Source of the DNA: a virus
IMG/VR virus record: IMGVR_UViG_3300047200_000500
Span: 32,001-96,000 of that record
Length of the DNA: 64,000 nucleotides
Reading direction: 5' to 3' (one strand)
The notes under the pieces were generated by a model, which did not search any database, was not told where the DNA came from, and was given only the letters and a program-made list of their open reading frames with translations. Below, piece after piece: positions 1 through 64,000 of the stretch (the first letter of the stretch is position 1; each line of letters starts with the position of its first letter). Made by a program: the position numbers and the translations under genes.

Positions 1-379
1 TGCCAAGTTCAAAATGATGAGTCGGCATGACAGTCCATGGTAAAACTTTAATACCAGTTTTTTCTGGAAATGTTTTATCCCAATATTCATGTTTATAATA
101 TTGAATTTTAAAAATTATTTTTATGTCTTTTAAAATAGTGTTAAATAAACCATTATCAAGATAATGACAAGTTGGACTCCATGTGTCCCAAGTATCCAAT
201 CCTATTCTAACACCATCTAATTCTAATGTACACCAATTACCATTTCTAACTCCTGGAATGTTTTTGTATGGGAAATCAAATTCTGATATTTCAAACAAAT
301 TGCTCCTGGCCAACATTTTACATAAGGTCCAATTCCACCCATTATAATCTTTGTAGTTTTTCTGTAATAATAGTTTCAT
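1..379 (-). CDS. partial CDS (runs off window), hypothetical, possibly glycosyltransferase-related
   Basis: Read manually: ATG at 379 overlaps the TGA of the upstream gene (ATGA); open frame MKLLLQKNYKDYNGWNWTLCK...VLPWTVMPTHHFELG to the window edge; function guessed from context only. Confidence 0.6.
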   Translation of the reverse strand, partial: MKLLLQKNYKDYNGWNWTLCKMLARSNLFEISEFDFPYKNIPGVRNGNWCTLELDGVRIGLDTWDTWSPTCHYLDNGLFNTILKDIKIIFKIQYYKHEYWDKTFPEKTGIKVLPWTVMPTHHFELG

Positions 380-1968
380 ATCTTATACTCTTGCCTGATC
401 CCATTAACAATTTCTTTTAATGAATTTAAATCAGTGTTATTGTTAACTCCTAATTTTTTAAAATTATGCCAACACCAAGAACGTTCCGGTAATCTGGTGG
501 CCATGTACCATAAATATGTATCGTGGCTAGGAACTGGCAATTTTTCTCCAGCTAATGATGCCGCTTCTATAACAAACTCTGTTTTATGAAGGCAGAAGAA
601 TGATGCAAATCTTTTATGCCCATATCTGTGGCTATTTGTAGCTTCTGTTCGTTGTTTTTCATCCAGGTATATTTCGCCTTCAATATCATTAGCTTCAGCC
701 CAATCATCTAATTTGCATATCCAAGATCCAGGTTTACTATAACGCCATTTGTGGCCTGCCATATCATAATCATAAAAATGATCTAATATTACATCGTCTT
801 TATTACTAAAATAAGCATCTCCATCGATTTTTATCCAATATGGTGTTTCAACAAATGCTGCGGCACCAAACACAAATGATGACAACATTAATTCCCTGGC
901 AGATTCAGAATTTTCCATGCTCCATGGTATTAATTTCACTTCTCTGCCAGTTATTTCTTTTATAAATGCCAATTCGGTTTCTGGCGATTTGAAACCATTG
1001 TGGAACACTATCATTGGATATTTTGCTAATTGTGGTTTCAGTTGCCAAGTTGGCAAAACGGTTTTAAGCTTTTCTAGATATGGTGGATTTACTGCAGTTA
1101 CTATTGTTGTTGATTTATCAATAATCATTGGTTTTTTCCCTGATTTTAAATAGATTCTCAGTTGTTTGTCATTTCCGGTTATATCTTGAATGTTCATGAA
1201 TTTTTTATTTAATGCATCATTAAATTCATTAATCCATATGTCACCATTATAAATTAATGAATTATCCTTACCAATCCTACAGTGTTTTCTCCCATGATAA
1301 TGAATTATTCTAACATCTTTATCTTTAGGATTACTGTATTTACAGGAACAATTAAATTTTTGATCAACAACTATATGTTTATATTTATGTAATACAACTT
1401 GCATTCCTGTTTCATCTGGTATGAAATTTTCTCTCCCAGGAGTTACATTCTTACACCAATCTTTCATAAATTCACAATTCTTTTTGAATGCAAATATTCC
1501 ACAATTTATTGCTGGTGCTGGTTTTAAAGCAATTTCAATTAAATTTGGATATATATTTCTCCAACTTTCTGTCCTTTTTACTATAGCACGTGTTTCAGTG
1601 GTCCAATTGCAAAATTGTGGAATTGCAAAATCATGTTTTTCTGCTAATTCGAATAATTCTTCTATATTACCTTTAACAATTGTATCAGAGTCTAAAAATA
1701 TTGATATATCATATGGTGTATGGTCATTTATAGATGCTTTTTGAAGAAATACTGAATTTTTTCCTTCTATAATATTTGGGAAATTAACAAATTTTACATC
1801 AATATTTAAACCACAATTTTTGAAATTTGAACAAAATTTATTTGATTCGTCACCTGTTGATATTATAGTGATTGGACCATTGTAATGTTTCCTCAAACTC
1901 CAAATTGCTATTACTAGTCTTACTAAACATTTACTTCCAGAATTGAAATATATGACACCTTTGTTCAT
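376..1968 (-). CDS. two-domain GT-A glycosyltransferase (N-terminal GT8-like plus second DxD domain)
   Basis: N-half: SIFLDSDT, INCGIF, DETGMQ, IIHYHGRK (GT8-like); C-half restarts with TTIVTAVN...YWIKIDGD...HDTYL. Confidence 0.7.
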   Translation of the reverse strand: MNKGVIYFNSGSKCLVRLVIAIWSLRKHYNGPITIISTGDESNKFCSNFKNCGLNIDVKFVNFPNIIEGKNSVFLQKASINDHTPYDISIFLDSDTIVKGNIEELFELAEKHDFAIPQFCNWTTETRAIVKRTESWRNIYPNLIEIALKPAPAINCGIFAFKKNCEFMKDWCKNVTPGRENFIPDETGMQVVLHKYKHIVVDQKFNCSCKYSNPKDKDVRIIHYHGRKHCRIGKDNSLIYNGDIWINEFNDALNKKFMNIQDITGNDKQLRIYLKSGKKPMIIDKSTTIVTAVNPPYLEKLKTVLPTWQLKPQLAKYPMIVFHNGFKSPETELAFIKEITGREVKLIPWSMENSESARELMLSSFVFGAAAFVETPYWIKIDGDAYFSNKDDVILDHFYDYDMAGHKWRYSKPGSWICKLDDWAEANDIEGEIYLDEKQRTEATNSHRYGHKRFASFFCLHKTEFVIEAASLAGEKLPVPSHDTYLWYMATRLPERSWCWHNFKKLGVNNNTDLNSLKEIVNGIRQEYKI

Positions 1969-2025
1969 TTTAACCTCATAGCTATATACTTTATAGAAAA
2001 TTTAAAGTAGTTAATAAAGGGATAT

Positions 2026-2466
2026 ATGGACATACTTTGCAACCTCAGTCATAGATTAATTAATGAAAAATATCAAGATTGTCGCATGTTTTGGATTTAT
2101 CCAATGCCAGATGACAAAAATGTTAAATGGGAGATATTTTTAACTAGTAAACCAATTTCAGGAGAAGATTTAAGCAATTGGCTTGTCGTTTTACATAAGC
2201 TAAAATTAGGTTGGAAAAAAGATTTCTCACAATGTAGAGATGCATATCAATCATTGCCGAGGGGAGTAATAGTTGATAATTACATGTATCATGGAAATAA
2301 TTGTCCCAGGAATTGCCCTTTATCTGAAGTAGCTAAAGAATATGGCGGAGAGTTGGGTAAAAATTTAACGCCAGTGTATAAAAAAGAATATGGGATAAAC
2401 AAACAACATTTGGAAGCAATGGAAAGTGTAATAGGAAATGAATTAGGCTTAATTTATACAGAGTGA
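2026..2466 (+). CDS. hypothetical protein
   Basis: 146-aa ORF, divergent from the GT gene. Confidence 0.6.
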   Translation: MDILCNLSHRLINEKYQDCRMFWIYPMPDDKNVKWEIFLTSKPISGEDLSNWLVVLHKLKLGWKKDFSQCRDAYQSLPRGVIVDNYMYHGNNCPRNCPLSEVAKEYGGELGKNLTPVYKKEYGINKQHLEAMESVIGNELGLIYTE

Positions 2467-2502
2467 GATATTAACTTTCAAGAGAATCTTGCTAAAAATA
2501 TT

Positions 2503-2886
2503 ATGCACGATAAACTCTTGGAGATCACTATGACCGATACATCAATCAAAAGCGTACCCATTCGCTACCTTCACCATAAGCTTCCTTGTGGTAGAGTAAT
2601 CAGCATTGGTTTTACTGCACCAGCAGAGAAAAAAGGTAAAATTTTAATGGCATTTTCTTTTTGTTCAGAACATGATAATTTTTCACGTAAACTTGCTCGT
2701 GAACGTCTTAATAAGAGAATTGAGTTTAAGCACCCCAAGGTGATAGAGACTGAACAGAAAGATGGTCAGCATATTAATGATGTTGTAATAAAGACATGGA
2801 ATGATAATAAGGACAAGCTTACTCCAATAAAGTGGCTTCAAACGGCATATCCTAGTGGTGTAATGATTGATCGACCCACTCGATGA
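2503..2886 (+). CDS. hypothetical phage protein
   Basis: FSFCSEHDNFSRKLARE resembles a common phage small-protein motif; GGAG before the ATG at 2530 suggests that start. Confidence 0.55.
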   Translation: MHDKLLEITMTDTSIKSVPIRYLHHKLPCGRVISIGFTAPAEKKGKILMAFSFCSEHDNFSRKLARERLNKRIEFKHPKVIETEQKDGQHINDVVIKTWNDNKDKLTPIKWLQTAYPSGVMIDRPTR

Positions 2887-3520
2887 TAAGGTCTATTATC
2901 TGAATATTTATGTTAGGATGGTACTGCACATATGTGTAGTATGTGCAGTACTGTCTACTATTAAAATTTATAGTGATATGTTTCTAAATGAAACATCATT
3001 AGAAACATCATTGTCACCAGAAGTATTATTGCCGCTGGAAGCGCCACAAATTGTAATGTCTGTTTCCGCAACAAAATCTCAAGTTGTTTCACAGCCAGTT
3101 CTACCGGTTAAAGTTGTCATAGCGAAAAATGAAAAAATACCAGATTGGGTAATTCAAGGAATATTGCAGGTTGAAACTAGATCATCAATTGGTAAAAATG
3201 GCAATATTAAATATGTTGATAAGCGCAGAGGATTGGCTGGTGAAAGAGGACCATTTCAAATGAGAAAGTGTTCATTTGACACAATCAAAAAGCGTGGTGA
3301 TCAATTTTGGATGTTGGAAACTGATACAGAATTTGCACAGGAAAAAGCAGAAGAATATTTGATGTATTTATACGATCATCATGCTAATAAAAATTGGAAG
3401 ACTACTGTTGCAATGTGGAATACTGGACCAAATGCATATAATGGATTATATAATATTGGTAGAAAATATGCCAGCTTAGTTTACAAAAAAGGATTGAAAT
3501 TGGTCGATCAATTTTCGTAA
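2867..3520 (+). CDS. lytic transglycosylase (SLT/lysozyme-like) with N-terminal hydrophobic segment
   Basis: ILQVETRS (catalytic Glu), GPFQM, AMWNTGP motifs; hydrophobic [15 protein letters not shown]. Confidence 0.7.
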
Positions 3521-4446
3521 ATTACCTTTTTAAAATAATCGATTGTTTTAATTAATCCTTCGTTTAAATTAATTCTTGGCTCCCAACTAAGTAGTTTTTT
3601 AGCCATATTAATATCTGGACAGCGTTGTTTTGGATCGTCTTGTGGTAGTGGTTTAAATATTAATTTAGATTTTGATTTAGTAAGTTTTAATATTTTTTCA
3701 GCCAATTCAATTATCGTAAATTCGTTTGGATTTCCAATATTAATTGGACCATGATGTTTTGATTCCATCATTTTTACAAATCCATTGATCATATCATCAA
3801 CATATTGAAAAGATCTGGTTTGTTTTCCTTCGCCATAAATAGTAATTGGCCTATTACGCAAAGCTTGTATTATAAAATTGCTTATAACTCTGCCATCATC
3901 AACACTCATGTTTGGGCCATAAGTATTAAAAATTCTAACTATTTTAGTGTTAACTTTATTTTGAATATGATACGAATGGAATAAAGTTTCTGCGCAGCGT
4001 TTTCCTTCATCATAGCAACTTCTTGGACCTACTGTATTAACATTTCCCAAATATGATTCATTTTGTGGGTGAATTTCTGGGTCACCATAAATTTCAGAAG
4101 TAGAAGCAAGTAATATTTTAGCTTTTACACGTTTAGCTAATCCTAAAAGATTTATACTACCATGAACACTTGTTTTAACAGTTTGAACAGGGTCACGTTG
4201 ATAATGAATTGGAGAAGCAGGGCAAGCTAAATTATAAATTTCGTCAACTTCAATGAATAATGGAAATGTCACATCATGTCTTATTAATTCAAATTTTCGA
4301 TTACTAGTTAGATCAATAATATTATTTTTATTACCAGTATAAAAATTGTCTACACATATTACTTCATTACCTTCTCGTAATAATTTTCTGCAAAGATGGT
4401 TACCTAAAAAACCGGCTCCACCACAAACCAATATTCTTTTATTCAT
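3508..4446 (-). CDS. uxs: UDP-glucuronate decarboxylase (UDP-xylose synthase), extended SDR
   Basis: [84 protein letters not shown]. Confidence 0.92.
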
Positions 4447-4465
4447 TACCTATATACAAATAAAA

Positions 4466-4753
4466 TTACTTTAAGACGTGTTTTTTCAATATATTAACTG
4501 TTTTTTCTAATAATTTATCGTAATTAATTTCATTTTGGCTAAATACTAATTTCTTTTTCTTGTGAACATCTTTAACAAAATTAAACAACTCATCTTTAGA
4601 TAATTTATGGGGATTTTGAAATGGGGATTTTGCGTTTTTTACAATATCATGCATTTCACCTAATAATGATTTTTCAAAATCGATCCATTCACTCCATAAA
4701 TTTTCTATTTCTTTTAAATCTTTTTGATCAGTTATTTCTAAATTTTCAGACAT
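4466..4753 (-). CDS. hypothetical protein
   Basis: 95-aa ORF tightly packed in the minus-strand run. Confidence 0.6.
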   Translation of the reverse strand: MSENLEITDQKDLKEIENLWSEWIDFEKSLLGEMHDIVKNAKSPFQNPHKLSKDELFNFVKDVHKKKKLVFSQNEINYDKLLEKTVNILKKHVLK

Positions 4754-4754
4754 G

Positions 4755-5597
4755 TTATGTATCCTTGCTGTGAGTGAGCATTGAAATTTCTGTCTTCTCC
4801 TGCATTAATTTAGATTTAAGAATTTTAGCGCTGCTACCTTTAAATTTTTGATACATTTCTTCTAAAAAAGTAGTGACTAAATCATACCCAACTTCCTTAC
4901 CTGATGTTATTAATTTACCTTCATAATCTAAAAATCTTATTATTTCTACTTGGGCCGCAGCACCGTTTATTCCAATTTGACTAAAATAAATATGATTACC
5001 TTCATCAACTATGCCATTTCTCGCTCTTGCCGCTGTTATTGCTTGATCAAATGCTTTTTTAATATGGTATTGTTCTTCTTCTTTTTCAAAATCTAATTCA
5101 TCAAATGAGGTGATTTTCAATTCCTTTAGTATTGATTTATATTGTAATATGTGATTGGTAACTTTTCTAACCGCGCCAGCTATATATGACTTTGAAGATT
5201 CAAGTTCTGCCATTTTTTGTTCTAAGTCAACACATAATAATTCTTTATTTAATTTATCTTTAGTTTTTTTAATATCTCTTTGTAAAATTTTTATTTCAAT
5301 TGCTTTCTTTTTATTTTTAAAATATGCTTCTTGAAGAGCTTCTTTACTTCTGGTAATTTCTGATAAAATTTGTCTTATGTTTCTAAGTGGTGTCGGATGA
5401 GAAACAGTTAGAATATTATCCATATATTGAGATTGGGTTTTATAAAATATTGAAGTAGCTCTTTGTATTTCTGGCAGATTGGTTTTTATGATTTCAACCA
5501 TTTTTCCATGGTTTGGAATATTATTTAAAACTTCATTTACGTTTATTTCAATTAATCCATATTCTTGTTCGTTGTTTTTCATATTCATTAAATACAT
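4755..5597 (-). CDS. hypothetical coiled-coil phage protein (partner of the propeller-repeat protein)
   Basis: LPEIQRAT...SQYMD...TVSHPTPLRNIRQILSEI; long helical segment; abuts the propeller gene with 0-bp spacing. Confidence 0.7.
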   Translation of the reverse strand: MYLMNMKNNEQEYGLIEINVNEVLNNIPNHGKMVEIIKTNLPEIQRATSIFYKTQSQYMDNILTVSHPTPLRNIRQILSEITRSKEALQEAYFKNKKKAIEIKILQRDIKKTKDKLNKELLCVDLEQKMAELESSKSYIAGAVRKVTNHILQYKSILKELKITSFDELDFEKEEEQYHIKKAFDQAITAARARNGIVDEGNHIYFSQIGINGAAAQVEIIRFLDYEGKLITSGKEVGYDLVTTFLEEMYQKFKGSSAKILKSKLMQEKTEISMLTHSKDT

Positions 5598-7751
5598 TTA
5601 TAAGCCACCATGGCAATTAGAGCAAGCTGATACTATATATCTAGCTACAGTTAAATCTCCAAAATCTGTTGCATTACCAGTTGATGCTATTGTGACATAA
5701 TCGATGACATTTTTTGCTGTACCTCCTTGATTTCCCCCGCCAAATACTCCTCTTAGTGAACTAGAACATGCAGAACCCCATCCTTTATCAGTTGTTAAAT
5801 CTCCAAATGTTGTAGCATTACCAGTTGAAGCTATTGTTATATAGTCTATAAAATTAGCACTTTCTATGCCACCACCAAATAATCCTCTTGTTGAATTTGA
5901 GCAACCAGCTGGAGTACGTCTTGAAATCGCTAAATTTCCAAAATCTGTAGCATCTCCAATTGAAGATATAGTAACATAATCAATTGTATCAGTTGGTCCA
6001 GTTCCACCACCAAATACCCCACGTGTTGTACTAGAAGAACTGCCTAATGACCCTCTGGCAACAGTTAAATCGCCAAAATCTGTAGCATTACCAGTTGAAG
6101 AAATTGTAATGTAATCTATGACATTACTAGCACTGCCACCCCCAAATAGCCCTCTTGTAGAACTAGAGCAACCTGCAAAACCATCTCTTGCAACTGTCAA
6201 ATCTCCAAAATCAGTTGAATTGCCACTAGTTAATATTGTTACATAGTCAATAATATTTATTGGTGCAAATGAATCATCTTGACCACCACCGAATACCCCT
6301 CTGGTTGAACTTGAACATGATGCTGTGCCATACCTTGAAACTCCTAAATCACCGAAGTCTGTAGCATTACCAGTAAAAGCTATTGAAATGTAGTCAATGA
6401 TATTAGTGATAACAGATAATGCAGTATTATAACCACCTCCAAATATTCCTCTTTGCGAATCGCCAGATGATGAAGATTCAGACGATAAACTTCGTGAAGA
6501 TGTACTAGAAGATGAATTAGATGAAGGTGAGGTAGGTGTTGAGGCAGTTGACTTAGAGGATGAACTTGATGAATTAGATGAAGGTGAAGTAGGTGTTGAA
6601 GCAGTTGACTTAGAAGATGAACTTGATGAATTAGAAGTGGGAGAGGTGGGAGAAGTAGGTGTTGAAGCAGTTGACTTAGAAGATGAACTTGATGAATTAG
6701 AAGTGGGAGAGGTGGGAGAAGTAGGTGTTGATAAAGAAGATGATTCAGATGAAGGCGAGGTAGGAGAAGTAGGCAATGAAAGAGTTGATAAAGAAGATGA
6801 GCTTGATGAATTAGAGGTGGGAGAAGTTGGATATGAAGGAGTTGATAAACTTAATGATTCAGATGAAGGTGAGGTAGGAGAAGTAGGCAATGAAAGAGTT
6901 GATAAAGAAGATGAACTTGATGAATCAGAAGTTGGATATGAAGGAGTTGATAAACTCAATGATTCAGATGAAGGCGAGGTAGGAGAAGTAGGCAATGAAA
7001 GAGTTGATAAAGAAGATGAGCTTGATGAATTAGAGGTGGGAGAAGTTGGATATGAAGGAGTTGATAAAGAACTTGATGAGTTAGATGAAGTAGTTGATAA
7101 ACTTGATGATTCAGATGAAGGCGAGGTAGGAGAAGTTGGAGATGAAGGAGTTAATAAAGAGAGTGATGATAGTGATGAAGATAATGAATTATTGTAAGAC
7201 TTACTGGAAATTGATAGAGAAGAATCAGATTCTGATTTACTTGATGGAAAAGATTTTGAGGAAGACGAATTTGAATCATTTGATGAAGATGAAGAATAAT
7301 TTATCTCTGTTGGACCGCTAGATCCAGTTGTTGTTTTTTCAAAATGGACGAATAATGATGTTATATCTCCATAATCTTTTTGATAAATTAATAATTTGTT
7401 GTTTTTATAAAATTTACTTTCTTGTATTGATTTAATGTAGTTTACTATATCATCTAAATTGTTAATATCAATTTTATTATTTATAAACAAATAAATGCCA
7501 TATCTTGGTTTTAATAATTTACTTGTTTTTATTAAAGAGTCTTTAACCAATCTATAAACAGTGTATTCATCTGAATTTATTGATAATAATGTTATCCCTG
7601 TTAACTTTATTGATAATTTTTTATATTCATTGTTACACACTAATTCATAGTGATTATTGTTATAACTATATAAATCATCTATTTTTATTACTAATAATAA
7701 CTTGTTTAATCCTATTTCAGACGGAGAGGTTGGTTGGCCGAGGTTTGTCAC
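5598..7751 (-). CDS. Ser/Thr/Pro-rich mucin-like stalk plus six-repeat Kelch-like beta-propeller (start codon uncertain)
   Basis: About 280 aa of S/T/P repeats, then 6 copies of IDY(I/V)TIxSTGNATDFGDL...SSTRG(V/L)FGGG, ending SNCHGGL. Confidence 0.8.
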   Translation of the reverse strand: MTNLGQPTSPSEIGLNKLLLVIKIDDLYSYNNNHYELVCNNEYKKLSIKLTGITLLSINSDEYTVYRLVKDSLIKTSKLLKPRYGIYLFINNKIDINNLDDIVNYIKSIQESKFYKNNKLLIYQKDYGDITSLFVHFEKTTTGSSGPTEINYSSSSSNDSNSSSSKSFPSSKSESDSSLSISSKSYNNSLSSSLSSLSLLTPSSPTSPTSPSSESSSLSTTSSNSSSSLSTPSYPTSPTSNSSSSSSLSTLSLPTSPTSPSSESLSLSTPSYPTSDSSSSSSLSTLSLPTSPTSPSSESLSLSTPSYPTSPTSNSSSSSSLSTLSLPTSPTSPSSESSSLSTPTSPTSPTSNSSSSSSKSTASTPTSPTSPTSNSSSSSSKSTASTPTSPSSNSSSSSSKSTASTPTSPSSNSSSSTSSRSLSSESSSSGDSQRGIFGGGYNTALSVITNIIDYISIAFTGNATDFGDLGVSRYGTASCSSSTRGVFGGGQDDSFAPINIIDYVTILTSGNSTDFGDLTVARDGFAGCSSSTRGLFGGGSASNVIDYITISSTGNATDFGDLTVARGSLGSSSSTTRGVFGGGTGPTDTIDYVTISSIGDATDFGNLAISRRTPAGCSNSTRGLFGGGIESANFIDYITIASTGNATTFGDLTTDKGWGSACSSSLRGVFGGGNQGGTAKNVIDYVTIASTGNATDFGDLTVARYIVSACSNCHGGL
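6466..7300. repeat. degenerate nested tandem repeats encoding the Ser/Thr/Pro stalk
   Basis: Recurring units such as gatgaacttgatgaattaga, gaagtaggtgttgaagcagttgacttagaa and gattcagatgaaggcgaggtaggagaagtaggcaatgaaagagttgataaagaagatga. Confidence 0.9.
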
Positions 7752-7941
7752 GTTGGCCCGATTGGTTAGTGCCTAAGAAATCTTGTTGATCTGGTTTTAC
7801 TGGAGTGTCTTGATTGCCTGATCTATTTATTTTTTCTGATTCATCTTTTTGGTTTGTTGCTATATCTTTATTAATAGTTGATTTAGCAGTTCTGTACTTG
7901 TCGATGGATTGCTGCAGTTTATTTATATTATCAAGCTTCAT
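7717..7941 (-). CDS. hypothetical protein
   Basis: 74-aa ORF overlapping its neighbours. Confidence 0.5.
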   Translation of the reverse strand: MKLDNINKLQQSIDKYRTAKSTINKDIATNQKDESEKINRSGNQDTPVKPDQQDFLGTNQSGQRDKPRPTNLSV

Positions 7942-8428
7942 TTTTAACTGGCCTAGTATTTTTTGGTTCTATGCCAGTAAATGGTTCATTCTCACCACTA
8001 AAAGTTTCTTTAGAAGTTGGAGTTGGTGGCTTATTATTTGGTGTTTCCATTGACTTTTTGATTTTATCAAGATTACTTGGGTATCCAACATCTTCTTCTT
8101 TATATGATTTAGCAATTTTTTCAACAGCAGAAGTTGCAATATCAATATCTTTTTGTGGAACTCCTTGGGCCTTTAATTCATTTGATAACATATGTCCGAA
8201 ATGATTATCATTAATCCACTTAATACTATGAATTTTTCTGAATGAACTAGTTAATGGAAGGAAATAATCAGAGTCCTTTGCTTCTAATGCGAATTTGTCG
8301 TTTATTTCTTCCCATTGAAATTGTACATTGTGATCAGCTTCAGATGGCTTTTTGTGTTCTTCAGTGATAGGGACTAATTCTAACATGTTTTTGAATGTCT
8401 CAAGTAATAATTTTTCATTTTGGTTCAT
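7931..8428 (-). CDS. hypothetical protein
   Basis: 165-aa ORF; N-terminus MNQNEKLLLE. Confidence 0.6.
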   Translation of the reverse strand: MNQNEKLLLETFKNMLELVPITEEHKKPSEADHNVQFQWEEINDKFALEAKDSDYFLPLTSSFRKIHSIKWINDNHFGHMLSNELKAQGVPQKDIDIATSAVEKIAKSYKEEDVGYPSNLDKIKKSMETPNNKPPTPTSKETFSGENEPFTGIEPKNTRPVKNEA

Positions 8429-8467
8429 GATTTAGCCCTGTGTAAATAGATTTGATTAGGTAAAAAT

Positions 8468-8731
8468 ATGCAAAGAACTACTTTTGAAAGATTTGACATA
8501 GTATCAATTATTACTACTAAAAATGTTAAGTGGATGTGCGATTTGCCTGGTAAGTACCCAGATCCTAAAGGACCTTGGACAATAGTATGTACATTTCCTA
8601 GATCTGGTGAAATATTAATACAAAAGAACACTGCTTTAGCTAGAATTCCTGCAGCTGACACAATAAAAGTTGCAAATTATGAATTAGAGAATGTATTTAA
8701 TAAAATCGACGAATTACCTAAAGGAATATGA
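8468..8731 (+). CDS. hypothetical protein
   Basis: 87-aa ORF, ATGA-coupled to recA. Confidence 0.6.
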   Translation: MQRTTFERFDIVSIITTKNVKWMCDLPGKYPDPKGPWTIVCTFPRSGEILIQKNTALARIPAADTIKVANYELENVFNKIDELPKGI

Positions 8732-9759
8732 CCATGGCTAAGGACAAAGAAAAAGTTAAAACGAAGGAAGAAATAGAGGATCTTGATTCAGTTCTTAAAG
8801 AAATTAATGGAAAAGATGGCGGATTAATTAAACTTGGTGGTGAGACAGATAAGGTAGAATCACTTACAACTGGGTCAATATCGTTAGATCGAGCTATTGG
8901 CATTGGTGGTTTTCCAAGAGGTAGAATTATTGAAATTTATGGTCCAGAAGCTTCAGGAAAGACCACAATTGCTCTTGGTGCCATAGCAGAAGCCCAAAGG
9001 GCTGGTCATAAAGTAGCCTTTCTTGATATGGAACATGCTCTTGACCCCAAAATGGCTAGGGGTATTGGTGTTGATTGGGATAAACTTCTTTTTTCTCAGC
9101 CTAATTATGGCGAGCAATGCCTTGATATAGCTTGTAAATTAGTTGCGACTGGCAAATTAGCAATCGTGGTTATTGACAGTGTGGCTGCTCTTATTCCTAA
9201 GGTTGAATTAGATGGTGAAATGGATGATGTTCAAATGGGTGCAATGGCCAAGATGATGGCTAAAGGTCTTCGTAAGCTTGTTCCAGTATGCCAAGAGACT
9301 GGTACAATGGTAATATTTATTAATCAGCTTCGTGAGAAATTGGGAGTGATGTTTGGAAACCCAGAAACTACTCCTGGGGGTAAAGCTCTTAGATTTGCCG
9401 CTTCAGTTAGATTAGATGTTAGAAGAAAAGAACAAATCAAAGATGGTGAAAGAGTTCTTGGAAATCATCTTAAAGTTAAGGTGGTCAAGAATAAGGTAGC
9501 TGAACCGCACCATGTGGCTGAAGTTGATCTTTATTTTGGTAAGGGTATTGATAATTTGAAAGATGTTATTGAATCTGCCATTGAATTAAATATCATTATT
9601 AAAAAGGGTTCTAGTTATTTTGAATATGGTGACATTAAAGCTGCTGGTAAGGATAAATTAATCTCTGCTCTCAATGCTGAACCAGCCAAACGTAAAGAAC
9701 TTGAAGATGGTGTTCGTGCCAGATTTGGAGAACTTAAGGTAGTAATTGAGTCTGATTGA
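8728..9759 (+). CDS. recA: recombinase RecA (bacterial type)
   Basis: TGSISLD..IGIGGFPRGRIIEIYGPEASGKTT, EHALDP, VIDSVAALIPK, IFINQLREK.GVMFGNPETTPGGKALRF, KVVKNKV. Confidence 0.97.
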   Translation: MTMAKDKEKVKTKEEIEDLDSVLKEINGKDGGLIKLGGETDKVESLTTGSISLDRAIGIGGFPRGRIIEIYGPEASGKTTIALGAIAEAQRAGHKVAFLDMEHALDPKMARGIGVDWDKLLFSQPNYGEQCLDIACKLVATGKLAIVVIDSVAALIPKVELDGEMDDVQMGAMAKMMAKGLRKLVPVCQETGTMVIFINQLREKLGVMFGNPETTPGGKALRFAASVRLDVRRKEQIKDGERVLGNHLKVKVVKNKVAEPHHVAEVDLYFGKGIDNLKDVIESAIELNIIIKKGSSYFEYGDIKAAGKDKLISALNAEPAKRKELEDGVRARFGELKVVIESD

Positions 9760-9790
9760 TTGGATAGATCGATAGTTCAAATCTAAGTAA

Positions 9791-10522
9791 ATGACAACCA
9801 ATAATACTAATATTATTGATATTCCAAAACCAAGATTTGGCATAAACCAGATAGTTTATATCAGGGAGAGTGCTCTTAATGGTTATTTGGAACCTCAAAG
9901 AATAGTACTGGCATATTTTGATCCTGACATAGGTAAGTATTGGTATTCTTTTAAATTTAAAAAATCTCCGCCAGTTACTCAAACAGTTGGCGATATTATT
10001 GATCTAAAAACTAAAAACCAAATCCAAATATTGGAAGATGATTTATGTAAATATGAGGAAGCACTTACTTTAAAGAGCAATTTTTTAACTGCGGAATTAA
10101 AAAAGACATCAGACCAATTACATGGTATAACTGGTGGACCAGAAATTGATGTTTTTGGTAATAATCATAATATTACAGATCATGACCTAACGCCAAGTCC
10201 AGATGACTTTACAGATTTTGGTGAACAAGTAGTTGATGATGATCTTGCCCATGGGTTAATTAGACCGCTTGAGATAAGAAATAATGGAAATTTTGATCTT
10301 CTTTTATTAGGTAATCCATTAGTTAAAATTGTTGGAGATGATGATTTCTCAGTAATTTCTCAACCAGTTGGTACAATTTCAGCAGGCACCACTTCTGTTT
10401 TTAGAATAGCATTCAAACCATTAATTATTGGTAGGAGAGTAGCAACAGTTCTTATAGCGTCCAATGATAGTAAAGACAGTATGTTTACTTTTGTTATTCA
10501 AGGGCAGGGTATTTCTCCATAG
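9791..10522 (+). CDS. protein with C-terminal Ig-like (choice-of-anchor D / ASH-type) domain
   Basis: GPEIDVFGN...TPSPDDFTDFG...IRNNGNFDLLL...F.P...G.R.ATV.IASND...FTFVIQGQG. Confidence 0.7.
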   Translation: MTTNNTNIIDIPKPRFGINQIVYIRESALNGYLEPQRIVLAYFDPDIGKYWYSFKFKKSPPVTQTVGDIIDLKTKNQIQILEDDLCKYEEALTLKSNFLTAELKKTSDQLHGITGGPEIDVFGNNHNITDHDLTPSPDDFTDFGEQVVDDDLAHGLIRPLEIRNNGNFDLLLLGNPLVKIVGDDDFSVISQPVGTISAGTTSVFRIAFKPLIIGRRVATVLIASNDSKDSMFTFVIQGQGISP

Positions 10523-10536
10523 TATTTAAATATTCT

Positions 10537-11841
10537 ATGTCAGAGTTTAGCAAGTTTGAAGAAGAAAATATAATCCTATTAGCTTTAGAAAGTCCTGAAT
10601 TTTTTCATAGAATAGCTTCATTCATGAAGGCTGAATATTTTGTATCTGAAGAAGCACAATATTTGATGAAGTTATATTGTGAATATTATGAAAAATATGA
10701 TGAAGTTCCAACTAGAGAAATGGTTAAGAATATGGTTTATAAAGAATTGACTGTTGATGATCCAATATCAAAACCAATCATTGAAATAATTGACAGGGAA
10801 TTAGATCCAAGAAATGCTCCATTTATTAAACAACATATAATTAAATGGGCCAAACAAAAGCAAATTTCATTGCTTTATGATGATACAGTAATGGAAAGAG
10901 TTAAAGCTGGTGATTTTGAATCAATAGAACAAATAGTTGATGATGCGGCTAAAATCAGTGACACTATTATTAGACCGTTTAATTTTTTCAAAGATGTGGA
11001 TCAATTATTTGAAATTGAAGATAGAGATTATTTTACAACTGGGTTTCCAAGAATTGATAAAGAGATACATGATAAGGGGCCATGTAGGAGAGAGGTGATT
11101 TGTTTTGTTGCACCAACTGGTGTAGGTAAAAGTTTTACAATGGCCAATGCTGCAATAGCTAATGTAATGGCTGGAAGAAATGTGCTTCATGTTTCACTTG
11201 AAAATGACGAAAAAGTAACTGGAAATAGGTATCTTGGAGCGTTCACTAATTCACCAATAAGAACAAGAGTTGAAAATAAAAATGATATTAAAGAAAAAGT
11301 TAGAAAGATTAGAACATCAACTAATTCAGACTTGTATATTCTGTTTTTTCCAACAGATTCTATTACTGTTGATACAATTGAATTATCTATGAAGGAGTTA
11401 CGTAAACAATATAATTTTGTTCCTGATGTTTTGTGTGTTGATTATCTTGAATGTTTATTATCAAAGGTTTCATCTAAAAACAAAGATGATTATGGAAGAC
11501 AAAAATCAGTATCAAGTGAATTCAGAGCATTAGTTGCTAAAACCAATACTTTGGGAATAACCGCTAGCCAATCTAATAGAAGTTCGGTTAGTGGAGAAGG
11601 TGGCCCAATTAATTTAGATAAGTTGGCAGAATCGTTTGGAAAGTCAATGCCGATGGATGCGGTGATAAGTTTGAACCAAACAACTGAAGAATATACAGGA
11701 GCTAATGCTGGGCAACAATCTCATATTGGACGTATAAGATTATTTATGGCTAAAAATAGAAATGGTAGAAAGGGATTCATAGTTAATACTAGTATTAACT
11801 ATGCAACAATGAAAATGATGGAAGATTCAACATCTTCATGA
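10537..11841 (+). CDS. replicative DNA helicase (T4 gp41/DnaB-like)
   Basis: TTGFPRID, APTGVGKS (Walker A), HVSLEN, CVDYLE, TASQSNR, LAESFGK..PMD, AKNRNG. Confidence 0.92.
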   Translation: MSEFSKFEEENIILLALESPEFFHRIASFMKAEYFVSEEAQYLMKLYCEYYEKYDEVPTREMVKNMVYKELTVDDPISKPIIEIIDRELDPRNAPFIKQHIIKWAKQKQISLLYDDTVMERVKAGDFESIEQIVDDAAKISDTIIRPFNFFKDVDQLFEIEDRDYFTTGFPRIDKEIHDKGPCRREVICFVAPTGVGKSFTMANAAIANVMAGRNVLHVSLENDEKVTGNRYLGAFTNSPIRTRVENKNDIKEKVRKIRTSTNSDLYILFFPTDSITVDTIELSMKELRKQYNFVPDVLCVDYLECLLSKVSSKNKDDYGRQKSVSSEFRALVAKTNTLGITASQSNRSSVSGEGGPINLDKLAESFGKSMPMDAVISLNQTTEEYTGANAGQQSHIGRIRLFMAKNRNGRKGFIVNTSINYATMKMMEDSTSS

Positions 11842-11844
11842 GAT

Positions 11845-12381
11845 ATGAAAATGACTAGACGATCTATAAGAGAATGGAATTTGATGTATCATTATATAAC
11901 ATTGACAGATGGCAATATTGCTGAAATTGGAGCACATAAAGGTGATACGACCATATTAATGGCAACAAATTTTCCAAATAAGACAATTTATGCTATTGAT
12001 TATACTGGCGGAATTACAATGCCAAAAGATCAGCAACATGAAAAACCACCTATAGTTGCTGAACGTGCTGTTCATATGCCAAATGTTACGGTTATAGATC
12101 ATAATTCAAGAACTTTGGACTTTAATAAATTAAATAATATAACAACGTTTTTTATTGATGGTGACCATTCATATCAAGGTGTAAAATCTGATACAGAAAA
12201 TTCTATTAAATATTTAAAGTCACATAATGGTGGATATATATTAATGCATGATTATAGACTTGATGATAAATATCCATGGATGGGAGTTAGAAAATATGTT
12301 GATGAATTGAATGAATTTGAAATAATAAAACCTTCACGTACAGTTTTGGCTATATTTAGCGTTAAGAAAGTTAAAATCTAA
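11845..12381 (+). CDS. class I SAM-dependent methyltransferase (Methyltransf_24-like)
   Basis: AEIGAHKGDTT, FFIDGDHSYQGVKSD, GGYILMHDY, GVRKYVDE. Confidence 0.85.
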   Translation: MKMTRRSIREWNLMYHYITLTDGNIAEIGAHKGDTTILMATNFPNKTIYAIDYTGGITMPKDQQHEKPPIVAERAVHMPNVTVIDHNSRTLDFNKLNNITTFFIDGDHSYQGVKSDTENSIKYLKSHNGGYILMHDYRLDDKYPWMGVRKYVDELNEFEIIKPSRTVLAIFSVKKVKI

Positions 12382-13141
12382 GCCCTTCTTCTTTATTGTC
12401 CATCATTTTGTGTTTAAATTTTTTACCAGATGTTCCTAAGCATGATTTACAACAATCAAGTGGATTTTCATCTTTTATGTAATTGATCAATCTATTTTCT
12501 AGATCATTTTGATGAATTATGCAACCATCGTTTTTGTATTTTCTATTAATATTTCTAATTTTATCATAATTTTCTTGAATTAATGGTTTTGCACATTTAT
12601 AATAATAACCATTGCTAAATGTATGACAACTCCACGAATTAGTTATTTCACATTCATTGTATGTTTTTAACGTAGTTTGTTCGTCATTATCGTATTGTAA
12701 ATTGGTCAATCTAAAAGTATCATGAATTTTTAATTTGAATCTGAATTTGCTATTTAATTGTCTTTTGATTAATTCTTCTTGTATCTTGAAGTAATCAGCA
12801 TTTTTATAAATGCTAACTTCAATAAAGTCTAAATTATTGAATAATTCATCATTTTGTCTATGTAATAAAAGACCATTTGTGCATATTCCAATATCGTTTG
12901 ATATATTTGTCGATTTCGCAAACTTTAAAAAATCAATCAGTCTGTTATCTAATAATGGTTCACCACCAAGTATTCTGAATTTTTTTACTTTCAGCACCTT
13001 AGATAATTTTGTAATGTCTTGTTTAAATGATTCGAAATTAGCTTTATCATTTTTAATAAATGGCGAATCCCTGGTGCATCCCAAACATGTGTTGTTACAC
13101 ATATTTGTTATATTGAATTCAATGTATTTTCTAATAATCAT
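12371..13141 (-). CDS. radical SAM protein
   Basis: CNNTCLGC (CxxxCxxC), ILGGEPLL, TNGLLL; C-terminal Cys cluster including CCKSCLG. Confidence 0.88.
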   Translation of the reverse strand: MIIRKYIEFNITNMCNNTCLGCTRDSPFIKNDKANFESFKQDITKLSKVLKVKKFRILGGEPLLDNRLIDFLKFAKSTNISNDIGICTNGLLLHRQNDELFNNLDFIEVSIYKNADYFKIQEELIKRQLNSKFRFKLKIHDTFRLTNLQYDNDEQTTLKTYNECEITNSWSCHTFSNGYYYKCAKPLIQENYDKIRNINRKYKNDGCIIHQNDLENRLINYIKDENPLDCCKSCLGTSGKKFKHKMMDNKEEGLRF

Positions 13142-13155
13142 AGTATTTGAATCAT

Positions 13156-13458
13156 ATGGATTTCTTAGTTATCAATGAACATAAACAAAAAATTAATTAT
13201 TATTTGTTACCTAAAAAATCTAATGATGATCTATTAATAAATATACCGCTTATTATATTAGAACCAATTGCAGATTGGATTAATAAGAAATTTAAGTCAG
13301 ATGTTTATTTATTGTTGGGTATTTCGAAGTACACATTGAAAGATGCATATGTTAATGAACATAAAATTTTTATAAATAGATATAGTTTAGAATCTCGTGA
13401 AATAAAGGTTAAATTTAATATCATGATCAGTGGATATATAAAAAGTATTTCAAAGTAA
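13156..13458 (+). CDS. hypothetical protein
   Basis: ORF track starts at 13147 (TTG); in-frame ATG at 13156 preferred (MDFLVINE). Confidence 0.5.
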   Translation: MDFLVINEHKQKINYYLLPKKSNDDLLINIPLIILEPIADWINKKFKSDVYLLLGISKYTLKDAYVNEHKIFINRYSLESREIKVKFNIMISGYIKSISK

Positions 13459-13467
13459 GGAGAATAT

Positions 13468-14175
13468 ATGCATTTTGTCATTGGTACACCAATGTATGGA
13501 GGAATGTGCACTAGTGAATATGTTCAGTCATTGTTAGCTTTAAAAAGTGGAATGGAACAAAGTGGTCACAAAGTTACTTGTATTTTTCTTGGTAACGAAA
13601 GTTTAATACAACGTGGACGCAATACTGTTGCTTGGCATTTTTTGAATACTGACTCGACACATCTTATATTCATAGATGCGGATATTAAATTTAGGCCAGA
13701 AGATGTCGCAAAAATGATAATGGCAGATAAGCCGATCATTGTTGGACCAGCACCAATGAAAGGAATTAATTGGGATCGTGTAAGAGATGGGGCATTACAT
13801 AAATATGATAATTTATCTAAATTGACTGGAATTTTTGCTATTACAGAACTTGAAGGCCATGTCATGAAGAATAGTAACGAACCGTTTCAAATAAAACATG
13901 GCGGGACAGGATTCATGATGATTCGCAGAGATGTTTTTAAAGATTTATCAAAACATGTCGGAAAGTATAATAATGGTGGATCTAGTATACCGCCAGGATC
14001 TGAAGTGTTTGATTTTTTTCAAGTTTGTGTTAAAGATGGCATATTGTTATCTGAGGATTATTTCTTTTGTGATAAGTATAGATCAATTGGCGGAACAGTT
14101 TGGGCTGCACCGTGGTGTGAATTAGGTCATTTTGGCTCATATTTGTTTAGTGGCTGTTATTCTAGTAAATATTAA
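13468..14175 (+). CDS. GT-A fold glycosyltransferase-like phage protein
   Basis: IGTPMYGG, NESLIQRGRN, LIFIDADI (DxD), GTGFMMIRR, LSEDYFFC, LGHFG; AAGGAG RBS. Confidence 0.75.
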   Translation: MHFVIGTPMYGGMCTSEYVQSLLALKSGMEQSGHKVTCIFLGNESLIQRGRNTVAWHFLNTDSTHLIFIDADIKFRPEDVAKMIMADKPIIVGPAPMKGINWDRVRDGALHKYDNLSKLTGIFAITELEGHVMKNSNEPFQIKHGGTGFMMIRRDVFKDLSKHVGKYNNGGSSIPPGSEVFDFFQVCVKDGILLSEDYFFCDKYRSIGGTVWAAPWCELGHFGSYLFSGCYSSKY

Positions 14176-14189
14176 ACAAGAGAGATAAA

Positions 14190-14879
14190 ATGCCCAAATA
14201 TCAATATTCATGTGATAAATGTTCTGTACATTGCCCTATTGATGGTGGCAGTACATCAAGCAATTCGCAAATTAAAAATTATGACCCTGAAATGATGAAG
14301 CCTGGATATCATCCAGAAACCGGAGAATACATATTTTTTATTGAATGTACAATGAATGATAAACCCGCTAAACCAAAATGCCCAAACTGCAATTCTAATA
14401 AAAATGTTCATGTCAATTTTACAGATATTGGTGTGCAATGTTATGTTAGAGGTGACGGTCTTGTAAAAGACAAAGCTGGTGCTAGAAGAGATATGAATAG
14501 ACATAAGTTAAAACATGAAGATCCATATGCCACAATGAGAGTAGCAGGTGAAAAAGATTATTTAGATAATAAATTTAGACGTGGTGGAATAAATATTGAA
14601 ACTAAGAGTAATACAACTTCTATAAAAGTTGCCCAGGGGAAGAGAGCATCAGAGTTACAAAAAGAAGTAAATTCATTAAATGACATTGAAAAGAAAATTA
14701 TAGTTCACGTTTTTAAAAATGAAGAATCGACTACCACAGAGTTGTCAAAGTATTCAGATGATATAAATAAATATCTTACTGGTTTAAATAATAAGTATAT
14801 ATATTACAATTCAAAAAAACAAATTTGGTCAACGCTTGCTAGTGGTAATGGAATATATGAGACTATTATCGGTATTTGA
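14190..14879 (+). CDS. FmdB-like zinc-ribbon protein with putative C-terminal winged helix
   Basis: MPKYQYSCDKC...KCPNCNS; C-terminal LNDIEKKII...TTTELS helical pattern. Confidence 0.6.
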   Translation: MPKYQYSCDKCSVHCPIDGGSTSSNSQIKNYDPEMMKPGYHPETGEYIFFIECTMNDKPAKPKCPNCNSNKNVHVNFTDIGVQCYVRGDGLVKDKAGARRDMNRHKLKHEDPYATMRVAGEKDYLDNKFRRGGINIETKSNTTSIKVAQGKRASELQKEVNSLNDIEKKIIVHVFKNEESTTTELSKYSDDINKYLTGLNNKYIYYNSKKQIWSTLASGNGIYETIIGI

Positions 14880-14885
14880 TAATGG

Positions 14886-15998
14886 ATGATTGTTATCGTA
14901 GTTTCATGGAAAAATGATAAACCTACTAAATATTCTATATTTAAAGATAAAATATTAATTAAATCATCTGATCTCTGGAAATCCGGCACAAACAAGAAAA
15001 TAATAGATGTTAAAAAAGAAGAAAGCACTTTAATAAAATTATTGTTATCTCTTGATGAATTCGTCATTGTTAATTTTAAAAAATTTATAGATTATTTTAA
15101 AATAATTGAATTTAATACTGTTTATGATTATCCTGGTGATATTGAAGATGATAAGCATTTAGAATTTGTCGAGGCCAATTGGGAAGAATTTGGCAAAGTG
15201 TGGCAAAAATTAAGATCACAAGCTGCTATTGTTTATCATAAACTAGAGAGGAAAGGTGTAATGTATGAACACAAATTAATGAAACCTGCATATGATATGA
15301 ATGTCTTTAGCGGAAGGTCAAGTACAACAGGGTTTAATATTCAAGGTTGTAATAAAGAATTTAATATTACACATATTAATCCTAGAAATAATGTTTTTAT
15401 TCATTTTGACTGGATGGCTGCGGATCATAGAATAGCAGCAATTTTATCAAATGATCAAGATTTACTTGGGTGCTATAAAGATTCGGATCCTTATACTTAT
15501 ATAGTTAACATTTTGGATGGTGAAGTTGACAGAGATCAGTGTAAAAGTGAGTTCATGCAGGCTGTATATGGGCTAAATCCAGACCATGAAATTTTATCTG
15601 TATTCCCATCATTTCGTGATTGGATTGCGGAAAAGGTTAAAGAATTAAATGATATTGGATATGTCAGGTCAATGCTTGGTAGAAAATATGAAACCGATAA
15701 AACTGTAAAAGGAAACAGAAGGGCATTTAATAGTATTATGCAAGGTGGTGTGGCCCATGCTATGAATAATGTAATTTATAAGATAGATCATGAATTTGGT
15801 GAAATAATTTTAACAGAACAACATGACTCTCTTACTTTGTGTGTGAATGAATTGATGATTGTAAAAACTATTAAGGGCGTATCTGATATTATGCTACATC
15901 CATTTCATGGTATTTTAGAAAATAACCCCACTATGCCATTGCGTGTACACATAGGTAAACGTTGGCGTGAGTACAAACAAGTAAAGGAGATAAGATGA
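14886..15998 (+). CDS. family A DNA polymerase, minimal (polymerase domain with degenerate N-terminus)
   Basis: SGRSS, motif A FDWMAADHRIAA, motif B RDQCKSEFMQAVYG, GYVRSMLGRK, AFNSIMQGG, motif C QHDSL. Confidence 0.85.
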   Translation: MIVIVVSWKNDKPTKYSIFKDKILIKSSDLWKSGTNKKIIDVKKEESTLIKLLLSLDEFVIVNFKKFIDYFKIIEFNTVYDYPGDIEDDKHLEFVEANWEEFGKVWQKLRSQAAIVYHKLERKGVMYEHKLMKPAYDMNVFSGRSSTTGFNIQGCNKEFNITHINPRNNVFIHFDWMAADHRIAAILSNDQDLLGCYKDSDPYTYIVNILDGEVDRDQCKSEFMQAVYGLNPDHEILSVFPSFRDWIAEKVKELNDIGYVRSMLGRKYETDKTVKGNRRAFNSIMQGGVAHAMNNVIYKIDHEFGEIILTEQHDSLTLCVNELMIVKTIKGVSDIMLHPFHGILENNPTMPLRVHIGKRWREYKQVKEIR

Positions 15999-16459
15999 GT
16001 TGGTGGGATAAAGAAATACCTCAAGAAATTTCTGATGTACTTGTCATTTTAAGAGTTAAAATAAATGGTAAACAAGTAACTCGTGACTGGCGTAAAGATT
16101 GTGGTATTGATTATGATAGACTAGAAGATGATTTAGCTGATATGTCTAGCATATATTCTTTTTGGACAGCGGTTTTATCAGAAGCCAGGAAAAATTTAAG
16201 AATAGTTGAGTATCAAATTGATATTCGTAAATCTAAAGTGATGAGAGAAATTAAAGTACCAGAAGGTGTAAAATTAACAGTTGCAGATAAAGAAAGTATA
16301 ATTAATATAGATCCAGAAATGGGTGCACTTGTGGTAAAACAAATAGAATTAGAAAATATTGTACAAAAATTGTTTGGAATAGTAGATTCTTTGAAAATGA
16401 AAGCGGATAATTTAAGATCACTTGCGGGATTTAAGAGAGCAGAACTTTCTGGAAGTTAG
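15995..16459 (+). CDS. UvsY-like recombination mediator
   Basis: Helical 154 aa with LTVADKES..DP and KADNLRSL; sits directly before the SSB. Confidence 0.6.
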   Translation: MSWWDKEIPQEISDVLVILRVKINGKQVTRDWRKDCGIDYDRLEDDLADMSSIYSFWTAVLSEARKNLRIVEYQIDIRKSKVMREIKVPEGVKLTVADKESIINIDPEMGALVVKQIELENIVQKLFGIVDSLKMKADNLRSLAGFKRAELSGS

Positions 16460-16530
16460 GCAAGTATATAAAGCAACGAACCGCAGAAAATGGCCAAACG
16501 GCCATCTGCAAGTAAACCCAGGAGATCATC

Positions 16531-17580
16531 ATGTCAGGCATCAATAAGTTAGATAAACAAAAGCTCTTAGAGCGCATGCGTGCTAAGCAGCAAGAACAGT
16601 CAGGATTTCATGATCCTACTGAGTGGCGACCACCCAAACTCAAAAAGGATGAGGAGAAGAGTTACAGAGTGATTGTTCTTCCGCCCCTGGAAAAGGGCGA
16701 TACGTGTACTGGTGGTACAGCCACTGAATCTATGGATTTATGGTATCGTGTGCACGGGCACCATTTCATAAATAAGAAACGTTATGAATGCCCACGTGTT
16801 CATCCAGAGAAGGGTGATTGCCCATTGTGTACAACTGGTTTCGATTTGATGCGTGAGACTGATGATAAGAAAGTAAGGTCTGCTCTTGCTAAGGAATGGT
16901 TATCAAGACAGAACTATGCTGCCAATGTTTATTTTGAAAATCATAAGGATAATCCAGAAGATCTTCGTGGTAGAGTATTCTGGTGGTCAATTCCTGAGGG
17001 GGTATTCTTAATTTGCGATAAGGCATTTAAGAATGATGACCCAGGTGATGATGACAATCCTAAGGCTCATGGTCTGTTCTTTGATCCTGATGCCGCTTTC
17101 CCATTAGTGATAGAAGTGAAAGTGAAGAATGATTTTAATAATTATGAAGGGTCACATTTCATTGGTAAGCCTCGTGCTATTGCTTCCACTCAGGAAGAAA
17201 TAAGTGCAATTCTTGCCAAACGCCATGATGTGATGAAGAAATTTGAAGATCGTGATATCAAAGTGTTAAACAAGATTCTTGAAGATAAGATCGGTGGCAC
17301 AACTAGTGGAGATTCTGGCTCATCAAATAGGCCAACTGATGGAGATGAGGGGTATATTGATCAGAAAAAGACTGAACAGAAGACTGAACAGAAGATTCAG
17401 ACCGAATCCAAGAAGACTGAACAGAAGACTGAACAGAAGACTGAACAGAAGACTGAACAGAAGACTGAACAGAAGACTAAGCCTGCTGATCCTCCAAAGG
17501 TTGACCCCCCTAAAGAGGAAGAGGCAGAAGATCCTGAATTAGCCGCTCTTCTTGCTCAGCTTAACAGCGATAAGAAGTAA
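16531..17580 (+). CDS. single-stranded DNA-binding protein (T4 gp32-like)
   Basis: WRPP, R.IVLP, HGHH...CP...CPLC zinc motif, YAANVY, FFDPD, NNYEGSHF, acidic C-tail; AGGAGA RBS. Confidence 0.85.
   Translation: MSGINKLDKQKLLERMRAKQQEQSGFHDPTEWRPPKLKKDEEKSYRVIVLPPLEKGDTCTGGTATESMDLWYRVHGHHFINKKRYECPRVHPEKGDCPLCTTGFDLMRETDDKKVRSALAKEWLSRQNYAANVYFENHKDNPEDLRGRVFWWSIPEGVFLICDKAFKNDDPGDDDNPKAHGLFFDPDAAFPLVIEVKVKNDFNNYEGSHFIGKPRAIASTQEEISAILAKRHDVMKKFEDRDIKVLNKILEDKIGGTTSGDSGSSNRPTDGDEGYIDQKKTEQKTEQKIQTESKKTEQKTEQKTEQKTEQKTEQKTKPADPPKVDPPKEEEAEDPELAALLAQLNSDKK
17368..17478 (+). repeat. 12-bp tandem repeat (aagactgaacag; KTEQ), 2+5 copies
   Basis: Copies at 17368-17391 and 17413-17472 in the SSB linker. 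Confidence 0.95.
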
Positions 17581-17601
17581 TAATTGAATTAGTGGTTTCA
17601 A

Positions 17602-17637
17602 TTAAACCCCCCTGGATTAATGTCCAGGGGGGTTTAA
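17602..17637 (+). terminator. intrinsic terminator hairpin after SSB
   Basis: 15-bp perfect stem ttaaacccccctgga / tccaggggggtttaa, 6-nt loop. Confidence 0.85.
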
Positions 17638-17653
17638 CTTGTATTTTAGAAAA

Positions 17654-18490
17654 ATGGACATTTTAATAGATGGAAAAAATGTGGCGTTTAGAGCAATTTT
17701 TGCGTCAATGGATAAGTTAACAGGAAAACCAAAGACTGATCCTTTAATAATAGCATTTAGAATGCTTTGCAAATGGCGTAGAATTTATAAACCTGATAAT
17801 TGGGCTATTTTTTGGGACGTTCCTAAAGAAAGATTGTGGAGGAAGAAATTGTACCCTCCTTATAAAGAAGGAAGAAGCAAATCATTCATAGATAAAGATT
17901 CTTTAAATGCTTTGATGATGAAATTTACAACTATGATGATGAGTATCTGCCATAACATTAAAATGACCCAATTTATTAAAGATGAAAATGAAGCTGATGA
18001 TTTAATTTACGCTTATGTAAAAGCTTTTCCAGATAAAGAGTTATTAATTGTTTCTAGTGATGGAGATATGGTACAAACATTGTTAAAACATAATAATGTT
18101 AAACTTCATGATCCTAAAAATAAAGATGTTTTATATGAGGATAAACCAGAATATGATCCAGTTATAGTTAAATGTCTGTCTGGTGATTCTAGTGATAATA
18201 TTGATGGATATAGATTGGTTGGTGAAATAACAGCTAAGAAAATAATTCGTGATGGTAAATTAGAAAAATTTTTAGAAGAAAAAGGTAGAGAAATGTTTGA
18301 TCTCAATAAAAAACTGGTTGATTTTGACATGAATGATCATATTAATAGTAATATAGAATATATAAAATCAATTAAAAAGAATGAAAAATTTGACCTTCAA
18401 GAAATTAATAAAATAATTGATAAATATGAATTAAAGGAATTTAAGTCATTAATTTCAGATTTGATAATACCGTTTAAATATAATCCTTGA
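17654..18490 (+). CDS. 5'-3' exonuclease / flap endonuclease (T4 RNase H-like)
   Basis: ILIDGKN, IFWD, WRKKLYPPYKEGR, ENEADD, SSDGDMVQ, GDSSDNIDG..VGE.TA. Confidence 0.92.
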   Translation: MDILIDGKNVAFRAIFASMDKLTGKPKTDPLIIAFRMLCKWRRIYKPDNWAIFWDVPKERLWRKKLYPPYKEGRSKSFIDKDSLNALMMKFTTMMMSICHNIKMTQFIKDENEADDLIYAYVKAFPDKELLIVSSDGDMVQTLLKHNNVKLHDPKNKDVLYEDKPEYDPVIVKCLSGDSSDNIDGYRLVGEITAKKIIRDGKLEKFLEEKGREMFDLNKKLVDFDMNDHINSNIEYIKSIKKNEKFDLQEINKIIDKYELKEFKSLISDLIIPFKYNP

Positions 18491-18517
18491 GGTAAATATA
18501 ATTAAGAGGTAATACCC

Positions 18518-18784
18518 ATGGCAGCAGCAGACGTTGAAGTAGTGAACATAATAAGAGTAAGAGTGGATGATGTTGGTACTGTGTACACATCAGATACTTT
18601 AAACAGATCAATTGCGCAAAATCTTAAATTTACTGATGACTGGAGAATTGAACCAGATTCTACTATTCCAGAAACTGCTGGATATCCAACATTAAAAGTT
18701 TTTTTAAAAGCAATGGCCAGCAGGGGTACCCCACATAGACCAATGTTTATCTCTCAGAATTTGGTTGTAACTGTTAAGGTTTAA
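18518..18784 (+). CDS. hypothetical protein
   Basis: 88-aa ORF with GAGGT RBS. Confidence 0.65.
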   Translation: MAAADVEVVNIIRVRVDDVGTVYTSDTLNRSIAQNLKFTDDWRIEPDSTIPETAGYPTLKVFLKAMASRGTPHRPMFISQNLVVTVKV

Positions 18785-19514
18785 GTTTCTGTATCACAAT
18801 ATCGGATATAATTGAATTTTCAGTCGGCCACGGTTCAGTTAATTCTTTAGCTGTTTCCAATGACATTATTATTTTAATGGGTTTAGGATTATGTATTTCT
18901 TGCTGCGCTTTAAACTCTTCTTCCTCTTTTATTAATTTTTCTCTTTCAATTCTTGCCACTAATACTAATTCCCACCATTTAATTATATCATTTTTGTTTA
19001 TTACTATCCAAAACCCTATTTTTCCATGACTGAATATGGCACAATGTGCCAATTGTTTATTCTTATCAAGTATACTATTTTTCCAGGTAGAAATAGTGTG
19101 ATGATATAAAGTTAATACAGATGGATATCCGCCACTCCAATTATGTATTGATAATTTATCTTGAACACTGTTTTTGAGTTGATTGTATATCATTTCGGAA
19201 TTTTCATTATGGAATACCCAGATATCACTAGTTTTAGAAATTATTTTATTATTTTCCACTATTGGAAGAGTTAAGATATTTACTAATCCTTTTTTCTTAT
19301 CGTCTTTTAAAAATTTTTCCCAAAGACGAATAGCACTAAGATATGAATGTGATCTTTTTACTTCACAGAAAATAGTATTATGAGCACAGTCTGATCTTGT
19401 GGTGCCAGAATTAGCCCCACTTAATGGTATACGCCCTGATAAAGTACCTGTACGAAAACTACCTAGCCAAATTCCGGCTTTTGATTCGCTTGATTTCCAT
19501 ACAACATTTTTCAT
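18774..19514 (-). CDS. PD-(D/E)xK nuclease, Holliday-junction-resolvase-like N-terminus
   Basis: WKSSESK...RIPLSGA...RSD...IFCEVKR. Confidence 0.55.
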   Translation of the reverse strand: MKNVVWKSSESKAGIWLGSFRTGTLSGRIPLSGANSGTTRSDCAHNTIFCEVKRSHSYLSAIRLWEKFLKDDKKKGLVNILTLPIVENNKIISKTSDIWVFHNENSEMIYNQLKNSVQDKLSIHNWSGGYPSVLTLYHHTISTWKNSILDKNKQLAHCAIFSHGKIGFWIVINKNDIIKWWELVLVARIEREKLIKEEEEFKAQQEIHNPKPIKIIMSLETAKELTEPWPTENSIISDIVIQKLKP

Positions 19515-19571
19515 GTTATATATACTAATGAAAATATATAGTTAATAAACACCTGTTAAAAGGAATAATAT

Positions 19572-19790
19572 ATGGGATGTGGATGTAACAAAAATCAAGT
19601 TAAATCTATTCCTCAATTAAATGTCCAACAGAAGAAAGTTGTCAATGTTGTATCGAGTAATTTAAGAAAATGCATTAAATGTTCATCTAATATGACTTAT
19701 AAGCAGCAATTCGTAGCCAAGTTGCGTGGATACATAAAAATATGGGAGTGTCAAAATAAATCATGCAACTTCAAGATAGTTGGTCCCTGA
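19572..19790 (+). CDS. small Cys-rich zinc-ribbon protein
   Basis: MGCGCNK, CIKC, CQNKSC; AAGGAA RBS. Confidence 0.6.
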   Translation: MGCGCNKNQVKSIPQLNVQQKKVVNVVSSNLRKCIKCSSNMTYKQQFVAKLRGYIKIWECQNKSCNFKIVGP

Positions 19791-20158
19791 TACAATATTT
19801 AATAATATGGGCTTCATTTGCTTTATTAACTGAAGCAATAGTTGAGATATTAATAAATGCTGGACCACTTGAAGGATTCAGAGGATGGGTTGCTAGAAGA
19901 GGAAAAATTTTGTATATTGATTTTGCAGAATTAATCACTTGTGGATATTGCTGTTCAGTGTGGGTTGCTTTTGCCTTTGCATGGATTTTACCTTCTTTTA
20001 TATTTAGTGATGCAAAATTTTGGGATAGTTATCCAGTGCTTAAAATTGTAGTCTTATTCTCTGATAAATATTTATATTGGTTTTTTAATTGGATAGTATT
20101 GCATAGATTGTCTAATATTGTCCATATTAAACTGAAACCAGTAAAGATAGAGGTGTGA
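19763..20158 (+). CDS. membrane protein, DUF1360-like
   Basis: Hydrophobic helices with ELITCGYCCSVW. Confidence 0.6.
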   Translation: MQLQDSWSLIQYLIIWASFALLTEAIVEILINAGPLEGFRGWVARRGKILYIDFAELITCGYCCSVWVAFAFAWILPSFIFSDAKFWDSYPVLKIVVLFSDKYLYWFFNWIVLHRLSNIVHIKLKPVKIEV

Positions 20159-20159
20159 A

Positions 20160-20603
20160 ATGAAAAAAGAATTTAAGTGTGTCGAAATACGATGTGTAAA
20201 TGATATCAGAAAGGCTTTGATACCATTTACAAAAAATTATAATAAAAATGATGTAGTGTTAAATGGTGAAATTGAGTGGACTGATGAAGATAAAAATGTT
20301 AAAATGAAAACTAGTTTTTCCGCTAACAATAAAGAACTTGGCTTAAAGGATCTTTTAATTGAGGGGTTTGAACAAGTCAAAGAACAAGATAAAGTTTGGA
20401 ATAATTTGCATGACGCTCTTGAAGATGATGAGTATTCTGTAACTCTTCCTCGCATTAATATCAATGATTTTCACATGCCCATTGATAGATTAATAAAAAT
20501 TAGACTTGGCGGAAAGAGAGAAGGATTAACAGTTGTCTGGGTAATCGATGGTAATAAATACATATTTGATCCTTATACTTGTGAATTTATGGGGGATCAA
20601 TGA
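20160..20603 (+). CDS. hypothetical protein
   Basis: 147-aa ORF, GAGGTG RBS. Confidence 0.6.
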   Translation: MKKEFKCVEIRCVNDIRKALIPFTKNYNKNDVVLNGEIEWTDEDKNVKMKTSFSANNKELGLKDLLIEGFEQVKEQDKVWNNLHDALEDDEYSVTLPRININDFHMPIDRLIKIRLGGKREGLTVVWVIDGNKYIFDPYTCEFMGDQ

Positions 20604-20881
20604 GAGGAGGAGATGTTGAGGTTGAGTTATTAAAATATGCAGATTTATCAGAATGGAAACCTAAAATTGGTGACATGGTTTTTCATGATGGGTTTATATT
20701 TAGATGGTTTGCTATAATATATCAAGTGAATAATGATATGTTATCTGTTAAAAAATCTGGTAATTTAAGATTGTTAATGCAAGGTGAATATGAGGAAACG
20801 ATATTAAATTTCAGAAAAATTAAGAATTCTATGGTTGGATCATTCAGTGTCATAGGCCACAATAATGTTTATTATGTATGA
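20600..20881 (+). CDS. hypothetical protein
   Basis: ATGA-coupled 93-aa ORF. Confidence 0.6.
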   Translation: MRGGDVEVELLKYADLSEWKPKIGDMVFHDGFIFRWFAIIYQVNNDMLSVKKSGNLRLLMQGEYEETILNFRKIKNSMVGSFSVIGHNNVYYV

Positions 20882-21408
20882 ATAATTATCAATTACCTAG
20901 TTTTGTGGATTATCCTGAATTTTTTAATGTCAGAGAGTATTCAAGTTTATTTAATAATTTGTTTTCATATATTATCAGTCCATATCCTATTGATAATGGA
21001 TATTCTATTTATATAGGGTCTAGAAATGATTATGTTTTTGTAAGATTATCTGATTTTAAATCTAGTGAATTGGATATTACTGACCATAAATACAAATCAA
21101 TATTAAAACATGTTGATAAATTATTGAATATAATGAAAGTGGCAAAAATTAGAGAATCTTGTTATTATTTTTCAAATCAAAATGATCCAATATTGGTAGA
21201 TGTGATGTTATCAGCGAATAAGTTTATGGGTCCAGGAATGATAAGGGATGTTTTTTCTAAAACTGTTCCAACTCAAGAAATAATGAGTGTGGAAAACTTA
21301 ATGATTGATAATTACGATAATTTCAGTGGGAAATATATTAAACCAAGCAGATTTAAATATGTGATAGAAAAAGAATATTTTAGACCATTATATGGAATGA
21401 TTAAATGA
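20878..21408 (+). CDS. hypothetical protein
   Basis: ATGA-coupled 176-aa ORF. Confidence 0.6.
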   Translation: MNNYQLPSFVDYPEFFNVREYSSLFNNLFSYIISPYPIDNGYSIYIGSRNDYVFVRLSDFKSSELDITDHKYKSILKHVDKLLNIMKVAKIRESCYYFSNQNDPILVDVMLSANKFMGPGMIRDVFSKTVPTQEIMSVENLMIDNYDNFSGKYIKPSRFKYVIEKEYFRPLYGMIK

Positions 21409-23285
21409 AATATCTTTTTCAAAACCACAATAATTATACAATACAGATACCAGATAAGGCAGGGAAAACAGTAATATTTGTTAAAGGTCAAAAAATAATT
21501 TTAGATGAATACTTTAGAAGATATGTACCAAAATATTTATCAGTAATTAGGACAATAGATAATAAAATGGAAGTAAAAAGCGTTTCACTTATAAATGGGA
21601 ACCAATTAAATAATGTAAAAAACATTGTTATTAATAACGCTGTTATTAAATCAGTTATTAAACCAGTTGATGCTGTTAATTATAACAAGTCATCTAATAA
21701 AAATCTTTTAGCGAAAAAAATAGTTGGCAAAATAGTTGGAAAAGTGGGACAGTCTGGGATTAGAGCTACTGAATTCTCAGTCGCTAAGATTAAAGAAGAT
21801 ATAATACCAATTTCCAACAATATAGGAGTTGGAATATTAAGTTATAACCGTTTAAAATCATTAGCTGGTTTAATAACTTCAATCAGAAAATTTACTGATC
21901 TCACAAGAACCACTGTATTTGTTAGTGATGAAAGTACTGATCCAGCAGTGTGGGAATGGTTAAGAAATCAACATGACATAATCACATTTCATAATCCAAG
22001 AATTGGAATAGCTGGTAATACAAATAGGACACTGAGATGCCTTGATAGATTTAAGTATAAATTGCTGTTAAATGATGATGTAGAAATATTAGCAAATGGA
22101 TGGGATGTTTTTTATTTTAATAAAATGGCCACAACTGGTATAAAACATTTTTGTTATAGACAAGTCGGTGTTTATAATGCTTCTAGACCTCCTCCCAATC
22201 ACAATGGCATAATAACAGTAAATGATAAACCACATGGGGCAGTTTTAGCTCTACATGATGATGCATTTAAAAAAGTTGGATTCATGGACGAATCGTTTGG
22301 AATTTATGGTTATGAACATGTTGATTATAGTGACAGAATTTCGCGGGCTGGATTTGCACCTGCTGGATATCATGATGTAGCTGGGTCTGAAAAGTTTTTT
22401 AAAATTTATGATGATAAAACGTCTGATGAACAAAAGGGTGAACATTTTTGTAAGGCAAAGGAACTGTACAATAATATTAAAAATGATAAATCTAGAATCT
22501 ACATAGGCACTTCGAATAAAACTGAACTTCCTTCAGTGTCTTATATTATACCATTTAGAGACATTGGGAGGGCAGAGTGCATTGAAACAGTGGTTCAAAA
22601 TGTTAGAGCACAAAGATTCCCAGTTATTCAAATTATTTTATCAGAACAAGATGATAAAGAGGTGATGAATAAGGACAAACTACCTTCTGTTAATTATGTG
22701 TTTTCAAAAAATCCAAATGTTAATTTACCATTTAATAAATCACAAGCGTTTAATGATGGTGTTAATCTTGCAAAATATGATAATTTAATTCTTCATGATG
22801 CAGATATGCTGGTACGTGGCGATTATACAACAATAATTGATAAATTATTAAAAGAATATGAATCTGTTCATATTGGGGCAGATGTTTGTTATATGACAAA
22901 GGAATCAACTGATAAAATAATTTCTATTTATAAAATAGATGAAAATAGTGTTGAATCAGATAGAATAGTTAGTTATTATGAGGGAGGATCACTTGGAATT
23001 AGGAAAGGCACTTACATTAAAATAGGCGGATTTTGTGAATCATTTGTTGGTTATGGTGTTGAAGATTGTGATTTTTTCTGGAAAATAAAGAATCTAACTA
23101 AAATGTTTAATGAAAGATCTATAAGTTTATTTCATTTATGGCATGGTAGAACATCTGGTTGGGAAACGTACCACATAAAGAACAAACAAATTGGTAGCAA
23201 TAGAACGTCAAATGGAATCAATAAAGCCGCAGCCGATGATTCATGGTTTTTATCAAATAAATTTAAACTGAAAGATAGTAAATGA
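21405..23285 (+). CDS. two-domain glycosyltransferase (GT2-like plus GT2/GT7-like) with N-terminal extension
   Basis: Domain 1: GILSYNR, SDESTD, LLNDD, GFMDESFGIYGYEHVDYS.R; domain 2: SYIIPFR, FNKSQAFN.G, LHDADM, GGFCESFVGYGVEDCDF, HLWH. Confidence 0.85.
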   Translation: MKYLFQNHNNYTIQIPDKAGKTVIFVKGQKIILDEYFRRYVPKYLSVIRTIDNKMEVKSVSLINGNQLNNVKNIVINNAVIKSVIKPVDAVNYNKSSNKNLLAKKIVGKIVGKVGQSGIRATEFSVAKIKEDIIPISNNIGVGILSYNRLKSLAGLITSIRKFTDLTRTTVFVSDESTDPAVWEWLRNQHDIITFHNPRIGIAGNTNRTLRCLDRFKYKLLLNDDVEILANGWDVFYFNKMATTGIKHFCYRQVGVYNASRPPPNHNGIITVNDKPHGAVLALHDDAFKKVGFMDESFGIYGYEHVDYSDRISRAGFAPAGYHDVAGSEKFFKIYDDKTSDEQKGEHFCKAKELYNNIKNDKSRIYIGTSNKTELPSVSYIIPFRDIGRAECIETVVQNVRAQRFPVIQIILSEQDDKEVMNKDKLPSVNYVFSKNPNVNLPFNKSQAFNDGVNLAKYDNLILHDADMLVRGDYTTIIDKLLKEYESVHIGADVCYMTKESTDKIISIYKIDENSVESDRIVSYYEGGSLGIRKGTYIKIGGFCESFVGYGVEDCDFFWKIKNLTKMFNERSISLFHLWHGRTSGWETYHIKNKQIGSNRTSNGINKAAADDSWFLSNKFKLKDSK

Positions 23286-24280
23286 AAATATTAGTTGCAC
23301 GTCCATCTGGTGGAGCTTATCTTTATATTGCTAGGGGTTTTATAAATGCATTTAATGCAATAGGATGTCATGCTAAATTTTGGGATGGAGATGAAAAAAC
23401 TTGGACAGATACAAAGCCAGATTTGTATATCGGTTGCAGTGGACATCGTAAAATAATTCCACAAAATCGTGGTAATGTAAAAGTTGCTATTCATGTTAAT
23501 CCATATGGCACAAGACTTGAGCCTTTGCATGGTGTCGATATAAACGAACCAAAAGAAGCAATAAATTGGACTTTATCACAAAAGCCCGACGTTGTGTTTG
23601 GTTATGGTCACCAAGATGATGCTTCAACTTTTTGGTCAAATTGGTCTAAAAATCATAATATAAAGTTCATTGGAGTTCCAACCGCTGCTGATCATACTTT
23701 GTATTATTCTTTGGAAATTGAAAAGAAAGTTAACAATATTGTTTATCTTGGCGGAAGATGGCCATATAAAGCCAATAAAATTGATCAATGGTTATTACCA
23801 TTAACTAAAGTTACAAATATTAAAATAATGGGTTGGGGAGGGTGGCAAGGTGTTAATGGTTATACTGGTGTCATTCCTGATTCAGATAGCGGAAGAGAAT
23901 TTTTAGCTAGTGGAAAGGTTGGTCCGTGTATGTGTGAGCCTCACACTACAAAATTTGGTATTGATATCCCAGAAAGATTTTTTAAAGTAGCGTTATGCAA
24001 AACACTTCCAGTTGTTGATTTTATTCCCAATTTTAATAGATATTACGAATCCGACACGTTTTTGATGGCCAGGGATCCGAATGAATATGTTGATTTGGTT
24101 TGTAATTATGCTAACAATCCAGCTTTTGAAAAAGCTCGTATCGAATTAACTGAATCAATTTTTAAACAAACTAGATTAAATCATACTTATATGAACAGAA
24201 TGAGAGATTTATGTGCAGGATTAGAAGTTCAAGAATTAGTTGAAAAATTTGATTCTAAAATTAAAGAAATCAATAATTAA
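23282..24280 (+). CDS. GT-B glycosyltransferase (CgeB / Glyco_trans_1_2-like)
   Basis: PTAAD..LY, IVYLGG, IPERFFK, HTYMNRM. Confidence 0.7.
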   Translation: MKILVARPSGGAYLYIARGFINAFNAIGCHAKFWDGDEKTWTDTKPDLYIGCSGHRKIIPQNRGNVKVAIHVNPYGTRLEPLHGVDINEPKEAINWTLSQKPDVVFGYGHQDDASTFWSNWSKNHNIKFIGVPTAADHTLYYSLEIEKKVNNIVYLGGRWPYKANKIDQWLLPLTKVTNIKIMGWGGWQGVNGYTGVIPDSDSGREFLASGKVGPCMCEPHTTKFGIDIPERFFKVALCKTLPVVDFIPNFNRYYESDTFLMARDPNEYVDLVCNYANNPAFEKARIELTESIFKQTRLNHTYMNRMRDLCAGLEVQELVEKFDSKIKEINN

Positions 24281-24543
24281 CCACCTATTCTTCGTATAAC
24301 ATTTTCTCTGCATGTAGTGTGGGCTGCCTTTAATAATTTTGTTGCAGCTATGTCATCCGGAAAATAACTTATAATTGATTTTCCCTTAACTATAAATACA
24401 CCGGCATATTCAGTTATTTTATGCTTCTTCATAAGTATTGACATTTCTTCTGTAAATTTATTTATAGCTTGCTTATCGTTATCTGATATGGCATTTTTTT
24501 GTTTATCAGTTTTTAAAGAAGTTTTCTGGATTTTGTCATTCAT
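24277..24543 (-). CDS. hypothetical protein
   Basis: 88-aa ORF convergent with the GT gene. Confidence 0.55.
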   Translation of the reverse strand: MNDKIQKTSLKTDKQKNAISDNDKQAINKFTEEMSILMKKHKITEYAGVFIVKGKSIISYFPDDIAATKLLKAAHTTCRENVIRRIGG

Positions 24544-24558
24544 GGTATTTTATATACT

Positions 24559-25173
24559 GTGGACAAACTCGTTCTAAAAGTTGCTCTTGAATATAAAAAT
24601 TCAATTAGCAATTGTGGTGGCCATTTTAGCTTTCCAAAAGCAGATAATATAATCAATACTTATTCATATAGGACATTTAATGCATTTGTTAATAGATGCA
24701 GATCAGATCGCTTGGAAGACAATCAGATATTAGAAATGGTTCGTATAATTGTTAAATATATGCACAGACACAGGATAATGAAAAAAGGTGTTGGGATATT
24801 GTCAAGCCCTGATATTATTGATATTTGTGTTAACGAATTAAAAGGTAATATAAATAAATCTGATAATGTCACAAAATTGATTATTGAATCTAATGATTTT
24901 TTAAATAAACAATCTAATAAGATTGAATTTTTATTAAAAAAGGTAAACAAAAATGGGTTCTCTAATTTGGTATTTCTTAGATGTAAAGGAATATTACCTG
25001 ACGTTTTTATCTGTTGTTCAAAATCTTGCATGAATGTTTATTTTAAACTTGATATAAGTGATAAATCGATGATGTTGGAACCTAAAAATTATATGATTTT
25101 GAAAATGAAAATTATTAATATTGTCGGCATCGATCATATAAAAGAAATAATGGGTGATGATTCTAATGTATAA
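24559..25173 (+). CDS. hypothetical protein
   Basis: 204-aa ORF (GTG start) directly upstream of primase. Confidence 0.6.
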   Translation: MDKLVLKVALEYKNSISNCGGHFSFPKADNIINTYSYRTFNAFVNRCRSDRLEDNQILEMVRIIVKYMHRHRIMKKGVGILSSPDIIDICVNELKGNINKSDNVTKLIIESNDFLNKQSNKIEFLLKKVNKNGFSNLVFLRCKGILPDVFICCSKSCMNVYFKLDISDKSMMLEPKNYMILKMKIINIVGIDHIKEIMGDDSNV

Positions 25174-26203
25174 ATTTAACAAAAATAAATATTTAGCTGC
25201 CAGATCTAAAAATTCTGGATTTATACAGCCAACACCTGATCAAATAGAGAACTGGATTACTAGGAATTTTGAATATAAAACTGGGAATGAGGATCAAATT
25301 AGAATTTGTAATCCTGATGGTGATACAGAATTTAGATTGTGGATTTCAAGATCTAATGCTGTAGTACACGATTTTAGGCCAAACCACCAACAATTTGATG
25401 GATCTTTTTTGAAGTTTGTTTCCAAGTATAAAAACATAACTTTTAGTGAGGCAGTAAAAGAAGTATGCGGTAGTTCTCCTGTCATAACAAGGTACATGGA
25501 TTCAAAAGAAAAGAATGAAATACAAAATGATGATCCGATTAAAATGCCAGATGGGTCAGTATTGTTGAAAGATTCTATTGGTAAAGCAAGAGACATATGT
25601 ATGAATTATTTAACTAAAGTGCGTGGTTTTTCGGAAGACATATTGTTCAAGGCTAAAATCAATATTTGTGGCACAAGCATGATTATTCCATATTTTCAAT
25701 ATGACATGCTAGTGTTTTGGCAAATGAGATCATTGATATCAAAAATTTTCAAGTTTCCAGATGAGACTGAAACTAATAAAAAAGCTGGTGATTTTATTTA
25801 TGGTTTTGATGATATAGAACCTTGTGCTGAAGTAATTGTTGTAGAATCAATATTTAACAGTTTGAGTGTTGGCACTAATTGTACTGCCACTGGAGGTGCA
25901 ACATTGAAGGATGGGCAGCTTAAATTGTTAAAATCGTTAAATCCAAAAACTGTGATTCTTGCGCCAGATCGTGATGAAGCTGGTGTAAAATCGATTCAGA
26001 AAGATTTCTTTCATTTAAATAAAATGAGAACTGGAGATTTATTTAAAAACATCTATTATGCGATACCGCCAATAGAAGTTGCTAAAGCTGGTAAAAAAGA
26101 TTGGAATGATATGTTATTAATGGGATATGATATTTATAAATTTATACAAGAAAATAAAAGGATTGTTAATTCAAGATTATTATTTGATGGTATTAAGATT
26201 TAG
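25166..26203 (+). CDS. DNA primase (TOPRIM)
   Basis: YL..RG, IIPYF, FWQMR, IYGFD, VVESIFNS, ATGG, ILAPDRDEAG, KKDWND. Confidence 0.8.
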   Translation: MYKFNKNKYLAARSKNSGFIQPTPDQIENWITRNFEYKTGNEDQIRICNPDGDTEFRLWISRSNAVVHDFRPNHQQFDGSFLKFVSKYKNITFSEAVKEVCGSSPVITRYMDSKEKNEIQNDDPIKMPDGSVLLKDSIGKARDICMNYLTKVRGFSEDILFKAKINICGTSMIIPYFQYDMLVFWQMRSLISKIFKFPDETETNKKAGDFIYGFDDIEPCAEVIVVESIFNSLSVGTNCTATGGATLKDGQLKLLKSLNPKTVILAPDRDEAGVKSIQKDFFHLNKMRTGDLFKNIYYAIPPIEVAKAGKKDWNDMLLMGYDIYKFIQENKRIVNSRLLFDGIKI

Positions 26204-26483
26204 ACGGTATTGGCGCATGATATAATATATTTATTCTGCTTAAATATATTTCTCTATAACCTTTTTTATATGCTATTGGAGTATTTTCTCGTAACCATTT
26301 TACCTTATTTTGAAGATTATAATTATATAGTTTGTTCATATTGTTTCTGATAATAGCTGCTTCATGTTCATTAACAGCATTGTCTAATATACATATTAAT
26401 TTTTGGTTAAATTCACCTATTTTTATTACTATCAACTCTTTTTTCTCAGTTCCAAATTCATATTTTAATTGCATTAACATCAT
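26193..26483 (-). CDS. hypothetical protein
   Basis: 96-aa ORF. Confidence 0.55.
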   Translation of the reverse strand: MMLMQLKYEFGTEKKELIVIKIGEFNQKLICILDNAVNEHEAAIIRNNMNKLYNYNLQNKVKWLRENTPIAYKKGYREIYLSRINILYHAPIPSKS

Positions 26484-26563
26484 GTCATATTTATTTTTGA
26501 TAATTCTTTTAGATAAATATAAGTATTTTATACCTGAATATTATTCATGGGCAAATATAAAAT

Positions 26564-28057
26564 ATGACTGAAAAAATAGAAATCATTTGTGAAAATTGCG
26601 GAAAAAAAAGATTAATAACAAAAAAATCTTTTTTAAGAAACAAACGTGATGGTATTAAAAAATGTATGCATTGTTATAATGATGAAAATTATAAAAGCAT
26701 GATGTCAATAAAATCAAATAAAGCTTGGTTATCAGAAGATTTAAAAAATAAAGTAAGAAATATTTCAAAAAATTGGGCATATAATAATAGAAAAATTATA
26801 TCAGAAAAAATGAAAGAAATTTGGAATGATGATGATTACAAATTAAATCAGATAATAAAACAAAAAATAACTCATCCAAAAATTATTAAAATATTAAAAT
26901 ATAAAAAATCTATTGATGAGTTAAAAAACGAAGCATCAAAAAAAACTAGTGAAATATGGAAAAATAAAAATTATATCAATAAACAAATTGAAATACATGA
27001 ACATCAAAAAGTTGATAATGATTTTAAAAGAAAAATATCGGAATCATTAAAAATAAAATGGAATGATGAAGATTATAGAAATAAAATGAAAATAATGTTT
27101 TCTGAAAGATTAAAAAAATTATGGAAAAACGATGAATATAGAATAAAAGCTATAAAAGCGATTGAATCAAGTAAAGGTAAAGTTTCTAGTATTGAAATTG
27201 TTTTAAGTTCTATTTTAGATGATTTAAAAATCAAATATGAATTTCAAAAATCAATCGGGTTTTTCATATTTGATTTTTTATTACCAGATTATAATATATT
27301 AATTGAGTGTAATGGTGATTATTGGCATTCGTTACCGAAAGCTATTAAAAATGATAAAGCTAAATCATCATATATTACAAATAATTTTTCAGAATATAAA
27401 CTACATTATATATGGGAACATGAATTTAAATGTAAGGATAAAGTTGTTGAATTAATTAAATATTGGACAGGAACCAAATTTGATATGATTGATTTTGATT
27501 TTAAAGATTTGATTATAAAAATTACTGAATTAAAAGATGCTAGATTATTTGTTGATAAATACCATTATTCTGGAACAATAGGAAATTCAACATATAGATA
27601 TGGTTGTTATTTAAATAATGAATTAATAGCTTTATGTTCATTTGGAAATATAACGAGAAATGAATCAGCAATAAGATTAAATATGAAACTTAACGAATTG
27701 CTTGAACTTACAAGATTTTGTATTCATCCAAAATATCAAAAGAAAAATTTTGCAAGTTGGTTAATTAGTAGATGTATTGATGAAATTAAAAAACTTAATA
27801 AATATAAGTGTTTAATATCTTTTGCTGATACTACTTTTAATCATAATGGTACAATATATAAGGCATCAAATTGGATAAATGATGGAGTTGTTTCTCCAAG
27901 TTATTGGTATATTGATAAAGATGGATATGTGATGCACAAGAAGACATTATGGGATAATGCAAAGAAAATGTCTATGACTGAGAATGAATATTCATGTAAA
28001 TATTGTTATAAGAAAATCTCTGGAAAAGAGAAAATCAGGTATGTTTATTATTTGTGA
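26564..28057 (+). CDS. putative homing endonuclease: NUMOD3-like repeats + Vsr/DUF559-like nuclease + Mom/GNAT-like domain (Hef-like)
   Basis: CENC/CMHC; repeated K.W.D..Y; SSIE...FDF...LIECNGDYWH...D..K...IWEHE; FVDKYHYSG, ELTRFC, ASWLISR, LISFAD..FNHNGTIYKASNW; extremely AT-rich. Confidence 0.75.
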   Translation: MTEKIEIICENCGKKRLITKKSFLRNKRDGIKKCMHCYNDENYKSMMSIKSNKAWLSEDLKNKVRNISKNWAYNNRKIISEKMKEIWNDDDYKLNQIIKQKITHPKIIKILKYKKSIDELKNEASKKTSEIWKNKNYINKQIEIHEHQKVDNDFKRKISESLKIKWNDEDYRNKMKIMFSERLKKLWKNDEYRIKAIKAIESSKGKVSSIEIVLSSILDDLKIKYEFQKSIGFFIFDFLLPDYNILIECNGDYWHSLPKAIKNDKAKSSYITNNFSEYKLHYIWEHEFKCKDKVVELIKYWTGTKFDMIDFDFKDLIIKITELKDARLFVDKYHYSGTIGNSTYRYGCYLNNELIALCSFGNITRNESAIRLNMKLNELLELTRFCIHPKYQKKNFASWLISRCIDEIKKLNKYKCLISFADTTFNHNGTIYKASNWINDGVVSPSYWYIDKDGYVMHKKTLWDNAKKMSMTENEYSCKYCYKKISGKEKIRYVYYL

Positions 28058-28072
28058 AGATAAATATAAAAG

Positions 28073-30298
28073 ATGAAAATAAATGACAATATCAATAAGA
28101 TATATACAAAGTTTAATCGTGAACGTTTGCAATCGTCATTGTTCACACGTTATCCTGGACATTATAGAGCATTAGTTGTTGAAACAAATGATCCATTAAA
28201 CATGCATAGAATCCGGTTTATAATGCCGGAGCAACACAATTTTGATCTTAAGGATAAACCAGAAAGTTGTCCGTGGGCTGTCCCAGCATTTCCACATGGT
28301 GGAAAGGGTGCTGGAGCATGGTACAGTCCATGTATCGGGGATTATGTTTGGATAGCTTTTGAAAAACAACATCCTTATGGCCCAATTTGGATAGGCCATG
28401 CTGAACCTACAAGACGTAGATTTTATAAATTACATGCTTTATTTCATAAGTCTAATGTTTATGTTGATGACGAGGGTAAGCCAAAAGATATTGATAAGAT
28501 AGATTGGGAAGATACATATCTCTCAAAAGATAATAGACCATATTCGCAGGGATTAAAAGACAGATATGGTAACATGTTTTTAATGGAAATGACTGGTTTT
28601 CATCCAGTAGAACACGAAAAGAAAGCTGCGACTGCTGGATCTGATGCCATAAAAAATTCTCCACAAGCATATAATGAACAATTAGAACAGCCTAAGAATA
28701 ATAATCCAGATTTAAAAATGATGGCGTTGGTTTCTAAATATGGCCATTATTTTGTAGTTGGTGATCAGGGATATGATTGGAAGTCAGAATTTGATGGCGA
28801 TTTTGATAAAGACCACGATAAAGAAAAAACAAGAACTAGTAACCTTAAAAAATTACTGAATGAAAATGAACCAGATAGTTCAAATAAAGATCAAAGAAGA
28901 GTTGAAATAAGAACTAGTTATGGTCATAAATTTGAATTAAGAGATGTTGGATGGTCATCTAAAAAAGGATGGGCAGCTAGTAGTGGTGCAGTCGAATCGC
29001 AAAGCAGACCAGACGATTTATTTGCTAATTCTAATCGTCAATCGTTAGACGACAAATTGGATGAGAGATGGATTAAACTGCGCACTAAAGGTGGAATGTT
29101 GTTACAATTTATGGATATGGGTTTTAACCCAAAGGAGGATGATTTTATAAAACGTTCAAGAGTTGAGGAAATTGGCGGTAAAGTTGATGAGGAAGAAAAT
29201 AATTGGCAAGATCGTGATGCTAGACAAATGAGGTTTATAACCAGATGGGGAACTAAATTTGTACTTGATGATCGTGGAAGTGATGAGAGTCAAGCTGACA
29301 CGAAAGAATCAAAACATGCTAATGGTTGGCTTATTAAAGGAAGAAGAAAAGCAACTTGGACTAATTTTTTAAATAATGCAGATGATGAAAGTTTAAAGAA
29401 TAGAGTATTAAAAAAAGTAGATCGCTCATCACCAGCTTATACTCCAAAACATAAAGATATATCAACTGAGTTAGGATTTGGAATTGATGTTAATGAGAAA
29501 AATGAATTAAATAGAATGTTATTGTATACACCAATGGCTAAAGCTATTGAATTAAATGATAGATTCGGATATGTCTTTATAACCACTGATATGCCAAAAT
29601 CAATAAGTAGACCATGGATGTACAAAAAAGAAAATGAATTTGCAACTGCCATATGTATGGGATGTGATGATCCTGAAAATAACACACATTGTCTGAAGTT
29701 AGATAGGTCTAATACATATAATGTATTATCAACACCACTTGATCAATCTTGGGAGGCAAGAGATGGATTTGATCCTTCATTAGAAGGATTCATGGAAGCA
29801 CGCGATATGGATAATCGTGCTTTGATTATGAGCAAATATTTACAACTTGCCGCATTACATGACCCGACAATATTAAAATATTTAGTTCTAGATGATTCAA
29901 CTGCTTTTATATTATTGCATAATGTTCAAAATAAAATTCAAATTTTTTCTTCAGCTGATGTTGAAATAAAGTCCGCTGCCAATATAAGATTGGATTCTGC
30001 ATCTGATACTACTATTAAATGTTCTAAGTTCATTGTCAATGCTAGTGGTACTGAGTTTGTGGTTGATGGCCAAGGATTTGGTTCAAACAATCCAATGTTT
30101 GCACCAGAAAGTCATGCTCTTCATATCGGTACTATGATAGGTCCAGGTGCTGGTCCAAGTTCTCCCAAGGGTGGTACTGCTCCGCCTGTAACCAAGGAGA
30201 AAACACCAAATATGATACCGGCATTTAGAAAGAATAAAGTTAATGGCCCTTACAATGATGTATCAGAAGAGATAATTAAGGGTGAGGAACAAATTTAA
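28073..30298 (+). CDS. baseplate hub / central spike protein (gp5/VgrG-like OB fold)
   Basis: YRALVVETNDPLNMHRIR..PE, WAVPAFP.GG, P.IGDYVWIAFE.....PIWIG; beta-helix-like C-terminus. Confidence 0.85.
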   Translation: MKINDNINKIYTKFNRERLQSSLFTRYPGHYRALVVETNDPLNMHRIRFIMPEQHNFDLKDKPESCPWAVPAFPHGGKGAGAWYSPCIGDYVWIAFEKQHPYGPIWIGHAEPTRRRFYKLHALFHKSNVYVDDEGKPKDIDKIDWEDTYLSKDNRPYSQGLKDRYGNMFLMEMTGFHPVEHEKKAATAGSDAIKNSPQAYNEQLEQPKNNNPDLKMMALVSKYGHYFVVGDQGYDWKSEFDGDFDKDHDKEKTRTSNLKKLLNENEPDSSNKDQRRVEIRTSYGHKFELRDVGWSSKKGWAASSGAVESQSRPDDLFANSNRQSLDDKLDERWIKLRTKGGMLLQFMDMGFNPKEDDFIKRSRVEEIGGKVDEEENNWQDRDARQMRFITRWGTKFVLDDRGSDESQADTKESKHANGWLIKGRRKATWTNFLNNADDESLKNRVLKKVDRSSPAYTPKHKDISTELGFGIDVNEKNELNRMLLYTPMAKAIELNDRFGYVFITTDMPKSISRPWMYKKENEFATAICMGCDDPENNTHCLKLDRSNTYNVLSTPLDQSWEARDGFDPSLEGFMEARDMDNRALIMSKYLQLAALHDPTILKYLVLDDSTAFILLHNVQNKIQIFSSADVEIKSAANIRLDSASDTTIKCSKFIVNASGTEFVVDGQGFGSNNPMFAPESHALHIGTMIGPGAGPSSPKGGTAPPVTKEKTPNMIPAFRKNKVNGPYNDVSEEIIKGEEQI

Positions 30299-30302
30299 TT
30301 AA

Positions 30303-31010
30303 ATGATCATTAATTTTCCAACAGCATTATACACATCGGTATTACCGGGGATTAATCAACCTGGGAATATAACTTATACTATATCAAATCAAAACCCGCC
30401 CAAATCGACCAGTACATTTTTACAACTTCCAAGAACTGAAGAAATTAGAAAATCACCTCAAGCAACATATACAAAATCAGAAAAACGAAAATTCTATAGT
30501 GATCTTATATTTAACATAACCATTCCATCATTATCAACTGAGGGTAATGGGTCTAATACATTCGAAATAGGTCAATTTTTAGATTTTACAGATAATACCG
30601 AAGTGCAATCTGATCCATATTCTCTTGCATCAATAGAATTAAGACAAGACACTGGTGTCGTTAATTATAAAAAGTATGGCCTAAGCAAGAGTGAATATGA
30701 TAATATTGTTAATATAGCTGAACAAAAGATGAATGATATATCTGATGAAATAAATGTGGTAGGAACTAGATTAAATGATAATAAAGAAAATATCTCTTCT
30801 AATCAATCAGATATAAATGAATCAACTAAGCTTTATGATAATATCGTTTTAGTTTTGGGTTCTGATAGCGATGAAGCAAAGAAAGTTCAAAGTAAAATTG
30901 ATGGATACAATCAATTAAAAGCAGATTTATTAACAGAAAGAGATAATCTTTTAACCAATCTTGATGCACTTAGAACCGATTTATCCAAGATTCGTGAGGT
31001 TGTAAGATAA
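30303..31010 (+). CDS. hypothetical coiled-coil protein in baseplate cluster
   Basis: 235 aa between gp5-like and gp25-like genes. Confidence 0.6.
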   Translation: MIINFPTALYTSVLPGINQPGNITYTISNQNPPKSTSTFLQLPRTEEIRKSPQATYTKSEKRKFYSDLIFNITIPSLSTEGNGSNTFEIGQFLDFTDNTEVQSDPYSLASIELRQDTGVVNYKKYGLSKSEYDNIVNIAEQKMNDISDEINVVGTRLNDNKENISSNQSDINESTKLYDNIVLVLGSDSDEAKKVQSKIDGYNQLKADLLTERDNLLTNLDALRTDLSKIREVVR

Positions 31011-31420
31011 TGGCTAAACTGTGGGGCACTAATTTTCCTTTTTATAAAGGAAATACTCTTCTTGGAACTACTAATAAAGTGTTACCAAGACAGGAAGATT
31101 ATAGATTAATAAGAAATGATTATTTACAAGGATTAATGACCATTAAAGGTGAAAGATGGTATAGGCCAGACTTTGGTGGTGATATTCCAAGACTTCAATT
31201 TGACCCAAATGATGTTAATAGCAGAACTGCTATCGAAGATACTATTAGAGAATATACTATCAAATACCACCCAATGATAAGATTGTCAAATATTCAAATT
31301 GATGATGACATTAATGTTCCAAATAAAGTTGGAATTAAAATATATGGTAAGTGGGAAGTAACATCAGCTATGAGCGATCAACTTTTGGCAAGCATAATTA
31401 TCCCAGTCACAGGAGTATGA
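31010..31420 (+). CDS. baseplate wedge / sheath initiator (gp25-like)
   Basis: LMTIKGERWYRPDFG...QFDPND...I...YHPMI. Confidence 0.88.
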   Translation: MAKLWGTNFPFYKGNTLLGTTNKVLPRQEDYRLIRNDYLQGLMTIKGERWYRPDFGGDIPRLQFDPNDVNSRTAIEDTIREYTIKYHPMIRLSNIQIDDDINVPNKVGIKIYGKWEVTSAMSDQLLASIIIPVTGV

Positions 31421-31423
31421 TAA

Positions 31424-33145
31424 ATGGCCGTTACTACTGATACTATAAATGTTGCAATAGTATTGCCAGATTCCCCAGAGGAAGTTGGTGTAGTTTTACC
31501 ATCGTCTAGTTTAAGACGTATTGATTTTTCTGCACTAGAATTTGAAACCGCTAGAAGAATGGCGATTGAATATGTAAAAACTTACTTCAGTGCTGACTTT
31601 AATGATTTTGTTCTCAGCAATGGTACAATAATGTTTGTTGAACTTGTTTCCGCTATGACTGGAATATTATCAGAACGTTCTGATATAGTTGCTGATGAAG
31701 CTTTTTTACCGACTGCCCAATCAAGAACTGCCGTTTCTCAGCATTTGGAATTAATTGGCCAAACATTAACAGTTGCTTCTCCTGCTGTAGCTGACATAGA
31801 ATGTACAATTGGCACTCCTTCATCTTTTGATATAGCTATCCCACCTGGCTTGATATTTTCTTTAACTGGACCAGATGGTAGCCCGTTAACTTATGAATTA
31901 TTTAGATCACCAGGAGATTATAGTAGTGATATTGTAATTCCACGTGGTAAAAGAGGGATAGTTGCATTTGCTATCGAAGGACAATTTGGTTCAGATGTTA
32001 CAATTACTTCTGACGGTACAGCGAATCAATATGTCGATATATTAAAAAACAATGTTTTAGATGATCCAATCATTGTTCACATTGAAACTGGGTCAAGTTC
32101 TACAGAATGGACTAGAATTGATTTCTTAGAAAAAGCTGATGCTAATTCTGAAGTTTTTGAAGTGACACATCTTGATGATCGTACAAGAGTCATGTTTGGC
32201 GATAACAGTAATGGTAAGATACCAATTGATGGTCAATTAATAAGAATTAGTTATAGAATAGGTGGTGGAATAAGAGGGAGAATAGGTGGCAATACAATTA
32301 ATGAGAGCAGGACTATAAGTGGTAGTCAATTTGCAGCTACTACTGTCTCATTTAACAATTCTTCTCCATCTCGTGGTGGATATGATGATGAAAACTTAGA
32401 TGATGCGAAAAAACGCGCTCCAAGAGAATTTGCTACCCATAATAACATAGCGACTTCTGATGATTACGTATTTGTTTCATCTACATTTAAACACCCTGTA
32501 TATGGTGCAGTTTCTAAATCTGTCGCAGTTGTCAGAACTGGTATCGAATATGGCAATCCGGCAGATGGAGACACTAATTTAGATTATGTCGTTCAACAAA
32601 TACGTGCTGCTCCCACAGTTGAAGAAGCTAAGCAATATCTATTAGCAAATTACGTTAATAAAAATGTTGTTGACATGTTTTTATTACAAGAAGGTGACAA
32701 TTTACCAATAATTCCAAGTATTGGACTTAAGACAGCGCTTAGTAATTATATTTCAACTCTTAATGTGTTTACAGATGAACTTAGAATTAATGATGGGTCA
32801 CTCTTACCTGTTAATTTGGAATTAACTGTTGTATTAACAAGAAATGCTGATGCGGCAACAGTCAAAAGTCAGGTATTATTTGCTATAAATAATGTGTTTG
32901 ATTTAACTAATAGAAATATGGGCCAAGAATTTAACAGAAGTGATCTAATATATGGAATAAAAAATGTTGATGGTGTTAAATCAGTTGACATGTTTAATCC
33001 TACTGATGATTACCCGCCACTTAGAAGAATTGTAACTAAAGATGAAAGGGCAGCTAATATTCAAGGAGTTGGCGTTAACGAATTAATAGTACTTGGTTCA
33101 CAAAATATCCAGTTTTATCTTGAACAAGGTAATATTAACATATAA
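31424..33145 (+). CDS. baseplate wedge subunit (gp6 / baseplate J-like)
   Basis: DFSALEFE, DFNDF, EAFLPTAQSR, MFGDNSNGKIP, YRIGGG, GG.DDE.LD..K.RAP..F......T..DY. Confidence 0.9.
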   Translation: MAVTTDTINVAIVLPDSPEEVGVVLPSSSLRRIDFSALEFETARRMAIEYVKTYFSADFNDFVLSNGTIMFVELVSAMTGILSERSDIVADEAFLPTAQSRTAVSQHLELIGQTLTVASPAVADIECTIGTPSSFDIAIPPGLIFSLTGPDGSPLTYELFRSPGDYSSDIVIPRGKRGIVAFAIEGQFGSDVTITSDGTANQYVDILKNNVLDDPIIVHIETGSSSTEWTRIDFLEKADANSEVFEVTHLDDRTRVMFGDNSNGKIPIDGQLIRISYRIGGGIRGRIGGNTINESRTISGSQFAATTVSFNNSSPSRGGYDDENLDDAKKRAPREFATHNNIATSDDYVFVSSTFKHPVYGAVSKSVAVVRTGIEYGNPADGDTNLDYVVQQIRAAPTVEEAKQYLLANYVNKNVVDMFLLQEGDNLPIIPSIGLKTALSNYISTLNVFTDELRINDGSLLPVNLELTVVLTRNADAATVKSQVLFAINNVFDLTNRNMGQEFNRSDLIYGIKNVDGVKSVDMFNPTDDYPPLRRIVTKDERAANIQGVGVNELIVLGSQNIQFYLEQGNINI

Positions 33146-33146
33146 T

Positions 33147-33425
33147 ATGACCACATCATCAACATTTTGTCGTAAAGCTATTAATTTGAATTTTGTCCAT
33201 GCTAGGATTCCGCTGATAAAAAAAGATATTAAAAATACTGCCATGTATTCTGATGTTTTTCCAGTAATAAAGAATACTTATTTTAATGTTCATGCTGATG
33301 GAATATTTTCCGAGTTATTACACCTTGTTGATACTATCCCATGTTCTGATAATAATTTAATTGCACTTGGTGTTATTAATCAATACAATGATAGTCAGTC
33401 TAATATTTCAGACATTGATAATTAG
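33147..33425 (+). CDS. hypothetical protein
   Basis: In-frame ATG at 33147 right after the gp6-like stop. Confidence 0.45.
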   Translation: MTTSSTFCRKAINLNFVHARIPLIKKDIKNTAMYSDVFPVIKNTYFNVHADGIFSELLHLVDTIPCSDNNLIALGVINQYNDSQSNISDIDN

Positions 33426-33442
33426 TATATCAAAAATAATTC

Positions 33443-34180
33443 ATGGCTATAATAGGACCATCTGAAGGGCCAGCAGTATTAAAAATTGATAGTAATCCTA
33501 TCAAAGCTGAAGTGTTGTCTCATTTTGGTCATCCTACTATTCGTGTTGAGTTGGATGAAACAGCACTTGAAATGATATTAAGAACAGCTGGTGATTTGAT
33601 GGCTGGCTATTTTCCATTTGAAGAAAAAAGAGCCTATTTTTATACAAAACCATTAGTTGATGAATATCCTCTTCCAAAAGATGCATATTGGATCAAGGAT
33701 GTAAAATGGGATCCATCAATAACAAGGGTTGGTGATATTTTTGGCGCTGAAAGTTATTTATTTAATGTAGGTAATGTAACAGGTATCCAGAATTTACTTC
33801 TTGATTATCACTTACTTCAATCATATCGTAAATTTAGCCAGAGAATGCTTGCAACTGAAGGTCAATGGGAAGTTAAAGGTGACAATTTAATTAAACTTGT
33901 TCCGATTCCTAGGGGTGCGTTTCCAGTATTTGTTGAATATTTTCCTGCAGTTAATCAATGGCGCACACCGGCAGCTAGAGAATTGACACGCAGACTTGTA
34001 ATAGCCGAAGCTTCAATGATATTAGGCAATATTAGAACTAAACGTGCTCTTCCATTACCTGATGGTGGAACATCTACTTTTGGTGGTGAAACGTTATTTG
34101 CTAAGGGATATGAAGAAAGAGAAAAGGTTTATAAAGAGGCATTACTACTTGGGGAGCCACCTGGCATATACGCTTTGTGA
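33443..34180 (+). CDS. neck protein (gp13-like head-tail adaptor)
   Basis: FGHPTIRVELDE, A.A..ILG.IR.K..LP.PDG.....GE.L...G. Confidence 0.85.
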   Translation: MAIIGPSEGPAVLKIDSNPIKAEVLSHFGHPTIRVELDETALEMILRTAGDLMAGYFPFEEKRAYFYTKPLVDEYPLPKDAYWIKDVKWDPSITRVGDIFGAESYLFNVGNVTGIQNLLLDYHLLQSYRKFSQRMLATEGQWEVKGDNLIKLVPIPRGAFPVFVEYFPAVNQWRTPAARELTRRLVIAEASMILGNIRTKRALPLPDGGTSTFGGETLFAKGYEEREKVYKEALLLGEPPGIYAL

Positions 34181-34227
34181 TTATTGATATTTAATGTTTC
34201 AAATTTAGTGTATATAAAAAATAAATT

Positions 34228-34677
34228 ATGGACACTAAATTATTAAGCAAATTAAATAAATGTGTTACTTATAATGACATATTATTACTATCTGAAGATT
34301 TGTACAGTAGTGGGATTTTAATCCAGAGAACTAATTCGAATAAAATCATTTTGTGCGTTGTAAATGAAAAAGGTAGGGTCAGCTGTAATAAAATATTTGA
34401 AGATTTTGTTCCATTGACATCATGTGGAAATGAAGGCGGAATGCTGCCAAATAAAATATTGTTAAATATTATAGAATTTGTTAATAATATCAAGGATGCG
34501 GTCAAAATAAATAATCAAATTATTAATGTAAATGCTATGTATGGAACATCTTTAAGTAGATTGTCAATAAATAATGAAGCAGAAAAATCAATGGTTGAAG
34601 AACTTAAAAATGCATTATTGATCGATGATGTTGATGCTATTTCAAGAAGTTGCAATGGTGAATATGATGAAATATAG
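34228..34677 (+). CDS. hypothetical protein
   Basis: 149-aa ORF. Confidence 0.55.
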   Translation: MDTKLLSKLNKCVTYNDILLLSEDLYSSGILIQRTNSNKIILCVVNEKGRVSCNKIFEDFVPLTSCGNEGGMLPNKILLNIIEFVNNIKDAVKINNQIINVNAMYGTSLSRLSINNEAEKSMVEELKNALLIDDVDAISRSCNGEYDEI

Positions 34678-35008
34678 ATTTACTGTTCCAAAGTCAAGAG
34701 GAATACCGCAATCTGCTGCTATAAATCCTGACACTACTGCGGTGATTACTAATGATTTGTTTTTACATTTACTGTTTGGTAGGATAGCTGCTTCTGATAA
34801 TAGCACACATGAACTTAATACCAAATATGATCCAGAAACTGATGTTTTATCATTAGAAATACCAGATGAATTTATTGATCTAATAGAAAAGATTAAAAAA
34901 GATCAGAAATTACAGAGATTTATCGATTGGTTGGTGTCAGGTTTAGCAGCAAGTTCTATTTCATATGATAATAGCACATCTGGATTAATTGCTCAAAATT
35001 TACAATAG
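34664..35008 (+). CDS. N-terminal part of a fibre-like virion protein (stops mid-motif)
   Basis: Ends ASSISYDNSTSGLIAQNLQ*, an apparently truncated phage fibre motif. Confidence 0.55.
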   Translation: MMKYRFTVPKSRGIPQSAAINPDTTAVITNDLFLHLLFGRIAASDNSTHELNTKYDPETDVLSLEIPDEFIDLIEKIKKDQKLQRFIDWLVSGLAASSISYDNSTSGLIAQNLQ

Positions 35009-36168
35009 CTCCTTTAGTAAATTATCAACTAACCGCTAATGAATACAGTTATGTAGTTGTCAATTATAATAATGGGATTCCAATATATCAGGTTGTCACT
35101 AATAACACATTAATAAATCATGCAGATATTATTGCTGTTTGTAATGTCATATGGGAATCTGTTGGATTAATTAATGAAGCACACATATTTAATGTTGGAG
35201 AATATGGCCTAGGTTTAACAAATAAAGTAAGTCATAGATTAATTCATACTGAAAGATTTGGATATCAAAATGGTTTGATGCTTGAAGAAATACCAACAAG
35301 ATATATTACTATTGATGATGGCACTATTTGGTATGATGGTGAAGAAATCGTTCTTTCTCCTATAGATACATCAGCTACTAATTATCATCTTTATTATCAT
35401 TCTGCTCCAAATGTTTGGACAGCGGAACATAGAAGTCAGTATCCAAACACTGAGTATGATGATAACACTGGTGGATTAAAGACACTGGATAATAATAAAT
35501 GGGGTGTTATTTGGGTTTATCGTGGCATCACAGGCAGTGATGTTTATGTTGTTCTTGGTGGAGCAAGCTACAATCATCTTCTTGATGTCCAGTCAACTCA
35601 ACCACCAGCGAGTTTACCATCTGTAATTGCAAAACAAGCTGTGCTTGTTGGTAGAATTATTATTAAAAAGAGTGATACTACAGCCACTCAGATAGACTCA
35701 TCTTTTAGTGTTATTTTCACTCCATCCGGTGTTATATCACATAACGATTTATCTGATATTCAAGGTGGTACAACTAATCAATATTACCATTTAACAAATC
35801 GACAGGCAACTGGATTAATCACTAAAACTGTTACGTTTGTGATCGATGGTGGAAGTTCAGTTCCTTTAATTGGAGCATATGCATCTATAGTTATTCCATT
35901 TGCTGGAACTATAACTGGATGGAAGATTGTCTTAGATGTGTCTGGGTCTTGTGTGTTAGATCTCTGGAAACTCAATGCAGCTAAACCAACTATTGCTAAT
36001 ACTATTACGGCAGCGGCAAAACCAACATTGGTTACTTCAGCATATGTTGCATCGTCTACGTTAACTGGTTGGACAACGGCAGTGGTGGTGAATGACATCA
36101 TGACAATAAATTTAGATTCAGTAACCACTTGCAAGAGAATAACATTGCAATTGGAGATTGCAATCTAA
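34975..36168 (+). CDS. fibre-like virion protein, C-terminal part (frame open from 34975; no canonical start before 35275)
   Basis: Manual translation upstream of the ORF-track start is stop-free and protein-like (FTIAPLVNYQLTANEYSYVVVNYNNGIP...HRLIHTERFG); HNDLSDIQGG..YYHL; C-terminal FVIDGG...PFAGTITGW...GS.V.DLWK. Confidence 0.65.
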   Translation, partial: HIWINCSKFTIAPLVNYQLTANEYSYVVVNYNNGIPIYQVVTNNTLINHADIIAVCNVIWESVGLINEAHIFNVGEYGLGLTNKVSHRLIHTERFGYQNGLMLEEIPTRYITIDDGTIWYDGEEIVLSPIDTSATNYHLYYHSAPNVWTAEHRSQYPNTEYDDNTGGLKTLDNNKWGVIWVYRGITGSDVYVVLGGASYNHLLDVQSTQPPASLPSVIAKQAVLVGRIIIKKSDTTATQIDSSFSVIFTPSGVISHNDLSDIQGGTTNQYYHLTNRQATGLITKTVTFVIDGGSSVPLIGAYASIVIPFAGTITGWKIVLDVSGSCVLDLWKLNAAKPTIANTITAAAKPTLVTSAYVASSTLTGWTTAVVVNDIMTINLDSVTTCKRITLQLEIAI

Positions 36169-36362
36169 TGCCTCTTCCATCTCAATTACTAGAAGGAGTT
36201 GCACAGTTAGTAAGAGAATGTTGCAACGAACAAAATAACTACACCCACTATGAAATGGTGACTATAGGTGAATTCAACTACAAAGTTTGTATAAAATTAT
36301 ATGATGTAGATGATGAAAAAGATGCAAAGATTACTTCTATTACCGTAAAAAGAGAAGATTGA
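36168..36362 (+). CDS. hypothetical small protein
   Basis: ATG overlapping the upstream TAA (TAATG). Confidence 0.5.
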   Translation: MPLPSQLLEGVAQLVRECCNEQNNYTHYEMVTIGEFNYKVCIKLYDVDDEKDAKITSITVKRED

Positions 36363-36365
36363 TTT

Positions 36366-39300
36366 ATGCCAGATTTTAAAACTTTAGTTTATTCCTTGAC
36401 TAAAGATGCCTCTTTAGGCAATTTTCAATTTTTATCTTCGTCAAATACCGCTTCTGATATTTTATTAAATAATGGTGCTAATTGGAGTAATCAGACCGCT
36501 AATATTACACCGCAATCAAGTGTTGCTGTTAATATATTAAATATAGCTGGAATAAATTATGGTGCTGTAGGTGCTGTATGGTATTTTGGGTCAACTGCGA
36601 AGTTCGATACTTTAGATATTCAATTCTCTAATAATACAAGCACGAACGCAACAAGAACAACTACTTGGGAATACTGGAATGGTTCAGTGTGGACTGTAAT
36701 GGATCAGACGGGTTCTACAGCAAGAGTAACTGCTTCGACAGGTGCATTTGCAATATCTAACGCTACAATTATTCAACTTAAATTTCATCCTGATATTTAC
36801 AATAATTGGTTAACAACAACAGTTAATGGTGGATCTGCACTTTACTATATAAGATGCACAATAGGAGTCGCGGCTTTTACAACAGCAGCATTTAGTAATA
36901 TAAGCATTTGGGACCATTATACTAATTTCGGTTTCAATAACTTTGATAAAGTCTACACAACAGTTGATGATGTTGCATTTACTGATGTAACTCTTGTCGC
37001 TCGATCTACTACAACTGGTGCTTTTACTTTTATTTCTAATACAACCAATGCCCGTTTTTATATTGGATTGGATAGCGATAATCTATCTGGATTTAGAGTT
37101 ACACTTTCAACAGCAGGAACTACCGGAACTGGAATTTACGAATATTGGAATGGATCAACATGGACTGCTCTTTCGTATGAGTGGTTTGGACTTTTAACGA
37201 CTGGTAATGCTGATCTTGTAAATTTAAAGACTACTAGTTCTGGATTCATAATATTTAAAGGTTCTCCTGCTGGATGGGTTACTTCTGCTGTAGATGGAGT
37301 CACGAAGTATTGGATTCGCTATAGAGTAACTCTTGCTTATGTTACTCAACCAATATTTAGTTCTTTGATTGCATTTAAAGACAGAACGCTAACAAGAACA
37401 GTATATATTCCAGAAACTTCAAATAGAAGTTTCAAAAGCGTTTTTGCTAAGATTCATTTTTATAATCCACTTACAACATCATTAGGAAGATTCATTATCC
37501 AAGGTAGACTTGGAAGTGGATCGTATATTCCTGCTACTATAGGGACATCTAATGCACCTACCGGGACATTCTCTTCAGTAGATGGGAAACTATTTTCAAC
37601 TACATCAAATGATGCTGTGTTTACTGATGAAACTTCAGATGCCTCCACATCAGGTGGTAACGATGTTACTGTAACTAATACAGTTAATTCTAATATATAT
37701 TTTGGTTTTCCAAATGATGTAAAGTGGAAGAATAATGTAATTTCATTGGCTATAACTCCGAATAATCTTTTTGATGGTGGCGTTGTTATTTGGGAATATT
37801 GGAATGGATCATCTTGGACTGCATTCACTCCAATTGTAGTTAATGCTGACATTAGTTTAAATCAAAAGGCCAATACAGTTATCAATGTTCAGATTCCATT
37901 AATTTCAAATTGGGTATCAAATACTGTAAATTCATTTACTGGTTACTTCATTCGCAGAAGAATTACAACAATTTATTCAACTGCTACTACATGGAGTAGA
38001 GTTAGTTTTAATTTACCAATAACGAATGAAACTCAGTGGACAAACACTGGTGAAAATAATTCAAATGGACTTCTTGTTGACTTAACTTCTCTATTTACAA
38101 GTCAGTTTTCTGGAGTATCACAACAACTTGATTTAAAAGTCGCTATGGAATCCGTAAATGGTATTCTAGGTGACTTTCCTATTATGTCTGGTGAGTTATA
38201 TATTACTTATGCTGCTGATAATCAAATAACTAGAATAAAAACAGTTATTATTCCATTAGACTCATCGGCATCAGTTCTAACAGGAACTCTTACAAGTATT
38301 GGAAGCAATCAGATTCCACAGCTTTCAACTTATCTTCCTGAAGCATTAAAGACCATAAGAAACTTCTATATAGTCTTTACTGGTGAAGATTGCTGTTCAG
38401 TTGGTTTATCTACAGAATTTGCCATGAGACTTGATAGTGATGCGGCAAGATATACATGGGGACAGTTTTCCAGCGGATTAACTGGAAACTTAGTGAAGTA
38501 TATCTTTACTAAAGATGATATAGCAACCGGTTCGACTCATGATATTCAAATGGCTATTACTGCACGCAATACTAGCGTAAAGAATTGGCAGATGTATGCA
38601 GTAGTTACTTATGAATATGATTCATTTGCGACAGAAAGAGTTATAAACTCATTAATGTTGCCATTTGAAACTTCAAGCACTTTCTTATCTCAAGATAATC
38701 CTTTGCTCCCAGAAAAGGTTAGAAAGAGTTTCTACATTCAAGAGCCTGGAATAATTGACAATGAAAGAATAGGATGCTACCTATCCTTTACTGATTTAGC
38801 TAATCCATTCCTAAATATAAAGGAAATGAATGAAGCTAATTTCACAGCGGTTTCTTGGATTGCACCATCAACAACTTGCGGTGGTTTCAGGTACTCTTGG
38901 AGACTTCCATCTCAGAATTTATCAAGAGGATTAAATACCATTGGCGTTGATATGTATGGGAACGCTAAGGCATCAGCAGAGCCTTCTTGTGCTTATACTT
39001 GTGGTTATTTTTTAGTAAATTATCGATCTGATATAGCTACAACAGGAATTGAATCACACAACAAGATGATCATGTGCATGGCAGCTGTCCAGAATATGAA
39101 TATTAGAGCTAACAGAGGTAATAATAATTTAACTAATCCATTTACAAATTGGTTTTTAAATGACTTTGGATTAATTGGTGAATTCTATCAAGTGACTAAT
39201 CCGAATACTTCAGTATCTATTGATAATAGATTCTCTATAGAGAACACAGTAAATACTCTTAATACGAGAGCTATTCTTGGCATTGGGGGTGGATTGCAGG

Positions 39301-39758
39301 ATTTGGAATCTCTTATGTATGATTCTATCATTAGTGATAGAGACTTAATAAAGAAATACCCTGGCGATATTCATGACCATAGAGTTGTTGATTTGTTCGC
39401 TGGCGGCAACTGGTTCATTGGCTATGGATATTTCTCAACAATAGGTGGAATGTATACCGTAGCCGCTTGTCATGAGATATATTATAATATAACTGGAAGT
39501 GTTGTTGGGTACTCTGGAGATGGATCTGGATTAACGGTTTCATTTTATGATAAAATAACATCAGATCTCTTATTCTCAGTTACAACAGTAATTGGTGGAA
39601 CATTTTCAGCAGTTTGGTATGATAACACAAGAGACATTGTATGTGATGTATACGATACTGGCTTAAATAAATATGCAAAAAGTCCACCTGGATTAGCTGG
39701 AGTTGCACCATTTGTTTGTAATTTGAACAGCGGCACTACTTCGTATGCATTTTTATAA
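36366..39758 (+). CDS. large beta-rich virion / fibre protein with three EYWNGSxW modules
   Basis: TWEYWNGSVW, IYEYWNGSTW, IWEYWNGSSW, each followed by W...(T/A)V....Y.IR; rich in Thr/Ser/Asn. Confidence 0.7.
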   Translation: MPDFKTLVYSLTKDASLGNFQFLSSSNTASDILLNNGANWSNQTANITPQSSVAVNILNIAGINYGAVGAVWYFGSTAKFDTLDIQFSNNTSTNATRTTTWEYWNGSVWTVMDQTGSTARVTASTGAFAISNATIIQLKFHPDIYNNWLTTTVNGGSALYYIRCTIGVAAFTTAAFSNISIWDHYTNFGFNNFDKVYTTVDDVAFTDVTLVARSTTTGAFTFISNTTNARFYIGLDSDNLSGFRVTLSTAGTTGTGIYEYWNGSTWTALSYEWFGLLTTGNADLVNLKTTSSGFIIFKGSPAGWVTSAVDGVTKYWIRYRVTLAYVTQPIFSSLIAFKDRTLTRTVYIPETSNRSFKSVFAKIHFYNPLTTSLGRFIIQGRLGSGSYIPATIGTSNAPTGTFSSVDGKLFSTTSNDAVFTDETSDASTSGGNDVTVTNTVNSNIYFGFPNDVKWKNNVISLAITPNNLFDGGVVIWEYWNGSSWTAFTPIVVNADISLNQKANTVINVQIPLISNWVSNTVNSFTGYFIRRRITTIYSTATTWSRVSFNLPITNETQWTNTGENNSNGLLVDLTSLFTSQFSGVSQQLDLKVAMESVNGILGDFPIMSGELYITYAADNQITRIKTVIIPLDSSASVLTGTLTSIGSNQIPQLSTYLPEALKTIRNFYIVFTGEDCCSVGLSTEFAMRLDSDAARYTWGQFSSGLTGNLVKYIFTKDDIATGSTHDIQMAITARNTSVKNWQMYAVVTYEYDSFATERVINSLMLPFETSSTFLSQDNPLLPEKVRKSFYIQEPGIIDNERIGCYLSFTDLANPFLNIKEMNEANFTAVSWIAPSTTCGGFRYSWRLPSQNLSRGLNTIGVDMYGNAKASAEPSCAYTCGYFLVNYRSDIATTGIESHNKMIMCMAAVQNMNIRANRGNNNLTNPFTNWFLNDFGLIGEFYQVTNPNTSVSIDNRFSIENTVNTLNTRAILGIGGGLQDLESLMYDSIISDRDLIKKYPGDIHDHRVVDLFAGGNWFIGYGYFSTIGGMYTVAACHEIYYNITGSVVGYSGDGSGLTVSFYDKITSDLLFSVTTVIGGTFSAVWYDNTRDIVCDVYDTGLNKYAKSPPGLAGVAPFVCNLNSGTTSYAFL

Positions 39759-39790
39759 AATGCTCAATCCACACTAATAAAATTTAATTT

Positions 39791-40204
39791 ATGGCGGTAA
39801 TTATTAAAAATAAGCTTTTAGTTATAGGGAATAATGTATTAGTCCCAGGCCATGAACCATTGTCTGAACAAACAACCAACAATTTAACTATAGCATTACA
39901 AGGTATCAATTCTTTTCTTCCAACTAGTGTTGCTTTGAATTTAATTCCAGGATCTAGAGTGGTAAAAGATCAGCTTAATTTTGGAACATATGGAAGTGGG
40001 AAATATTTTGAATTGCCTAGTGGCCCACCACCTGATGGTTCATGTCCAACAAAATGCATAGAAGATTGGTACAAAATTTTAAGAGATGCAGCTAGAATTG
40101 CCACTAGTGAATATAATGGATCAGATGAATGTGATTCATATAATACAGATTCGTGTGATACTAATGACTATTTTGCTGACTTAGATCCAGCGAAGAGGCC
40201 ATAA
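39791..40204 (+). CDS. hypothetical virion-region protein
   Basis: 137-aa ORF coupled to the gp14-like gene. Confidence 0.6.
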   Translation: MAVIIKNKLLVIGNNVLVPGHEPLSEQTTNNLTIALQGINSFLPTSVALNLIPGSRVVKDQLNFGTYGSGKYFELPSGPPPDGSCPTKCIEDWYKILRDAARIATSEYNGSDECDSYNTDSCDTNDYFADLDPAKRP

Positions 40205-40815
40205 TGCCAAACAGCAGATTTGATTTTGATGACGAATTGCAACAAGCATATTCTTCGTTGCAAAATGCTAATGATCATCGTACTGATGCTCAAAAAGATA
40301 ACAGCAAAGTTGCTGTTTATGATCATAGTAATCCAGAAATTGCCAATATGGAAATGGAGGCATTAAATTTGGTTCAAGATTCTGGTGCTCCTACTTTAAT
40401 TTATCTTCGTTCTGATGATACTGGACAGACTGATGAGACTTATAATGAAACATCAAATCCGATTTATTTGCCGCCAGTTTTAGTAAAGGCAATGTATAAA
40501 CCAGAAAGCATTACATTGGTTAAAGTAAAATGGGGAATTGATGCTGATGCAAAGTTTAAAATTCATTATTCGCGTGCATATCTTCTTGGACTGTTTGGAT
40601 CTAGACTGATAAGAAATGGTGATATCATTTCTGTACCTCATAATACTCTTATACAAACACAGGCTACTGAATTTTTAGAAGGGAAAATCAATCGTCTTGA
40701 TAAATTTAGAGTTGTGCATGCTCAAGATACTGGAAATTTTAATTTTAGATGGTTATATTGGACTTGCGATGTTGAGCCATTAAGTGGCGATATTGCAATA
40801 AGGCCATCAACTTAA
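40204..40815 (+). CDS. neck / head-closure protein (gp14-like)
   Basis: DE.YNE....IY..P..V.A.Y, KWGID, R.GDII; position before the gp15-like gene. Confidence 0.65.
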   Translation: MPNSRFDFDDELQQAYSSLQNANDHRTDAQKDNSKVAVYDHSNPEIANMEMEALNLVQDSGAPTLIYLRSDDTGQTDETYNETSNPIYLPPVLVKAMYKPESITLVKVKWGIDADAKFKIHYSRAYLLGLFGSRLIRNGDIISVPHNTLIQTQATEFLEGKINRLDKFRVVHAQDTGNFNFRWLYWTCDVEPLSGDIAIRPST

Positions 40816-41069
40816 TGTCCACAACATCAAACTGGAATGATGTTAGGCAGGGTGTCATCAATGCGATGGCTTCTCATCAAAATAATTTTAAAACCAAAGC
40901 TTTAGCTAGTGTAAAAAACAAGCTTGATGCAAAGGGTATTAATTCGTCTGTAAATGGTAATTCGGTTGAAGCAACGGCTTCTTCTGCTGCTGAATATGGT
41001 ATTGGTAAGGTTTATTTTGATGAGGTGTTCAAAGATATTAATAACCAATCATGGGTTGATAGCATATGA
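40815..41069 (+). CDS. hypothetical protein
   Basis: 84-aa coupled ORF. Confidence 0.6.
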   Translation: MSTTSNWNDVRQGVINAMASHQNNFKTKALASVKNKLDAKGINSSVNGNSVEATASSAAEYGIGKVYFDEVFKDINNQSWVDSI

Positions 41070-41992
41070 CTATTCATCAGTTTAATTTTAATCAAGGCCA
41101 AGAAAAGTTGGATCAATTTATACCAATTACTTCAAATAATGAAAATGAATCAACTAAACCACTTGGTTCTCCTGTTGGTAATGATGACAGAGATGATCTA
41201 TACTATGGTAAAGACGAACCTCAATTAGCTAGTAATTTTGTAGATGACCCTATTGATATAAACTTTGTTGAAGAAGTAAGAGAATTAAATGAACCAGGAT
41301 TTCATTTTATTGATGCCGCAATTAAAAATTATTTTAGTGGTATAAGAATACCAGTTAATAAAGGAACAGAAAAGTATAGAATGATGGGTGTCAAAATTTC
41401 TGGTGGAGAAGCGTCAACATTAATAATGTCTGATAAGGATATAAGGGGTGGAAGATTATCATTACCTATAATGTCCATCACTAGAACTGGAGAAAATCCA
41501 GATCCAAAAAGATATTCTCCTGCTCTTCTTCCTATTAATAGAAGATATCGCAATAATGGAAGAAGAGTGGAATTAATATATAGACCAGTCCCTTATTTGC
41601 TTGATTATGCATTAGAAATTTGGACAGAATTTAAAAGCGATGCTGAACACGCTATTTATTCGATACATTCAAGATTTAATCCATTAGCGTCATTTCATTT
41701 AAATGACGCAACTGGAACTACTTTCGAATTAATAATGAAATTGATGAGCAGTTCTGATAGTAGTGACTTGGAAGCAGATTCGACTACTCATGCTAAAATA
41801 AAAAAGACAATCAATATTCAAGTAGAAGGTTGGGTACCGTTACCAACCAAAATTGTTCCAACTATTCTTTCTAATCCTATTTCGATTAAAGAAGGAATTG
41901 GCATACTGGGCGGCAATAACCTAACATTGTCAAATGATGGCCAAATTCGATATGGTGGTGAAACGTACTTAGTAGAAAGAGACAAAGGATAA
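41066..41992 (+). CDS. tail sheath stabilizer / tail terminator (gp15-like)
   Basis: LPIMSITR, RPVPYLLDYALEIWT, I.SRFNP, I.VEGWVP. Confidence 0.8.
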   Translation: MTIHQFNFNQGQEKLDQFIPITSNNENESTKPLGSPVGNDDRDDLYYGKDEPQLASNFVDDPIDINFVEEVRELNEPGFHFIDAAIKNYFSGIRIPVNKGTEKYRMMGVKISGGEASTLIMSDKDIRGGRLSLPIMSITRTGENPDPKRYSPALLPINRRYRNNGRRVELIYRPVPYLLDYALEIWTEFKSDAEHAIYSIHSRFNPLASFHLNDATGTTFELIMKLMSSSDSSDLEADSTTHAKIKKTINIQVEGWVPLPTKIVPTILSNPISIKEGIGILGGNNLTLSNDGQIRYGGETYLVERDKG

Positions 41993-41995
41993 AAG

Positions 41996-42394
41996 ATGAC
42001 TGACATGGCAACTCCTACTAAAAATCCTCTTTCTATTAGAGAAATTCGTAAGATTAAGAATGATAAACGTCAATTAGAAGTTGATAAATTGAGAATATAT
42101 AATATAACAAGATTACAAACTATAAATATCCAGATGTATGGCAAGACTTCCAGGTTGGTTCCATATCAGCAGTCAATACAAATTGCTCCGGGACGCCATG
42201 TTGATATTCCAACATCAAGACTGATGAATGAACAAATAACAAATTTAAGAAGAAGTGGTTTTATTCGTACAGTTAAAGTAAATTCTAAAGATCAAAAGAT
42301 TGAATTAAAGAATGATAGTGATAACAAAGAGGCTTTATCTAATATTCCAGATAAAGTAAAACCAAATAAGTTAAAGAATAATAAGAAGTCATAA
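41996..42394 (+). CDS. hypothetical protein
   Basis: 132-aa basic ORF with AAGGA RBS. Confidence 0.6.
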   Translation: MTDMATPTKNPLSIREIRKIKNDKRQLEVDKLRIYNITRLQTINIQMYGKTSRLVPYQQSIQIAPGRHVDIPTSRLMNEQITNLRRSGFIRTVKVNSKDQKIELKNDSDNKEALSNIPDKVKPNKLKNNKKS

Positions 42395-42417
42395 ATAATC
42401 TTGTTAAAGCTTTAAGT

Positions 42418-42443
42418 GCAGCCCTGGCAATAACCAGGGCTGT
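42418..42443 (+). terminator. hairpin terminator before the sheath gene
   Basis: gcagccctgg-caataa-ccagggctgt followed by gtcgttt. Confidence 0.7.
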
Positions 42444-42519
42444 GTCGTTTGTAATGTTCTCTGACAAAAATATTCATGGCAAAGATACATTAACTTAATC
42501 AGACCAACCGGAGTAAATA

Positions 42520-45459
42520 ATGGCTACCTTCCTCTCGCCTGCCGTTTTCGTAAATGAGATTGATCTCTCAGCTTTACCGGCTGGTTCATCGGGGATAATC
42601 CCAGCTTTTCTTGGCACTGCAAGCAAGGGAATTTTAAATAAAGTTTATTCAATATCGAATGCTCAGCAATATATTGATACATTTGGTAATCCATTTCCAG
42701 AAAGTTTCCTTGGTTATGCAGTTTTGGCCTACATGGAAGAAGGCAACCTCGCCTATGTAATGCGTGTTGGTGTTGAATGTGAAGATGGCCAACCCCAAGA
42801 ACTTTCCAGTGTTTGCATTGATACATCTGGAAATTTTGGTCATGGATGGGGACGCATACCACTCTTTAGCGGTATAGATTTTGGCAGAATCAATACTAGA
42901 ACTGCTGGTACTAATGGCTGGTCATTCCATGATGCATCTGTTACATTCGTTGAATTTAATGATGCAGTAGTTGATGTTGGTACTGCTGGTCCAACCTCAG
43001 CTTCATTGACATTCGTTGGCTCTGATTATGTCGGGTCAACAGATGACAGCTTTTTACTTTTAATCACTGGTAAACCAACTGTTACTGGTGGGGCACCAAT
43101 AAATGGTGCCACTTATGTAATCATCAGAGCTTCTGATGGTGCCACAGTGGCAAATGGCACTTTAACAGAAAGTGTTACTCCTGGAACTAGTGATAATATT
43201 CTTGTTGTTGATGGCGTAGTAGCTCAGATTGTCATGGGTTCTGCTGGCCCATATCAGACTCTTGATATTAACGATAGTTTCAGATTCTCAGTTGTACCAA
43301 ACAATCGTAATTTCTCGGTTCGGATCGATAATGAAAGTCCGTTAAATGTCAATGTTCATACAATGCCTATCGCAACATATACCACTGCTGCTAGTCTTGC
43401 GGCTGCGATAAATGCAATAACTGGCATGTCTTCAGAAAATTTCTTAGTTATTGATAATGGTGATGAAAGTGCGACATTACGCACAAAGATTGCTGGCCAG
43501 ATGATCCAATTATGGAATTATGCTGAAGGCACTGAAACCACAGTTGTTCCAAATTACCCTGCAGAAGCTTTTGCCATTGAAATTGGACAAAGTTTATATG
43601 CATTTGATATTCCACGGTCTAATTTAATTGGCACTCAGACTGGGGTGTTTAACATATCCAGTTCCAATAATGTGGTGACGATTGAATTAAACGATACCAG
43701 CATTACTCAGTTCACTGCAACTTTACCAACTGGTCTTGGATTACCACCATCAGTAATAGCATCAGCCATAAATGCTGCTGCAACTATTCTTGGTGATACT
43801 CTAGTTAGATCATATGCTCTTACGATTCCTGGTGGTGATCAAGTACTTGTGATCGAAACGGTTGACGCTCATCGTTTCGGTACTATTAAAATGCTGGCTG
43901 ATGGTTCTCATCCAAAAACTCTTAATTTTGCATCCCAGGTCGGCATCCAATACCCATATACTGAATCATATCGTGGGTTTAGCGATTCTCGTGTAGAATT
44001 ACCTGCTGGTGGTGAGGTTACTCAGCAAGAACCTCTTTCTTGCGAACAATATGCTGGCGGAGATGTAACTAAAGCTGCTCAATGCCAGATCGATAGTGAC
44101 TATTATGGTAATGTGGTTGGATGGTTTGTGGCTCCTTCTCCTGGTACTTGGGTAGCTGGTTACAAGATTAATATCAGCATATTCAAAGGATCAAATGTTC
44201 CAGCTGGCAGATATGAGATTACTTTAAATGATGCCAATGGAATAGTTTTAACAAGACTGCAAAATGTGTCATTTGATAAGCGTGATACTGTCAATTACAT
44301 TGGTGTACTTGTTAACCCAAATGGCCTTGTAGTTGACCAAACCAGTGATGTCGGTGGAAATGAATACCTCCGCTGGATCGATCGTCCAAGTTACCTCAAT
44401 AATGATGTGAATGATCCCAGCACATTTGAGGTTCGTCAACCTGCCCAGATATACAACAAGTCATTTGATGGCCAAGCTAACGGAATTCCGACAGATCCTA
44501 TTTTCTCGACGGAACTTGATCGTGCGATAATTGGTAACCCAGCCGATATGACTGGTATCTATAAATTGGCAAATCCAGAAATGTATGATATCACGTTGAT
44601 GATCACTCCTGGTTTCAGCAGTGGTGCGGTGATCACTACTGCTCTGTCAGTTTGCACCCAGCGTGGTGATTGCTTCTATATAGTTGATTCGCCATTCGGT
44701 CTTACTGCGCAGCAGGTAGTTGATTGGCACAATGGTCTGCTCTTCACTGATCTGCGTGTTGCTCTTGACAGCAGTTATGGCGGCTTATACCACCCATGGA
44801 TCAAGATATTTGACCAATACAATGGTGGCAATATTTGGGTACCACCCTGCGGCCACATTGCTGCGGTCTTTGCTCGTACTGACCGTGTGGCCGAGATGTG
44901 GTTTGCACCTGCTGGTCTGAACCGTGGTCAATTCATTACTGCGCTTGATGTTGAAGTAGAACATCCACGTGGTGATCGCGATCTGATGTATGGTTATGGT
45001 AACGCTGTCAACCCAATCCTTAAATATCCTCAACGCGGAATTTACATCTGGGGCCAGAGAACTCTTCAACGTAAGAATAGTGCTCTCGACCGCATAAATG
45101 TCCGTATGCTCTTGATTGCCATCAAGAAAGCTCTTGCTGGCCCTCAGGGATTACTCAATGAGTACCTCTTCGAGCAGAATGACAGAATCACTCGCCAGTT
45201 AGTCAAAGGTTCAATAGACAATTATATGTCTGATGTTGCTGCTCGTCGTGGTGTGACTGCCTGGAAGACGATCTGTGATGATAGCAATAATACTGCTATA
45301 AGAATAGATCGCAATGAACTCTGGATTGCACTTCTGATGAAGCCCACTCGCGCTATCGAGTTCATTGTTTTAAATGTTGGAATAATGAGAGATGATCAGA
45401 GCTTCGTGGCTGAAGAAGTACTTGCTGCAGTTGGTGTAACAACTGCCGCAGTTGCCTAA
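42520..45459 (+). CDS. contractile tail sheath protein (gp18-like), enlarged
   Basis: FLSPAVFVNEIDLS, GTASKG, FGNP, RGDC..IVD.P, SSYG..YHPW, WFAPAGLNRG, VNPI, WGQRTLQ...SALDRINVR.LL, FEQND..TR, KPTRAIEFI; GGAG RBS. Confidence 0.97.
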   Translation: MATFLSPAVFVNEIDLSALPAGSSGIIPAFLGTASKGILNKVYSISNAQQYIDTFGNPFPESFLGYAVLAYMEEGNLAYVMRVGVECEDGQPQELSSVCIDTSGNFGHGWGRIPLFSGIDFGRINTRTAGTNGWSFHDASVTFVEFNDAVVDVGTAGPTSASLTFVGSDYVGSTDDSFLLLITGKPTVTGGAPINGATYVIIRASDGATVANGTLTESVTPGTSDNILVVDGVVAQIVMGSAGPYQTLDINDSFRFSVVPNNRNFSVRIDNESPLNVNVHTMPIATYTTAASLAAAINAITGMSSENFLVIDNGDESATLRTKIAGQMIQLWNYAEGTETTVVPNYPAEAFAIEIGQSLYAFDIPRSNLIGTQTGVFNISSSNNVVTIELNDTSITQFTATLPTGLGLPPSVIASAINAAATILGDTLVRSYALTIPGGDQVLVIETVDAHRFGTIKMLADGSHPKTLNFASQVGIQYPYTESYRGFSDSRVELPAGGEVTQQEPLSCEQYAGGDVTKAAQCQIDSDYYGNVVGWFVAPSPGTWVAGYKINISIFKGSNVPAGRYEITLNDANGIVLTRLQNVSFDKRDTVNYIGVLVNPNGLVVDQTSDVGGNEYLRWIDRPSYLNNDVNDPSTFEVRQPAQIYNKSFDGQANGIPTDPIFSTELDRAIIGNPADMTGIYKLANPEMYDITLMITPGFSSGAVITTALSVCTQRGDCFYIVDSPFGLTAQQVVDWHNGLLFTDLRVALDSSYGGLYHPWIKIFDQYNGGNIWVPPCGHIAAVFARTDRVAEMWFAPAGLNRGQFITALDVEVEHPRGDRDLMYGYGNAVNPILKYPQRGIYIWGQRTLQRKNSALDRINVRMLLIAIKKALAGPQGLLNEYLFEQNDRITRQLVKGSIDNYMSDVAARRGVTAWKTICDDSNNTAIRIDRNELWIALLMKPTRAIEFIVLNVGIMRDDQSFVAEEVLAAVGVTTAAVA

Positions 45460-45498
45460 TTTAACAAGCAAACCTAAGTTATCAACGGAGAAATAAAC

Positions 45499-46014
45499 AT
45501 GCCAGGATTTAAAATAGGCGGCTCAGGTGATCCTGCCGTTTCTACGATTGAATCACATCGTAAGCATCGTTGGCTCTTTTCAGTAATATCTGGCGGATCA
45601 GATGTTACAAAGAAAGAATCAGTATATTTATCAAGTGCTCAACGCCCACATGCTATCATTGATGAAGCGATAATGCACCATGATCAGGAACAGGTCTATT
45701 TTGCTGGTAAACATCATTGGGATCCAATAACATTAGTATTCTATGATGTTTATGGTGAAGGGGAAACCAGTAGCGCTATTTGGAAATGGTTAAACAAGGG
45801 TGTTGATATTAAGAATGCCACTGCTGGTCTTGCTGCTGATTATAAAAAGGATAGCACTCTTGAACTGAATGATGCTAAGGGCACTGCGAATGAGACATGG
45901 AAGATCTATAACAGTTGGGCCATTGATGTAAATTATAATGATCTTGATTACAGCAATAGTGAGATTGCTACTATTGACGTAAGCATGAAATACGACAGAG
46001 CAGTAAGAGAGTAA
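45499..46014 (+). CDS. tail tube protein (gp19-like)
   Basis: RKHRWLF, AQRP, YFAGK..WDPITL.FYD, YKKD..L, E.W......W, LDYSNSE......MKYDRA. Confidence 0.92.
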   Translation: MPGFKIGGSGDPAVSTIESHRKHRWLFSVISGGSDVTKKESVYLSSAQRPHAIIDEAIMHHDQEQVYFAGKHHWDPITLVFYDVYGEGETSSAIWKWLNKGVDIKNATAGLAADYKKDSTLELNDAKGTANETWKIYNSWAIDVNYNDLDYSNSEIATIDVSMKYDRAVRE

Positions 46015-46053
46015 CAATATTTAATTAGGTGTTAACAATATTTAATTAGGTGT
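46012..46053 (+). repeat. perfect 21-bp tandem duplication (taacaatatttaattaggtgt x2)
   Basis: 46012-46032 = 46033-46053, beginning at the tube stop codon. Confidence 0.95.
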
Positions 46054-46055
46054 TT

Positions 46056-46089
46056 CAATTGAGCCAGCCTTAACGGGCTGGCTCAATTG
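46056..46089 (+). terminator. intrinsic terminator after the tail tube gene
   Basis: 14-bp stem caattgagccagcc / ggctggctcaattg followed by tttgt. Confidence 0.88.
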
Positions 46090-46130
46090 TTTGTATTCAT
46101 CCATAGAGTAATTATGACAAGGAATTTAAA

Positions 46131-47066
46131 ATGAGTAATGAACTTCCAGATGTTGTAAAAGAGAATGCCGCTAAATCAGCGCAATTAAATCAACCACAAT
46201 ATGATGTGTTAGATGAGATATTGAAGAAATCAGATGATTTTTTCATGCCATGGGAAAATGTTGAACTTCCCAGTAAGGGGATCTATTATAGTAATATGCC
46301 AAAGGGTATCATTAAAGTTAGACCAATGGGTATAGATGTTGATAAAATGATGGCTAATCAGAGAATAGTGCAAAGTGGTGATTTACTTAATAAGATAATT
46401 GAAGCATGTGTACAACTTCCTGATGGCATGACTGTTCAAGATCTTCTTGCTGGTGATCAATTCTTTTTACTTTATTATCTCCGTGGTATAACTCATGGCT
46501 CAGATTATGAGTTTGTTACTGATTGTCCGCATTGTGGGGTTAAGAGCACATATGATTATAATTTAAGTGATTTATCTAAAACTATTAAGGGACCAAATCC
46601 TGAATATCCAGTTGAACCAATGAGCGTTGAATTATCATTTATTAGTGGTAAGATTGGTAAGAAAGTGGAAGCACTTGTCAGATTAGTTAGAGTTAAGGAT
46701 GTTAGTGCAATGTCTAAGGGAAATAATACTGTAATAGATCCGTTAAGAAGAGGAAAAGCCAGAGTACGTGGCCAAGGAGCACCAAAAGTATCAAAACAAG
46801 ATGCTGATGATCTTTATACTAAAAATATATCTATGACTATAGTTGGATTTAGAGTTGACGGGATTGAATTTAAAGATGATAGAAAGTCTCAATTAATAGA
46901 TAAATTGCATCAGAAAGATTCTGCCACTATACGCGAGTTTATTGATTCTGTTACACCTGGTATTGATACTTCTGTTGAAGTAACATGTCAGAATGAAGAA
47001 TGTAAGAAGGATTATAGTATCAGTTTACCGTTTGGTGAGAACTTTTTTCGCCCATCTAAAAAGTGA
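46131..47066 (+). CDS. gp26-like baseplate hub / tail assembly chaperone
   Basis: VELPSKG.YY, VRPM, L..GD.FFLL..LR..T.G..Y, CPHC, D...IREFI....PGID, C...C, FFRP end. Confidence 0.8.
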   Translation: MSNELPDVVKENAAKSAQLNQPQYDVLDEILKKSDDFFMPWENVELPSKGIYYSNMPKGIIKVRPMGIDVDKMMANQRIVQSGDLLNKIIEACVQLPDGMTVQDLLAGDQFFLLYYLRGITHGSDYEFVTDCPHCGVKSTYDYNLSDLSKTIKGPNPEYPVEPMSVELSFISGKIGKKVEALVRLVRVKDVSAMSKGNNTVIDPLRRGKARVRGQGAPKVSKQDADDLYTKNISMTIVGFRVDGIEFKDDRKSQLIDKLHQKDSATIREFIDSVTPGIDTSVEVTCQNEECKKDYSISLPFGENFFRPSKK

Positions 47067-47274
47067 AGCATTAGAGTCTCAATACTGGGCAATTTGGGAA
47101 CATATATTCCTAATGAAGGAATATTGCCATTTTAATTTATTTGAACTTAAAATGATGACAGGCGAAGAAAGAACATGGTATATTAACAGATATAAAGAGG
47201 AACAAGAGAAGAGACAGGCAGAGGAACAAAAGGCACATAAACGCTCATCCCCGCCGAATATTAGGCGGAGATGA
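47044..47274 (+). CDS. gp51-like small chaperone module, possibly a frameshift extension of the preceding gene
   Basis: YWAIWEHIFLMKEYCHFNLFELKMMTGEERTWYI; +1 frame relative to the upstream gene; first ATG past the upstream stop is at 47113. Confidence 0.65.
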   Translation, partial: FFAHLKSEALESQYWAIWEHIFLMKEYCHFNLFELKMMTGEERTWYINRYKEEQEKRQAEEQKAHKRSSPPNIRRR

Positions 47275-47289
47275 TGCAAATATAATAGT

Positions 47290-48129
47290 ATGAGTGATAG
47301 ACTTAATGCGTCTGTTGGCGGAAGTGTCGCTTTAAATGCGGCGTTTGCCAATAATGGTGTCCCTACTGACCCATATACTATTCGTGCTGTGAGGATTTAT
47401 AAGCAGTCGGTAAGAGAAGAAAATAAAGTTTTAGAAATATTAGTACCGCCACCTGGATCAACTGATTACCAATCTGTTTTTGATTCATTATTTCAAAGAG
47501 TACAAGATCCAACTGTTAGTGAAACTGGTGTATGTGGAACTGATATTGGTCCACATTATCTTCCAGGGGCATATGTATTGAATCTTAATTTGCCATGCGA
47601 TACATTTGAAGCTGGTGTTTATTTTGATGTCTGGTGTTTTGTTGGAGATCTAAATTGTTATACTGATCAGAGTGTTATTAACTGGGATGATGAGTCAATG
47701 TGGACTTGCCAGTGCAATAAGTTTTTTCTTAGTTCAGCCAACAATTGGCAAATGGATGATGATTTAACTAATATTAGGTTAGGATTTGACCCACTTGATT
47801 CAAAATTTATTCAACCAGAAAAGAGAATGTTAGAAGTTGGCATGATGCCTCTACCTTTATATGATTACGATTATAAGAAATTAGCACCATTAATACCTGC
47901 TTTAAGAGGTAAAATAACTATTGAAACTCAAAATTGTGAAACTATTGTCAATGATGCAGATATGAAAATTGGTCTCAGATCTGGCTCGTACAGATCAAAT
48001 CCATATGTGTTAAAATATTTACTTGATACCTCTAAATTCTTTAAAGGAACTTATAAATATAGAGTTTCAGTAGGATTACCTAATGGTGAGACTCGTGTTT
48101 CAGACAACTTTTATTTTACGGTGCGCTAA
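47290..48129 (+). CDS. hypothetical virion structural protein
   Basis: 279 aa, beta-rich and Cys-rich, within the morphogenesis cluster. Confidence 0.6.
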   Translation: MSDRLNASVGGSVALNAAFANNGVPTDPYTIRAVRIYKQSVREENKVLEILVPPPGSTDYQSVFDSLFQRVQDPTVSETGVCGTDIGPHYLPGAYVLNLNLPCDTFEAGVYFDVWCFVGDLNCYTDQSVINWDDESMWTCQCNKFFLSSANNWQMDDDLTNIRLGFDPLDSKFIQPEKRMLEVGMMPLPLYDYDYKKLAPLIPALRGKITIETQNCETIVNDADMKIGLRSGSYRSNPYVLKYLLDTSKFFKGTYKYRVSVGLPNGETRVSDNFYFTVR

Positions 48130-48605
48130 TGAAAACTTTAAATCAAAACGGACTTAAAAAATTGGTTGAATATGTTAATGCTGAATATGATAAAAAATTT
48201 ATAATTAATAATGGATACCTTGAATTAGATGATAAATCTGAAATTATTATTGAAGATCTAAAAAAACATAATATATTATTAAAAGAATTTTCTCATGAAA
48301 AAGATTTAAAGAGATATGATGTTATAATAGAAGATACTCCTGTATCTTCAGTTCCAGAATTGGCATCAAATAAAACCAATATCGATAACAGTGGTAAAGA
48401 TTATAAAGATGAAAAAGATATGAAAGAAATGGTAAAACAAATATTACCATATTTATCTCAATATTTTCCAACTAAAGAAGAAATTAATGATGCTTTAAAT
48501 GATTTACGTGGTCAATTGGTTGATCCAATTGAATTAACTAATTTGTTTAAAGATATATCATTAAAAGTAAAGAAAGATCAAAGTAAGTTATCTAAGATAA
48601 AATGA
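48129..48605 (+). CDS. hypothetical protein
   Basis: 158-aa ORF with several (I/L)xE motifs. Confidence 0.6.
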   Translation: MKTLNQNGLKKLVEYVNAEYDKKFIINNGYLELDDKSEIIIEDLKKHNILLKEFSHEKDLKRYDVIIEDTPVSSVPELASNKTNIDNSGKDYKDEKDMKEMVKQILPYLSQYFPTKEEINDALNDLRGQLVDPIELTNLFKDISLKVKKDQSKLSKIK

Positions 48606-48865
48606 AATTAGATAGTTTAAATAAAAATAATATTAGTCTTGGGTTGAAAAAGACTAATCCATCATTTAGTGTTCCTATGTCTAATAGTTTAGTAATTAAT
48701 AATAAGATGAAGCAGGATGAAAAAGAAAATGAAAAAAGTAATGTCTCTACTGTTGATCAAGCATTAAGAACTAAAAAAATAATTGATACCCAAACGATAA
48801 GTGATCCAAACAGAAATATTCCAGATATTAGAAGACCACCTAATATTAATAACATACCAGCATAA
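48602..48865 (+). CDS. hypothetical protein
   Basis: 87-aa coupled ORF. Confidence 0.5.
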   Translation: MKLDSLNKNNISLGLKKTNPSFSVPMSNSLVINNKMKQDEKENEKSNVSTVDQALRTKKIIDTQTISDPNRNIPDIRRPPNINNIPA

Positions 48866-48905
48866 CACCTTATCAAATCTAAATAAAGCATCAGGAGATA
48901 TTAAG

Positions 48906-50840
48906 ATGGAACTCATTGATCGTCTCAAAATAATACTTGAAGCACCAGGAGATAATGAAGATATTGATGATGTTATTGATTCAGAGCCAGAAGTTGATGA
49001 AGGCGATACTGATGTCAAAGTTGATGATAATGCCGAGGCTGCAGCTGATGAGGAAAAATCTGAAGTTGAACAATTAATTGATAAAGAAAAAGGCGTAATT
49101 GATTGGACTGGCATACCTAATCCAATGCCGGGTAAAACTCTTTCTGACTTAAAGGGATCTAAGGTTAAAGGCATACCTGCTGTTAAATTGCCATTGGAAA
49201 ATGGTTGGACCAAAGAAGAAGTTATATCAGCACTCAAACCAACTATAATTTATTTTGCTAAGAAATATTCAACTCCAACATTTAATGTTGAGGAAGCTAT
49301 TGCTGAACAGATGACCGGAGTACTTGAAGCTCTTAAAAATGATAAAGGAATTGCACCATTTACTTCACATGTATACCGTTATCTTTCAACATCCGCTCAA
49401 AGAGGTGCTGGTAAGGCTTCTAATATTTCTGGTGTCCCACAAACTAAAGGCGGTAAGTATGATCACTTAGCCGCTTCTAGAGCAGCGGTTAGTGCTGATG
49501 CTCCAATGCCTGGAGATGCCGAAGAAACTTATTCTAGTCAGATCTCTAGCCATTATGATCAAGCTGGTGAATTGGCTAGTAAACAGAGAACAATGACTAA
49601 ATTGATTTCCCATTTATTAAATGCCCCTTCTGTTGGTCTTTCAGAAAAAGAGAAACTTGTTTTAATGGCAACTTATGGTATAGGACAAGATGGTAAAATT
49701 GGCGAACCGAAGACTAGTAAAGAAATAGCTGATGCTTTAGGCGGAGTTTCTGTTGTAAGAATTAGTCAAATTAGAACTGGTGCACTCGCTAAAATTCAAG
49801 AATATGTCCAAGCTCGCAAGTTTAAAGATGAAGGCCAAGCAGCACAATCTCTTGGCATTGAAGAATCTAAACTTATTGCTATTGCTGAAGCTTTTGCAAG
49901 AATTATAAAAGAGACGATTCAACTTGAATATGAAATGTATTCCGAAAGACAAATAATTGAAATGAAGACAGATTATCGTGGAAGAAGCGAATCTGTTAAA
50001 ATTCATGTTAATTCTGATACATATGAAGTTGAAAATGCATTAAATGAAGAGAATGAAAGTATACTTGGACATGTAACTGATGAAATATTAAATGAAGCAG
50101 TTGATCTGGCAAGAGCTAAAACTTCAGGTCAATATTTTGCCGAAATGGTCAACAATGTTATAAGTATGCAGGCACAACCAGTTCTTGCCACTATAAATAA
50201 TACTATTTCTAAAGGTGAAATTCCATTCATTTATGTTAATAAGCCAGGAGTAGAAAGGGCAATGGGTGCCGCTGAGAAAGCAGTATTTGGCAAAAGATTT
50301 AATGGGAAATATTATGGTGGTGGGGCATCAAGGATAAATGCTTGGTATTATCAAAATGATGCTGCTGAACAAGTCAATAAAATGCATGAAATAATGGCAA
50401 ATAAAGGATTTGCAGAGTTCAAGGCCGATAGTTCTGGTAAGACAATGAGTGAAGATATCAACCAGGAAACTTTAAAGCCTGGATCATATTCAACTGAAGT
50501 AAGAGTGCCATATTTGGATGGTAGTGGTAGTACCACATATAATGTTGTTTTTGATATATATGGTCAATTTTTAGAAGAACTTGATATAAAAGCAATAGAT
50601 GATGTTGATACTGGTGAAATGAATATCGATCTTGTTACTGTTAATTTAGATGAAATAGAAAAGAAAGTAAATGAGAAAATAAAGTCTCGTGAAATTAGAT
50701 CTATGTCATATGATAAAGATAGACTTAAGCAACTTCAAGATATGGTTGCAAACGATGAAGAACACCAAGCAAAAATTCATAAATTCGAAAATCAATTTGC
50801 TGATTTACAACCACCAGATAAAGAAGATGGGAAAAGCTGA
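48906..50840 (+). CDS. protein containing a sigma70-like core (regions 2 and 4) with long N- and C-terminal extensions
   Basis: AGGAGA RBS before ATG 48906; region 2-like LKPTIIYFAKKY...VEEAIAE...GVLEAL...FTSHVYRY; region 4 LSEKEKLVL..TYGI...TSKEIADALG.VS.VRISQIRTGALAKI. Confidence 0.75.
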   Translation: MELIDRLKIILEAPGDNEDIDDVIDSEPEVDEGDTDVKVDDNAEAAADEEKSEVEQLIDKEKGVIDWTGIPNPMPGKTLSDLKGSKVKGIPAVKLPLENGWTKEEVISALKPTIIYFAKKYSTPTFNVEEAIAEQMTGVLEALKNDKGIAPFTSHVYRYLSTSAQRGAGKASNISGVPQTKGGKYDHLAASRAAVSADAPMPGDAEETYSSQISSHYDQAGELASKQRTMTKLISHLLNAPSVGLSEKEKLVLMATYGIGQDGKIGEPKTSKEIADALGGVSVVRISQIRTGALAKIQEYVQARKFKDEGQAAQSLGIEESKLIAIAEAFARIIKETIQLEYEMYSERQIIEMKTDYRGRSESVKIHVNSDTYEVENALNEENESILGHVTDEILNEAVDLARAKTSGQYFAEMVNNVISMQAQPVLATINNTISKGEIPFIYVNKPGVERAMGAAEKAVFGKRFNGKYYGGGASRINAWYYQNDAAEQVNKMHEIMANKGFAEFKADSSGKTMSEDINQETLKPGSYSTEVRVPYLDGSGSTTYNVVFDIYGQFLEELDIKAIDDVDTGEMNIDLVTVNLDEIEKKVNEKIKSREIRSMSYDKDRLKQLQDMVANDEEHQAKIHKFENQFADLQPPDKEDGKS

Positions 50841-50941
50841 AAAAGGATGTTAACGGTAAAGTGACTGATGAAGATGGCAAAGGATATGTAAAGGATGAAA
50901 ATTCTTCACATTATAAATTAAAAGTGATGTATTTAATTTAA

Positions 50942-52912
50942 GTGTTAATAACTTTATTAGATAATCATAAAATCCAGTTGTCTCAAGTATTTCCTCAACA
51001 AGAGGAAGTATTTGTAAAGCATTTTAGTGTTCGTGATCCTAAGGCTATATATTCAAGATCTGCCATTAGAGGAGGTGGGGGTTGGGATGGTGTGTGGCGT
51101 AAGTATAATAAAAATAATCAAACTTTAAGACGGCCATTTTTAGCTGAATTGGTACAACTGTGTAAAGAAAACAATTTTCCATATGAAATAATTGATAGCA
51201 GAGAAAAATCAAAATATCCAAGACCATCGGTTGGATCATTTGATAACGCTTTAATTGATGGTATTGAATTACGAGAAAATCAAATTGATGCATTAAATGC
51301 TGTTTCAATGTCTGGTGATGTCGAAAAAGATTTAATTTCTGAGACAGGAATGATTCATCACGCTACAGGGTCAGGCAAAACTGAAAGCTTAGCTGGGATT
51401 ATTAAATTATTCAGATGTCCAACAGTAATCATAACTGAACAAGTAGTAGTGTTGGATCAAATAATGAAAAGAATAATTCTTAGAAATGTTGTCCATAACA
51501 ATGATATTGGCCTTTTTACATCTGGGTTTACACCAGATAATAATTTGGTAATTGTTGGATCAATACAGGCATTACAAACCCCTGTAAAACCAAAATGGGC
51601 TGAATTTAATATTAGATTATCAACTATAGAAAGTGATTTCAAGAAATTAATGTTATCTGATTATGAAAAAGCTGTTGATTCTATTGGCAAGGCTAATGCT
51701 AATCATTGGTTTAAATCAATAATGATTGATAAGTTTAAAACTAAATTTATTAAAGATAATCTAATCTTTAAAAATTATGTTGATTGGACTAAGGAAAGTG
51801 ATTGGAATGATATTACATTTGTTGATGTAGTGTTAAATAACAAGGAATTATTAAATTTATTGGATAAAAATGAACGAGAATTGTTTAGTATTGATATATC
51901 TGTATTGAATAAAAATGAACGAGGACTGTTTAATGTTAATGCGTCTGGAGATTTCTCAAAATATGTTGAAAAAGCAATCCAAATATTTCAACCAATTGTA
52001 AAAACTAAATATTTTGATATAGCAATGAAAGGATATCATTCAAGGTTTGCAAAATCGGAATTAATACAGAGGTTGGTTAATAAATGTGAGATGTTAATGA
52101 TAGATGAGGCTGACAAAGGTTCGTCAAAATATTATGAACCATTATTCAATAATTGGTTTAATGGCAGATATATATATGGTTTTTCAGCAACACCTTATGA
52201 TAAGGATAAACCAGTTGAGAAATTGTTGTTGAGGGAACGATTTGGATCAATATTATCAATTGCTAATAGAAAGGACATGACAGAAATTGGTGCCATTCAA
52301 CCAATAAAATTCTACATGATTCAACATGGTAAAGAAGACCCATTAGATAAAACAGCGTTTGATATAGCTGAAAAACGAGAAATAATTGAAAATGAGGAAT
52401 TTCATAAAAAGATTATATCTATTATTAATTCGTTTCCAAATGAAAATTTTTTAATATTAGTTGACACTGCTGCGGTTGAGATATTGGGCGATATTTTAGA
52501 AAGTAAAATTCCTGGATCAGTGTTTATATCCGGCACTACAATTCGTTCTAAAAGAAATATTGCATTAAAAAATTTTGAAGAAAAAAAACTTAGAATTTTG
52601 ATAGGATCAAAAATTGTGAAACGCGGCCTAGACCTCCAAGGAGGTGCCGATAATGTCATCATGTTAGGTGCTGGTAAAAAAGAATCCAACATTGACCAGA
52701 TTATCGGAAGAGCAGTTAGAAAAACGAAAAGAGGTTGGAGCAGGGTTTTTGCATTTTACATGACTGGCAATTATTATTTGTTAACGCATTCAAGAAGACA
52801 ACTTAAGTTCATGATTGGTTTGAAAGAGTATCCGATTACAGTAGTATATGGCGGAAAACAGGTCCCTGGTGATCATTTTGTTAAAAAGAGGTACAATATA
52901 AGGTTATGCTAA
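50942..52912 (+). CDS. uvsW: SF2 DNA helicase (UvsW-like) with large internal insertion
   Basis: LRENQ, ATGSGKT, MIDEAD, GFSATP, RGLDL, QIIGRAVR. Confidence 0.85.
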   Translation: MLITLLDNHKIQLSQVFPQQEEVFVKHFSVRDPKAIYSRSAIRGGGGWDGVWRKYNKNNQTLRRPFLAELVQLCKENNFPYEIIDSREKSKYPRPSVGSFDNALIDGIELRENQIDALNAVSMSGDVEKDLISETGMIHHATGSGKTESLAGIIKLFRCPTVIITEQVVVLDQIMKRIILRNVVHNNDIGLFTSGFTPDNNLVIVGSIQALQTPVKPKWAEFNIRLSTIESDFKKLMLSDYEKAVDSIGKANANHWFKSIMIDKFKTKFIKDNLIFKNYVDWTKESDWNDITFVDVVLNNKELLNLLDKNERELFSIDISVLNKNERGLFNVNASGDFSKYVEKAIQIFQPIVKTKYFDIAMKGYHSRFAKSELIQRLVNKCEMLMIDEADKGSSKYYEPLFNNWFNGRYIYGFSATPYDKDKPVEKLLLRERFGSILSIANRKDMTEIGAIQPIKFYMIQHGKEDPLDKTAFDIAEKREIIENEEFHKKIISIINSFPNENFLILVDTAAVEILGDILESKIPGSVFISGTTIRSKRNIALKNFEEKKLRILIGSKIVKRGLDLQGGADNVIMLGAGKKESNIDQIIGRAVRKTKRGWSRVFAFYMTGNYYLLTHSRRQLKFMIGLKEYPITVVYGGKQVPGDHFVKKRYNIRLC

Positions 52913-52943
52913 TATTGACATGATTTAATAAGTAAATAATTTT

Positions 52944-55019
52944 ATGACGAATTCGGTGAAAAAAGCTAAGGAAATCATTCCTACGCTTTCAGAAAAATCT
53001 TTACCATCTCTAGCGTTAGAACCTAAGATTAAGCCTAAGAACCATTATTTTGATAATGATTTGGTTCAAGAAATTTTAAAAAGATATGTTGCTCGTGGGT
53101 GCGTTGACATAGAATTACGTGATGAAATAATGCACCATGCTGAAGAATTGATAAGACAAGTAATCAGAGCGCATAATTTTGAACATATTTTTCCAAATAG
53201 AGACAGTTCATCAGCATTAGAATTATTCCAAGTGGCCTATTGTGTATCGTTAGATACCATGTTATTCACTGACAATGGGATAATGAAAATAAATGATATA
53301 ATTAATAACAGTTTTAATAGACAAATACTTTGTAATGGATTAATTGGAGAAATTGATATCATGGTAAATGGAATTAATGGATTATCAAAAGCTAATAAAT
53401 ATTGCTTAAGAAATAATATTAAAACAAAAAAGATTAAAATTAAATATGATTATGAATTGGAATGTACTAATGATCATCCAATTTTAGTTTTAAAACCTGA
53501 TGGGCATAAATGGATAAATGCTGGTGATCTTAAGAAAAATGATTATGTTGGTTTACAATATAATCAAAATATTTGGATTAATAATAATAAAATAGATTTT
53601 AAACCATTAACTAAAGGTGGTACCACTTACATGTGGAATCCACCTTCAGAATGGACTGAAGAATTAGCATATATAGTAGGATTAGTAGTCTCAGAAGGAT
53701 CAGTTGAGGATTATAGAATTGTAATTTATAATGGAGAAGTAAATGAAATATTACAAAATAATAATTGCGGGCTAATTATTAAATATGATGGTAATCTTAC
53801 TAATGCGATAGGATGTATAAGGTTTGCAGAATTTATAAAATGGTTAGGGATTAGCAATAGTGCATTAACAAAAAAAATTCCAGAGCAAATTTTGAAATGT
53901 TCTAAGAATATTATATCATCATTTTTGTCAGGAATGTTTGATGGTGACGGTCATTCTAATAAAAGCAATGGAAGAGTTGGATATACATCATCTTCAAAAA
54001 TTTTAATTGAACAATTAAGAATGTTGATGTTAAACTATGGAATAGTAACCCAAAAAAGTGCAGATAATAGGAAATTCAGTTTGTTTAGAAATAAAAAATG
54101 TGACAAGCATACATCATGGCAAGTATTATTTCCAACAATTGATTCAATGATATTTTATAATGAAATAGGATTTAAAATAAAACGAAAGCAAAATAATAAA
54201 GTGAAATTGTCAGATATTCCATTTAGATATTTATATGGTCACTATAAACAACATACTGGAAATATTCTTAAATATATTAAAAAATTAGATCGTAAATGTT
54301 TAAAACCAAGAGATATAATTACACCTAAAATATTATCAAGATTGTTATTGGTTAAATCAGCTATTAATACTGAATCTTATAAATATTTATCTGAAAGATT
54401 ATCTGAATGTTCTGGTAATAATAAGATAATATGGTTGCCAGTCAAGGAAATAAATGACAGCATATCAGATGTCATTGATATTACAGTTCCACTTGAAAAC
54501 AATTTTGTAGCCAATGGTATAATAACCCATAATTGCCAGATCGAGAAAGTTTTATATAAATATGATCCACAACCAGGATCACCAAAATTATTCAATTTAT
54601 GGAGCCAGGTAAGCAAGACGCGAATTTTGGCATACTTGAAAAAAGAGAAAAGAGACAAAAAGAATGTCGTGAGTTATAAAGATTTCTTAAACAGAAAACA
54701 GAAAATCAAATTAAAAAATTCAACAGATATTGATTTGTGGTTAAAAGAAGCAAGGGAGATGTTAGAATATAATGAAGATTTTTTAAAGATAGTAGATGCA
54801 ATAGAAAAAATTTGGTATGATGATGAAAAATCTCATGATGGACTAATATCAAAAATTGAAAAGACTAGTGGAAAGAACAGGAATATAATAAGCCATTTTT
54901 TCAAAACAATAAGGATAAGAAGAGATGAGTTTACGGTTAATTTACTTGAAGTTAAAGACCCTAAAGATCCTGATGCTAGTGATGTAGAAGATTTCTTTTA
55001 TATTGACCATGATCAATAA
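52944..55019 (+). CDS. late-transcription sigma factor (gp55-like) interrupted by an intein
   Basis: Exteins: KNHYFDN...ELFQVAY|CQIEKVLYKYDP..GS.KLFN.WSQV.K.RIL.YLKKEKR, resembling the gp55 pattern (HY.NN...FDP...F..FTQI...I.KEK); 260 aa after splicing. Confidence 0.75.
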   Translation: MTNSVKKAKEIIPTLSEKSLPSLALEPKIKPKNHYFDNDLVQEILKRYVARGCVDIELRDEIMHHAEELIRQVIRAHNFEHIFPNRDSSSALELFQVAYCVSLDTMLFTDNGIMKINDIINNSFNRQILCNGLIGEIDIMVNGINGLSKANKYCLRNNIKTKKIKIKYDYELECTNDHPILVLKPDGHKWINAGDLKKNDYVGLQYNQNIWINNNKIDFKPLTKGGTTYMWNPPSEWTEELAYIVGLVVSEGSVEDYRIVIYNGEVNEILQNNNCGLIIKYDGNLTNAIGCIRFAEFIKWLGISNSALTKKIPEQILKCSKNIISSFLSGMFDGDGHSNKSNGRVGYTSSSKILIEQLRMLMLNYGIVTQKSADNRKFSLFRNKKCDKHTSWQVLFPTIDSMIFYNEIGFKIKRKQNNKVKLSDIPFRYLYGHYKQHTGNILKYIKKLDRKCLKPRDIITPKILSRLLLVKSAINTESYKYLSERLSECSGNNKIIWLPVKEINDSISDVIDITVPLENNFVANGIITHNCQIEKVLYKYDPQPGSPKLFNLWSQVSKTRILAYLKKEKRDKKNVVSYKDFLNRKQKIKLKNSTDIDLWLKEAREMLEYNEDFLKIVDAIEKIWYDDEKSHDGLISKIEKTSGKNRNIISHFFKTIRIRRDEFTVNLLEVKDPKDPDASDVEDFFYIDHDQ
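53241..54533 (+). mobile_element. intein with LAGLIDADG homing endonuclease (431 aa)
   Basis: N-terminal CVSLDT, block B LECTNDHPIL, YIVGLVVSEGS and FLSGMFDGDGH, block F/G VIDITVP..NNFVANGIITHN followed by +1 Cys. Confidence 0.95.
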
Positions 55020-55029
55020 AATATAAATT

Positions 55030-55611
55030 ATGGCTATTCCTAAGTCAGTTCGTGAAAGGATTCATCGTAAGGTTAGGGGTAAAAAAGTAACTCCTGATAG
55101 CGTTAATATAGCAGGAAGAATAGCGGTCAAAAAAACTGCCGATAATGATCCTAATATCAGTGACATAGATGAAAAGAAATTTGCCGAAGATATAGTTAAA
55201 TTTTACAGGGGTGGTGAACCAATGATTGATGAGGATGTAATAGGATTTATTGATATATTAATTGATGAATCTATAAAAATGGAAGGTAAGCATCCTTTAA
55301 AGGTGGAACGTTTAAATGAAATGAAAGAAATAGTTAAGAGTAAATTAATTGAATCAACCGATAAATCTGAAATTGAACTGAATTTTAAAATAACCACAAA
55401 AGATAAATCTACTGCTCAAGGATTAAAAGACCTTATTCACACTCTTTCTGGCTTAGGCGGAGCAGGATGTAGCAGAGAAGTAAAATTATATTTTGACGGT
55501 GATGGACATAATAGATTTAAGATAGATGAATTTTCAACAATTGGTGCCGAATTGTCAGATAACAAATGTGATATGGATAAAGATATAATTAATATTGGAT
55601 CATTCGATTAG
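55030..55611 (+). CDS. hypothetical protein
   Basis: 193 aa; C-terminal GCSRE.KLYFDGDG. Confidence 0.6.
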   Translation: MAIPKSVRERIHRKVRGKKVTPDSVNIAGRIAVKKTADNDPNISDIDEKKFAEDIVKFYRGGEPMIDEDVIGFIDILIDESIKMEGKHPLKVERLNEMKEIVKSKLIESTDKSEIELNFKITTKDKSTAQGLKDLIHTLSGLGGAGCSREVKLYFDGDGHNRFKIDEFSTIGAELSDNKCDMDKDIINIGSFD

Positions 55612-55621
55612 TAAATAATAT

Positions 55622-56212
55622 ATGACTGAAGAACTATCAGAACAGCCACTAGATCCAGACTTGCAATCATTGATGAATGAACTTGGCAAAGTTGAAGGTG
55701 AAATACCAAAGCCTGATATATCCAAATTAGAAGATATCAAGGTTGATGTAAAACAAGAAGAAAAAATTGATGTAAAACCAGAAGATAAACTTGTAGAATT
55801 AAAATCTGAAATAATAAAAGATGCTGAAATTAATGAGATGAGTGAATTTGAACTTAAAAAGGCAAGGATTCAAGAAAGATTGATTGGTTTAATTGATACT
55901 CATTGTGATAGTGCTACAAGAATTATAGAAGATGTAGAATCTGATAGAACTAAATGTGATGATGTATACAGCATATTATTTGCAAAATTGCAAAATAATG
56001 ATTATAGAGCATCTGATGCTGCGGCTATTACTACTGTCCTGCAAGTTAAGGCTGATATAACTAAAACTAGAGCAAATATGATGGATTCTGTAGCTAAATT
56101 ACTTGGATCACTTAAAAATAATAATACAATTAACACAGGTGATTCAAATTCTGATGGATTATCACAAGAAGAAGTTAATAGATTATTAGATAGGCCAAGT
56201 GGTACTAAGTGA
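55622..56212 (+). CDS. putative terminase small subunit
   Basis: Helical, acidic N-terminus, overlaps the TerL start; call is mostly positional. Confidence 0.45.
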   Translation: MTEELSEQPLDPDLQSLMNELGKVEGEIPKPDISKLEDIKVDVKQEEKIDVKPEDKLVELKSEIIKDAEINEMSEFELKKARIQERLIGLIDTHCDSATRIIEDVESDRTKCDDVYSILFAKLQNNDYRASDAAAITTVLQVKADITKTRANMMDSVAKLLGSLKNNNTINTGDSNSDGLSQEEVNRLLDRPSGTK

Positions 56213-58128
56213 TCACAAAGGAACAGAAAAAGGAAATTTTAAAAAGATGTAAAGCATCTTTTGTTTATTTCTGTACTAATTTTTGTAAAATCAAGCATCC
56301 TAATGCTGGTATTATACCATTTAATTTGTTTGAATATCAAATTGATTCTGTTAAAGCGTTCCAAGAGGAAGATCGAGTTGTTTATTTGAAATGTCGTCAA
56401 AGTGGTATTTCTACATTAACTGGTGCATATGCTTTGTGGACTGCGATGTTTCATTCAAATAAAAAAGTTCTAGTTGTTAGTAAACGAGACGAAGATGCCA
56501 TAGCTTATTTAGACAGAAATATCAAGTTCGTTTATGAAAATCTTCCTGCAGAGATATTTCATTGTACATTTGGTGATCCTCGTTCTGGGATGAATAGAAA
56601 ATATGCACCTCCAAAATTATGGAATGAACATACTGTAGGATTCTTTCAAGGTTCTGAAATTAAATCATTAACTAGTTCTAAAGATACTCTTCGTTCTAAT
56701 ACCGCTTCATTAGTTATTATAGATGAGGCCGCGTTTATAGTTGAAATGGAAGCAATGTGGCTTGCTGGTCAGCCGACTTTAATGCATGGTGGTCGCGTAA
56801 TAGTTATCAGTACAACTAATGGACGTGGTGGATGGTATTATAATACTATTGAAGACGCTAAAGAGAATAAAAATCAATTTAAAGTAATTGAAATTCCATG
56901 GCACAAGATGAATTGGGTAATTGAATTCGTTGACGATATAACAAGACGTAAAGTTAGAATCGCACCGTGTGACAATATTGTAAAATGCACAACAGAAGAA
57001 GATAAAGCAAAATATGGTGAATTTAAGAGTCCATGGTTAGAACGCCAATACAGGGAACTTCAAGAAAAAGGTGAATCTTGGAAATTTAGGCAAGAAATAT
57101 TAATGGAATTTATTGGTGCTGGTAATACTGTATTAGACAAGGATTCAATTACTAGAGTGACAGAGGAAGCAGATTCTAGTTATAAAATGATTGATAAGCC
57201 GGTGGCCTATGTAAATCCTAACATTAATGAACGTTCTTACCTTGATTTCAATAAGTGTTTGTGGATTTGGAACATGCCGGTGAGAAGGAGATCGCCAATT
57301 GTTGATGCCACTAGCAGAATTATTAAACCTGGGGATGATGGACACAGATATGCAATAGGTGCTGACGTTTCGACAGGCGAATCAACTGACTATCATGGTG
57401 CTGAAATTATTGATGTAACTGAATCTGAACAAGTCGCAGAATTAAAGTTAAAATGCCCCATAGATGAATTTTCTAAGATGCTTGATTATCTTGGAAGATT
57501 TTACAATAATGCCCTTCTCATTGTTGAGCGTACTGGCATAGGTGAGGCAGTAATCCAAGATTTAAGGAATACTTTATTCTATCCTAATTTATTTTATAGA
57601 AGGTTGCCTAATGGTCATAAAGATAAGAGGGCTGGATTTCCAACAGGTTCAACCACTAAAGGATTTATAGTAAAAGCCATAACAGAAAATATTGGTGTTG
57701 GAGATAGGGGAATAAAGTTTAAATCGTCCAGATTAATAAGAGAATTAAATTGTTTTATTCACCTTGGTAATGGCAGGGTAGGAAATGAGCCAGGCGCTGG
57801 TAATAATGATGACTTGGTTATATCATCTGGCTTAGCGTGTATGGGAATTATTGAAGCAATGCAGACCCCATCTGGTCTGTTACCAATGAGTTCGCAAAGT
57901 GTTTCTGATGTTTATGATGAGAAATTAACTATGACAATGGATGATATAATTCAAAAAGGTGGACATAATCTAATGTTTCCAATTATGACTACTACTGAAA
58001 CTGATGATTTTAAAACTGTTGAACAGACATTGATGCAATTTGCCACTCAACTAGGTGGTATAACAATGGATATGGTTGATAAGAAAAAAGGAATGATACC
58101 TATTAAAGATAAAAAGAAATATTTTTAA
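56209..58128 (+). CDS. terL: terminase large subunit (gp17-like)
   Basis: F.LFEYQ, LKCRQSGIST, VIIDEAAF, ISTTNG, FRQE...EF, IGADVSTG...D, VERTGIG, DDLVIS. Confidence 0.95.
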   Translation: MITKEQKKEILKRCKASFVYFCTNFCKIKHPNAGIIPFNLFEYQIDSVKAFQEEDRVVYLKCRQSGISTLTGAYALWTAMFHSNKKVLVVSKRDEDAIAYLDRNIKFVYENLPAEIFHCTFGDPRSGMNRKYAPPKLWNEHTVGFFQGSEIKSLTSSKDTLRSNTASLVIIDEAAFIVEMEAMWLAGQPTLMHGGRVIVISTTNGRGGWYYNTIEDAKENKNQFKVIEIPWHKMNWVIEFVDDITRRKVRIAPCDNIVKCTTEEDKAKYGEFKSPWLERQYRELQEKGESWKFRQEILMEFIGAGNTVLDKDSITRVTEEADSSYKMIDKPVAYVNPNINERSYLDFNKCLWIWNMPVRRRSPIVDATSRIIKPGDDGHRYAIGADVSTGESTDYHGAEIIDVTESEQVAELKLKCPIDEFSKMLDYLGRFYNNALLIVERTGIGEAVIQDLRNTLFYPNLFYRRLPNGHKDKRAGFPTGSTTKGFIVKAITENIGVGDRGIKFKSSRLIRELNCFIHLGNGRVGNEPGAGNNDDLVISSGLACMGIIEAMQTPSGLLPMSSQSVSDVYDEKLTMTMDDIIQKGGHNLMFPIMTTTETDDFKTVEQTLMQFATQLGGITMDMVDKKKGMIPIKDKKKYF

Positions 58129-58169
58129 TATGAAAACTGTATTTGGTATTATCTAAGTAAATATAAATC

Positions 58170-59867
58170 ATGAGTTTTGTATTATTTGATAAAATCAGAT
58201 TATTATTTAAACGTAGTAATATATATTCACATGAAAACATTTTACAAAATCAACCAGATATTTCGAAGGTTTATACTAATCAAAATAATATAATTGATCT
58301 TCATGATCCCTCTTTTTATATTGAACAAAGTAATGTACAAATAAATAGACTCGAAAGATATAAAGACTACGACCAGATGAATGAGGTTGGCGAAATATCG
58401 CTAGCCTTAGATTTATATGCTGATGAATGTTCACTTAGAGATCCTGAGAGAAACCATTCAGTATTTGTTAAAACATCTAGTATTAGATTAAAGCAAGAAA
58501 TAGAAGATTTGTTATATAATACTCTTAATATAGATTCTCAAATTAGACCAATTGCTAGATATTTATCTAAATATGGTGATTATGCTTGTGAAATAGTAAC
58601 GACTTCCAATAGAGATGGTGTTGCATCTATCAAGACAATGTATATGTATAATTTTACTAGAGTTGAAACTAAATTTGGTGATTTGGTTGGATTCTTTTAT
58701 CAATTACCTGGCGAAAAGCCAATATATTACCATCCATGGCAAGTTGCTCATATAAGACTTACTGATTTTGAACAATTATATATGCCATATGGCAGATCAA
58801 TACTTGAAGGTGCTCGTCGTGATTGGCGCAGATTACGGTTAATGGAAGATGCTGCATTAGTATATCGTTTGGTCCGCGCTCCAGAAAAGCGAATCTTTAA
58901 GGTCCCAGTTGGTAATTTACCTCCTAAAGAACGTGAACAATATATCCAGATTATAGCTAGACGGTTTAAGAAACATAAATTTATTGATCCTGTTACTGGC
59001 GCAATGAATGAAAAATATGCACCTCACATTCAAGATGATGATTATTGGGTTCCTGTAACATCAGATGGCACAGGGGTTGAAATTGACACATTGAAGGGCG
59101 CTGAAAATCTTGATGCCATTGCTGATATTGAATATTTCAAAAAGAAAATGATATCAGCACTTAAGATACCATTTAATAGAGTTGGACTAGCTCAAGAGGG
59201 TTCAGATGCCAGTAAGACGGTGGCCCAACAATCTCCAGAATTTGCTAAAGCTATTCAATGGATACAAGACCAATTAATAGTTGGCATCAAGAAAATAGTA
59301 TTAGTGCATCTTGCTCTTAGAGGGTTTAGTGTTGATGATATGAAAGATTTTGAGCTTAGCATGACTTCTGCTAGTGCTATTGATGAACTTTATAGGATTG
59401 AAACTTGGGCTAGTAGGGTTGACATAATGGGTGGATTAAAAGAACTTAAAATATTCCCAGATGAATGGATTGTAGAGAAATTTACAGATCTTACCAAAGA
59501 TGAGCTTGAAGTTATCAAGAGAACTATGGATATGAAGAAATCGCAGGAGAGCGGCGGTGAAGAGGGAGAAGATTTCTTTGAAGATGTTAATATAAAATCA
59601 TTGGTCATAAATGAAAGAAAAGTTGATTTAAAGGAAGCTGTTGAAAAAGTTGCTGCTGCAAAGATCAAATTTGGCCCTCATGCATCGTTTAATAAATTAT
59701 TAAATGAAAATGAATTTGATGGAATAACGCATAAAGGTAAAAGGCTTGAATCAGGCATTGAGAAAAAAGATCAAGTTATTACTGAAATGAAGACTTTTTT
59801 GGAAAGTATTAGTTCAGAAGAGGTATTAACTGAAGACACTGGCATAACAGCTGCAGATGTACCCTGA
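58170..59867 (+). CDS. portal protein (gp20-like)
   Basis: RYKDYDQM, ALDLYADE, KYGD, PYGRSILE..RR.W..L.LMEDA.LVYR..RAPEKRIF...VGNLP, DDYWVP, IDTLKG, DIEYF.KK...ALKIP. Confidence 0.97.
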   Translation: MSFVLFDKIRLLFKRSNIYSHENILQNQPDISKVYTNQNNIIDLHDPSFYIEQSNVQINRLERYKDYDQMNEVGEISLALDLYADECSLRDPERNHSVFVKTSSIRLKQEIEDLLYNTLNIDSQIRPIARYLSKYGDYACEIVTTSNRDGVASIKTMYMYNFTRVETKFGDLVGFFYQLPGEKPIYYHPWQVAHIRLTDFEQLYMPYGRSILEGARRDWRRLRLMEDAALVYRLVRAPEKRIFKVPVGNLPPKEREQYIQIIARRFKKHKFIDPVTGAMNEKYAPHIQDDDYWVPVTSDGTGVEIDTLKGAENLDAIADIEYFKKKMISALKIPFNRVGLAQEGSDASKTVAQQSPEFAKAIQWIQDQLIVGIKKIVLVHLALRGFSVDDMKDFELSMTSASAIDELYRIETWASRVDIMGGLKELKIFPDEWIVEKFTDLTKDELEVIKRTMDMKKSQESGGEEGEDFFEDVNIKSLVINERKVDLKEAVEKVAAAKIKFGPHASFNKLLNENEFDGITHKGKRLESGIEKKDQVITEMKTFLESISSEEVLTEDTGITAADVP

Positions 59868-59905
59868 TAAAATATATCAACGCAAAAATACCCTAAATTA
59901 AGGTA

Positions 59906-62008
59906 ATGAGCATGAATAAGCAACCGACTCTTGCCACCTCCAAAGTTACGATGGATGCTCGCAAGTTGCTGAGCACTATCAACCAAGGATATGCAGGTCA
60001 GATATCGGTCATGGAGAACCGACTGCAAAAACTTGGACTGGAATTAAACAGAAAATTCCGTTTAGTTTCTCTTGCCAATAATGCATTAATGTTTGAAGAT
60101 GTAAAGTCTAATAATTATTACCGTGCTGATTATAAGATTGCTGAGCATCAAATTACTCTTGAAAATATTAAACAGATTGTTGTTGTTGATGAAAAGAAAC
60201 CAGAAATCTTTAATAAAGCTTGCCGTGAGTTAGTAGAAGCTATTGAAAATGATGATTCTTCAAAGGCTGATAAGATTTTTGGACAGATAGAGAAGGGGTA
60301 TTGCACACCTAATGTTATTCCTGAGAGTGGCATAGTTAAGACTCGTGATGGTGTTGTTCAGCGCATTCATATCAATGAATCTATCATATCAGAATCAATA
60401 TATCCAGTATTAGTGAAGACAATTAAGGAATCAATTACTTCTGCAAAGATGGTCATTAAAGAAGGTGTAATAACCTATAATGACCAGAATGTGAAATTAC
60501 CTGTATCTAAGTTAACTTTACGTCAGGTTAACGCTCGCCACATGAGGAATGTGGCTGAGAGTGCTTATCAGAGTGATAATTTTGGTAAGCTTATCAAGGC
60601 TTGTGCCGCTCACATTTCTAATGCTAATATTCGCGAGGCTATCAAACTGTCTAAGGATTTCTTAACTGAAGAGCAGGAATTCACTCTCCTCAATAAGGAT
60701 GAGTTTGGAACATTAATTGAAAATACTTTATTCTCGAATGGTATCTTTAATCATAAGATAGTAGAGGATACCGCAAACACCCTTTGGGAAACCAATTGTT
60801 TTGTTAATAAAGATGCCATCTTGAAGGAATGGAAGATAGCTGCTGAAGATATTAAGTCAAAGAATTTAACTGAAAATGTTAAGTTACTTGAGGATGTTTC
60901 AAATAATCCAAAGAAGTTCTCTGAAGCTTATGATTCATTTGTTAAATCAGTTCTTGTTGAGGACATGTCATCCAAGGCTGTAAAGGCCCAAGCATACCTC
61001 AATATGCTCAAACTGGTCAAGAATGTTGTTTCTGGATCTGACGCTGACGCTGCAGTACAGGGAGCAGTGGATGATCTTGTAATTCGTCTTGAGAGTGATA
61101 TTAATAATATTGATGATGCAACCCTTTATGAAGTTGAAGATTTACTCGCCACAGTTGGTTCTGATTTAATCACAGACGTTCAGACACTTGGCGATTTCAA
61201 CAAGATACCTGAGCCTCAAGCTGTTGACCAGTTTGGTGCACCTTCTGATATTGAAGGTGAATTTGCTGGTGATATGGGTGAAGACTTTGTTGCCCCATCA
61301 GTTGGCGGTGCAGGCGGAATGGGTGAGGCTGGTGCTGCTGGCGATATGGGTGCTCCTACCGCAGACATGGGCGCTCCGGCCAGTGCAACTCCTGGTGCAG
61401 AAGGTGGCATAGAAGTAGCTCCTGAGGTAGTTCCTGGTGCTGAAGAGGAAGAGGAAGAGCCAGTACTAGATAGTAAGAAAGTTGACGGAAAGGCTATTAG
61501 TGAAAATTCTGATTATAATACTCCCAAAATTGATGAAAATTTAAAAGTCAATGAAAGCTATGGTGAAAGCGATAAGCCATGGGAAAAGAAGGATGATAAG
61601 AAAGTAGAAGACAAAGTGGAAGACAAAAAGGATGATAAGAAAGTAGAAGAATCACTTGTTGCTGTTGCTAATAGTGATGAAAAACTCATTGAAATAGTCA
61701 GCGCTGCAATGAATGCAGATGACAAAACTGATGATGAAGTTAAAAAAGCTGATCCAGCCCCTGCCGCTGATAAACCAGAAGGTGAATTAATTCAAGATTG
61801 CGATGAACCAGTGGTTAAAGAGGACAGCAATATAACTGATCCTGATAGCAAGAACTATGCTGGCCACCAAGATGATAAGAAAGATCATGAAGGCGTGAAG
61901 AGAAATAATCCTCCTAAATTCAGTGATGAAGATTTTAATGGTACCGAAAAAGCTAAAACTGGCAAGGATAAGCCAGAAGCCGGTCTGACAAGCGCTACTA
62001 AGGAATAA
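59906..62008 (+). CDS. putative prohead core / scaffold-type protein
   Basis: Between portal and protease; helical, acidic low-complexity tail, many (I/L/V)xE sites. Confidence 0.6.
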   Translation: MSMNKQPTLATSKVTMDARKLLSTINQGYAGQISVMENRLQKLGLELNRKFRLVSLANNALMFEDVKSNNYYRADYKIAEHQITLENIKQIVVVDEKKPEIFNKACRELVEAIENDDSSKADKIFGQIEKGYCTPNVIPESGIVKTRDGVVQRIHINESIISESIYPVLVKTIKESITSAKMVIKEGVITYNDQNVKLPVSKLTLRQVNARHMRNVAESAYQSDNFGKLIKACAAHISNANIREAIKLSKDFLTEEQEFTLLNKDEFGTLIENTLFSNGIFNHKIVEDTANTLWETNCFVNKDAILKEWKIAAEDIKSKNLTENVKLLEDVSNNPKKFSEAYDSFVKSVLVEDMSSKAVKAQAYLNMLKLVKNVVSGSDADAAVQGAVDDLVIRLESDINNIDDATLYEVEDLLATVGSDLITDVQTLGDFNKIPEPQAVDQFGAPSDIEGEFAGDMGEDFVAPSVGGAGGMGEAGAAGDMGAPTADMGAPASATPGAEGGIEVAPEVVPGAEEEEEEPVLDSKKVDGKAISENSDYNTPKIDENLKVNESYGESDKPWEKKDDKKVEDKVEDKKDDKKVEESLVAVANSDEKLIEIVSAAMNADDKTDDEVKKADPAPAADKPEGELIQDCDEPVVKEDSNITDPDSKNYAGHQDDKKDHEGVKRNNPPKFSDEDFNGTEKAKTGKDKPEAGLTSATKE

Positions 62009-62013
62009 GGGTC

Positions 62014-62670
62014 ATGCAGGTCCTATCCAATAGAGTGATTACTAAAAATCAGGTAATCCGGGATTATTACCCTCTCAAGGTAATAAAGCAGGACTCTATA
62101 CTTGCCGAATCGGCAAATGGATCACCAAAGCGTCAGGTTACACGTCTAACCAGTTTGGTTCAAAAAGCTGAAGATCCAAACGAGAATGGTAGAATCTATC
62201 CACTTGAAGTAATGACTGAGAGTGTTAAAGCTATACAGCCAATGTTGAAAGAGCGTTCAATCTTGGGTGAGATGGATCACCCAGATGATGCTAAAATTCA
62301 TACAGAAAATGCTTGCATATTGTTAACTAAGTTATGGATGGAAGGCAAGAATGTTTATGGTCAGTTTGAGATCCTTGAAGGAATGCCTAAGGGGCAGATG
62401 CTCAAGGCTCTAATTGACCAAGATGTAAGAGTCTGCATTAGTAGTCGTGGTGTGGGTGATCTTGAATCGTATCTTAGTGAAGATGGTAATGAGTTTAATA
62501 GAGTTCTTCCAGGATTTAAGTTCGTAACCTTTGATGCTGTTAATGAACCTAGTGTTAATGGTACTAATCTTAGCATAATGGAAAGCAAGATCCGTGTTGC
62601 TCGTAGCAAGTCACGTATTGATCTTGAAAAACAGTTCCTCACTGAGACCAAACTTACTTTCAGAGTTTGA
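62014..62670 (+). CDS. prohead protease (gp21-like)
   Basis: NENGRIYP, LGEMDHP, G.FEIL...P.G, ISSRGVG, TFDAVNEPS. Confidence 0.95.
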   Translation: MQVLSNRVITKNQVIRDYYPLKVIKQDSILAESANGSPKRQVTRLTSLVQKAEDPNENGRIYPLEVMTESVKAIQPMLKERSILGEMDHPDDAKIHTENACILLTKLWMEGKNVYGQFEILEGMPKGQMLKALIDQDVRVCISSRGVGDLESYLSEDGNEFNRVLPGFKFVTFDAVNEPSVNGTNLSIMESKIRVARSKSRIDLEKQFLTETKLTFRV

Positions 62671-62722
62671 TCAAATATATTTCAACCACCATTTTCAAAA
62701 CCTAAGTCAAGGAATAAATCAA

Positions 62723-63718
62723 ATGGATCGCGCTACAATAATCAAAGCCCTTAAAGAAGAGATTGATGCCGTCGAAAAGGCTGATGGCAAGGGTGTTGCT
62801 AAAAAAGAAGTAAAGGAAGTTAGTGGAGTTAGTGCTGATGGAAAATCAGAAAAAATCAAGCTTAGTGGTGGTGAAACCACAGTTGGTGGTGATGCTGGTG
62901 GCGTGACTAAAGGTGGCAAGCCTGCCGAAGGTTGCTGTGAACCGGCTATTGAAAAGGCTGATGGTAAATCAGTGGCTTCAGCTAAGACAGGCGATGCCAA
63001 AGTTGGTGGCGGAGCAGCTGACGGTAAAGCAGTTTGCACTGCTGATGGTAAATCAGTAGCTACTGCTGATGCCAAGATCAGTCCAGACCTTAAGGGGATG
63101 GACAATGCAGTTGGTGAGAGTATAACCCTCCCTCATGATGTACTGGTCGAGATGAATGGCAAGCAGATGACTCTTAAGGCTGGCACCAAGGTGTGCTTAG
63201 TCAAGGAAGAGGAAGAGTGCGAGAAAAATGATGAGAAAAAGAAAAATGAAGAGCCGCCTGTCGCAGCAGAACCTGGGGCTTCAGTAACTGTTGAAGACAA
63301 TAAAAAGAGTAATAAGGTTGTTAATGAGGAAATTCCTGATTTCCTTAAAGATGAAGGAACTAAAGATGCTGGCGAAGAGGCTGGCGAAGAGGCTGGCGAA
63401 GAGGCTGGCGAAGAGGCTGGCGAAGAGGCTGGCGAGGGCGAAGTAGAATTTGGTGCTGGTGACATGCCAAGTGATGAAGCAGATCTGCCCGCCATAGTTG
63501 AACCGGAGAAGGAAATTGAAGGAAGTGCACTTGATAAGATTGTAGCCTCTCTCGATACCCTGGCTGATAGCTTCCGTGAGTTTGCTGCAGAAGAGAAGAG
63601 CGAACCACAGCATGGTGGTGAGGAAGCTGGTACTGGTGAGAAGGAAGAGAAGGAAAATACTGAGTTTAATACTCAACTTGAGTCATTCAGCAAGAGAAAA
63701 GGTAAACTGATCAAGTAA
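62723..63718 (+). CDS. acidic low-complexity scaffold / internal head protein
   Basis: AAGGAA RBS before ATG 62723; repeated ADGK motifs and AGEE repeat; gp22 position. Confidence 0.6.
   Translation: MDRATIIKALKEEIDAVEKADGKGVAKKEVKEVSGVSADGKSEKIKLSGGETTVGGDAGGVTKGGKPAEGCCEPAIEKADGKSVASAKTGDAKVGGGAADGKAVCTADGKSVATADAKISPDLKGMDNAVGESITLPHDVLVEMNGKQMTLKAGTKVCLVKEEEECEKNDEKKKNEEPPVAAEPGASVTVEDNKKSNKVVNEEIPDFLKDEGTKDAGEEAGEEAGEEAGEEAGEEAGEGEVEFGAGDMPSDEADLPAIVEPEKEIEGSALDKIVASLDTLADSFREFAAEEKSEPQHGGEEAGTGEKEEKENTEFNTQLESFSKRKGKLIK
63368..63436 (+). repeat. 12-bp tandem repeat (gctggcgaagag; AGEE) x5 plus partial
   Basis: Direct reading. Confidence 0.95.
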
Positions 63719-63744
63719 TTAGTCAATACAGTTATTGCAACTGA

Positions 63745-63776
63745 TTTCACCCCAGGCTAAAAAGCTTGGGGTGAAA
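63745..63776 (+). terminator. intrinsic terminator after the scaffold-like gene
   Basis: tttcaccccaggct-aaaa-agcttggggtgaaa followed by agttttt. Confidence 0.85.
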
Positions 63777-63798
63777 AGTTTTTGGACAAAGATATAAT

Positions 63799-64000
63799 AT
63801 GAAGTTGTCACTGATAAATGAGTCTAATAGAGAAGATAGAGAAATACTATCAAGACAAGCTGAATTTGAAACAGTTCTTTTATATGAGCCAGAATTTGAA
63901 TCAATGGAAAATTATGAAATTTTAGATTATTGCACGAAACAATTTACTACTAATACTCCTCCTGGTATAACACCAATAAATGCCAAAGTAATATGTGCTG
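63799..64000 (+). CDS. partial CDS, hypothetical
   Basis: MKLSLINESNREDREILSRQAEFE... open to the window end. Confidence 0.55.
   Translation, partial: MKLSLINESNREDREILSRQAEFETVLLYEPEFESMENYEILDYCTKQFTTNTPPGITPINAKVICA

What the first reader, a model, noticed from the sequence alone, without database searches (positions are those of the whole stretch)
48906..50840. Sigma70-like core inside an apparently head-packaged, protease-processed protein: an injected sigma factor?
Seen: sigma region 2-like and clear region 4 HTH motifs (~49215-49810) sit in a 644-aa protein in the morphogenesis region. It begins MELIDRLKIILE|A and has GIEE|S and IIKE|T just after region 4, plus LNE sites later. The same hydrophobic-x-E motifs are dense in the core protein, portal tail and protease. 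Known: T4 gp21 cleaves after (I/L)xE, and T4 internal proteins carry a short N-terminal targeting peptide ending in such a site. Inference: cleavage would release a ~308-aa sigma-like fragment delivered with the DNA to redirect or jam host RNA polymerase at infection onset.
Basis: partly seen in the sequence, partly recalled or inferred. Interest (0 to 1): 0.85.

Follow-up and report, generated by a model that had tools for sequence, protein, structure and literature searches.

The report
Phage sigma factor with head-loading leader
An uncultured T4-like phage encodes a true sigma factor whose first 12 residues look like the "load into the head, then cut off" tags of phage T4, so it may be injected with the DNA, but only sequence evidence supports this.

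Summary
The ORF at 48906-50840 is real. It encodes a 644-aa sigma-70 family protein: Pfam region 4 is above cut-off, the family profile matches solved SigA/SigB/RpoD chains at E 3e-18 across regions 2, 3.2 and 4, and Foldseek returns only sigma chains.

It starts with an amphipathic helix, MELIDRLKIILE|A, followed by a 50-residue disordered acidic tether. The phi-x-E ending is kept in 27 of 27 aligned relatives.

The phage has a T4 gp21-type (S77) prohead protease. A 700-aa ORF next to it is packed with phi-x-E|small sites (z 6.3). N-termini of this genome's ORFs are enriched about 3-4 fold for phi-phi-x-E|small (14 seen, 4.2 expected).

The sigma protein as a whole is not enriched in such sites (z 1.5). 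Its leader is not shared with other proteins here and does not score against T4 Alt. Expression timing could not be read.

Head loading and injection is therefore plausible (about 0.45) but unproven. The proposed internal cuts that would release a 308-aa fragment are weaker still.

The scan has flagged similar leader-tagged sigma factors on other DNA. No paper found reports a virion-packaged sigma factor.

The parts
48873..48885 (+). Conserved upstream element TCAAATCTAAATA (TCAAATTTAAA in relatives); possibly a promoter-like box, class unknown
48893..48897 (+). Shine-Dalgarno AGGAG, 8 nt before the ATG, conserved in relatives
48906..50840 (+). Gene for the 644-aa sigma-70 family protein (P0001)
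48906..48941 (+). Leader, residues 1-12, MELIDRLKIILE: amphipathic helix ending in phi-phi-x-E, followed by Ala; candidate capsid-targeting propeptide
48942..49100 (+). Acidic, variable, disordered tether, residues 13-65 (22 D+E, 4 K+R, pLDDT under 50)
49101..49430 (+). Family-specific DWTGIP..PGKTL..PLENGW motif plus sigma region 2 (residues 66-175)
49431..49565 (+). Region 3.2-like linker (VSADAPMPG...), residues 176-220; no region 3.0/3.1 domain
   Evidence: alignment
49566..49820 (+). Sigma region 4 helix-turn-helix, residues 221-305
49821..49865 (+). Flexible hinge ending in LGIEE|S (E320); phi-x-E|S/A kept in 22 of 29 relatives; candidate internal cut
49866..50204 (+). Conserved post-sigma module, residues 321-433 (long helix, three-stranded sheet, helices); present in all family members; no known fold match
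50205..50837 (+). Variable C-terminal modules, residues 434-644, absent from the roughly 407-aa relatives; the beta module around 520-600 also occurs on non-sigma proteins (P0090, P0123)
62014..62670 (+). Prohead protease, T4 gp21 type (Peptidase_S77 E 5e-19; phrog_207 E 5e-43); the enzyme that would remove the leader
59906..62008 (+). 700-aa ORF between portal and protease, packed with phi-x-E|small sites (z 6.3); candidate head core protein that shows the local cutting motif
63799..64000 (+). Start of a 151-aa ORF (runs to 64254) with leader MKLSLINE|S; the same leader heads a bona fide 227-aa sigma factor (P0032) of a related phage
52944..55019 (+). Intein-bearing gene whose intein-free homologues look like a region-2-only (gp55-like) sigma; bears on which sigma serves late genes

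Best explanation
The gene encodes a genuine sigma-70 family factor with region 2, a region 3.2 linker and region 4. It is built as leader, acidic tether, sigma core, then extra modules. The 12-residue amphipathic leader ending in I-L-E|A is most likely a T4-style propeptide. It would bring the protein into the assembling prohead, where the phage's gp21-type S77 protease removes it. The mature protein, about 70 kDa, would stay in the head and enter the cell with the DNA. There it would bind host core RNA polymerase and start transcription from phage promoters before any phage gene is expressed. Shown here: the sigma identity, the leader and its conservation, the protease, the local cutting motif, and an excess of leader-like N-termini in this genome. 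Inferred: head loading, cleavage, injection and the early-transcription role.
For: Sigma identity rests. The leader phi-x-E is kept in 27 of 27 aligned relatives at 23-89% identity while the flanks vary, and a wider set of phage sigma-like proteins has related leaders. AlphaFold gives a lone helix at residues 2-11 on a disordered tether that does not pack on the core. The S77 protease is present. A neighbouring 700-aa ORF shows the motif x-I/V-x-E|S/A/G at z 6.3. Phi-phi-x-E|small occurs in 14 of 193 N-termini, against 1.7% of internal windows and 4.2 +/- 2.0 after shuffling each N-terminus; the reversed pattern occurs 4 times. T4's proven leaders fit the same pattern: gp24 MAKINELLRE|S (PMC9958956) and Alt MELITELFDE|D (PMC9026906). 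A 227-aa sigma of a related phage (P0032, Pfam r2 and r4 both above cut-off) carries a different leader, MKLSLINE|S. That leader is identical to the one on an unrelated ORF in this phage's head module and near-identical to one on a second ORF. The gene keeps its place in a same-strand tail-to-head block in all relatives. The genome also holds a leaderless sigma and a probable gp55-like sigma that could serve later stages.
Against: There are no virion, cleavage or timing data. The leader is specific to this sigma family: a leader HMM does not hit other N-termini here above internal background and scores 0.8 bits on T4 Alt, so it could be part of sigma function. One relative (L020) lacks E at the aligned position. 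A distant member (L016) is not among structural genes. Site density in the protein is at chance. The mature protein is acidic (pI 4.8), unlike the basic T4 internal proteins. No cultured relative was found. No paper found reports a packaged sigma factor.
Confidence: 0.45

Rival explanations
1. It is an ordinary intracellular phage sigma factor for middle or late genes. The N-terminal helix and acidic stretch would act like region 1.1 (self-inhibition or DNA mimicry) or bind a partner such as core polymerase, a clamp or an anti-sigma. The phi-x-E ending would be incidental.
For: Every characterised phage sigma factor acts inside the cell. T4-like jumbo phages are known to encode RpoD-like sigmas (PMC7824862). 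The leader is confined to this sigma family. The acidic N-terminal region recalls region 1.1. The gene has its own conserved upstream element and SD and lies beside a helicase and a probable gp55-like sigma, not only structural genes. Site density is at chance.
Against: It does not explain why the helix always ends in phi-x-E followed mostly by Ala (27 of 27). It does not explain why this genome has an excess of such N-termini, nor why another sigma core carries a head-module leader. AlphaFold shows no folded region 1.1-like domain and no packing of the helix on the core.
Confidence: 0.35
2. It is a polyprotein. After loading, the protease cuts at E12, E320 (and E336, E504 or E516), releasing a 308-aa sigma and separate C-terminal modules.
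For: E320 lies in the least confident stretch between region 4 and the next helix (pLDDT 54). Phi-x-E|S/A is kept there in 22 of 29 relatives. The C-terminal modules vary and one occurs on other proteins. T4 Alt is trimmed at both ends (PMC9026906).
Against: The protein has no excess of sites (z 1.5 and 0.85). With one phi-x-E per 29 residues, a site in a given linker is expected by chance in roughly a third of cases. The 321-433 module is conserved in all members, which suggests it works together with the sigma core.
Confidence: 0.12
3. It is a pro-sigma. The leader would keep the factor inactive or mislocalised until a protease removes it, as a timing switch inside the infected cell, without delivery to the next host.
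For: Bacillus subtilis pro-sigma-E and pro-sigma-K are activated by removal of N-terminal pro-sequences (own knowledge). The leader ends in a protease motif.
Against: T4-type S77 proteases act inside assembled proheads (PMC9958956), so a substrate must be in the head to be cut. No other candidate protease was examined.
Confidence: 0.08

Closest known systems
Phage T4 Alt (head-packaged ADP-ribosyltransferase that modifies host RNA polymerase)
   Same: A large protein (about 70-76 kDa) aimed at host RNA polymerase, with a short N-terminal propeptide ending in phi-x-E in a phage with a gp21-type protease. T4 alt lies next to the gp48/gp54 genes, and here the gene lies three small ORFs after a gp48/54-like gene.
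   Different: Alt is an enzyme, not a sigma factor. There is no sequence similarity beyond MELI (0.8 bits). Packaging of Alt is proven; here it is not.
T4 capsid targeting sequence of internal proteins IPI-III, and the 10-residue propeptide of gp24
   Same: A short N-terminal amphipathic peptide ending in phi-phi-x-E|small (gp24 MAKINELLRE|S), removed by the prohead protease (PMC9026906, PMC9958956).
   Different: T4's tag is shared by several unrelated cargo proteins, whereas this leader is confined to one sigma family. The cargo here is acidic.
Virion RNA polymerases of N4, phiKZ/AR9 and crAss-like phages
   Same: The same logic: a transcription protein made late, packed, and injected to read early genes (PMC7598289).
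   Different: Those phages deliver a whole polymerase. Here only the promoter-recognition subunit would be delivered, and the host core enzyme would be used.
Phage sigma factors acting in the cell (T4 gp55, SPO1 gp28/gp34, RpoD-like sigmas of T4-like jumbo phages)
   Same: A phage-encoded sigma-70 relative that redirects host core polymerase (PMC7824862).
   Different: None is known to carry a cleavable leader or to be in the virion. gp55 lacks region 4; this protein has it and does not match phrog_234.
Bacillus subtilis pro-sigma-E and pro-sigma-K
   Same: Sigma factors made with an N-terminal pro-sequence that a dedicated protease removes.
   Different: They are cellular, use different proteases and serve a developmental checkpoint. 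No packaging is involved.

Membership tests
Sigma-70 family | Region 4 helix-turn-helix | tested here: met
   PF04545 29 bits against cut-off 24.1, residues 244-298; aligned to region 4 of SigB/RpoD
Sigma-70 family | Region 2 (core binding and -10 recognition) | tested here: met
   Single-sequence Pfam is weak (12.6 bits). The family profile aligns regions 2.1-2.4 to solved sigma factors at E 3e-18. Foldseek's top 50 hits are all sigma chains.
Sigma-70 family | Binds core RNA polymerase and directs promoter-specific initiation | not testable with these tools
   Needs biochemistry
T4-type head cargo with cleavable N-terminal leader (IPs, Alt, gp24) | Phage encodes a gp21-type (S77) prohead protease | tested here: met
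   PF03420 E 5e-19; phrog_207 E 5e-43
T4-type head cargo with cleavable N-terminal leader (IPs, Alt, gp24) | Short N-terminal peptide ending in (L/I/V)-x-E, conserved in relatives | tested here: met
   IILE|A at residue 12; 27 of 27 in alignment A2; one exception outside the alignment (L020)
T4-type head cargo with cleavable N-terminal leader (IPs, Alt, gp24) | Leader shared by unrelated cargo proteins of the same phage | tested here: not met
   The leader HMM gives no excess hits on other N-termini. A different leader, MKLS[LT]INE|S, is shared by two unrelated ORFs and by a foreign sigma.
T4-type head cargo with cleavable N-terminal leader (IPs, Alt, gp24) | Late expression | tested here: inconclusive
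   Same-strand block with tail and head genes and no terminator from 47290 to 50840, but the promoter class could not be assigned
T4-type head cargo with cleavable N-terminal leader (IPs, Alt, gp24) | Present in virions with the leader removed; ejected on infection | not testable with these tools
   Uncultured phage; no proteome available
T4 gp55-type late sigma | Small region-2-only protein matching the gp55 family | tested here: not met
   It has region 4 and is 644 aa. There was no PHROG hit, and phrog_234 and phrog_12791 found nothing in the genome.

The most novel reading that the evidence does not exclude
A lineage of T4-related phages packs its own sigma factor in the capsid and injects it with the DNA. 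Host core RNA polymerase would then be re-aimed at phage promoters from the first moment of infection, without host sigma and without a virion polymerase.
Probability: 0.4. Interest if true: 0.85.

Novelty: new variant of a known kind. Interest (0 to 1): 0.62.

Why it matters
Phages are known to start infection in three ways: with host sigma, with an injected whole polymerase (N4, phiKZ, crAss-like), or with an injected enzyme that modifies the host polymerase (T4 Alt). An injected sigma factor would be a fourth, cheaper way. It would explain how such phages could be independent of host promoter specificity. It would also provide a natural protein-delivery tag and a testable family of promoter-sigma pairs. 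The family is widespread in metagenomes: 17 cluster representatives below E 1e-30 and 82 below 1e-10 in the profile search, the weaker of which include ordinary sigma factors.

Tried and rejected
- Cultured relatives: tblastn of P0001 and of a distant member (P0049) against 50,697 phage records found nothing. The family profile found nothing in Microcystis phage Mel-JY01 or Flavobacterium phage immuto, the nearest cultured phages by portal.
- PHROGs gave no family for P0001.
- T4 gp55 and gp45 as single queries, and phrog_234 and phrog_12791, found nothing in the genome. This is uninformative for so distant a phage.
- The idea that the MELI start is homologous to T4 Alt was rejected (0.8 bits).
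- The idea that the downstream helicase is T4 UvsW with gp55 synteny was dropped. Its best matches are weak hits to varied helicases.
- The C-terminal half had no convincing match in PDB (best Z 8.2, helical only), in BFVD, or in the ESM Atlas.
- Promoter class: GTAWATA is strongly enriched before start codons (29 sites, no -35 partner), but it is not upstream of this gene. A PWM only picked up the SD region.
- The first-reader claim of two further sigma genes at genome 13002/13025 got no PHROG support.
- g111031, which has a similar leader (MQFNELKVLLE|Q), is not sigma-like.
The context of most family members could therefore not be read.

Full report
**What is there.**
The ORF at 48906-50840 (+) translates to 644 residues. 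A longer GTG start at 48801 is unlikely. An AGGAG lies 8 nt before the ATG at 48906, and every homologue begins at the same Met.

The window is bases 32001-96000 of a 169,621-bp linear IMG/VR virus record with 32% GC. By portal protein its nearest cultured relatives are Microcystis phage Mel-JY01, Flavobacterium phage immuto and Rhodothermus phage RM378, at about 31% identity. It is therefore a distant T4-like myovirus.

**Sigma identity.**
- Pfam Sigma70_r4 scores above its cut-off (29 against 24.1 bits, residues 244-298). Sigma70_r2 is weak on the single sequence.
- A profile of 30 family members matches solved SigB, RpoD and SigA chains at E 3e-18 to 1e-14. The match covers regions 2.1-2.4, a region 3.2-like stretch (VSADAPMPG aligned with PVSLDMPVG) and region 4.
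- The AlphaFold model (mean pLDDT 73) returns only sigma chains of RNA polymerase holoenzymes among its 50 best Foldseek hits.
- The protein lacks a region 3.0/3.1 domain.
- Membership of the sigma-70 family is therefore well supported. Core binding and promoter use are untested.

**Architecture.**
- Residues 2-11 form a lone helix.
- Residues 12-64 are acidic, variable in length and disordered.
- Residues 66-175 hold an invariant DWTGIP..PGKTL..PLENGW motif and region 2.
- Residues 221-305 are region 4.
- A low-confidence hinge ends in LGIEE|S (E320).
- Residues 321-433 are a conserved helix-sheet-helix module found in all members.
- Residues 434-644 are variable modules that are absent from the roughly 407-aa relatives.
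- The C-terminal half folds confidently (pLDDT 85) but matched nothing convincing.
- One of its beta modules also occurs on non-sigma proteins.

**Surroundings.**
The upstream genes are tail sheath, tube and a gp48/54-like baseplate protein, followed by three small unknown ORFs. The downstream genes are:
- an SF2 helicase;
- an intein-bearing gene whose intein-free homologues look like a region-2-only sigma (ESM Atlas score 0.95, one neighbouring cluster 100% PF04542; a lead only);
- two unknown ORFs;
- TerL and portal;
- a 700-aa ORF;
- a Peptidase_S77 prohead protease;
- scaffold-like proteins and the capsid gene.

This order is kept in all six related viral contigs, down to 41% identity.

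**The cleavage-motif claim.**
The 700-aa ORF beside the protease carries 15 [LI]xE[small] sites against 3.8 expected (z 6.3). The protease itself has z 4.3. Their sites read x-I/V-x-E|S/A/G/D/N, the T4 gp21 type of motif.

The sigma protein is not enriched (13 against 9.1, z 1.5; strict form 5 against 3.5). The "site-studded" part of the finding is therefore at chance level for this protein.

**The leader.**
In the 30-sequence alignment, phi-x-E at the column of E12 is kept in 27 of 27 sequences that cover it. It is mostly followed by Ala, while the neighbouring residues vary. One further relative lacks it but has ITE|Q six residues later. A wider set of phage sigma-like proteins found by the profile search carries related leaders, for example MDIIKKLSKIFE|S and MDSFIERLNILLE|A. 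The roughly 94 ordinary sigma hits do not.

In this genome, phi-phi-x-E|small lies in the first 17 residues of 14 of 193 ORFs. That compares with 1.7% of internal windows, and with 4.2 +/- 2.0 when each N-terminus is shuffled on its own. The reversed pattern occurs 4 times. I chose the pattern after seeing the data. However, T4's proven leaders fit it: gp24 MAKINELLRE|S (10 residues removed, PMC9958956) and Alt MELITELFDE|D (N-terminal propeptide removed, PMC9026906). The capsid protein here also starts MNKRQEVLLTE|A.

A second leader, MKLS[LT]INE|S, heads two unrelated small ORFs, one of them in the head module at 63799. It also heads P0032, a 227-aa protein from a related phage contig with Pfam regions 2 and 4 both above cut-off. 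Sigma cores in this phage group are thus found behind at least two different leaders of this type.

**What weakens the reading.**
- The sigma leader is family-specific. Its HMM does not hit other N-termini here above internal background, and T4 Alt scores 0.8 bits.
- A family-specific helix could serve sigma function, and the acidic stretch recalls region 1.1.
- The mature protein would be acidic (pI 4.8).
- Timing is unknown. There is no terminator between 47290 and 50840. The abundant GTAWATA box (29 sites close to start codons, no -35 partner) is absent upstream of this gene, which has its own conserved TCAAAT(C/T)TAAA element and SD.
- The internal cut at E320 is plausible: flexible hinge, 22 of 29 conserved. 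It is not beyond what one phi-x-E per 29 residues gives by chance.

**Known or new.**
Full-text searches found no report of a virion-packaged sigma factor. T4-like jumbo phages are known to encode RpoD-like sigmas. Earlier notes of this scan describe leader-tagged sigma factors in other uncultured phages. These are unchecked AI notes and I did not count them as evidence.

**Verdict.**
The protein is a real sigma factor with a conserved leader of the protease-motif type. Head loading and injection has a probability of about 0.45, an ordinary intracellular sigma about 0.35, and the polyprotein and pro-sigma variants less.

Noticed in passing
window 59906-62008: A 700-aa ORF between portal and protease has 31 phi-x-E sites, 15 of the strict [LI]xE|small type (z 6.3), and no family match. 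It is probably a head core or internal polyprotein cut into many peptides.
   Followed up: partly
window 52944-55019: This gene carries a LAGLIDADG intein (Pfam Intein_splicing, LAGLIDADG_3). Intein-free homologues of 246-260 aa look like a region-2-only, gp55-like sigma by the ESM Atlas (0.95), but PHROG gp55 models do not match.
   Followed up: partly
whole genome; e.g. window 42513, 52932, 55611, 58157: The heptamer GTA(A/T)ATA is 16-fold enriched upstream of genes. There are 29 sites within 70 nt of a start, usually 11-16 nt before the ATG, with no -35 partner and often no SD. It resembles the T4 late box and suggests near-leaderless mRNAs. GTATTTA is a further variant.
   Followed up: partly
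window 63799-64254 and L004:17267-17623: Two unrelated small ORFs (151 and 118 aa) share only the leader MKLS(L/T)INES. The same nine residues head a 227-aa sigma factor on metagenome contig L015.
   Followed up: partly
L001:883-1698 (genome 150646-151461): A second sigma-70 family gene of 271 aa (region 4 at 36 bits) has a Zn-ribbon-like CPICGH...CESCNH insert and no leader.
   Followed up: partly
L004:2228-3722 (genome 97928-99422): The capsid gene reads in two frames. T4 gp23 residues 1-283 and 280-478 match adjacent frames that switch near genome 98825. This is either an assembly indel or a frameshift.
   Followed up: partly
L004:15331-15948 and 16369-17265: ORFs of 205 and 298 aa start MQFNELKVLLE|Q and MRSKLVLLFE|A. 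These are leader-like N-termini on proteins with no family match. P0032's contig is syntenic with this region.
   Followed up: partly
window 46056-46089 and 42416-42445: Strong hairpins (15 and 12 pairs) follow the tail tube gene and precede the sheath gene. They are terminator-like or processing sites.
   Followed up: no
window 26564-28057; L007, L011, L012, L020: Large HNH/Mom-like homing-endonuclease ORFs sit at different places in the otherwise collinear tail-head block of the relatives.
   Followed up: no

Follow-up and report, generated by a model that had tools for sequence, protein, structure and literature searches.

The window analysed here is a stretch of 64,000 nucleotides (positions 32,001 to 96,000) of the viral record IMGVR_UViG_3300047200_000500, from a large T4-like phage that is uncultured, within which the gene for a sigma-like protein is interrupted by a class 1 intein (Table 1). 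The intein occupies residues 100-530 of the precursor, with its block B motif TNDH at intein residues 76-79 and its terminal His-Asn at residues 430-431, and the two exteins that flank it add up to 260 residues (99 + 161). Its match to the Pfam Intein_splicing profile scores 57.8 bits (cut-off 35.8) and extends over profile positions 5-155 of 155, and the LAGLIDADG_3 profile is matched at 49.6 bits (cut-off 22.5), with the acidic catalytic residue kept in both endonuclease motifs, IVGLVVSEG and LSGMFDGDG. The endonuclease region is absent from the mini-inteins P0026_B, P0046_B and P0034_B, and it is the alignment with these that delimits the two lobes of the Hint domain. The GC content of the intein is 25.6%, compared with 29-34% for the exteins. 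The element is thus a class 1 intein with an intact LAGLIDADG endonuclease, complete in its anatomy, which confirms the initial annotation's description of a complete 431-residue LAGLIDADG intein: Cys1, TNDH, His-Asn and Cys+1 are all in place and both Pfam matches lie above their cut-offs. Its statement that terminase, helicases, RecA and polymerase are intein-free likewise holds, as the sole Intein_splicing match in the 169.6-kb contig, at 53241-54533, is the one in the sigma-like gene, and no second intein was found there. An identical 691-residue protein (P0127) was obtained from an independent assembly, and the precursor gene is therefore no assembly artefact.

Table 1. The intein-bearing gene, its parts and a neighbouring sigma-type gene (positions are those of the window)
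Feature	Positions	Strand	Content or basis
Second, more canonical sigma-70-type gene, two genes upstream	48906-50840	+	Sigma70_r4 match, E = 8.4e-7
Precursor gene, sigma-like extein split by intein, 691 aa + stop	52944-55019	+	Open reading frame list
N-extein, 99 aa	52944-53240	+	N-terminal KPKNHYFDN motif, helices equivalent to sigma 1.2-2.1, first half of region-2.2-like helix; alignment to intein-free homologues, AF2 helices, hhalign to gp55
Intein, 431 aa, class 1 (Cys1 ... His-Asn, then Cys+1)	53241-54533	+	Pfam matches, absence from 12 homologues
Hint N-lobe, blocks A and B	53241-53576 (boundary approximate)	+	Alignment with family mini-inteins
Cys1 codon (in Hint N-lobe)	53241-53243	+	
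TNDH, the TxxH motif (in Hint N-lobe)	53466-53477	+	
LAGLIDADG homing-endonuclease domain	53577-54419 (boundaries approximate)	+	Profile match, alignment with mini-inteins
LAGLIDADG motif 1, IVGLVVSEG	53673-53699	+	
LAGLIDADG motif 2, LSGMFDGDG	53925-53951	+	
Hint C-lobe, blocks F and G	54420-54533	+	His-Asn at 54528-54533
C-extein, 161 aa	54534-55016	+	Cys+1 at 54534-54536; second half of 2.2-like helix, long 2.3/2.4-like helix, C-terminal domain; alignment and AF2 model
Empty second intein site (site B, W553|S554)	54600-54605	+	Family mapping
C-terminal four-helix HTH-like domain	54711-54947	+	
Acidic-aromatic C-terminal tail, DFFYIDHDQ	54990-55016	+	Comparison of C-termini

The point of insertion, ELFQVAY|CQIEK (the bar marking the junction), is exact, since it is crossed without a gap by 12 intein-free homologues of 233-266 residues, up to 81% identical, in which the same segment reads ELFQVA[YW]-x-QIEK. 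Close relatives, at 74-81% identity, are without the intein. At the DNA level the N-extein aligns with nucleotides 70-279 and the C-extein with nucleotides 280-765 of the empty allele in locus L006, the two stretches being contiguous at 279/280, and this allele is a candidate substrate for the endonuclease, around nucleotide 6279/6280 of the locus. The search for intein-free alleles that the initial annotation had recommended was thus rewarded at the level of both protein and DNA. One of the natural intein-free alleles, P0002 (81% identical), was used as a proxy for the spliced extein.

No Pfam or PHROG family was recovered with the window's own exteins, and the Sigma70_r2 profile matched neither these exteins nor P0002; on P0007 it reached 15.5 bits, under the cut-off of 24. 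When the 41 intein-free homologues were scanned singly, Sigma70_r2 was matched at E <= 1 by 14 of them (best E = 8e-6), and other families recurred in at most three of the 41. T4 gp55 itself scores only 13.1 bits on this profile (E = 0.087). An HMM search of PDB sequences with the family profile yielded no sigma factor and only chance matches (E >= 0.18), and when the intein-free allele was compared by tblastn with 50,697 phage records, no match was obtained. The AlphaFold2 (AF2) model of P0002, for which the mean pLDDT is 82 and that of the core above 90, has helices at residues 32-44, 50-70 and 82-102 in the part corresponding to the N-extein, followed by a 40-residue H4-like helix at 112-151. 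With this model as the query, every top match listed by Foldseek was a sigma factor and the best PDB match was T4 gp55, the isolated region-2 domains superimposing with a TM score of about 0.75 and an rmsd of 2.3-2.7 A, at E-values >= 0.05. As modelled, then, the 260-residue host has a sigma region-2 fold. The predicted four-helix domain at its C-terminus is compatible with sigma region 4 but indistinguishable from generic HTH folds.

The comparison with T4 gp55 (PDB 7D7C chain F) extends to the sequence, where hhalign of the family against a profile of 22 gp55 sequences gave E = 0.0034, at a probability of only 9.5%, over 105 collinear columns. In this alignment the N-terminal KPKNHYFDN lies opposite T4 KPKYNYVNN, with a Y-x-x-N motif common to both, and the family's invariant I-E lies opposite I76-E77 of gp55 helix H3. 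Residues N13, F86, H95 and T99 of gp55 correspond to N32, Y103, F113 and S117 here, and these are invariant in 12 close homologues. It has been reported that an unusually long H4 sets gp55 apart from other sigma region-2 domains and that gp55 carries a C-terminal sliding-clamp-binding motif (T4 ...LDFLYE...) (PMC7892883); the H4-like helix of the P0002 model is similarly long, and the acidic-aromatic tail (DFFY here, LDFLY in T4) is suggestive of a possible counterpart of the clamp-binding motif. Unlike gp55, the host here is about 75 residues longer, with the four-helix C-terminal domain as an addition, and the gp55 PHROG profiles phrog_234 and phrog_12791 match neither its exteins nor the 12 homologues; the gp55 of T4, moreover, is without an intein. 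The host, which the initial annotation had called gp55-like, therefore shares the gp55 fold yet falls outside the gp55 family by sequence. It is best regarded as a phage sigma-type initiation factor with a region-2 fold closest to that of T4 gp55 and a small helical C-terminal domain, and it would presumably bind RNA polymerase.

In the gp55 alignment the point of insertion, Y|C, falls at T4 A73|D74, inside helix H3, which contacts the beta' clamp helices through residues E70, D74 and E77 (PMC7892883). By this analogy the intein, which the initial annotation had correctly placed in a region-2-like helix, would sit in the middle of the helix that makes this contact. An insert of 431 residues at such a position should block polymerase binding, and the activity of the protein would thus depend on splicing. 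Most inteins of essential proteins impose the same dependence.

All 28 related viral loci keep the order helicase, sigma-like gene, terminase, portal. The sigma-70-type gene two genes upstream, identified by its Sigma70_r4 match, also contains a weak Sigma70_r2 match at 49224-49385. Searches of the contig with T4 gp55, phrog_234 and phrog_12791 returned nothing and a search with T4 gp45 returned no homologue, although these absences show little, as the contig represents about 46% of the genome. The "late" role that the initial annotation attributed to the sigma factor is thus an argument by analogy, suggested by the resemblance to gp55 and by the position of the gene beside the terminase-portal module.

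Searched with the family profile, 1.84 billion representative proteins yielded 113 members of the family, many of them 600-1200 residues long and with the profile match split into two or three stretches. The inserts responsible lie at two sites. Site A, the one occupied in the window, reads ...QVA[WY]|C...HN|CQ[IV]E..., and site B, 23 residues (69 bp) downstream, reads ...FN[LM]W|C...HN|SQ[IV]...; in gp55 the latter corresponds to I98|T99, in the pocket (H95, Y97, T99) where flipped bases from the -10-like element are read. At least one intein is present in 41 of 124 family sequences. Other inteins at the window's own site, for which the initial annotation had also proposed a search, do exist, as site A is occupied in 14 of 93 informative sequences; for site B the figure is 32 of 100. 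Both sites are occupied in three full-length proteins (P0033, P0057 and P0068), and two fragments bear traces of both. The inteins range from 132 to 463 residues, those of 132-191 residues being mini-inteins devoid of a nuclease, and the second LAGLIDADG motif has been lost in most of those of 309-412 residues. Empty alleles mostly have Val, Met, Thr or Ile in the +1 position of site A, with Cys in nine of about 76, and occupied alleles always have Cys there; at site B the +1 nucleophile is the native Ser. Mini-inteins, decayed endonucleases and empty close relatives together make up the usual homing cycle of a selfish element. Moreover, canonical gp55 relatives of 387-651 residues carry a different intein, ending in Gly-Asn, at two further sites, T4 Y63|T64 and about 78|79. 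The view that sigma factors are atypical hosts of inteins therefore stands as far as the literature is concerned, where no such host was found, but it does not survive these data, with inteins in about a third of the family sequences examined and at two further sites in gp55.

One of the more informative aspects of the family is the relationship between the inteins at its two sites. Full-length inteins from both sites align end to end and are typically 35-50% identical, with decayed ones going down to 24%; the closest inteins in 50,697 annotated phage records are at most 25% identical, reside in terminase, helicase, RecA or polymerase genes, and include none with a sigma factor as host. In a maximum-likelihood tree of 29 full-length inteins there are two clades with 100/100 support, one composed of 10 A plus 4 B inteins, the second of 14 B inteins plus 1 A intein, so that the site label must have changed at least three times. 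A single clade for either site was recovered in none of 200 bootstrap trees, and the grouping of all A inteins in one clade is rejected by the AU test (delta lnL 82.6, p = 1e-4). Trees built from the Hint domain only and from the endonuclease only have the identical split with the same five exceptions, which argues that whole inteins moved rather than the nuclease domain alone and rules out endonuclease-only recombination as the source of the mixed site labels. The inteins at sites A and B thus constitute one lineage that has switched sites at least three times.

With regard to how such switching might come about, the two targets have a local motif in common, W|(C/S)Q(I/V). Across 14 intein-free loci, 18-nt windows around A and B share a mean of 8.9 nt, versus 4.7 at other in-frame positions, a comparison that carries no formal probability as the loci are related to each other, and in four of the 14 site B is the gene-wide best match to site A. 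The similarity is confined to the Trp-type alleles of more distant relatives; in the window the DNA of the two sites matches at 14 of 42 positions, which is about chance, and the window's clade is at background. Ectopic cleavage at a look-alike site is accordingly a plausible but unproven mechanism for the switches.

Taken together, the observations are probably best explained by a sigma-type factor having been invaded by a selfish class 1 LAGLIDADG intein that persists by means of the homing cycle. Under this scenario the unspliced precursor should be inactive, and the intein most likely excises itself after translation with no trigger needed, joining Tyr99 to Cys531 to yield the 260-residue factor. 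The endonuclease would cut the intein-free alleles of co-infecting relatives, with repair copying the intein into them, and the element would endure through invasion, endonuclease decay and loss. Splicing competence and nuclease activity are here inferred. The opposite possibility, that the intein is a dead, non-splicing remnant by which the sigma-like gene has been inactivated in this phage, is very hard to credit: Cys1, TxxH, His-Asn, Cys+1 and both LAGLIDADG acids are intact, the reading frame is open across 691 codons, the identical allele was recovered twice, and the gene is present in every one of the 28 related loci, a sign that the phage needs it. The initial annotation went further and saw in splicing a possible environmental checkpoint. 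On this reading a reversible disulfide between Cys1 and Cys+1, or involving other cysteines of the intein, or else a response to stress, would let the state of the infected cell gate the mature sigma factor and hence late expression. It is true that splicing is logically needed for an intein that interrupts the clamp-helix-binding helix, that the nucleophiles Cys1 and Cys+1 are both cysteines, and that redox-sensitive or extein-dependent splicing has precedents in M. smegmatis DnaBi1 (PMC6195587) and P. horikoshii RadA (PMC4513877). However, nothing was found that points to a gate. Relatives at 74-81% identity manage without the intein, and the same lineage employs Ser+1 at site B and changes from one site to the other, so that Cys+1 is a requirement of the site and not a conserved sensor; its rarity in empty site-A alleles likewise indicates that it is imposed by the intein and not conserved by the host. 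Mini-inteins and endonuclease decay suit a parasitic element, and the sequence showed no feature specific to sensing. Conditional splicing is for these reasons improbable, if somewhat less so than the dead remnant.

A different reservation concerns the host and not the intein, namely that the region-2-like protein is not a late sigma factor but an early or middle specificity factor, or a modulator that binds RNA polymerase, in which case the late role could fall to the canonical sigma-70-type gene at 48906-50840 or to one in that half of the genome which has yet to be sequenced. The presence of that second sigma-type gene, the fact that the contig covers only about 46% of the genome and the failure of gp55 family membership on sequence would all fit such a reading, as does the T4 late-promoter motif TATAAATA, which is not enriched (19 occurrences versus 13.7 +/- 3.6 expected). 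Nevertheless, gp55 itself is the best structural match, long H4 included, the counterparts of the gp55 promoter-pocket residues are conserved, the gene is always found beside the packaging and structural module, and the C-terminal tail resembles the gp55 clamp-binding motif. A role outside late transcription is consequently unlikely, although it deserves more credence than either of the two preceding alternatives.

How does this intein compare with those already known? In its construction, with a LAGLIDADG nuclease nested in a Hint domain, it is like other phage inteins, such as those in the Herelleviridae helicase and in mycobacteriophage TerL (PMC5050341). As with the inteins of phage terminases, helicases, RecA and polymerases, it occupies a functional motif of an essential protein and is sporadic among relatives, but in 50,697 phage records the closest of those inteins are at most 25% identical and none is in a sigma factor. 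According to a survey of bacteria and archaea, inteins occur mainly in proteins of replication, repair, nucleotide metabolism and packaging, with few in the transcription machinery, and sigma factors are never mentioned (PMC4760082); the mycobacteriophage survey (PMC5050341) contains no sigma-factor intein either, and no report of a naturally occurring sigma-factor intein emerged from a literature search. In function, the closest precedent is the intein of Methanocaldococcus jannaschii TFB (TFIIB), which also has a component of transcription initiation as its host (PMC2602779), but archaeal TFB has neither fold nor lineage in common with sigma factors of the bacterial type and is cellular, not phage-encoded. 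The inteins of RNA polymerase subunits (PMC1635734) likewise have transcription machinery as their host. The inteins of canonical gp55 share a host of functionally the same kind, and one of their sites, at about 78|79, likewise falls in helix H3, some five residues away from the position that matches site A; they are nevertheless of a different type, being inserts of about 230-420 residues that end in Gly-Asn, and they occupy different sites in a different host sequence family. Several close intein sites in one gene, with single and double occupancy, have also been described for haloarchaeal MCM (PMC10643990), beside which the inteins at the two sites of the sigma family are one lineage with exchanged sites. 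What is new, therefore, is sigma factors as a host class for a known type of element, and the added value lies in the two-site, one-lineage pattern.

If conditional splicing were true, the switch to transcription of structural genes would be gated post-translationally by the state of the cell, and the gene would represent a natural intein-controlled sigma factor. Repeated hopping between look-alike sites is the better supported of the two ideas. Phage sigma region-2 or gp55-type factors are recurrent hosts of inteins, with four sites in two families, and each of the sigma intein sites mapped is at a functional surface. For annotation, this means that the 600-1200-residue "hypothetical proteins" of the family can be read as sigma factors with one or two inteins. 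As one intein lineage is found at two similar sites, the family offers a tractable natural case for the retargeting of a homing endonuclease and its intein.

Two genes upstream of the intein-split sigma-like gene lies a sigma-70-type gene that is more canonical than the intein-split one, and its product, which carries a long C-terminal extension, has a significant Sigma70_r4 match (E = 8.4e-7) and only a weak match to Sigma70_r2. This gives the phage a pair of sigma-like proteins whose genes lie within 6 kb.

Among relatives of the intein-split protein, a subfamily carries an extra 45-70 aa with two CxxC pairs (pattern ...PHCxxC[FY]...CxxC...), which looks like a zinc ribbon. This insert occupies the loop that leads from the clamp-helix-binding helix, where the window's intein is inserted (site A), to the promoter-reading helix (site B). 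Inteins are also present in true gp55-family proteins (P0250-P0286, 387-651 aa), and these are different from the intein of the sigma-like family, being inserts of about 230-420 aa that end in Gly-Asn and occupy two sites; one of these proteins, P0277, is an NCBI entry on a 108-kb contig.

Features in the window and in related proteins and loci
Feature	Position	Strand or context	Detail
Sigma-70-type gene	48906-50840	+	Sigma70_r4 match; weak Sigma70_r2 match (49224-49385)
CTAAGT upstream of gene starts	9783, 45474, 56205, 58153, 62702	+	
Tandem duplication of CAATATTTAATTAGGTGTT, then perfect GC-rich hairpin	46015-46130	between tail genes	CAATTGAGCCAGCC...GGCTGGCTCAATTG
Second strong hairpin	17581-17638		CCCCCCTGGA...TCCAGGGGGG
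CxxC-insert subfamily	around 6001-6880 of locus	loci L009, L012-L030	P0018, P0021, P0022, P0040, P0049, P0051, P0065, P0098
gp55 intein site 1	T4 Y63|T64		NF.NY|C...GN|[ST]Y
gp55 intein site 2	about T4 78|79		DGIEN|C...GN|C
Extra DNA	7906-9290 and 11209-12548	locus L008	
Extra DNA	between about 8900 and 10300-10550	loci L010 and L011	

The hexamer CTAAGT lies 4-25 nt 5' of five plus-strand gene starts, including those of the portal gene (58170) and of the gene after the tail sheath (45499); these are 5 of its 12 plus-strand copies, and they fall in 4.7% of the sequence. It was not called a promoter, because these positions are too close to the start codons. Both hairpins are likely to be intrinsic terminators.

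In some related phages the conserved genes around the terminase are spaced apart by an additional ~1.3-1.4 kb of DNA, which may hold free-standing homing-endonuclease or other mobile genes. Within the 12 nt on each side of the window's own intein (53229-53240 and 54534-54545), all six synonymous differences from the intein-free allele L006 favour G/C-ending codons (GTG GCC ... TGC CAG ATC GAG in the window versus GTT GCT ... TGT CAA ATA GAA), against a genome GC content of 33%, and these flanking codons may represent a co-conversion tract derived from the intein donor.
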